The notes under the pieces: generated by a model
Seen by the model: the letters and a program-made list of their open reading frames with translations, nothing else
Database searches by the model: none
What the model was told of the DNA's origin: nothing
Made by a program: the position numbers and the translations under genes
In this document: one piece after another, positions 1-12,085 of the stretch
How the letters are laid out: each line of letters begins with the position of its first letter
Position numbering within the stretch: the stretch's first letter is position 1
Virus record (IMG/VR): IMGVR_UViG_2713896780_000027
Reading direction: 5' to 3' (one strand)
Origin: a virus
Taxonomy: Duplodnaviria; Heunggongvirae; Uroviricota; Caudoviricetes
DNA length: 12,085 nucleotides

Positions 1-294
1 GCGTATGGTCAACCTGACAACCCGGTGTCCTCAACGGGGAAGGAATAACCCCTCCATACTTACCGCCGCGCCATTTCGCGGATTGCCACAACCGGAAGCG
101 CACGGTCGACGAAAATTTAACGACAGGCTATCTATGAACCAGCTACCTCGCCGTGCGCTTTCGCGTTATGGTCTGACTTTTCAGAGAAATATCCTTTCAG
201 TAAACTGTCAGTGCCGGATGTTCACCCGTGTCCGGCGCACGCACTCCACTTCACCCGTGGAGAACTCCTTAATTACCAACCCTCAGGAGGGTGA

Positions 295-528
295 ATGTTA
301 AAATCAACTCTTATTGCTAAATGCCTTTATCAAAATCGCATGGTAAGCAGCATTTCAATAGGCGAGTCTGCAGTTAAAAGTATTTTCGAAGAGTACTTTC
401 CCGGGCATGATTTTAATAAATGGAATACCAAATTACCGCCAGCAGTTTCAACGCGTATTCTGAAAGCAACCGAAAGAGCAAGTACAATTCGCGTTAACTA
501 TTTCATTAAAGATTTGTGGGATCTTTGA
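295..528 (+). CDS. hypothetical small protein (77 aa), low-GC accessory gene
   Basis: ATG at 295 with AGGAGG about 6 nt upstream (287-292). AT-rich coding sequence contrasts with the GC-rich leader at 1-294. Its 3' end overlaps the convergent 135-aa gene by about 23 bp. No family recognised. Confidence 0.4.
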   Translation: MLKSTLIAKCLYQNRMVSSISIGESAVKSIFEEYFPGHDFNKWNTKLPPAVSTRILKATERASTIRVNYFIKDLWDL

Positions 529-913
529 TATCCACAGAGCCTAAAGTATGTGCATATGGATGTGCTATTATGCGCCCTCGCAGATTTGCATCATTTTCTA
601 AATTCACTGAACGAAACAGGGCATCAACAAGGCTCTGTACAATGCAAAGGCAATCGAAGACTGTCGCCGTTTCTGTTTTGATTGATGAAAGAACATGGCC
701 ATTCACGCAAACAGAAATTACCCGTTTATTAACATCGCTTTCCTGCTTTTGATTATCAGAACCATATAGCCCAGAAAAAGCATTGCGCACATTACGAACC
801 ATATTATCGATGGTTTCTTTTTCTGCGGTACTAAGGTCAAGAGTAGCCAGTTGTGAACGAACTATATTCGATGCCATTTCCTGTAATGGCGTTGGTAAAT
901 CTTTAAATTCCAT
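506..913 (-). CDS. hypothetical protein (135 aa), last gene of the leftward early operon
   Basis: ATG at 913 (minus) preceded by GAGG. Co-oriented with the upstream 72-aa and 118-aa genes, separated from the former by only 22 bp. Low GC. No family recognised. Confidence 0.5.
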   Translation of the reverse strand: MEFKDLPTPLQEMASNIVRSQLATLDLSTAEKETIDNMVRNVRNAFSGLYGSDNQKQESDVNKRVISVCVNGHVLSSIKTETATVFDCLCIVQSLVDALFRSVNLENDANLRGRIIAHPYAHTLGSVDIKDPTNL

Positions 914-935
914 TATTAGCCTCGTTGGTTAGCTA

Positions 936-1154
936 TTAACGTGGGTATGTAATCATTCTGGCAATGCTTAATGCCGCTGCTTTTTCCAGATTGGTGATAT
1001 CCTGCTCCAGAGCGGACAGATTTTCAGCCTGCTTAGCCCTGGCTTCATTGGCCCATTTCAGGTCCTGCACCGCCTTAATTTTCTGGTGCATCCACTCATA
1101 AAGTTCATCATCGGTATAGTCTGGCGCGATGATGACGGGGTCTCGTTTCTGCAT
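936..1154 (-). CDS. hypothetical small protein (72 aa)
   Basis: ATG at 1154 (minus) with a strong AAGGAG Shine-Dalgarno 5 nt upstream. Predicted acidic/helical product. Sits in the leftward operon downstream of the repressor gene. Confidence 0.55.
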   Translation of the reverse strand: MQKRDPVIIAPDYTDDELYEWMHQKIKAVQDLKWANEARAKQAENLSALEQDITNLEKAAALSIARMITYPR

Positions 1155-1226
1155 GTCGGCTCCTTGTGGTTAGCGTTGCCTGCTTTTTAACCACGTCAGG
1201 CGAGGTGGTATCCTCTGAGGGGTCTG

Positions 1227-1583
1227 TTACTCGAGAGGAAATTGGTTATGAATACAATCAAGTTTTCTTGCCCAGAATGTGGTGGCTAAGTCTTTGACAC
1301 ATCCTTTAAGCCGCAGGGCTCTGACAGTTTCGCGGGAGCCATCTGCAAAAATTGTGGTCACCTTGTAACTGAAGATGAGTCCTCGCAGTTCGATGACGAA
1401 ATCGTTGACAATATCTTCGGTGCACTCACCAGAGACTTTCTGAAGTAAAGGCGCATACCGCTTAGTTACCGCTCTGATAACTCTTACCTGTCCGGCAATG
1501 GCGCTGATATCAATATAAAGCGCCATCGCTGTTTCTTTGCTGATCCCTGGACGCCTTCCATTCTGATGTTTGACTTCGCCCAC
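1227..1583 (-). CDS. hypothetical protein (118 aa)
   Basis: GTG start at 1583 (minus) preceded by AGAGGA with 7-nt spacing. An internal ATG (Met20) is an alternative start. First ORF downstream of the dicA-like gene on the same strand. Confidence 0.45.
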   Translation of the reverse strand: MGEVKHQNGRRPGISKETAMALYIDISAIAGQVRVIRAVTKRYAPLLQKVSGECTEDIVNDFVIELRGLIFSYKVTTIFADGSRETVRALRLKGCVKDLATTFWARKLDCIHNQFPLE

Positions 1584-1790
1584 TGAGAAATCCTCTGCTT
1601 CCCCTTAACGCCGGGTAGCGGAACTGTTTGCTGAGAACACCGTGCGGTGTCTTGATGAGTAGAATTTAGAATAGCCTAAGAGTTATGGTTAAGCTTTTTG
1701 TGTAGAAAAACCTAAGCTTCTTGATGTAAAAAACACAAGTATTTGAAAGTTTGTGCTTTTTATTACAGAGAGTTGCGAAAAAAAGGGGGG

Positions 1791-2198
1791 TTATTTATTT
1801 GCGCTTCTTTTGCGAGCTTTGAGTAGTTCTTCAAAAAGTTTGTTGAAATTCTCAACTCGAGCACGCATCTCTGACAACAGAGCCTTTTGCTCTGACTCAG
1901 GCAGTGCGTCGAACAGTTGAAGCAACTCTTTTTGATCTTCTGTCAGATTGACTGGCTGATTATCTGGGATCGGTTCGCCTGGTTGCTTATCTTCATCTCC
2001 AAAAAGAAGCCAAGTCGGCGAGCACTGAAGCGCCTGGCTCAGTGCGAATAATCTCTTCCCCGCTGGCTGTGTTTCATCTCTTTCCCATTGAGAAATTGTT
2101 ACGTGAGCCACTTTGACCAGCTTACCTAATGCGGCCTGAGACAGTTTTAATTTTTTTCGCCTGTATAAGAGGCGAGCACCGAAGGTTTCGTTTTTCAT
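1791..2198 (-). CDS. dicA: DicA-like CI-type prophage repressor (HTH XRE family), 135 aa
   Basis: Translation carries an N-terminal HTH (LSQAALGKLVKVAHVTISQWER) and the motifs LFALSQALQCSPTWLLFGDEDKQP and NFNKLFEELLKARKR. These match my recollection of E. coli Qin DicA closely, and the length is the same. It is divergent from a Cro-like gene. Confidence 0.75.
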   Translation of the reverse strand: MKNETFGARLLYRRKKLKLSQAALGKLVKVAHVTISQWERDETQPAGKRLFALSQALQCSPTWLLFGDEDKQPGEPIPDNQPVNLTEDQKELLQLFDALPESEQKALLSEMRARVENFNKLFEELLKARKRSANK

Positions 2199-2274
2199 AT
2201 TAGGTAATTCTAATTTTTCTTGACTTAGGTTTCTCTACGATCTAGTTTCCTTAGGAAAATCTAAGGGGTTCGAT
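2199..2274. promoter_or_regulatory. divergent repressor/cro intergenic control region with operator-like inverted repeats
   Basis: 76-bp gap between divergent dicA-like and dicC-like starts. Contains -35-like TTGACT (2220-2225), the inverted repeat CCTTAG-N6-CTAAGG (about 2249-2266) and a further CTTAGG at 2223-2228. Confidence 0.5.
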
Positions 2275-2502
2275 ATGTTGAAAATTGATGCTATAGCGTT
2301 TTTTGGCAGCAAAACAAAGCTTGCCAATGTCGCAGGAGTTAGGCTGGCAAGCGTTGCTGCATGGGGGGAACTGGTTCCTGAAGGTCGCGCGATGCGCCTG
2401 CAAGAGGCATCCGGCGGGGAACTTCAGTACGACCCCAAAGTTTATGACGAATATCGTAAGGCAAAGCGGGCGGGGCGGTTGAACAATGAAAATCACCACT
2501 GA
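2275..2502 (+). CDS. dicC: Cro-like regulator of the DicC/YdaS family, 75 aa
   Basis: ATG at 2275 with AAGGGG upstream. Divergent from the dicA-like gene. Product resembles DicC/YdaS-type Cro proteins (FFGSKTKLANVAGV...GRAMRLQEASGGELQYDP). Confidence 0.6.
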   Translation: MLKIDAIAFFGSKTKLANVAGVRLASVAAWGELVPEGRAMRLQEASGGELQYDPKVYDEYRKAKRAGRLNNENHH

Positions 2503-3037
2503 ACAGGTTTGTGAGGCTCTGGATACCTGGGTATGCCGACCAGGAATGACACAGGAGCAGGCGACGATATTAATCACGGAAGCATTCTGGGCTCTGAAAG
2601 AACGCCCGAACATCGATGTTCAACGCGTCACGTTTAATGATGGCGAGGTTGATCAACGGGCGCTGGGCGTTAACCGGGTGAAGATATTCGAACGCTGGAA
2701 AGCTATCGACACCAGAGATAAGCGTGACAAATTCACGGCGCTGATTCCGGCAATTATGGAGGCTATCCGGATCAGCGATTTCAGATTGTATTGTGAAATT
2801 ACTGACGGAAAAAGCATTACGTACATGATCGCCGGGTTAAACAAAGAATATGGCGATGTGGTGGAGTCCGGGCTGCTTTTTGCGGATCCAGTTGTTGTGG
2901 AACGTGAGACTGACGAGCTTATAGAAAAAGCTATTGCTTTCAAGCACGCGTATCGTCAGCAATACCAATATTACTTTGCAGATAAACAAATGTCTGCCAG
3001 GGGTTCGTATGAGTATCGATGCACTACGATGGGCTAA
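2486..3037 (+). CDS. YdaT-like protein (CII-like regulator/toxin-domain family), 183 aa
   Basis: ATG at 2486 overlaps the end of the cro-like gene by 17 bp. Position and N-terminal sequence are consistent with the YdaT proteins that follow YdaS/Cro in Rac and CP-933P-type prophages. The C-terminal 29 bp overlap the O-like start. Confidence 0.55.
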   Translation: MKITTEQVCEALDTWVCRPGMTQEQATILITEAFWALKERPNIDVQRVTFNDGEVDQRALGVNRVKIFERWKAIDTRDKRDKFTALIPAIMEAIRISDFRLYCEITDGKSITYMIAGLNKEYGDVVESGLLFADPVVVERETDELIEKAIAFKHAYRQQYQYYFADKQMSARGSYEYRCTTMG

Positions 3038-4049
3038 AAAGGTGAAAACCGGCAGTTCATCCAGTAAGTCAGTATTGACCTGGCTTGCTGATATGTGCGG
3101 TGCCGATTTGTGTGCATACCCGTCTGTATCTGCACTGGCAGAAGTAACGGAACTGAACAAAAAGACTGTGCAGGACAGCTTACGACACCTGATGGAGATT
3201 GGGTTAATTGTTGATACCGGTGAGAGAAAAGGCAGAACAAAGCAAATTGTGGTGTACCGACTTATCGGTGTAGAAGAAAGTGTTGCCGAGCCTGAATACA
3301 CCCAAAAACGGGAGTCTTTAAAGGTGGGTAAAATTGGTGCTGTTAATAAAAACAGTACCGAAAATGGTTATGTTTCAGCACAAAACAGACCCAAAAACAG
3401 AACTCTTAGCTGCATGGAAAATAACCAAAGACACCCAAATTTTCCATCAAAGACACCCAAAAACGGATCACGGAACCCAAAGGAACCCAAAGATCTAAAC
3501 CCCACACATAACGCACGCGAGAGTGCTCCGACCAGTGAGCAGGAAGTTTTGTCGTTACAGGCAGCCCCCCCTGTATTCCTGTATGGCCTGAGCGAACCCA
3601 TCGGAAAATTCCCGATGAGCGATAGCTGGTATCCGTCACGGGATTTTCGACGACGGGCTGCGTTGTGGGGGATGGCTTTGCCGGAGACAGAATTTACACC
3701 TGCTGAACTTGCCGCCTTCCGGGACTACTGGGCAGCGGAGGGGAAAGTGTTTACGCAGATTCAGTGGGAGCAGAAATTCGCCCGTCACGTAAATCACGTC
3801 AGGGCGCAGGTTAAACCAGTCAGCAAAGGGGTAAACCATGCAGCAGCACCAGGTGGCACCGCATCACGGGCAGTTCAGGAAATTCGGGCAGCACGTGAGC
3901 AGTGGGAACGTGAAAACGGATTTATCAGCGACGGAAACGGCCTGGAAGCTGTGGGAACTCATGGGGGAGGTTTATTCGAACCGCTGGACCCAGAAGAACG
4001 GGGCCGCACCATCGAAGCTCTGGATTGCACAGATTGGCGCGATGACTGA
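3009..4049 (+). CDS. replication initiator, lambda O-like (N-terminal HTH, low-complexity linker, C-terminal DnaT-like domain)
   Basis: ATG at 3009 (MSIDALRWAKK...) with AGGGG upstream; the longer ORF from 2934 was rejected. N-terminal winged-helix region, P/K/N-rich linker encoded by the iteron repeats, and a DnaT-like C-terminal region (FTPAELAAFRDYWAAEG...). The last 212 bp overlap the P-like gene out of frame. Confidence 0.65.
   Translation: MSIDALRWAKKVKTGSSSSKSVLTWLADMCGADLCAYPSVSALAEVTELNKKTVQDSLRHLMEIGLIVDTGERKGRTKQIVVYRLIGVEESVAEPEYTQKRESLKVGKIGAVNKNSTENGYVSAQNRPKNRTLSCMENNQRHPNFPSKTPKNGSRNPKEPKDLNPTHNARESAPTSEQEVLSLQAAPPVFLYGLSEPIGKFPMSDSWYPSRDFRRRAALWGMALPETEFTPAELAAFRDYWAAEGKVFTQIQWEQKFARHVNHVRAQVKPVSKGVNHAAAPGGTASRAVQEIRAAREQWERENGFISDGNGLEAVGTHGGGLFEPLDPEERGRTIEALDCTDWRDD
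3386..3495. repeat. iteron-like direct repeats (candidate phage origin) inside the O-like gene
   Basis: At least five copies of an (A/G)ACCCAAA core within about 110 bp (AGACCCAAAAACAG, AGACACCCAAATTTT, AGACACCCAAAAACGG, GGAACCCAAAGG, GAACCCAAAGATC). They lie in the linker-coding part of the initiator gene, as in the lambda ori. Confidence 0.5.
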
Positions 4050-4503
4050 GCAGCAAATCCGGCAGGTCTGCCGCCAGTGCATGGACCGCTGCCGGGCGGG
4101 TGAAACATGGCCTCCGGACCTGGCTGAGTTTGTGGCACTGATTTCGAAAAGCGGAGCCAATCCATTCGGTCTGACGGTGGATGCTGTGATGGAGGAGTAC
4201 CGCCGCTGGCGCAATGAGTCCTGGCGATACGACGGAAGTGATAAGTACCCGTGGTCTCAGCCTGTGCTGTATCACATTTGCCTCGAGATGCGTTCAAAGG
4301 GGATTGAGCGCCAGATGACCGAAGGGGAATTAAAACGGCTTGCAGAACGGCAACTGACGAAATGGGCAAAGCATGTTAGTAACGGCCTGAGCGTTCCGCC
4401 AGTCCGGCGACAACTGGCGGCCCCCAAACGCCCGTCGGGGCCAACGCCAATTGAGTTGCTGAAACAGGAATATGAACGCCGGAAAGCGGCTGGTTTTGTT
4501 TGA
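3838..4503 (+). CDS. replication protein P-like helicase loader (lambda P family)
   Basis: C-terminal half resembles lambda P as I recall it (YPWSQPVLYHICLEMR... against YPWKSNAHYWLVTNLY...). ATG at 3838 has AAAGGGG 6 nt upstream. Alternative starts are GTG 3910, ATG 3961 and ATG 4042. Confidence 0.65.
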   Translation: MQQHQVAPHHGQFRKFGQHVSSGNVKTDLSATETAWKLWELMGEVYSNRWTQKNGAAPSKLWIAQIGAMTEQQIRQVCRQCMDRCRAGETWPPDLAEFVALISKSGANPFGLTVDAVMEEYRRWRNESWRYDGSDKYPWSQPVLYHICLEMRSKGIERQMTEGELKRLAERQLTKWAKHVSNGLSVPPVRRQLAAPKRPSGPTPIELLKQEYERRKAAGFV

Positions 4504-4536
4504 GTTGAGAAGTGATTTTTTACCGGGAGGAAATTT

Positions 4537-5271
4537 ATGGAGACTGTTTTTGACGCACTGAAAGCGATGGGAAAAGCCACGTCGGTAGAGCTGGCTGCGC
4601 GACTTGATATCAGTCGTGAAGAAGTACTGAACGAGCTGTGGGAACTGAAAAAGGCTGGCTTCGTTGATAAAAGCGTATACACCTGGCGTGTGGCTGATAA
4701 CAACGTTCAGCAGGAACAGCCAGCGCCAGAAGAAACCACCACGGCAACAGAAGCGAAAATCTCAGAGTGCGATTTAACCGCGACGATTGAACAACGCGGA
4801 CCACAAACGGCGGATGAACTGGCTACGCTGTTCGGTACAACATCCCGCAAAGTTGCTTCAACGCTGGCAATGGCAATCAGCAAAGGTCGTCTGATTCGCG
4901 TAAACCAGAACGGTAAAATTCGTTACTGCATACCAGGTGATAATTTACCAGCAGAGCCGAAAGTTGAATCGGTAGCGGAAACCGATGGTAAAGCCTTTCC
5001 TCAGCCAGCCGGTGTTGCGTTACCGGTACAGAAAGATGCAACACAGGAAGATATTAAAACAGAAACTGTGGCGGACATTGTGCAGTCGCTGCCATCGTTT
5101 ACTGCAACGCGAGAAGATGATTTGATTTTGCCATCGCTGCATATGGCAAATCGCGAACTGCGTAGGGCGAAGAATCATGTCCAGAAGTGGGAGCGAGTCT
5201 GCGCCGCGCTGCGGGAGCTGAACAAGCACCGGGATATGGTTGCCGGGATTTGTCGGAAGTCCGGGCAATGA
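4537..5271 (+). CDS. conserved prophage protein, DUF1627-like, 244 aa
   Basis: ATG at 4537 with a strong GGGAGG Shine-Dalgarno. N-terminal winged-helix-like segment followed by an acidic/Thr-rich linker. Sits immediately after O/P, as in many lambdoid prophages. Family assignment is from memory only. Confidence 0.5.
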
Positions 5272-5432
5272 GCGGATGGTGCAGGCCTGAAATCATGATA
5301 CTAACAATGAAGGTAAAATGCATCGGCAGTCTGATTGGTCGTAGTGAGGCGGCGGTCAGGATGAAAGCCCAGGTTAAGGGAATAAGCCTGATTCTGCGGG
5401 GTGATTTTCACCAGTCAACAAAATATCCGTAG
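5268..5432 (+). CDS. hypothetical small protein (54 aa)
   Basis: ATG at 5268 overlaps the DUF1627 stop (ATGA coupling). The longer ORF from 5187 lacks a ribosome-binding site and overlaps the upstream gene. No homology recognised. Confidence 0.3.
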
Positions 5433-5712
5433 CGCGATAACGGTCAAAAATTATGGCGCTGACACTTTTGTGCCACTGGAGATGACTGTACCTAAGTTCA
5501 GGGGAGAAGAACACGTCCGGTGGGATGGTCGGGCCAGATTTAAAGGGCAGGTCATGGCTCCAGCCTGTACGCTGGCAATGGAGGCTGCCTGGCGGGAAAT
5601 TGATATGGGAACCACGCCACTCAGGGATTTACTGCCGGTCCAGAGAATAAATTCCTGTTACGGTTACACCACTGTGATCTTGCAAGTGCAGGAAAGTAGG
5701 TCTACACGGTAA
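5401..5712 (+). CDS. hypothetical ORF, possibly a gene remnant
   Basis: Open frame from GTG 5401; better-placed internal starts are ATG 5482 and ATG 5554 (AAAGGG upstream). No recognisable domain. May be a decayed gene at the moron boundary. Confidence 0.2.
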   Translation: MIFTSQQNIRSAITVKNYGADTFVPLEMTVPKFRGEEHVRWDGRARFKGQVMAPACTLAMEAAWREIDMGTTPLRDLLPVQRINSCYGYTTVILQVQESRSTR

Positions 5713-5937
5713 CGCGAGTGCGTGTAACTTTGATGTCATTCCCGTAGAAACACCGGACAAATTTTCGCTGACAGGTCATGCAGAAGGTATAAATCTGCAG
5801 ATTATGGACAATTACGGATATCCGGCAAGAGCCGGAAAAAGCATGCCGCCTCTAATTCTCAGTGGAAGATGGACTTGATTATACTCATTGCATTGTCAGA
5901 AATAGTTATCCATTAAAGGCTGGCTATTCCAAACAGG

Positions 5938-5965
5938 ATGTTGATTACAAAAATGTAATCAACAT
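5938..5965. promoter_or_regulatory. perfect 12-bp inverted repeat with 4-bp spacer upstream of the moron gene
   Basis: ATGTTGATTACA-AAAA-TGTAATCAACAT, perfect dyad symmetry. Lies in an AT-rich region about 25 bp upstream of a TATAAT hexamer (5992-5997) and about 165 bp upstream of the 6130 start codon. Confidence 0.4.
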
Positions 5966-6129
5966 GTAAGGTTTATACTCTTCAATATGCGTATAATTTT
6001 CCTTATTTTGTTGACTTTAAATAACAAGCTATGCACGAGGTAAAGTCGGATAAGTTTATCTGGATGTAATATATATTATTTGTAGTGTTTATAACTTTAT
6101 TTCATGATAACCAATAAAAGGAGTTTTTT

Positions 6130-6888
6130 ATGAGGAACATAATGGCAGGTTTTTTAATATTCCTGTCTTCTGCTGCTTATGCTGATATCAATCTGTATGG
6201 TCCTGGTGGCCCGCATACAGCCTTGCTTGATGCAGCCAAACTTTATGCCGAAAAAACAGGTATTATAGTGAACGTTCATTACGGCCCACAGAACAAATGG
6301 AATGAAGATGCCAAAAAAAATGCAGATATCTTGTTTGGCGCATCAGAACAATCTGCTCTGGCTATCATTCGGGACCATAAAGACAGCTTCAGTGAAAAAG
6401 ATATTCAGCCTCTTTATCTGCGAAAAAGTATTTTACTGGTAAAGAAAGGTAATCCTAAAAATATCCGGAGTATTGACGACCTGACCAGACCTGGGATTGG
6501 CGTAATTGTTAATGATGGTGGTGGTACCAGTAATACATCAGGCACTGGCGTCTGGGAAGATATTGCCGGACGTAAAGGGAATATAGAAACTGTCGCCGCA
6601 ATCCGAAAAAATATTATTTTATATGCGCCCAATAGCGGAACTGCACGTAAGGCTCTTGAGAATCAGCCTGGAGCAGATGTCTGGATAACCTGGGCTGACT
6701 GGGCAGCCAGTAATCCAGAAATTGGTGATGTCGTGGAAATAGCGCCAGACTACGTGATATGGCGTGATATGAACATTACAGTACGTCAGGATGCAAATGA
6801 TGAAACCCGTCGATTTGCAGAATGGCTACAAACCGATGAAGCGGCGCCTGCATTCAAAAAATATGGCTGGACCAGGAAAGGCACTTGA
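6130..6888 (+). CDS. secreted periplasmic solute-binding protein, ModA/AcfC-like (type II PBP fold), 252 aa
   Basis: GGAG 6 nt upstream of ATG 6130. Sec-type signal peptide (MRNIMAGFLIFLSSAAYA, AXA cleavage motif). Mature sequence resembles molybdate/sulfate-binding proteins and the AcfC family, including the C-terminal AFKKYGW motif. GC is well below the flanking phage genes. Confidence 0.65.
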   Translation: MRNIMAGFLIFLSSAAYADINLYGPGGPHTALLDAAKLYAEKTGIIVNVHYGPQNKWNEDAKKNADILFGASEQSALAIIRDHKDSFSEKDIQPLYLRKSILLVKKGNPKNIRSIDDLTRPGIGVIVNDGGGTSNTSGTGVWEDIAGRKGNIETVAAIRKNIILYAPNSGTARKALENQPGADVWITWADWAASNPEIGDVVEIAPDYVIWRDMNITVRQDANDETRRFAEWLQTDEAAPAFKKYGWTRKGT

Positions 6889-6894
6889 CATCCT

Positions 6895-6920
6895 CGTCCT
6901 TCAGGACGTGGATTCTTTTT
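6895..6920 (+). terminator. candidate intrinsic terminator after the solute-binding gene
   Basis: Stem CGTCC/GGACG with TTCA loop, 7 nt after the stop, followed by a T-rich tract (TTCTTTTT). Confidence 0.4.
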
Positions 6921-7007
6921 CCGGATGCCGCGCCAGCGGCATGTAGGGGCAGCTCACAAAACGGAAAAAATTGTACGCTAAGCCTCGCCAGGTGAACTGA
7001 ATTCATT

Positions 7008-7031
7008 CCGATATGGGAATTCCCATATCGG
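7008..7031. other. perfect 24-nt palindrome CCGATATGGGAATTCCCATATCGG
   Basis: Exact dyad symmetry centred on GAATTC. No flanking T-run on either strand, so not a typical terminator. Sits in GC-rich non-coding DNA with further hairpins (ATGCCGC-GCCA-GCGGCAT at 6925-6942; GAGGC-TATCT-GCCTC at about 7086-7100). Confidence 0.4.

Positions 7032-12085: not shown

Follow-up and report, generated by a model that had tools for sequence, protein, structure and literature searches.

The OOP RNA of lambda, which lies next to the lysis-lysogeny switch, is convergent with cII and overlaps its 3' end. In the Rac prophage the gene order is racR, ydaG, ydaF (DUF1391), sieB, the kilS sRNA and kilR; the transcription of sieB opposes that of the early-left operon, the gene has the small early genes on one side and kilS/kilR on the other, and it converges on ydaF with a 4-nt overlap of the 3' ends. 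The sieB gene, which lambda and P22 also carry, has a phage-made escape function, Esc, which is an in-frame product of the same gene. SieB is expressed from the prophage and aborts the lytic growth of related phages while sparing its own phage (PMC10883804). According to a preprint, BstA with its aba element is an anti-phage function expressed in the lysogen, and the prophage has to turn it off in order to grow lytically itself (bioRxiv 10.1101/2020.07.13.199331). [quoted passage not shown] Expression of dicBF is toxic, and in K-12 its polycistronic transcript is processed by RNase E and RNase III, which releases DicF (PMC5069750).

The stretch of DNA analysed here, referred to as the window, is 12,085 nucleotides long (IMG/VR record IMGVR_UViG_2713896780_000027) and is a Qin-type defective lambdoid prophage (PPompW) with an immunity region of the DicA/DicC type. 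As the prophage is defective (PMC8112680), any part played in lytic growth may be moot in this host. Its gene order is a dicA-like repressor, a 118-aa ORF, ydfC, a 135-aa gene, a convergent 77-aa gene, DicF and dicB. The 77-aa gene, whose product we call p77, is at 295-528 on the plus strand, against the early-left operon, and starts with the ATG at 295 behind an AGGAGG at 285-290. The 135-aa gene is at 506-913 on the minus strand, and the two genes overlap at their 3' ends by exactly 23 nt (506-528), p77 ending in FIKDLWDL and the 135-aa protein in DIKDPTNL. An initial annotation made from the window's sequence had described a 77-aa gene with a strong ribosome-binding site that converges on a 135-aa gene with about 23 bp of overlap, both of them AT-rich and together the main unassigned candidate in the window. 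This description is correct, the pair being the chief element without an assignment at this end, and the GC content is 0.363 in the 77-aa gene and 0.397 in the 135-aa gene as against 0.541 for positions 1-294 and 0.491 for the whole window.

Like sieB in Rac, the p77 gene is read against the operon, converges on a small gene, here the one after ydfC, and precedes an sRNA gene and a division inhibitor gene, here DicF and dicB. To judge from gene order, it is in the slot that Rac uses for sieB. However, p77 differs from SieB in that no similarity of sequence or fold was found, it is only 77 aa long and it has no hydrophobic segment of the membrane type. The antagonist that we propose below for p77 also differs from Esc because it would be a separate convergent early gene. 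The likeness to BstA, as the preprint describes that system, is one of concept only, because self-immunity would be provided by a protein and by convergent transcription and not by a DNA element, and there is no homology. With OOP/cII, and with type I toxin-antitoxin loci that overlap at their 3' ends, the pair shares the arrangement of 3'-overlapping convergent units, but it is unlike a type I toxin-antitoxin or cis-antisense pair in that both partners are conserved proteins and neither is a non-coding RNA. It is unlike type II toxin-antitoxin systems as well, since the genes are convergent and not co-directional and have no homology to toxins or antitoxins.

The convergent pair lies within the dicBF operon

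A ydfC homologue (72 aa; 936-1154, minus strand), annotated as ydfC in LC567818 and matching phrog_1744, is the immediate upstream neighbour of the 135-aa gene on the operon strand. On the other side of the pair, the DicF sRNA gene is 41-92 nt beyond window position 1 (L001 4799-4850, minus strand; position 1 of the window is L001 4891), where sequence flanking the window matches Rfam RF00039 with 76.7 bits (gathering threshold 48). It is followed on the same strand by dicB, annotated at L001 4436-4624, and further to the left the operon goes on along the minus strand with a ydfD-like gene, an exonuclease pseudogene, xis and int. Rfam gave no RNA family in 1-913 when the whole window was scanned at the gathering threshold, and none anywhere in 1-2300 at a permissive threshold. 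The pair had been placed at the far end of the early-left operon, and this has to be corrected because DicF is only 41 nt left of the window and dicB comes after it: the pair is internal to the early-left (dicBF) operon, between ydfC and the untranslated DicF spacer, and the DicF/dicB division inhibitor module immediately adjoins it.

Positions 1-281 and 916-1154 of the window are parts of the dicBF operon, the first being the spacer and the second ydfC. The K-12 Qin operon (ydfABC, long untranslated region, DicF, dicB and ydfD) is similar to the window in its order of ydfC, spacer, DicF and dicB. It differs in that the window has a cassette of 634 bp between ydfC and the spacer and in that a different segment of about 360 bp replaces ydfA and ydfB.

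The 77-aa and the 135-aa proteins

As the initial annotation had stated, neither protein belongs to a named family. Searches of Pfam, NCBIfam and PADLOC gave no match for p77 or the 135-aa protein, both of which match only PHROGs without functional annotation, among them phrog_10348 for p77 and phrog_1363 for the 135-aa protein. Screening of p77, YdfC, the 118-aa ORF and the 135-aa protein against the models of PADLOC-DB 2.0 gave no match at E values up to 1. No homology of the pair to a known toxin or antitoxin family was found, and alignments of p77 and of the C-terminal domain of the 135-aa protein, used as profiles, had no match among PDB sequences. The proposal that the two genes form a pair has survived this comparison, in that no homologue with a known function turned up for either ORF and the genes are conserved together, as described below.

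The p77 family has 33 clusters at 90% identity, 20 invariant columns and a length that is always about 77 aa; together with the spread of the cassette among E. coli genomes described below, this marks both genes as more than chance ORFs. Structure prediction, which the initial annotation had named as a way forward, gave a confident all-helical model for p77 (pLDDT 96.8). No structural analogue was found, Foldseek against BFVD returning only the protein's own family; a hydrophobic stretch long enough to span a membrane was not seen when the sequence was read. In the 135-aa protein the C-terminal domain, which we call VNG (about aa 62-135; 506-730, minus strand), is recognised by the motifs VNG, T..A...DY and LExEAN..GKTIxH. 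The AlphaFold2 model of VNG is poor (pLDDT 50) with a beta-hairpin at 65-79 and a helix at 85-111, and the most conserved stretch of the domain, the C-terminal tail 112-135, was left unmodelled. VNG is a tiny family with about 5 true clusters among 1.84 billion representatives in an exhaustive phmmer search, and a word-indexed search with the domain found close E. coli relatives only. Two other matches, P0156 and P0158, were discarded as low-complexity false matches.

The N-terminal domain of the 135-aa protein (about 50 aa, MEFKDLP...GLY; 764-913, minus strand) is matched by PHROGs 6937, 2151, 9419 and 33007, which cover only aa 1-55 to 1-72. The same N-terminus is common to proteins of 106-212 aa with varied C-termini in E. 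coli prophages, and the same VNG and p77 are found with two alleles of it. In other genera VNG occurs without this domain. The VNG homologues that face p77 are 73-95 aa long or, where VNG is fused, 172-199 aa; in other genera a YdfC-like ORF is directly upstream of VNG (L002, L082 and L081), and in L084 this ORF is fused to VNG to make a protein of 193 aa.

In three Klebsiella-type prophages (L072, L078 and L083) the stop codon of cI is followed by a terminator, a sigma-70 promoter and then VNG, and in L072 an operator that copies the OR operator overlaps this early-left promoter. As read from these sequences, the repressor-controlled early-left promoter has VNG as its first gene in all three. 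Such a position recalls an N-like antiterminator, a candidate that was rejected because the sequences lack an arginine-rich N-terminus. There are also 201-aa variants, found in Salmonella as well, whose identity to the 135-aa protein is 65-83% across 99% of the latter's length. Their last residues are replaced and a different convergent gene of 63 aa lies opposite. Since these variants keep VNG without p77, VNG has some function that is independent of p77.

The GC-rich region upstream of the 77-aa gene

The 294 bp upstream of p77 are GC-rich, as had been noted, and had been taken for a structured leader of the 77-aa gene that is non-coding in all frames. Taken literally the latter is not so, because a single frame runs open from one side of the region to the other (ORF 5-301, 98 aa). 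The conclusion nevertheless holds, since this ORF has no match in Pfam, the library with which it was scanned, and among 78 variants of the region there are indels whose lengths are not divisible by three. The idea of a dedicated leader fares worse. Positions 1-281 are backbone, namely the spacer between ydfC and dicF that serves as the dicBF operon's long untranslated region on the minus strand: they belong to a stretch that is 96% identical over 659 nt to the ydfC-dicF intergenic region of K-12 Qin and that ends at window position 281, corresponding to 21 nt past the K-12 ydfC stop, and the spacer is 98% identical to that of phage vB_EcoS-813R8, from which the pair is absent. The GC-rich stretch should thus be annotated as the DicF precursor spacer.

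That all 294 bp are a structured leader of the 77-aa gene is therefore highly improbable. In its favour, the plus strand of 1-300 folds better than shuffled sequences (z = -3.2, with 0/200 shuffles as good; z = -1.7 for the minus strand), the helices of the proximal part, 171-294, are compatible with plus-strand RNA, and the pairing between anti-SD and SD covaries. On the other hand, 1-281 occurs at 96-98% identity without p77 in K-12 Qin and phage 813R8, and the region is the dicBF untranslated region that contains dicF (PMC5069750). Moreover, sites that discriminate between the strands in 1-170 mostly favour structure in minus-strand RNA: across the 78 variants, A.C mismatches on the plus strand correspond to G.U pairs on the minus strand in the helices 32-39/49-56 and 124-126/132-134 and at the variable sites of the long hairpin 87-111/146-170.

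Features compatible with plus-strand structure are confined to the proximal part, about 171-294, which we regard as a candidate promoter and 5' leader of the 77-aa gene on the basis of hexamers, hairpins and covariation. The promoter-like hexamers TTTTCA (178-183) and TAAACT (201-206) match at just 8/12 positions, which is under the threshold of the scanner; at threshold no promoter for p77 was found in the window, L072 or L078. Hairpins can form at 171-176/181-186, 213-218/231-236 and 244-249/257-262, and the anti-SD CTCCT (265-269) can pair with the SD inside the AGGAGG at 285-290. This pairing covaries with leader type, being CTCCT/AGGAG in one and CTCCAT/ATGGAG in the other. Among the 78 spacer variants 172-240 is nearly invariant; the helices 171-186, 211-238 and 279-292 show G.U pairs on the plus strand and almost no A.C, and helix 171-186 has a compensatory change from T-A to C-G with U.G intermediates. 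Because the E. coli cassette supplies only a ribosome-binding site, transcription of p77 must rely on the backbone spacer. No plus-strand terminator was found before 959-976, and the p77 transcript could thus be antisense to the entire 135-aa gene. In loci outside E. coli a conserved block of about 80 nt precedes p77, comprising TTCACC-16-TGgTAT(T)CTT and a hairpin in which the SD is covered. In Klebsiella-type prophages the conserved non-coding block upstream of p77 had no Rfam match in 8 related loci. Homology of the p77 leader to the Rac sieB leader was looked for and not found.

The cassette and the slot between ydfC and dicF

Phage L086, which lacks the cassette, is homologous to the window up to 281/282 and again from about 916. 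The 634 bp between these points (282-915) hold the two genes and the ribosome-binding site of p77 but no further upstream region, and the junctions share an imperfect repeat, AACTCCTTAATTACCAACC at 263-281 and AAATCTTTAAATTCCATTA at 897-915. The cassette is absent from K-12 Qin, which has nothing between ydfC and the spacer, and occurs in 659 of 5426 complete E. coli genomes (12%), mostly at 99% identity or more. As judged by such comparisons, 282-915 is shown to be a mobile two-gene cassette within the dicBF operon.

Other genes use the same slot. In E. coli at least six unrelated C-terminal types follow MEFKDLP...GLY, and five of them pair one-to-one with a small convergent gene of their own (12/12, 3/3, 4/4, 3/3 and 5/5 loci). 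In about 40 loci the 124-aa type stands without a partner, in others it is accompanied by one of two different convergent genes, and a third convergent gene goes with a shortened form of this type of 106/109 aa. Altogether at least seven unrelated small convergent genes occupy the slot. Pfam had no match for VNG or for the 212-aa and 124-aa slot proteins, the two other full-length types that were scanned. The flanks of the slot are conserved on both sides, and this could drive the exchange of cassettes.

p77 and VNG are inherited together

The initial annotation had looked to co-occurrence across prophages, and this is what was found: p77 faces a VNG homologue in 19 of the 19 loci examined, which come from at least eight lineages and from distantly related prophages. 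The 3' overlap is 23 nt in 15 of these loci and 26 nt in 2; in the remaining 2 (L004 and L085) p77 is frameshifted and stops early, so that there is no overlap, and the VNG partner is open. The opposite case, a frameshift in the 135-aa gene with p77 intact, was seen in 1 of 53 E. coli contigs, and a distant p77 homologue in Psychrosphaera has no partner beside it. The matrices of pairwise identity of p77 and VNG are correlated (r = 0.88) with no sign of partner swapping, and p77 evolves more slowly, with a mean pairwise identity of 0.67 as against 0.48 for VNG. Compared with the window, the most divergent pairs have 57-69% identity in p77 and 29-39% in VNG and differ in flanks, fusions and hosts. 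By these criteria p77 and VNG are a real, evolutionarily coupled module. Neither the pair nor the slot was found described in the literature.

It could be argued that the two are independent accessory genes, or morons, kept together only because their coding ends overlap, so that recombination cannot part them without damaging one. The slot would fit this since it is a general insertion hot spot, where one and the same 124-aa upstream gene is seen alone or beside any of three convergent genes and where at least seven unrelated small convergent genes are found, and VNG itself has another partner in the 201-aa variants. Lambdoid mosaicism, however, normally splits neighbours that have no functional link, and this pair has persisted down to the identities given above despite changed flanks, fusions and hosts. 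The overlap also stays at 23 or 26 nt wherever p77 is intact, and the correlated matrices without partner swapping speak for coupling. We therefore consider independence of the two genes unlikely.

A bidirectional terminator in the 23-nt overlap was also considered, and it was rejected because the AAAGAT/ATCTTT stem of the window is not conserved in L072.

Proposed roles of p77 and VNG

With p77 in the slot of sieB and its partner under early-left control, position makes a role in exclusion, or in antagonism between the lysogenic and lytic states, plausible. We tentatively propose that p77 is an effector of the lysogenic state, most likely one that excludes other phages or aborts their growth, and that VNG is an antagonist made in the lytic state that gives the phage immunity to its own effector. 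In the lysogen the early-left promoter would be shut and p77 would be transcribed from the opposite strand, and VNG would be made only once the prophage repressor frees that promoter. Upon induction or infection, early-left transcription would run head-on through the p77 gene and its upstream region, and would silence p77 by collision and antisense pairing while supplying VNG. The VNG protein may then bind p77 and neutralise it through its conserved unstructured C-terminal tail. If this is the case, the pair would be a new pair of protein families among the few prophage exclusion functions that have built-in self-immunity, and its design would be unusual, consisting of tail-to-tail overlapping protein genes of which one serves the lysogenic and the other the lytic state.

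Some observations sit less well with p77 as a lysogenic effector. No p77 promoter reaches the threshold of the scanner and the cassette brings a ribosome-binding site only; neither SieB nor any defence family is homologous to p77; and VNG persists without p77 in the 201-aa variants, while either partner is occasionally disrupted alone.

Somewhat less likely is a general form of the proposal, that the pair exemplifies a previously unrecognised two-state module conserved across the Enterobacterales. A small helical effector would block rival phages or modify the host in the lysogen, an immediate-early partner on the opposite strand would switch it off by convergent transcription and direct binding, and the ydfC-to-dicF slot of Qin- and Rac-type E. 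coli prophages would be a hot spot for at least seven interchangeable, uncharacterised convergent cassettes. If our model is true, the slot in these very common prophages would be a well-defined and readily searchable reservoir of small accessory genes, including in O157, O145, O121 and O111 STEC.

The roles may also be reversed, which we think rather unlikely. VNG would then be an immediate-early effector for host take-over, anti-defence or mild toxicity, and p77 an antidote or immunity protein made in the lysogen that guards the host against leaky early-left expression or against the VNG of a superinfecting relative. VNG is indeed the first early-left gene in three lineages, the 201-aa variants keep it without p77, and its operon carries the division inhibitors DicF and DicB (PMC5069750). 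In E. coli the operon-strand gene also resembles polymorphic toxin-immunity cassettes, with a constant N-terminus, alternative C-termini and a variable convergent gene. The partner is convergent, however, the matching is not strict, no toxin-like domain or secretion signal is recognisable, and VNG in other genera lacks the shared N-terminus. In L004 and L085, moreover, it is p77 that is frameshifted while VNG is intact, and an essential antidote should not be the first to go; the supposed effector VNG also evolves faster than the supposed antidote p77.

Apart from our proposal of a lysogenic effector with a lytic antagonist, it is conceivable but very unlikely that the p77 unit acts mainly in cis, as a convergent or antisense insulator that damps early-left read-through into DicF and dicB in the lysogen, the protein being secondary. 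Such a role would suit the head-on geometry, in which the p77 gene separates the early-left promoter from DicF/dicB, as well as the toxicity of dicBF when it is expressed (PMC5069750) and the lack of a plus-strand terminator before 959-976. Against it, the pair also occurs in prophages in whose flanks of about 4 kb on each side no dicB homologue, DicF or other Rfam match was found, and p77 is constrained as a protein, as its constant length, its 20 invariant residues and its confidently predicted fold indicate.

The convergent gene pair

The two genes that the initial annotation had described were recovered as it had them. One codes for a 77-aa protein, p77 (295-528, plus strand), behind an AGGAGG at 285-290, and the other for a 135-aa protein (506-913, minus strand); they overlap at their 3' ends by 23 nt (506-528), and their GC contents are 0.36 and 0.40, respectively, against 0.54 for 1-294. 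The failure to assign either to a family also held, since neither protein has a match in Pfam, NCBIfam or PADLOC, and the one full-length PHROG match that each has is to a family of unknown function. Because homology to backbones without the pair breaks at 281/282 and returns at about 916, the insert is 634 bp long. This cassette (282-915) includes the ribosome-binding site of the 77-aa gene but no further upstream sequence, and its two junctions share an imperfect repeat of 19 nt. It is present, mostly at 99% identity or higher, in 659 of 5426 complete E. coli genomes, O157:H7, O145, O121, O111, and O55:H7 among them, and in only 12 deposited phage genomes, all 12 of which annotate it as hypothetical.

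Homologues of p77 with 55-72% identity occur in Klebsiella, Salmonella, Serratia, Yersinia, Dickeya, Xenorhabdus, and Morganella, and a genome scan added Proteus and Photorhabdus. The core is 77-78 aa throughout, the extra length of database entries being upstream residues only, and the family alignment has 20 invariant columns. The AlphaFold2 model has five helices (pLDDT 96.8, pTM 0.86), and no resembling structure was found among solved or viral predicted ones.

We examined 19 related loci, which represent at least eight distinct lineages, and in every one p77 is faced by a convergent gene on the minus strand; the pair is thus indeed kept together in related prophages. Fifteen of these loci have a 23-nt overlap and two have one of 26 nt; in the remaining two p77 is frameshifted and stops early, which abolishes the overlap, and the partner is still open. 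The partner matches only the C-terminal part (about aa 62-135) of the 135-aa protein, a domain, here called VNG, with the motifs VNG, T..A...DY, and LExEAN..GKTIxH. Stand-alone VNG proteins are 73-95 aa long; elsewhere the domain follows an N-terminal domain of about 50 aa and two helices (E. coli), a YdfC-like segment (L084), or a four-cysteine segment, CxxC...CxxxC (L077). The family amounts to about five clusters among 1.84 billion representatives, and the family libraries and literature searched describe neither this family, nor that of p77, nor the pair. Pairwise identities of p77 and VNG correlate (r = 0.88, 16 loci), p77 evolving more slowly (mean identity 0.67 vs 0.48). At the level of sequence comparison, the evidence that the two would form a functional module is solid. 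That they are two independent accessory genes joined merely by physical linkage is improbable beside this correlation; bearing on the other side are the 201-aa variants in L087-L089 (3001-3606, plus strand), in which the last VNG residues are swapped for a tail of about 70 aa. These face a different convergent gene of 63 aa (3584-3775, minus strand), again with an overlap of exactly 23 nt, and this gene shares with p77 the upstream ribosome-binding-site context CTCAGGAGGGTGAA.

The structural model of the 135-aa protein is poor (pLDDT 50) and suggests a beta-hairpin and a long helix. Its most conserved VNG stretch, the C-terminal tail, is unmodelled, as might be expected of a segment that takes up its fold only upon binding a partner. 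YdfC-like coiled-coil genes lie directly upstream of VNG in several genera (936-1154 in the window, 4480-4707 in L002, and 4425-4655 in L081, all on the minus strand), and in L084 the two are fused into a 193-aa protein (4212-4793, minus strand). This hints that YdfC may work with the p77/VNG module.

Possible cassette exchange and the sieB parallel

The cassette occupies a polymorphic slot, flanked by ydfC (or ydfA) and by the dicF spacer, which we surveyed in the 91 E. coli loci with the N-terminal domain gene (slot seen in L087-L176; 282-915 in the window). Six or more types of C-terminus follow a common N-terminal segment of about 50 aa (MEFKDLP...). The slot also holds seven or more small convergent genes that are unrelated to one another (63, 64, 69, 73, 91, 100, and 148 aa); for five of them the 3' overlap was measured, and it ranges from 0 to 77 nt. 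None of these seven matches Pfam, and six match a PHROG of unknown function. Five combinations of C-terminal type and convergent gene are strictly one-to-one; the common 124-aa type is found without a convergent gene or with either of two, and its shortened 106/109-aa form is paired with a third. There are two conserved leader types, in both of which an anti-SD can pair with the ribosome-binding site, the second (CTCCAT/ATGGAG) belonging to other small genes of the slot. The slot is bounded by conserved sequence, the part that codes for the N-terminus at one end and the leader with the spacer at the other, which would allow cassettes to be exchanged.

The Rac prophage of K-12, with the order racR, ydaG, ydaF (DUF1391), sieB (opposite strand, 4-nt 3' overlap), kilS sRNA, and kilR, shares the plan of the window: p77 stands where Rac has sieB, and DicF and dicB where Rac has kilS and kilR. 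SieB is expressed by the prophage, aborts the lytic growth of related phages, and spares its own phage (PMC10883804). The interval from the repressor to the DUF1391 gene is another variable slot of the same early-left region; in related E. coli prophages it holds PaaA2-ParE or HigB-type toxin-antitoxin pairs (L088, 1694-2172; L095, 1192-1673; L094, 1007-1671).

Likely timing of expression and proposed mechanism

In three Klebsiella-type prophages the terminator of a cI-type repressor gene is followed by a sigma-70 promoter, and VNG is the first gene behind it. These promoters read TTGACT-16-TAATAT (L072), TTGACA-16-CATAAT (L078, 11/12 positions), and, by eye from the sequence, TTGACC-17-TAGATT (L083), and that of L072 overlaps a 17-nt copy of the cI-cro intergenic operator. 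Since VNG comes first after the early-left promoter and, in L072, the operator is copied there, VNG is most likely immediate-early and repressor-controlled. The p77 gene is oriented head-on to this promoter. In prophages outside E. coli, about 80 nt upstream of p77 are conserved; a hairpin there covers the ribosome-binding site, and TTCACC-16-TGgTAT(T)CTT is plausible as an extended -10 promoter. The promoter scanner does not call this site, or any p77 promoter, at its threshold, and for this reason we only infer that p77 is expressed in the lysogen.

The best-supported reading, which we put forward tentatively, is that p77 and VNG are a two-state module for exclusion with self-immunity. In the lysogen p77 would be made from the strand opposing the silent early-left operon; upon release of the repressor VNG would be made at once, and p77 would then be shut down by convergent transcription and probably also by direct binding of VNG. 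Exclusion with self-immunity is proposed because position and logic are closest to those of sieB and its escape function. Accessory cassettes in the early-left region close to the immunity genes, in the sieB slot, are already familiar; two conserved protein genes in tail-to-tail overlap, one for each state of the prophage switch, are an unusual architecture. We are cautious because no p77 promoter is detected at standard thresholds, because VNG survives without p77 in the 201-aa variants, and because either partner is sometimes broken while the other is intact. A reversed module, with VNG as effector and p77 as antidote, is rather unlikely in our judgement.

Two other features lie near p77 in its relatives. 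A non-coding block of about 150 nt upstream of it (about 3767-3911 in L072, with counterparts in L074, L075, and L078) is 84% identical between Klebsiella-type prophages whose flanking genes differ, and an Rfam search with it gave no match. Just past p77 in Xenorhabdus/Photorhabdus-type prophages, small ORFs on the early-left strand (L070, 3721-3900; L071, 3725-3919; L081, about 3640-3849; all minus) have, by eye only, CsrA-like N-termini (MLILTRR..IGDDI..).

The GC-rich stretch and the dicF spacer

The stretch upstream of p77 had been described as non-coding in all frames and as a structured leader. Taken literally, the first is not so, as one frame of 1-294 is open (ORF 5-301). This ORF matches no Pfam family, and 78 natural variants of the stretch are separated by indels of 1-4 nt and 29 nt; on these two grounds we regard 1-294 as non-coding. 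The ydfC-dicF intergenic spacer of the E. coli K-12 prophage Qin matches positions 1-281 at 96% identity, and the equivalent spacer of phage vB_EcoS-813R8 matches them at 98%; Qin and the phage both lack the gene pair. In L001, the locus that contains the window and its flanks, the DicF sRNA gene (4799-4850, minus strand; Rfam, 76.7 bits) lies 41-92 nt left of window position 1 and is followed by dicB (4436-4624, minus strand), and thus the pair adjoins a known cell-division-inhibitor module. The spacer is what the literature calls the "long untranslated region containing dicF" of the dicBF operon, and DicF is freed from it by RNase E and RNase III (PMC5069750). Between DicF and dicB, the dicB leader is covered by an STnc100-like match that is weak (38.7 bits) and does not reach the gathering score.

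The strand whose RNA structure is conserved was judged across the 78 distinct spacer variants. In the distal part (1-170), variable sites in helices 32-39/49-56 and 124-126/132-134 and in hairpin 87-111/146-170 change from G-C to A.C on the plus strand; a plus-strand A.C is a minus-strand G.U, and therefore only the dicBF transcript keeps the distal pairing. Within the long hairpin, however, one constant G.U favours the opposite strand. The proximal helices (171-186, 211-238, and 279-292) have plus-strand G.U and almost no A.C, and in helix 171-186 both bases of a pair change, from T-A to C-G, with U.G intermediates. Folding of the single sequence gave z = -3.2 for the plus and -1.7 for the minus strand. 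Because the spacer occurs without the pair and because of these strand signs, a structured leader of p77 could take up the last 85-125 nt at most. This candidate leader has two hairpins and a CTCCT (265-269) able to pair with the ribosome-binding site. TTTTCA (178-183) and TAAACT (201-206), 17 nt apart, are promoter-like and nearly invariant among the variants; they match only 8 of 12 consensus positions and do not reach the scanner threshold.

The pair had also been placed at the far end of the early-left operon. The minus-strand order is repressor, 118-aa ORF, ydfC, 135-aa gene, and non-coding 1-281, and past the left edge of the window the operon runs on through DicF, dicB, a ydfD-like gene, an exonuclease pseudogene, xis, and int. 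Known biology therefore accounts for both the leader and the far-end claims. With DicF and dicB so close, the cassette could be mainly a cis-acting antisense insulator for this toxic segment; both of its genes are conserved as proteins, and we consider such a role very improbable.

Prophage context

The first 1200 bp of the window are 100% identical to PPompW prophages, which are lambda-like defective prophages at ompW in STEC O145:H28 and relatives (PMC8112680). The layout is lambdoid according to Pfam scans, with an HTH repressor gene annotated dicA (1791-2198, minus strand), a P22-Cro-type gene annotated dicC (2275-2502, plus strand), replication genes (YdaT-like, DnaT-domain, and lambda-P-like), and DUF968, RusA, and Q genes. 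A 66-aa zinc-ribbon ORF (CPECGG...CKNCGH; 1248-1448, plus strand; ribosome-binding site GAGGAAA) is antisense to the GenBank-annotated 118-aa ORF (1227-1583, minus strand). It is intact in vB_EcoS-813R8 and has a nonsense change at codon 14 (GAA to TAA) in the window; if coding, it would be a second gene opposing the early-left operon. Between the replication and nin-region genes (DUF968, RusA) sits a low-GC Paa/AdfO-type gene (6130-6888, plus strand; 252 aa; Pfam SBP_bac_11), an annotation that denotes an adherence factor, and 72 N (7124-7195), masked or unresolved, separate it from the genes downstream. ARAGORN found three tRNAs, Met-CAT, Lys-TTT, and Arg-TCT (10304-10544, plus strand), 3' of the Q antiterminator gene, and directly after them, at the right end of the window, is an IS110-family transposase gene (10658-11854, minus strand). 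This arrangement fits the published finding that PPompW lost its lysis cassette through an IS-mediated event (PMC8112680).

Follow-up and report, generated by a model that had tools for sequence, protein, structure and literature searches.

What do short repeats do inside the gene for a phage replication initiator? We asked this of a 12,085-bp stretch of DNA (the window), which is 100% identical to records of a prophage at the ompW site and in which copies of the motif ACCCAAA cluster between the parts of the initiator gene that encode its two domains. The comparisons below make it probable that this array, at 3298–3491, acts in cis as the core of the origin from which the prophage replicates, lying inside the initiator gene as in phage lambda.

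The initiator gene and its repeat array

The array lies among the following genes and gene parts:

1791–3037, no strand assigned: upstream control region (Pfam HTH_3, P22_Cro and YdaT_toxin; annotation of an identical phage record)
1791–2198, − strand: repressor gene (HTH_3)
2275–2502, + strand: Cro-like gene (P22_Cro)
2486–3037, + strand: gene in the YdaT/cII position (YdaT_toxin)
3009–4049, + strand: initiator gene, 346 aa, with a winged-helix N-domain, a low-complexity linker and a DnaT-like C-domain
3009–3278, + strand: part encoding the N-terminal winged-helix DNA-binding domain (aa 1–90), the presumed reader of the iterons
3588–3818, + strand: part encoding the DnaT-like C-terminal domain (aa 194–270), the presumed partner of the P-like loader
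4042–4503, + strand: lambda-P-like helicase-loader gene (Pfam Phage_lambda_P, PF06992, E = 4e-16)

With the repressor, Cro-like and YdaT/cII-position genes upstream, the initiator sits in a pR-type operon. Profile matches class the protein as an HTH_36-type phage initiator (phrog_1032, 'replication initiation protein', E = 9e-91; N-domain alone, E = 1e-37). HTH_36 itself is reached at E ≤ 1e-4 by 123 of 126 relatives and scores 20.9 bits in the window's initiator, below the Pfam cut-off of 25. The N-domain has a conserved DTGERxGxT wing with invariant D69, T70, G71, E72, G75 and T77, and its structure model, of moderate confidence (pLDDT 69), has winged-helix topology. At the other end, Pfam DnaT (PF17948) matches aa 201–267 (E = 9e-17) and the DnaT C-domain in the PDB (6aep/4ou6) matches at E = 1e-19. 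The downstream gene also matches phrog_109, 'P-like helicase loader' (E = 2e-54), and its ATG overlaps the initiator stop codon by 8 bp, an overlap annotated identically in Rac-SA53. Further along, an IS110-family transposase lies after Q.

Between the N-domain part, which ends at 3278, and the DnaT-like part, which begins at 3588, the window holds six copies of ACCCAAA, all on the + strand (starts 3300, 3389, 3433, 3455, 3475 and 3485), and none in its remainder outside 3300–3491. In 300 dinucleotide shuffles, counted on either strand, the most copies of any 7-mer per 200 bp was four. Translation confirms that the array falls within the part encoding the linker, which is rich in Pro, Lys and Asn and of low complexity (...NRPKNRT...KTPKNGSRNPKEPK...). 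The initial annotation had placed at least five tandem copies of (A/G)ACCCAAA at 3380–3510. Five of the ACCCAAA copies do lie there, but the 8-bp pattern as written occurs exactly only three times (3388, 3474 and 3484), and the copy at 3300 extends the array upstream, to about 3298–3491. Nor are the copies tandem: they start 89, 44, 22, 20 and 10 bp apart (10–56 bp between successive copies when degenerate ones are counted), and the single report of Tandem Repeats Finder is a 10-bp pair, GGAACCCAAA ×2.1 at 3472–3492. The unit is also longer than the 8 bp proposed, about 18 bp of the form ACA-CCCAAAAACGG-G.., present as five copies and two tandem 10-bp half-sites:

3298–3315, + strand: iteron 1, ACACCCAAAAACGGGAGT; core in frame ACC CAA AAA CGG, encoding TQKR
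3354–3371, + strand: iteron 2, degenerate, AGTACCGAAAATGGTTAT; encodes STENG; two mismatches to CCCGAAAACGG
3387–3404, + strand: iteron 3, AGACCCAAAAACAGAACT; in frame CCC AAA AAC, encoding PKN
3431–3448, + strand: iteron 4, variant, ACACCCAAATTTTCCATC; in frame CAC CCA AAT, encoding HPN
3453–3470, + strand: iteron 5, ACACCCAAAAACGGATCA; encodes TPKNGS; exact core
3472–3491, + strand: two tandem half-sites, GGAACCCAAA (Tandem Repeats Finder, period 10, 100% match)

With at most one mismatch, CCCAAAAACGG occurs at 3301, 3390 and 3456, against 0.33 occurrences expected; the degenerate and variant copies are at 3357 (ACCGAAAATGG) and 3434 (CCCAAATTTTCC). Looser patterns carry no signal by themselves: three copies of RACCCAAA compare with 1.16 expected and are equalled or exceeded in 26 of 200 shuffles, which is not significant, and ACCCAAAAAC with two mismatches is at chance level (14 seen, 13.95 expected). 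The signal resides only in the clustered exact core. The search for a second repeat cluster in the 12-kb window found none.

Individual copies vary among alleles. Iteron 1, the copy closest to the family consensus, has the dyad ACACCC-N6-GGGAGT, which becomes a perfect pair of 6-bp inverted arms in several E. coli alleles that carry GGGTGT. The position of iteron 2 reads ACCGAAAACGG or ACCAAAAACGG in many E. coli alleles. The variant form of iteron 4, CCCAAATTT(T)GG(G), recurs as a near-perfect palindrome in Bcep176, LZ35 and GF-2, and iteron 5 is unchanged in 46 E. coli alleles. The two half-sites are read in two frames (NPK and EPK), and their number is variable, with a third copy in one related locus (L012). 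In lambda-type origins each site is a dyad of about 19 bp for a dimer of the initiator. Most copies in the window are only weakly dyad-symmetric, with the partial dyad CCC...GG(G); relatives have near-perfect palindromes.

The array in relatives and in lambda

Homologous initiator genes keep the repeats, a check on which the initial annotation's reading could have failed. The core is present two to seven times, at the same place, in five annotated phages (EPP-1, phiV10, Vibrio H20, LZ35 and Bcep176), and a genome scan with a three-sequence alignment as query found 2–12 copies of CCC[A/G]AAAACGG, on the + strand only, in nearly all of 22 loci from different species, with 0–3 matches to the core elsewhere in each 3.3-kb locus. 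Among the hosts of the phages and prophages that share the core and its place are Edwardsiella, Vibrio, Acinetobacter, Burkholderia and Proteus. The copies there are spaced by 17, 22 or 24 bp. A set of 68 copies gives the consensus GAATRnA-CCCAAAAACGG-GA. At the protein level the initiator family comprises 2,274 clusters (E ≤ 1e-3); in 126 representatives we counted 217 peptide footprints of the core, all within residues 81–230 and none elsewhere, with 98 of the 126 linkers carrying them. A homologue search with the N-domain alone yielded fragments for the most part. Our literature searches found the motif in no relevant context, no study of iterons with DnaT, PF13730 or prophage initiators, and no experiment on this initiator family.

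The array also keeps company with one domain through recombination. A mosaic joint with the Rac-type ydaU lies just past the last half-site:

3489–3496, no strand assigned: mosaic joint with Rac-type ydaU (megablast and pairwise alignment)

From there, window 3489–4503 (query 1004–2018 in the megablast search) is 92.8% identical to the Rac-type ydaU region, so that the likeness of about 93% covers the C-domain and the P-like gene and begins right after the array. YdaU itself has a DUF1376 N-domain and a linker without the repeat array; the origin determinant of Rac must therefore differ, and the literature on oriJ does not give its position. Elsewhere the same N-domain and array are joined to DnaT, Phg_2220_C or unknown C-domains. 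As far as these sequences indicate, the array always accompanies the N-domain, whatever C-domain comes after.

Another exchange involves lambda. There, O dimers bind four iterons that lie within gene O and form the origin (ori-lambda); the origins of the Stx phages 933W and P27 have six iterons. In phage GF-2, the module of N-domain and array stands in place of the N-domain and iterons of lambda O; the C-domain joined to it shares 62% identity with residues 156–299 of lambda O, and a P gene comes next. The GF-2 iterons (ATCCCAAAATTGGGAT) align onto those of lambda (ATCCCTCAAATTGGGGGAT), and both phiV10 and GF-2 carry lambda's ATCCC...GGGAT arms. The window shares further traits with lambda: sites for the initiator inside the initiator's own gene, in the linker part between a DNA-binding N-domain and a loader-binding C-domain; iterons built of a C-rich arm, an A-tract and a G-rich arm; and an N-domain and iterons that swap together as a single module. 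The lambda iterons occupy the same relative position in the gene, at spacings (20, 24 and 23 bp) that, not being uniformly multiples of three, put them in different reading frames. As in lambda and the Stx phages, a P-type loader gene follows and the whole lies in a cro/cII early operon (PMC5043065; PMC7466680).

The lambda-like arrangement that the initial annotation described stands in its layout, with the array between domains, the P-like gene next and a cro/cII-type operon, but not in the kinship of the protein, whose C-domain is DnaT-like, not lambda-O-like. The N-domain does not match Pfam Phage_rep_O (PF04492) at E ≤ 0.01, a profile that lambda O itself matches at 5.7e-36; BLASTP against lambda O returns nothing; and hhalign yields no more than a weak match to lambda O as a single sequence (E = 0.0098, probability 4%). 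For these reasons we do not place the initiator in the lambda O family. The two N-domains are tied only through shared PHROG profiles (phrog_678, phrog_345 and phrog_270, matched by both over the same profile region) and through published HHpred results, which assign HTH_36 to the N-terminus of lambda O (PMC5509034). The sites differ as well: the window's arms are closer (CCC-N6-GG, as against CCC-N9-GGG in lambda) and its copies irregularly spaced. The GF-2 chimera and the shared arms tie this initiator family to the classical lambda origin, and they suggest that the latter belongs, as a single branch, to a far larger family of origin modules.

Two other systems bear comparison. DopC/DopE, a domesticated and vertically inherited O-like/P-like gene pair of Cellvibrionales and Oceanospirillales (Brezellec et al. 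2017, PMC5509034), shares with the window the HTH_36 N-domain, the DnaT C-terminal motif and a lambda-P-family gene directly after. By its authors' description, from which our comparison is taken, DopC/DopE are resident chromosomal genes in which they found no iteron-like sequences (PMC5509034), whereas the pair in the window sits in a prophage and carries the array. Theta plasmids (P1, F, RK2, R6K and pSC101) likewise have same-orientation sites of 17–22 bp for a winged-helix initiator (PMC5043065), and the window's right-hand spacings (44, 22, 20 and 10 bp) are near multiples of the helical turn; the spacings of 17–18 bp common in the window's relatives are out of helical phase, and phasing as a family rule was dropped for that reason. 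The plasmid iterons lie outside the rep gene, beside DnaA boxes and an AT-rich region. By contrast, the window's sites are intragenic and have no DnaA box.

Origin, regulatory site or relic

The array is best read as a lambda-style intragenic iteron origin, which would make it an origin of a known kind. In the mechanism we propose, the initiator would be made from the cro-proximal early operon, and its winged-helix N-domain would bind the repeated sites of about 18 bp, each with the core CCCAAAAACGG (C-rich arm, A-tract, G-rich arm) and a clade-specific 5′ flank. Several bound copies would form a nucleoprotein complex on A-tract-rich DNA, the DnaT-like C-domain would recruit the lambda-P-like loader carrying the host DnaB helicase, and replication would begin at or beside the array. 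We infer from sequence both that the N-domain binds the iterons and that the array fires as an origin, and we likewise infer present activity of this prophage copy.

Other signals were sought around the array. In GC content and nearest-neighbour stability profiles, the AT-rich unwinding element that the initial annotation had proposed to look for immediately downstream is absent from the window: at 3500–3600 GC content is 0.50–0.58 and stability is above the window average, and nothing corresponds to the 40-bp AT-rich block downstream of the lambda iterons. The least stable DNA nearby is inside the array (3318–3357, z about +1.9), whereas the same calculation for lambda gives z = +2.9 right after iteron 4. 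Among 12 relatives, the least stable 40-mer lies 1–16 bp past the last iteron in only four, and its position is inconsistent. The window has no perfect DnaA box (TTWTNCACA), one-mismatch matches not being enriched (30 against 23 expected), and a promoter and terminator scan of 1600–4700 gave nothing above chance.

The missing unwinding block speaks for an alternative function, in which the repeats are real protein-binding sites that serve to autoregulate or titrate the initiator, or that belong to some other protein of phage or host, and the origin lies elsewhere; the iterons of iteron plasmids also serve copy-number control (PMC5043065). We regard this as unlikely. The array stays with the initiator N-domain through every domain swap seen, and in GF-2 it sits exactly where lambda has its iterons, and those are the mapped origin. 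The 12-kb window, moreover, offers neither another repeat cluster nor DnaA boxes, and the domesticated DopC genes, which share the architecture and are iteron-free (PMC5509034), fit a cis role specific to a replicon.

A genuine but decayed origin, whose sites persist as relics unable to fire in a cryptic ompW-site prophage, seems about equally improbable. Initiator genes of this type do decay: 6 of 52 distinct alleles are truncated and some prophage copies are frameshifted, so that the window's copy may be a relic. A good core is kept in only three of its roughly seven copies (EPP-1 and the related locus L088 have 5–12), and at 3398–3400, in iteron 3, it reads CAG where the commonest E. coli allele and most others have the consensus CGG. 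Related records also have a frameshifted exonuclease gene, and the transposase after Q counts on the same side. Against decay, the initiator and P-like reading frames are intact, and 11 deposited phage records carry them with 100% identity. Polymorphism, for which alone we used 80 viral-contig loci (all near-identical E. coli prophages), points the same way across 46 alleles: no DNA of the gene is more conserved than the right half of the array, and 3418–3487, within which the half-sites at 3472–3491 fall, is its least polymorphic 70-bp stretch (π = 0.003, against 0.023 gene-wide). Within the linker, core positions are not significantly less variable than others among the E. coli alleles (Fisher p = 0.35). 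Decay concerns the activity of the array, not its identity, and is compatible with our main explanation.

If the array is such an origin, the likely origin has been located for a type of prophage found widely in Shiga-toxin-producing E. coli, with records in which it is joined to an Stx2a phage, and a short DNA core is defined for mutation or origin assays. Because the core returns at one place in a family of more than 2,000 initiator clusters, what an experiment shows for one member would apply to many phages and prophages, and origins in this initiator family could be predicted from linker sequence alone. More speculatively, a single origin 'code' may run through a large mosaic initiator superfamily (more than 2,000 clusters at 50% identity), with the core CCCAAAAACGG, arms related to lambda's ATCCC...GGGAT and specificity residing only in short clade-specific 5′ flanks; we offer this as a conjecture that is more likely to fail than to stand. 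If true, the code would be common to enteric lambdoid prophages and to elements of Vibrio, Acinetobacter, Burkholderia and alphaproteobacteria, prophages that share a host without being related could have initiators that cross-activate or titrate one another's origins, and the linker signature (PKNG / xQKR / PKTx) would suffice to predict the origin, from sequence alone, in thousands of prophages.

Peptide and RNA readings of the repeat

Repeats in a coding sequence could also arise from the protein, as a by-product of a PKNG-like peptide repeat or of slippage in the linker, leaving DNA without function. The region does encode a low-complexity linker rich in Pro, Lys and Asn, and the 10-bp tandem unit differs in copy number between alleles, a sign that slippage occurs. 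Yet the six ACCCAAA copies occupy reading frames 0, 2, 1, 2, 1 and 2, and the 217 footprints in 126 family members are spread about equally over the three frames (80, 62 and 75 in frames 0, 1 and 2, respectively). When the codons were reshuffled synonymously with the protein fixed, 0.5–0.9 copies of ACCCAAA were expected in place of the six seen (P < 2e-4), which, with the use of all three frames, answers the objection of mere codon repetition that the initial annotation had raised against its own reading. The rare Pro codon CCC is used three times in the linker, compared with 3 of 75 Pro codons in the other open reading frames. None of the spacings 17, 22 and 25 bp is divisible by three; where 17 and 22 bp occur, as they do in Acinetobacter and Burkholderia, the reading frame rotates from copy to copy, and no peptide repeat can generate such arrays. 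Phages from different classes of proteobacteria carry one identical core but differ in the peptides it encodes. An origin in the peptide is accordingly very improbable.

The stretch that holds the sites codes for nothing but a flexible linker, which leaves the DNA sequence as what selection acts on; by these comparisons the repeat is evidently conserved as DNA and not as protein over hundreds of related phage genes, whatever the reading frame, and the linker peptide (PKNG / TQKR / PKT..) is a by-product tolerated in any frame. A DNA element that dictates a seemingly low-complexity peptide in three frames is a warning for the annotation of protein repeats and disorder. Programmed −1 frameshifting on CCCAAAA was considered as a separate candidate and dropped, as the copies stand in different frames and no alternative open reading frame is conserved.

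Least credible of all is a role in the mRNA, as A-rich protein-binding sites or as structure controlling translation of the initiator and the coupled P-like gene: every copy is on the coding strand, and RNA 3290–3500 is predicted to fold more stably than its shuffles (z = −3.6), but the cores are mostly unpaired in that fold, Rfam gives no family match, DNA iterons as a rule share one strand orientation too, and several relatives have near-perfect DNA palindromes (for example, GTCCCAACGTTGGGAC and ATCCCAAAATTGGGAT), which are typical of sites for dimeric DNA-binding proteins.

Locus and initiator protein

The window covers the early-right region of a lambdoid prophage, and eleven deposited 'PPompW' and Stx2a-phage records from Shiga-toxin-producing E. 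coli match its positions 2486–4503 with 100% identity. The gene order is as follows:

1791–2198, − strand, repressor gene
2275–2502, Cro-like gene
2486–3037, YdaT/cII-position gene
3009–4049, initiator gene
4042–4503, lambda-P-like loader gene
After the lambda-P-like loader gene, DUF1627 gene
Farther right of the DUF1627 gene, solute-binding-type moron, DUF968, RusA and antiterminator Q

The initiator consists of a winged-helix domain at the N terminus (N-domain; phrog_1032, E 1e-37; weak match to Pfam HTH_36), a low-complexity linker and a C-terminal domain homologous to the primosomal DnaT C-domain (PF17948, E 9e-17; PDB 6aep and 4ou6, E about 1e-19). The window and lambda O N-domains match a shared region of the phrog_678, phrog_345 and phrog_270 profiles, and HHpred has assigned HTH_36 to the lambda O N terminus (PMC5509034). 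However, the window protein had no match to Pfam Phage_rep_O, BLASTP against lambda O found nothing and hhalign against the single lambda O sequence was weak (E 0.0098, probability 4%). Because these direct tests were negative or weak, we keep the initiator out of the lambda O family and treat it as a distant relative that probably works like O. The same combination of HTH_36 and DnaT-C preceding a P-like gene has been described as 'DopC/DopE', where the authors saw no iterons (PMC5509034).

Several minor features of the locus were also recorded. Deposited records start the P-like gene at ATG 4081; an in-frame ATG at 4042 gives an 8-bp overlap with the initiator stop codon, the same overlap used by the Rac-SA53 annotation. 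The longer form is probably correct, and its overlap implies translational coupling. Two tandem copies of a 23-bp unit, TAAGCTTCTTGTGTAGAAAAACC, lie at 1690–1734, just downstream of the − strand repressor gene. The least stable, most AT-rich DNA in the window (5878–6160, z up to +3.75) precedes an open reading frame (6130–6888) with a bacterial solute-binding fold (SBP_bac_11), the counterpart of which is annotated as a Paa/AdfO adherence factor in the related record LC567822.1; the arrangement resembles a moron that carries a promoter region of its own. Two tRNA genes (10304–10376 and 10470–10543) come after the Q antiterminator gene (9413–10108) and are directly followed by an IS110-family transposase gene (10658–11854, − strand), at the usual starting point of late genes or stx loci.

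Repeats within the initiator gene

The heptamer ACCCAAA occurs six times, on the + strand only, at 3300, 3389, 3433, 3455, 3475 and 3485, and nowhere else in the 12,085 bp; in 300 dinucleotide shuffles, by comparison, no 7-mer on either strand exceeded four copies per 200 bp. A longer core, CCCAAAAACGG, has copies at 3301, 3456 and, with one mismatch, 3390, against an expectation of 0.33; position 3357 has a degenerate copy and position 3434 the variant CCCAAATTTTCC. The initial annotation had described tandem (A/G)ACCCAAA copies at 3380–3510. Its repeats are real, subject to corrections of the core, the extent and the term 'tandem': the cluster stands as ACCCAAA, whereas the literal pattern has three copies and is not significant alone; the array (iterons 1–5 plus two half-sites) spans 3298–3491, starting 80 bp farther upstream; and the copies are dispersed except for one tandem pair, GGAACCCAAA twice at 3472–3491.

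Three results show that the DNA is the conserved feature of these repeats. First, codon phase differs among the six copies (0, 2, 1, 2, 1 and 2), which are translated as TQKR, PKN, HPN, PKNG, NPK and EPK. Second, with the protein held fixed, synonymous-codon permutation within the gene gave a mean of 0.89 copies (maximum 4 in 5,000 trials) and resampling from window codon usage gave 0.46, against the 6 observed. Third, the proline codon CCC is used three times in the linker, compared with 3 of 75 proline codons across the other open reading frames. Together these remove the initial concern that the array reflects only codon repetition, and the frame data exclude a peptide-level repeat in the linker.

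Arrays in relatives are less degenerate than that of the window, which at 3398–3400 reads CAG in place of the consensus CGG carried by most E. coli alleles. Among 46 distinct E. coli alleles, variation at core positions was not significantly lower than in the remainder of the linker (p = 0.35); polymorphism across the whole gene is nevertheless lowest in a 70-bp stretch beginning at 3418 (pi 0.003 versus 0.023), which takes in iterons 4 and 5 and a large part of the half-site repeats. The array is also indel-prone. Insertions truncate the initiator in two E. coli prophages, one at 3471 (a third GGAACCCAAA 10-bp unit; locus L012) and one at 3303 (an extra C in iteron 1; L047), and several Klebsiella homologues (proteins P0004, P0006 and P0008) also end within the linker after a frame switch.

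The array in relatives and its exchange with the N-domain

Five annotated phages with N-domain identities of 33–58%, namely EPP-1 (Edwardsiella), phiV10 (E. coli), H20 (Vibrio), LZ35 (Acinetobacter) and Bcep176 (Burkholderia), all carry 2–7 copies of CCC[A/G]AAAACGG directly past the N-domain coding part, some in other frames. Nearly all of 22 loci from different species (Acinetobacter, Proteus, Providencia, Phaseolibacter, Superficieibacter, Pseudoalteromonas, Oxalobacter, a Beijerinckiaceae genome and others) have the same pattern, confined to the + strand and reaching 12 copies, and the remainder of each 3.3-kb locus has 0–3 loose matches. GAATRnA-CCCAAAAACGG-GA is the consensus of 68 copies. 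Acinetobacter prophages and Bcep176 carry a variant, (G)GAAACAGTCCCAA(C/A)AA.., spaced by 17 and 22 bp, so that successive copies rotate through the reading frames: in two Acinetobacter loci (L089 and L092) and Bcep176 (L006), at about 1800–1930, the spacings alternate and six successive copies pass regularly through three frames. The last copy in these arrays is often a perfect 16-bp palindrome. Near-perfect palindromes among the variant copies, such as GTCCCAACGTTGGGAC and GTCCCAAATTTGGGAC, point to a dimeric binder of double-stranded DNA.

A full HMMER search with the N-domain returned 2,274 clusters, defined at 50% identity, with E ≤ 1e-3; 476 of them had E ≤ 1e-10. Among the 126 proteins of at least 180 residues in the best 150 matches, core peptide footprints numbered 217 (80 P[KE]NG in frame 0, 62 xQKR in frame 1 and 75 PKTx in frame 2), all within residues 81–230 and none elsewhere. 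At least one footprint was present in 98 proteins and at least two frames in 41. HTH_36 was found in 123 of the 126, DnaT in 9 and Phg_2220_C in 6, so the N-domain and array are joined to many different C termini.

Two mosaic genes illustrate how this module behaves. Rac-type ydaU and the window have the initiator C-terminal half and P-like gene in common (about 93% DNA identity), with similarity beginning at 3489–3496, directly past the last repeat; unlike the window, it has a DUF1376 N-domain and lacks the repeats. Conversely, Edwardsiella phage GF-2 (L111, 1429–2271) combines a window-family N-domain and a CCCAAAA-type array (one CCCAAAAACGG and three ATCCCAAAATTGGGAT copies, 24-bp spacing) with a C-domain 62% identical to lambda O residues 156–299, followed by a P gene. 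On DNA alignment, the GF-2 ATCCCAAAATTGGGAT iterons align onto lambda iterons and similarity restarts just beyond lambda's AT-rich region; N-domain plus iterons were thus exchanged as one unit before the lambda O C-domain, behaviour that would be expected of a cognate initiator domain and its origin sites. The four annotated lambda iterons (spacing 20, 24 and 23 bp) occupy the corresponding position within gene O. They take the form ATCCCTC-AAAAC-GAGGGAT and have the ATCCC...GGGAT arms and central A-tract in common with phiV10 and GF-2 copies, except that the lambda arms are three base pairs farther apart.

The relatives, the GF-2 chimera and the corresponding position in gene O support the lambda-like arrangement initially proposed, and this comparative evidence makes the case for a probable prophage origin considerably stronger than the sequence alone. 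The arrangement itself is already known, being of textbook lambda type. Searches of the accessible literature library found no paper describing the conserved core or origin of this family of initiators; the analysis adds the family-wide core, the three-frame footprint and the natural chimeras linking the core to ori-lambda.

Candidate mechanism and alternatives

The initiator, predicted from homology to be made from the early operon, would by analogy with lambda (PMC5043065) bind the ~18-bp sites through its winged-helix N-domain, and several bound copies may wrap or bend the A-tract-rich DNA. Homology further predicts that the DnaT-like C-domain recruits the P-like loader with host DnaB. Melting would occur in or beside the array, again by analogy with lambda (PMC5043065), where transcription across the gene helps, as it possibly does here. 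An AT-rich unwinding block directly downstream, as initially suggested, is absent: GC content is 0.50–0.58 at 3500–3600 and duplex stability is above the window mean. The least stable DNA near the array lies inside it (3318–3357, z about +1.9), whereas in lambda the same calculation gives z = +2.9 directly past iteron 4. Among 12 relatives, 4 have the least stable 40-mer 1–16 bp past the last iteron. No DnaA boxes were found.

The sequence immediately past the last repeat, at the mosaic joint, is AGATCT (3491–3496), containing a Dam site (GATC). AAAGATCT is also present downstream of the arrays in EPP-1 and Vibrio H20; adjoining it in EPP-1 is AAGATAAAAGATC, one mismatch from the reverse complement of the oriC 13-mer consensus.

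It is possible that the array is a relic origin in a decaying prophage, a reading that concerns its activity and not its identity. That the repeats are binding sites and not the origin is a less likely reading, a poor fit to the GF-2/lambda equivalence and to the iteron loss reported for domesticated DopC. A role at the mRNA level is unlikely: RNA from 3290–3500 folds much better than its shuffles (−47.6 kcal/mol, z = −3.6), but it has no Rfam match, and the palindromic copies in relatives speak against such a role. The main hairpin, at about 3334–3361, overlaps the degenerate iteron 2, and inverted repeats lie at 3365–3377 and 3415–3427; the folded stretch could have a role in mRNA or as a DNA cruciform.

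Follow-up and report, generated by a model that had tools for sequence, protein, structure and literature searches.

The window analyzed here, a stretch of 12,085 nucleotides from a Caudoviricetes record (IMG/VR IMGVR_UViG_2713896780_000027), contains an intact open reading frame (ORF) of 252 codons at 6130 to 6888; it and the features around it are listed in Table 1. This ORF is paa, also named adfO and z2053 of EDL933, the "porcine attaching-and-effacing associated" gene, and it belongs to the AcfC/PEB3 family. Its protein match is "AcfC family adhesin Paa" (WP_001449026.1) of prophage PPompW in STEC O145:H28. Across 5713 to 6920, the DNA shows 100% identity to the paa gene annotated in O145:H28 chromosomes and in 11 PPompW phage records, and for positions 1 to 7123 of the window, NZ_CP028379 is likewise a 100% match. 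The same gene has been studied as Paa of porcine EPEC O45 and as AdfO (z2053, in CP-933O/OI-57/PPompW) of O157:H7 EDL933; the O157:H7 copy shares 99.9% DNA identity with the window and has the same neighbors (DUF1627, fimbrial pseudogene, and hokD/ckf) in the same prophage. The gene is not new, having already been described as a colonization-associated periplasmic binding protein gene of a defective lambda-like prophage in STEC and EPEC. The original prediction, made from the sequence alone, described a low-GC gene for a secreted ModA/AcfC-like solute-binding protein without transporter partners, and it proposed a fold search, a survey of related prophages, and an inspection of the pocket for oxyanion-binding residues. 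Its reading of the gene is supported, and it did not recognize that the gene is a named and experimentally studied one.

Table 1. Features of the paa/adfO locus (positions are those of the window)
Feature	Position	Strand	Remarks
Decayed PapH/SfpH-like minor fimbrial-subunit pseudogene	5458..5924	+	First ~21 and last ~13 codons missing; at least 3 frame changes; in-frame stops
AT-rich leader of paa, presumed promoter region	5929..6129	+	26.9% GC; TATAAT 5992-5997, AAGGAG 6118-6123
paa/adfO coding sequence	6130..6888	+	252 codons + stop; signal peptide 6130-6183, mature protein of 234 aa 6184-6885
Intrinsic-terminator-like hairpin and U run	6887..6920	+	Hairpin 6887-6915, UUUUU 6916-6920; overlaps the paa stop codon
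Second GC-rich hairpin	6925..6942	+	GAUGCCGC-GCCA-GCGGCAUG; closes the conserved part of the paa module; also present in the ETEC plasmid copy
Solo Tn3-family terminal inverted-repeat relic	6944..6992 (core 6946-6982)	+	Outer GGGG end adjoins the paa module
hok/sok (hokD = ckf) type I toxin-antitoxin locus	6993..7260	+	Constant neighbor of paa; blastn against the reference locus, hokD annotation

The gene lies in the early-right region of a defective lambdoid prophage at ompW (PPompW = CP-933O = OI-57) of LEE-positive STEC/EPEC. Consistent with this location, paa/adfO was previously reported in OI-57/CP-933O at ompW beside ckf/hok (PMC9144400; PMC8565820), always together with ckf (PMC8565820), and the PPompW-type prophage was described as defective (PMC8112680). 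Genes for a DnaT-domain replication protein, a lambda-P-like protein, and DUF1627 lie upstream of paa, and hok/sok, DUF968, RusA, and Q lie downstream, which agrees with the position between replication and nin genes that had been predicted. The hok/sok locus is mostly masked in the window by an N run (7125 to 7195) standing for 278 bp of the reference, and an Rfam sok match is found at 8365 to 8514 of the reference locus.

Within the prophage, paa is part of an approximately 1.6-kb block of foreign DNA, which comprises the decayed fimbrial gene, the paa cassette (AT-rich leader, Shine-Dalgarno sequence, ORF, and terminator), and the Tn3-family inverted-repeat relic, and which fills a variable cargo slot immediately upstream of hok/sok. 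A tblastn search with an intact plasmid homolog (195 amino acids, Pfam Fimbrial) recovered pieces of the fimbrial pseudogene in frames +1, +3, +2, and +3, and RefSeq labels positions 5437 to 5969 of the window "fimbrial protein, frameshifted; internal stop." The pseudogene shares 85% DNA identity with the second gene of IncF-plasmid chaperone-usher operons. The Tn3 relic matches the 3' end of a Tn3-family transposase gene on plasmid NZ_CP024248 at approximately 92%, with similar ends on other plasmids, and a partner inverted repeat was absent between 4500 and 7124.

The paa ORF has a G+C content of 43.9% and a GC3 of 34.8%, compared with a G+C content of 49.4% for the window, 51.6% for the replication genes, and 50.0% for the nin-region genes, and with GC3 values of 44 to 65% for the neighbors. 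The predicted low G+C content relative to the surrounding phage genes (approximately 50 to 52% in the flanks) was confirmed, and the view of paa as a compositionally deviant cargo gene between the replication and nin/Q genes of a lambdoid prophage is supported. The ATG start codon follows the Shine-Dalgarno sequence by 6 nt; GenBank LC567822 instead starts the gene at a second in-frame ATG, at 6142. The 201-bp leader is conserved with the region upstream of an enterotoxigenic (ETEC) plasmid paa from about 5945 onward; its TATAAT is kept there, and its -35 element is poor. A scan for consensus promoters gave no site in the leader and 4 sites in 5400 to 7400 against 4.0 expected from shuffles, so the promoter function of the leader is presumed only. 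A promoter belonging to paa itself is plausible. Half of the AT-rich promoter region assigned to the gene originally, the part from 5713 to 5928, is the 3' part of the fimbrial pseudogene. The gene's own terminator, also predicted, was recovered as a hairpin followed by five U residues; a 71-nt segment folds at -29.7 kcal/mol (z = -2.8 versus shuffles), and the ETEC plasmid copy retains the structure.

The whole paa block was found in 573 of 5,426 complete Escherichia coli genomes (at least 80% query coverage), and 545 records hold it with an identity of at least 99%. Approximately 3,000 genomes share the hok/sok flank, and the block is present in only 573. In a related prophage lacking paa, that of ATCC 25922, the slot between the replication genes and hokD-rem-ydfU is occupied by a reverse-strand DUF7380/DUF4209 gene. 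When all complete E. coli genomes were searched for an empty site, in which the left flank (5040 to 5440) would be joined to the right flank (6949 to 7124), no place with at least 80% coverage turned up, and segment homologies therefore served to set the boundaries of the insertion.

The cassette from 5926 to 6948 is also present on an ETEC IncF plasmid with 86% DNA identity, and the homology stops at 6948. The Paa variant encoded there (WP_001257942.1, plasmid NZ_CP097214) shares 93% protein identity with that of the window, and the leader from about 5945, the terminator, and the second hairpin are common to both copies. However, the ETEC variant is carried by a conjugative plasmid, where it lies beside IS1 copies and the STa enterotoxin gene, and it is accompanied neither by a fimbrial remnant nor by a Tn3 inverted repeat in the same form as the prophage copy.

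The Paa precursor begins with an 18-residue, Sec-type signal peptide, recognized by inspection (MRNIMAGFLIFLSSAAYA, cleaved before D), with a basic N-region, a hydrophobic core (mean Kyte-Doolittle value of 1.67 for residues 5 to 17), and A-x-A before D19. The mature protein begins with DINLYG, in agreement with the family pattern A-D-[IV]-N-L-Y-G, and D19 aligns with residue 1 or 2 of the crystallized mature PEB3 chains. Since the signal peptide contains no Cys, Paa is not a lipoprotein, and its sequence has no outer-membrane anchor, lipobox, autotransporter domain, or fimbrial domain. The 252-amino-acid precursor would be exported by the Sec pathway and cleaved after A18, as its sequence and homologs suggest. 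Among these homologs, AcfC was found to be periplasmic by fractionation, and PEB3 was reported as a periplasmic glycoprotein (PMC5976639).

A search of Pfam detected SBP_bac_11 in residues 20 to 247 of Paa (E value of 5.5e-34; 118.3 bits versus a cutoff of 25), covering profile positions 1 to 226 of 227. In the PDB, phmmer retrieved PEB3 of Campylobacter jejuni (E value of 1.2e-81, residues 11 to 248, 53% identity) and AcfC of Vibrio cholerae (4jb7; E value of 3.5e-81, residues 16 to 248, 52% identity). The 53% identity to solved structures settles the fold, and the secreted solute-binding protein that had been predicted is borne out by the Pfam and PDB matches and by the signal peptide. By sequence, Paa is assigned to the AcfC/PEB3/Paa family of stand-alone binding proteins, and the product is expected to be a soluble, two-lobed, periplasmic protein of the class II binding-protein fold. 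The family alignment contains 91 invariant columns, including YGPGGPH, GPQ, SNTSGT-VWED, PNSG-ARK, and WITW-DW. The loop S134-N135-T136-S137-G138-T139 is invariant in all five aligned sequences, and T136 and S137 of Paa correspond to T138 and S139 of PEB3, with the numbering verified against the K135E mutant chain 3fir. In 2009, Min et al. reportedly found that mutation of these two PEB3 residues abolishes the binding of 3-phosphoglycerate and phosphoenolpyruvate (PEP). From the alignment, Paa may likewise hold a small anionic ligand in the cleft between its lobes by means of the S134-N-T136-S137-G-T loop.

PEB3 (Cj0289c; PDB 2hxw, 3fir, 3fjg, 3fjm, and 3fj7) resembles Paa across the whole mature protein and shares with it the junction A-D-[IV]-N-L-Y-G-P-G-G-P-H, the ligand-site residues, and the stand-alone gene. 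However, PEB3 is chromosomal and N-glycosylated at N90 (sequon D-F-N-V-S), whereas Paa has D-S-F-S-E at that position and consequently no sequon. AcfC (VC0841, located in VPI-1) has the same fold and motifs as Paa and is likewise horizontally acquired and associated with colonization. The acfC gene is under ToxR/ToxT control according to the cited literature and directly follows the gene for AcfB, a chemoreceptor with MCPsignal, dCache, and HAMP domains, whereas paa has no chemoreceptor neighbor.

ModA and Sbp/CysP have the same broad class II anion-binding-protein fold as Paa and fall into the same Pfam family or clan. Paa scored below the ModA equivalog cutoffs (18.3 bits versus 62.5, 14.4 versus 288, and 11.7 versus 253 for TIGR01256, NF002918, and NF007958, respectively) and below those of the Sbp/CysP NCBIfam subfamilies (22.6 versus 288, 21.5 versus 155.5, and 19.0 versus 308), with a local match of only about 45 residues to the latter. 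An hhalign comparison with ModA gave a probability of 85% over 52 N-terminal columns only, which reached just two of the five ligand positions of ModA. The two proteins are in register at the first two anion-binding loops, and G27 and Q54 of Paa stand opposite Ser12 and Ser39 of mature ModA (precursor S36 and S63), which are molybdate ligands. A ModA or sulfate-binding ortholog is ruled out by the scores and, for ModA, also by the replacement of these serines. The label "ModA/AcfC-like" was therefore right in its AcfC part and holds for ModA at the level of the fold only.

The modABC and cysPUWA genes form operons, whereas permease or ATPase genes are not adjacent to paa. In the window, no ORF carries a Walker A plus an LSGGQ-type motif or resembles ModB, ModC, CysU, CysW, or CysA, and the same search detected the controls modC and cysA of strain K-12. 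ABC permease and ATPase genes were also absent next to genes of the paa family on two plasmids and at 26 loci from about 14 other genera, as had been predicted for the window. The only ABC set within 6 kb across these loci is a Campylobacter modABC with its own modA. All-against-all clustering of the ORFs in the 4 kb around 29 loci revealed synteny within genera only, without a neighbor conserved across genera, and a gene for a methyl-accepting chemotaxis protein (MCP) is nearby in 2 of the 29. A missing fold, a missing signal peptide, or invariable ABC genes would have contradicted the prediction; none of the three was observed.

The best overall explanation, with a probability of roughly 0.9, is that the ORF is paa, carried as cargo of PPompW, and that its product is an exported protein with a receptor fold. 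According to secondary sources, Paa/AdfO raises adherence, attaching-and-effacing lesion formation, and colonization, in line with the link to colonization originally noted for AcfC-type proteins. The three family members that have been studied carry conflicting labels, namely, adhesin, phosphoglycerate binder, and sulfate sensor or chemotaxis factor. The soluble periplasmic fold, the invariant small-ligand site, and the absence of an anchor favor a ligand-receptor role over a classical adhesin. Paa may influence colonization as a periplasmic ligand receptor that feeds a host-encoded partner, such as a chemoreceptor, a transporter, or a secretion pathway; taken by itself, this mechanism has somewhat better than even odds and is likelier than a surface adhesin. 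It is suggested by an AcfC mutant whose adhesion to Caco-2 and HT-29MTX cells was unchanged (PMC5976639) but whose chemotaxis to mucin and distribution in the gut were altered (PMC5976639 among the sources), and by an adfO mutant that reportedly secreted lower amounts of several other proteins (PMC8565820). Against it, no conserved partner gene was found and MCP genes are rare at the loci, which leaves the indirect route without an identified partner in E. coli. The leading alternative is that Paa is a genuine surface adhesin, part of which reaches the surface, binds a host structure such as sulfated glycans or mucin, and aids early attachment before intimin-Tir. Secondary sources consistently label Paa and PEB3 adhesins, which favors this alternative. 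The RefSeq name points the same way, as do the reduced HeLa adherence of adfO mutants described in reviews (PMC8565820 among the sources) and the binding of purified AcfC to heparin, chondroitin sulfate, and mucin in an enzyme-linked immunosorbent assay (cited literature). However, a complete soluble binding-protein fold lacking any surface-attachment domain, the invariance of the residues that form the ligand site of a small-molecule binder, and the periplasmic location and unchanged adhesion phenotype of AcfC make an adhesin unlikely.

It is also doubtful whether Paa, rather than being an adhesin, is a periplasmic "plug-in" receptor that the prophage supplies for an anion of host origin (for example, sulfated mucin fragments or phosphorylated three-carbon acids) and that signals through a chromosomal chemoreceptor or secretion pathway of E. 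coli. Such a system would parallel AcfC-AcfB of V. cholerae but with the partner drawn from the host genome, and acquisition of the prophage would then rewire where the bacterium settles in the gut. It is improbable that Paa is an ordinary uptake receptor, one whose own permease was lost or never required, that docks on an ABC or other transporter encoded by the host chromosome to import a nutrient such as 3-phosphoglycerate, PEP, phosphate, or sulfate, which would give the colonization phenotype a metabolic basis. The class II fold and the weak local similarity to sulfate/thiosulfate-binding proteins are in its favor, and PEB3 is said, again by Min et al. in 2009, to bind 3-phosphoglycerate and PEP and to support growth on 3-phosphoglycerate. 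In E. coli K-12, a single permease serves both Sbp and CysP, which provides a precedent for permease sharing. However, ABC genes are not adjacent at any of the loci surveyed, the scores are far under the ModA, Sbp, and CysP cutoffs, and G27 and Q54 replace the ModA serines. That paa is an inert passenger, a plasmid or transposon leftover in a decaying prophage that is neither expressed nor useful, is scarcely credible. The defective prophage, the adjoining fimbrial pseudogene and solo Tn3 relic, and the scan without a consensus promoter would fit such a leftover. However, the sampled records carry an intact ORF with a functional annotation, the block is present in 573 genomes and almost unchanged in 545 records, and mutant phenotypes are reported in the literature. 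Moreover, dN/dS is 0.03 to 0.09 against plasmid and other-species copies, which indicates strong purifying selection on paa, whereas the fimbrial gene beside it has decayed.

The use of paa/adfO as a routine virulence-typing marker of STEC/EPEC, and the link of OI-57 to more pathogenic seropathotypes, are unchanged by the present data. A ligand-receptor role, if true, would bear on vaccine and antibody strategies that treat Paa as a surface antigen. The window shows no difference of substance from the known paa/adfO; on the right-hand side of the N run, it diverges by 0.6% from the O145 references, which makes the source strain a close relative of those records and not one of them.

The stretch at 5713-6920 (1,208 bp) matches 9 of the 11 GenBank records of prophage PPompW from STEC O145:H28 at 100% identity and the remaining 2 at 99.9%. 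It is also 100% identical in O145:H28 chromosomes, where RefSeq names the gene "paa: AcfC family adhesin Paa" (WP_001449026.1). The gene is therefore not new but the already named and studied paa (adfO, z2053). It lies on O-island 57, which is prophage CP-933O in ompW, and invariably adjoins ckf, a Hok-family toxin gene; an adfO mutant shows lower HeLa adherence and lower secretion of several proteins (PMC8565820; PMC9144400). In porcine EPEC, Paa also contributes to the formation of attaching-and-effacing lesions (PMC2749873; PMC10562709). The original prediction of an AcfC-type orphan linked to colonization agrees with this literature on adherence (PMC8565820) and lesions (PMC2749873), and its interpretation of the locus is supported. 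Among 5,426 complete E. coli genomes, 623 contain the stretch and 573 contain the larger block at 5300-7124, including O157:H7, O145, O111, O26, and O103 strains. Beyond what is known of paa, the analysis makes three small additions: a composite cargo block, consisting of a fimbrial remnant, a cassette shared with ETEC plasmids, and a solo Tn3-family end; a variable slot upstream of hok/sok; and the family-wide absence of transporter partners.

Features of the paa cargo block (window positions)
Feature	Position	Strand	Remark
Decayed PapH/SfpH-like minor fimbrial subunit pseudogene	5458-5924		Identified by tblastn and RefSeq
AT-rich leader of paa	5929-6129		Sole part of the proposed promoter region belonging to paa
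paa ORF	6130-6888	+	252 codons; sole intact ORF within 5713-6920
Terminator-like hairpin, then five U	6887-6915	+	Overlaps the stop codon
Second GC-rich hairpin	6925-6942	+	3' of the terminator
Solo Tn3-family terminal inverted-repeat relic (GGGGCAGCTCACAAAACGGAAAAAATTGTACGCTAAG)	6944-6992 (core, 6946-6982)		49 bp
hok/sok	Right of the Tn3-family relic		Largely under the N run, 7125-7195

The predicted low GC content was confirmed, with 43.9% in the paa ORF (GC3, 34.8%) and 26.9% in the 201 bases 5' of it versus 50 to 52% in the flanking replication and nin-region genes and a window mean of 49.4%. AAGGAG lies six bases 5' of the paa ATG. The gene has its own terminator as proposed, and the two hairpins folded jointly give -29.7 kcal/mol (z = -2.8 versus shuffles). 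The proposed AT-rich promoter region is composite. The leader is indeed AT rich, but the preceding part is the fimbrial pseudogene, and a consensus scan detected no promoter within the leader, nor did its hits outnumber those in shuffles. Alignment of this pseudogene by tblastn with an intact 195-amino-acid plasmid homologue requires frames +1, +3, +2, and +3 and crosses in-frame stops; ~21 N-terminal and ~13 C-terminal residues are missing, and RefSeq labels it frameshifted. It is 85% identical to gene 2 of a chaperone-usher operon on IncF plasmids, and no usher or chaperone genes were found in the window.

The cassette at 5926-6948 matches, with 86% DNA and 93% protein identity, a paa variant of an ETEC IncF plasmid; this variant is flanked by IS1 copies and adjoins the STa enterotoxin gene. 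The leader from ~5945, a TATAAT at 5992-5997, the terminator, and the second hairpin are common to both, and the homology stops at the outer GGGG of the Tn3-family relic. The relic matches at ~92% a Tn3-family transposon end at the 3' end of the transposase gene on another plasmid; a search of 4500-7124 for its partner repeat found none. A Salmonella plasmid homologue of paa adjoins a Tn3 transposase fragment and a resolvase, which suggests that paa has travelled beside or with Tn3-family transposons. The 71 N of the N run replace 278 bp of the reference prophage and are not a same-length mask, with coordinates to the right shifted by 207 bp. The replaced segment holds the hokD/ckf toxin coding sequence and the sok antisense RNA, which in the reference scores 103.9 bits against Rfam RF01794. 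Positions 1-7123 are identical to NZ_CP028379, with 99.4% identity right of the N run. Against the O145:H28 references, this left part shows 100% identity and 7196-12085 shows 24 differences and 4 gaps, which suggests either that a recombination boundary lies near hok/sok or that the source strain is not among these references.

As predicted, Paa is a signal-peptide solute-binding protein. It matches Pfam SBP_bac_11 over nearly the whole profile (E value, 5.5e-34; 118 bits; cut-off, 25) and, by sequence alone, the solved structures of Campylobacter jejuni PEB3 (E value, 1.2e-81; residues 11 to 248) and Vibrio cholerae AcfC (4jb7; E value, 3.5e-81; residues 16 to 248). The N terminus, MRNIMAGFLIFLSSAAYA followed after the cut by DINLYG, combines a basic start with a hydrophobic core and A-x-A preceding the cut, and in the alignment D19 falls at the first residues of mature crystallized PEB3 chains. 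Paa is not a lipoprotein, because its whole sequence contains no Cys. By sequence and homology, Paa is an exported, soluble protein with a two-lobed binding-protein fold. It belongs to the AcfC/PEB3/Paa group on all features examined, and the proposed ModA likeness holds at the level of fold only, since Paa scores 18.3 bits against the TIGR01256 modA model (cut-off, 62.5). Sbp and CysP, the sulfate and thiosulfate binders, give 19 to 23 bits (cut-offs, 155 to 308), and assignment to ModA or Sbp/CysP was rejected with scores so far under the cut-offs. Within the ModA-alignable part, Paa has G27 and Q54 in place of mature Ser12 and Ser39, which are molybdate ligands of ModA. Unlike PEB3, which has an N-glycosylation sequon at N90, Paa has no sequon at that position.

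A pattern-based scan with one genome per species yielded 26 homologue loci, from Escherichia albertii, Citrobacter, Edwardsiella, Aeromonas, Vibrio, Campylobacter, Helicobacter, Desulfovibrio, Mucispirillaceae, a spirochaete, Cetobacterium, Endozoicomonas, and Elioraea, for the most part animal-associated bacteria. The predicted lack of transporter partners held in the window, where no ORF has ABC-ATPase motifs or resembles ModB, ModC, CysU, CysW, or CysA (the K-12 modC and cysA controls were both recovered). It also held in the family: none of the 26 loci has an adjoining ABC ATPase or permease gene, so ABC transporter genes are not a constant companion of the homologues. Within 6 kb, Campylobacter modABC is the sole ABC set; it lies 4.5 to 6 kb off and includes its own modA. 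Neighbor clustering found no gene conserved across genera beside the homologues. A chemoreceptor (MCP) gene adjoins the homologue only in V. cholerae (acfB, 4067-5950 of that locus); in Helicobacter apodemus one lies ~2 kb away (2429-3850 of that locus), and none is near the homologue in the other 27 loci. A stand-alone gene is the norm of this family.

The dN/dS values of prophage paa against the ETEC plasmid, E. albertii, and Salmonella plasmid copies are 0.03 to 0.07 (0.03 to 0.09 for all computable pairs). Together with decay of the adjacent fimbrial gene over the same history, this argues for maintained paa function. Paa, its plasmid variants, PEB3, and AcfC share 91 invariant positions, including S134-N-T136-S137-G-T. 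The K135E mutant chain fixes the PEB3 numbering and places PEB3 T138/S139 at Paa T136/S137. Min et al. (2009) reportedly found that T138A/S139A abolished PEB3 binding of 3-phosphoglycerate and phosphoenolpyruvate. Paa may be read, with a probability of about 0.55, as a periplasmic protein that would bind a small anion and affect adherence indirectly through a host-encoded partner.

That Paa is a true surface adhesin, the label used consistently in secondary sources, is possible but doubtful; its relative AcfC is periplasmic and had no effect on adhesion to Caco-2 or HT-29MTX cells (PMC5976639). In vitro, AcfC binds mucin as well as sulfated glycans, and it alters both chemotaxis toward mucin and distribution within the gut of rabbits. 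We regard a role of Paa in simple nutrient uptake via a borrowed transporter as improbable.

The predicted position between replication and nin genes was borne out. A CI-like repressor, Cro, YdaT, a DnaT-domain replication protein, a lambda-P-like protein, and DUF1627 lie upstream of paa, and DUF968, RusA, and antiterminator Q lie downstream. The hok/sok flank occurs without paa in about 3,000 genomes. One of these is E. coli ATCC 25922, whose related, paa-less prophage has in this slot, with the replication genes on one side and hokD-rem-ydfU on the other, an unrelated gene on the reverse strand for a 595-amino-acid DUF7380/DUF4209 protein (1735-3522 of that locus). The site is therefore one of variable cargo, and "moron" is a fair term for the cassette.

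PPompW prophages are defective lambda-like elements (PMC8112680). The immunity region at 1791-3037 is of the dicA/dicC (Qin/Rac-like) type and comprises a minus-strand gene for a CI-like HTH_3 repressor, a gene resembling P22 cro, and a member of the YdaT family; DicF RNA and dicB of the reference prophage lie farther left, beyond the window edge. Three phage-borne tRNA genes, Met(cat), which RefSeq names tRNA-Ile, Lys(ttt), which is absent from its annotation, and Arg(tct), lie 3' of Q (10304-10544) and are followed by ISEc20 (10658-11854). The ISEc20 (IS110-family) transposase gene, on the minus strand, occupies the usual position of the lysis cassette, which fits the IS-mediated deletion that has been published for PPompW (PMC8112680).

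Follow-up and report, generated by a model that had tools for sequence, protein, structure and literature searches.

The window, namely the whole stretch of 12,085 nt that was analysed, is identical over positions 1–7123 to a lambdoid prophage of E. coli O145:H28 RM9872, and this prophage region corresponds to the STEC island that is called OI-57 in O157:H7 EDL933. The gene of main concern here is paa (adfO, z2053), the product of which is named 'AcfC family adhesin Paa' in RefSeq and which is placed between replication genes on one side and a hok/sok locus (hok/nin region) on the other. The adfO gene of OI-57 has been described in a review, and mutants without adfO adhere less well (PMC8565820). 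The features in and around paa are as follows.

5437 to 5928, plus strand: what is left of a fimbrial subunit gene, adjoining the paa module on its left.
5938 to 5965, no strand assigned: perfect 12-4-12 palindrome with 100% complementary arms, found in the prophage lineage only.
5944 to 5959, plus strand: core box ATTACA-AAAA-TGTAAT, matching the HprR/CusR inverted repeat ('copper box').
5965 to 5973, plus strand: third half-site TGTAAGGTT, 5 bp past the box and overlapping the predicted -35 position.
5992 to 5997, plus strand: predicted -10 hexamer TATAAT, of the TAnnnT type found 48–49 bp from the box start.
6118 to 6123, plus strand: ribosome-binding site AAGGAG, kept in plasmid copies.
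6130 to 6888, plus strand: paa/adfO (z2053), AcfC family, 252 aa, matching SBP_bac_11 (Pfam PF13531, E = 5.5e-34).
6895 to 6918 (6895 to 6908 in the terminator scan), plus strand: terminator-like hairpin with a T-run, directly past paa.
6947 to 6983, plus strand: Tn3-family terminal inverted-repeat-like sequence GGGGCAGCTCACAAAACGGAAAAAATTGTACGCTAAG, at the right edge of the paa module.

The initial annotation had pointed to an exact 28-bp dyad about 25 bp upstream of TATAAT, in an AT-rich tract, and this description proved accurate in its essentials: the stretch reads ATGTTGATTACA-AAAA-TGTAATCAACAT, with arms that pair at every base, TATAAT follows 26 bp past the end of the palindrome, and GC is 0.30 across 5851–6150. 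Dinucleotide-preserving shuffles were used to see how often perfect inverted repeats with arms of at least 12 and a loop of at most 10 arise: of 300 shuffled windows 6 had one, and of 3000 shuffles restricted to the surrounding 301 bp of AT-rich DNA 1 did; the inner pattern ATTACANNNNTGTAAT has one copy in the window and was obtained in none of 200 window shuffles. It had also been proposed that other copies of the same moron be compared, and in five prophage copies that are at least 98% alike the palindrome is indeed identical, while the 37 nt round the palindrome are found at 99% identity or more in 576 complete E. coli records. On the basis of its rarity in shuffles and the conservation of its core, which is described below, we have rejected the view that the palindrome arose by chance.

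It was necessary to establish to which of the neighbouring genetic elements the palindrome belongs. RefSeq annotates a pseudogene, 'fimbrial protein', at 5437–5969, with a frameshift, an internal stop and a TAA at 5967–5969, and the last 32 nt of this pseudogene hold the palindrome. Identity to intact fimbrial genes, found in both chromosomal and plasmid operons, is 85–88% and ends at about 5923–5928, which is about 38 nt before the stop codon of those genes; homology to plasmid copies of paa (about 86%) runs from about 5926 to about 6948. Because the homology to intact fimbrial genes ends near 5928, the palindrome is not fimbrial sequence, and fimbrial coding sequence was rejected as its source despite the RefSeq pseudogene; judging from these homologies, the final 40 nt that RefSeq assigns to the pseudogene come from the paa module and are read through in frame. 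The junction between the fimbrial remnant and the paa module lies at about 5926–5930, 10–15 bp from the palindrome, and these breakpoints indicate that the moron is a mosaic in which the palindrome belongs to the paa module. At the other edge, window positions 6944–6992 match DNA annotated as a Tn3-family transposase, and GGGGCAGCTCACAAAACGGAAAAAATTGTACGCTAAG, which begins exactly at the end of the homology to plasmid paa copies, resembles the 38-bp terminal inverted repeat of Tn21-type elements. In the plasmids L004 and L092, a remnant of a Tn3-family transposase flanks the other side of paa. The paa module has probably been moved by Tn3-type elements, and no regulator gene or copper gene travelling with paa was common to the contexts examined.

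As in other phage morons, the paa unit has a predicted promoter and a terminator-like hairpin and sits between conserved phage genes, and the GC of the paa region is 0.30–0.42 versus about 0.50 in the flanks. Unlike a usual moron, it is a mosaic composed of a fimbrial remnant, the paa module and a Tn3-type inverted repeat, and the unit of promoter plus gene occurs also on plasmids and chromosomes.

Several other features were noticed in the right half of the window. Just inside the Tn3-like inverted repeat, positions 7008–7031 form a perfect 24-bp palindrome with no loop (CCGATATGGGAA followed directly by TTCCCATATCGG), possibly a res-type or operator-type site. The run of 72 N at 7124–7195 stands for 278 nt of the RM9872 sequence and hides all of the hokD (ckf, z2054) coding sequence together with a part of the sok antitoxin RNA, the latter being recognized as Rfam RF01794 with 103.9 bits in L001. 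About 60 nt past the Q antiterminator gene there is a perfect 12-6-12 G+C-rich hairpin at 10169–10198 (AAACAAAACCCG-CCCACA-CGGGTTTTGTTT), which looks like an intrinsic terminator and is possibly a Q-controlled late terminator. An ORF for an IS110-family transposase of 398 aa is found downstream of the Q gene at 10658–11854 on the minus strand; its counterpart in RM9872 is ISEc20 according to RefSeq and lies between tRNA genes (Ile, Arg) and the terminase gene.

The prophage copies of the paa promoter are too alike to be informative on constraint, and diverged paa promoters were gathered from plasmids, species-representative genomes and metagenomes. Twelve distinct variants with the motif (prophage, several plasmids, metagenomes and Providencia) constituted the set for footprinting, in which conservation was measured as the majority fraction per alignment column, with the following values.

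Half-sites ATTACA and TGTAAT: 0.99.
Spacer of 4 bp: 0.96.
Downstream TGTAAGGTT: 0.91.
The 5 bp separating the box from TGTAAGGTT: 0.65.
Left outer arm: 0.57.

The half-sites are unchanged in 11 of the 12 variants, and a -10-like hexamer (TATAAT, TATACT or TACACT) is present 48–49 bp from the box start in all of them. The most distant members are a paa homologue of Providencia alcalifaciens with 67% amino-acid identity, next to an integrase gene, and a homologue with 69% on the metagenome contig L112, next to a queF-like gene; both carry the motif, and the remaining upstream DNA of both is unalignable. Perfect arms of 12 are restricted to the prophage lineage; two relatives have arms of 10 and 9, eight further variants arms of 6, and Providencia arms of 5. 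Since the outer 6 bp of each arm differ in the diverged copies, the earlier view that the 28-bp dyad as a whole is the functional unit could not be maintained; these outer positions are probably dispensable for recognition and, as the comparison of lineages has it, are a lineage-specific extension adjoining the recombination junction. The proposal of a site for a dimeric regulator fared better, and the element keeps a fixed distance to a conserved -10 hexamer, with the modification that the unit would be the inner 16 bp together with a third half-site.

Two of the paa promoters have AACA and AAAC as spacer with untouched half-sites. Because changes in the spacer are tolerated and the half-sites are kept, recognition by a protein is favoured over an A-tract or UP element; this last candidate was rejected on the ground that the spacer tolerates change while the C and G positions of the half-sites do not. 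As a whole, the conservation pattern points to a sequence-specific protein as the partner of the core.

The outer arms deserve a separate explanation. The left one sits between the junction and the box, and the right one extends over the variable 5 bp past the box and takes in the T of the third half-site. Two related lineages have arm extensions of 4 bp and 3 bp. Given the core, the chance of a perfect 6-bp extension is about 1/4096 per lineage, and a templated origin is plausible for this reason, for example through 'quasi-palindrome correction' at the junction. A more radical form of this idea is that the entire 28-bp dyad is a by-product of the recombination junction with no regulatory role; it might, for example, be a quasi-palindrome that template switching made perfect, or else a recombinase site or the end of a mobile unit. 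Three points are in line with such an origin: the left arm is close to the breakpoint at which the fimbrial remnant gives way to the paa module, the outer arms are rare and lineage-specific, and in several independent contexts (next to a Tn3 transposase remnant, IS21 and others) no more than about 15 bp separate the start of the module from the box. However, it accounts for the outer 6 bp only: the core is kept where no junction is common (next to the integrase gene in Providencia and the queF-like gene in L112), stands at a fixed distance to the -10 hexamer and is dissimilar to the inverted repeats of the Tn3 family. We consider it very unlikely that the dyad is of this kind.

A palindrome of this length may also act as RNA or single-stranded DNA, and in this case the hairpin would terminate read-through transcripts that come from the phage early operon or the fimbrial remnant, or would affect their stability. 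The RNA folds into a 12-bp stem (-13.8 to -15.1 kcal/mol; z-score -3.4), and the site comes after the rightward early genes, which are on the same strand. The stem contains, however, G-C pairs at only 3 of 12 positions and is followed by no T-run, and the terminator scan did not report it. In the diverged copies a stem of 6 bp is left, in which the sequence of the half-sites is kept with no compensatory changes, and this is the opposite of what a constraint on structure alone would produce. An intrinsic terminator was rejected, because the stem is AT-rich instead of G+C-rich, lacks a T-run and is unconserved past 6 bp, and the hairpin explanation in general appears to us extremely unlikely.

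The AT-richness of the tract, which the initial annotation had connected with H-NS, allows one more explanation, according to which the tract serves mainly for H-NS silencing, the dyad has no specific partner, and expression is governed by H-NS and its antagonists. The low GC over 5851–6150 and the horizontally acquired nature of the DNA speak for this explanation, but it leaves unexplained why C and G positions of the half-sites are base-perfect amid varying AT-rich sequence. Silencing by H-NS and its relief by an activator can coexist, and so H-NS is compatible with the recognition of the box by a specific activator; as the sole explanation, it is highly unlikely.

The association of the box with paa has also been examined on a wider scale. 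Upstream of paa homologues of E. albertii, Citrobacter, Edwardsiella, Aeromonas, Vibrio and others, no box above background was found, and the link between box and gene is therefore lineage-specific. A scan of 2.9 million viral contigs with the composite motif gave 48 matches, of which 44 are paa prophages; in the remaining four (L194, L204, L203 and L221) no paa was seen, and these look like chance occurrences in unrelated AT-rich DNA. In one viral contig (L209, IMGVR_UViG_2698536348_000010), the end of an insertion sequence (TGAACCGCCCCGGGTTTCCTGGAGAG...) splits the paa promoter at 7556–7708, with the box and the third half-site on one side and TATAAT on the other, and this is a natural uncoupling of the two parts.

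The 6-4-6 layout of the core is reminiscent of the 'copper box' of CusR. The sequence at 5944–5959, ATTACAAAAATGTAAT, fits the inverted repeat AT(T/G)ACA-N4-TGT(A/C)AT, and a comparison with known regulator sites, which had been recommended with the first description of the dyad, led to the box of HprR (YedW) and CusR, so that the candidate regulators can be named as the CusR/HprR group of the OmpR family. The HprR/CusR box in the hiuH–hprR intergenic region of K-12, which separates hiuH-msrPQ from hprRS, is CATTACAAAATTGTAATG (PMC9302797; bioRxiv 2021.09.09.459708), and we have confirmed it in the K-12 sequence NC_000913.3. It differs from the window sequence, GATTACAAAAATGTAATC, in one spacer base only: the two share the half-sites ATTACA and TGTAAT, a 4-bp spacer and three of its four bases. 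The likeness extends beyond the box, because the hiuH promoter has the identical third half-site TGTAAGGTT 5 bp downstream. In K-12, ATTACAAAATTGTAAT-GCTGC-TGTAAGGTT (spelled out, ATTACA AAAT TGTAAT GCTGC and then TGTAAGGTT) is followed by the hexamer TATCCT at +49 (NC_000913.3), and in the window, ATTACAAAAATGTAAT-CAACA-TGTAAGGTT is followed by TATAAT at +48, i.e., the box-to-hexamer distance is 48 bp at paa versus 49 bp at hiuH. There are also differences. The hiuH box lies between the divergent hprR and hiuH genes, beside the gene of its own regulator, whereas the paa box lies at the edge of a mobile module with no regulator gene nearby, and only in the prophage lineage do the flanks of the latter lengthen the dyad to 28 bp. 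EMSA and ChIP have demonstrated binding at hiuH, whereas binding at paa is a prediction.

The copper boxes of cusC, silC, silE and pcoE (CusR/SilR type) have the same 6-4-6 inverted repeat as paa. In cusC (taken from K-12) and silC and silE (taken from an E. coli plasmid), ATGACA-N4-TGTCAT is followed by N5, by TGTCA(C/T) and by a TAnnnT hexamer at +49; their half-sites differ from those of paa by one base each. The pcoA box, ATTACAcaatTGTAAT, has the half-sites ATTACA and TGTAAT as in paa. Nine promoters can be aligned with a single gap of 1 nt. The third half-site is a feature that we have derived here from the aligned promoters rather than from a published criterion, and the -10 elements and start sites are predictions in every promoter compared. 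The cusC, silC and silE genes encode metal efflux or metal-binding proteins, whereas paa has been described as an adhesin or colonisation factor.

An experimentally studied case of the same half-sites with the same spacing is known in Pseudomonas paraeruginosa. The palindrome ATTACATnnATGTAAT in the cusR–pcoA2 intergenic region is needed for the copper response and is bound by three related response regulators, CusR, CopR and CzcR, as evidenced by EMSA, reporter fusions and a 4-bp mutation (PMC11195947, 2024); the E. coli CusR box is given as AAAATGACAAnnTTGTCATTTT in the same paper. This case differs from paa in the genus, in the regulators and in the presence of cross-regulation, and it carries a warning that binding of one regulator may activate while that of another may block. 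As a separate observation on copper-resistance promoters, the upstream region of pcoA in the plasmid p027_SK3a (L174, 4535–4578) has two tandem boxes, ATGACATAAATGTAAT and ATTACACAATTGTAAT, 28 bp apart, and one of them is a hybrid of TGTCA-type and TGTAA-type half-sites.

We now turn to the anatomy of the putative promoter. If transcription of paa starts near 6004, as we infer from a distance of about 7 nt past TATAAT, the centre of the box would be at about -52.5 and that of the third half-site at about -36.5. No good -35 hexamer was found 16–18 bp 5' of TATAAT, and its lack fits an activator-dependent promoter. The predicted 5' leader of paa is about 126 nt, versus about 25 nt at hiuH, and this length counts against the proposed promoter. 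Within the leader region (6000–6125), the blocks TTTTGTTAACTTTAAATGAC and ATAAATTTATCTGG are common to plasmid and prophage copies, and a second -10-like element, TGTAATAT, is seen at 6065–6072; O121 and a poultry strain have TATAAT there. An additional promoter nearer to paa, or control through the leader, is possible.

The initial annotation had left it undecided whether the solute-binding gene is under host or phage control. Half-site matches elsewhere in the window do not exceed chance expectation, and by eye the cI–cro intergenic region (2199–2274) has no related repeat, with motifs of the TTAGG/CTAAG type there. Because the immunity region lacks similar half-sites, an operator of the prophage CI/Cro was rejected and control by a phage repressor is unlikely; a host regulator is the most likely one in view of the match to the CusR/HprR box. 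Fur was rejected as well, since paa is outside Fur regulation according to published qRT-PCR.

Another possibility to be weighed is that the core is the operator of some other dimeric regulator, of the host or of a mobile element, and that its likeness to the HprR/CusR box is coincidental or partial; the binding of HprR and CusR might then be too weak to have any effect in vivo. Compared with the hiuH box, the flanks and one base of the spacer are different. By eye, the core matches none of the consensus sites of FNR, CRP, TyrR, Fur, LexA, ArgR, IHF and EvgA, and neither these nor those of RstA, CpxR, ArcA, PmrA and GacA/UvrY fit it in orientation or spacing. The third half-site of 9 nt, the distance to the -10 hexamer and all 12 of the 12 half-site positions match hiuH, and no regulator gene accompanies paa across its contexts, all of which speak against another regulator. 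On the other side, HprR and CusR recognize the same sequence with differing affinities and appeared to be near single-target regulators in genomic SELEX (PMC8249747). With both sides considered, we judge it unlikely that the core belongs to another regulator.

We regard it as quite probable that paa has a copper-box promoter activated by phosphorylated HprR and/or CusR, or by PcoR or SilR where these are present. This reading is based on the identity to a validated box, the three-part geometry, the conservation in diverged paa promoters and the presence of the regulator in the hosts; from the same comparisons we infer the binding itself, the direction of activation, the start site and the dominant regulator. 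Concerning the hosts, 5413 of the 5426 complete E. coli genomes carry hprR along with its intergenic region, and E. coli hosts of paa can therefore be regarded as having the regulator. In the proposed mechanism, the inner 16 bp (ATTACA-AAAA-TGTAAT, 5944–5959) would be the upstream activator site of the paa promoter and would cooperate with the third half-site (5965–5973) and with TATAAT. Phosphorylated regulators of the OmpR family would bind there, namely HprR, which responds to HOCl and H2O2, and/or CusR, which responds to Cu and Ag, and the plasmid-borne paralogues PcoR or SilR could bind the box too in cells that have them. A further protomer on the third half-site, lying over the weak -35 position, would recruit RNA polymerase in the same manner as at hiuH, cusC, silC and silE, and paa/adfO would be induced in the gut by copper and oxidant stress. 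Expression of paa (adfO) is thus probably switched on by copper or by hypochlorite/peroxide stress.

Published data on the regulators and on paa expression can be compared with this proposal. The hiuH box mediates the copper response through CusSR and the HOCl response through HprSR (PMC9302797). According to a 2026 study, EDL933 has a functional hprR, the product of which binds the hiuH promoter, and EHEC adherence and colonisation are controlled by HprR (PMC13064566); the main text of this RNA-seq/ChIP-seq study, with its 41 peaks, makes no mention of paa, adfO or z2053. Transcript levels have been reported for EDL933 in rumen and rectum contents: in rumen content the log2 fold changes are +3.5 for cusC, +4.0 for cusF and +2.4 for Z2053 (paa), and in rectum content Z2053 reaches +3.2 log2, with oxidative-stress genes being high there. 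The joint rise of the three genes in rumen content is circumstantial, having many possible causes. In the literature searched we found no report linking paa/adfO to CusR, HprR or copper, no description of paa/adfO regulation and no occurrence of the exact 16-mer core.

The site type itself is well known; the novelty is that an accessory member of its regulon is predicted on a mobile, virulence-associated module. The paa/adfO gene marks the OI-57 island and serves in the risk typing of STEC. As a working hypothesis, copper, silver, HOCl and H2O2 would turn on an acquired colonisation factor via two-component systems of the core genome, and this would fit the recently reported role of HprR in EHEC adherence and colonisation (PMC13064566) and would be relevant to livestock feed with copper supplement. 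The module of promoter plus gene appears to keep its wiring to host regulators across plasmids, prophage and chromosomes. A bolder idea, to which we give rather low credence, is that Paa/AdfO may not be primarily an adhesin and may be instead a periplasmic part of the envelope-stress response to copper and reactive chlorine; its proposed company would be CusF, SilE, PcoE, HiuH and MsrP, which sit behind the same type of box. Should these views be true, paa would carry its own CusR/HprR-dependent promoter as a plug-in module among plasmids, prophages, chromosomes and genera, copper feed supplements or neutrophil oxidants would directly induce a 'virulence marker' of STEC and ETEC, and paa would account for part of the adherence defect seen in EHEC hprR mutants.
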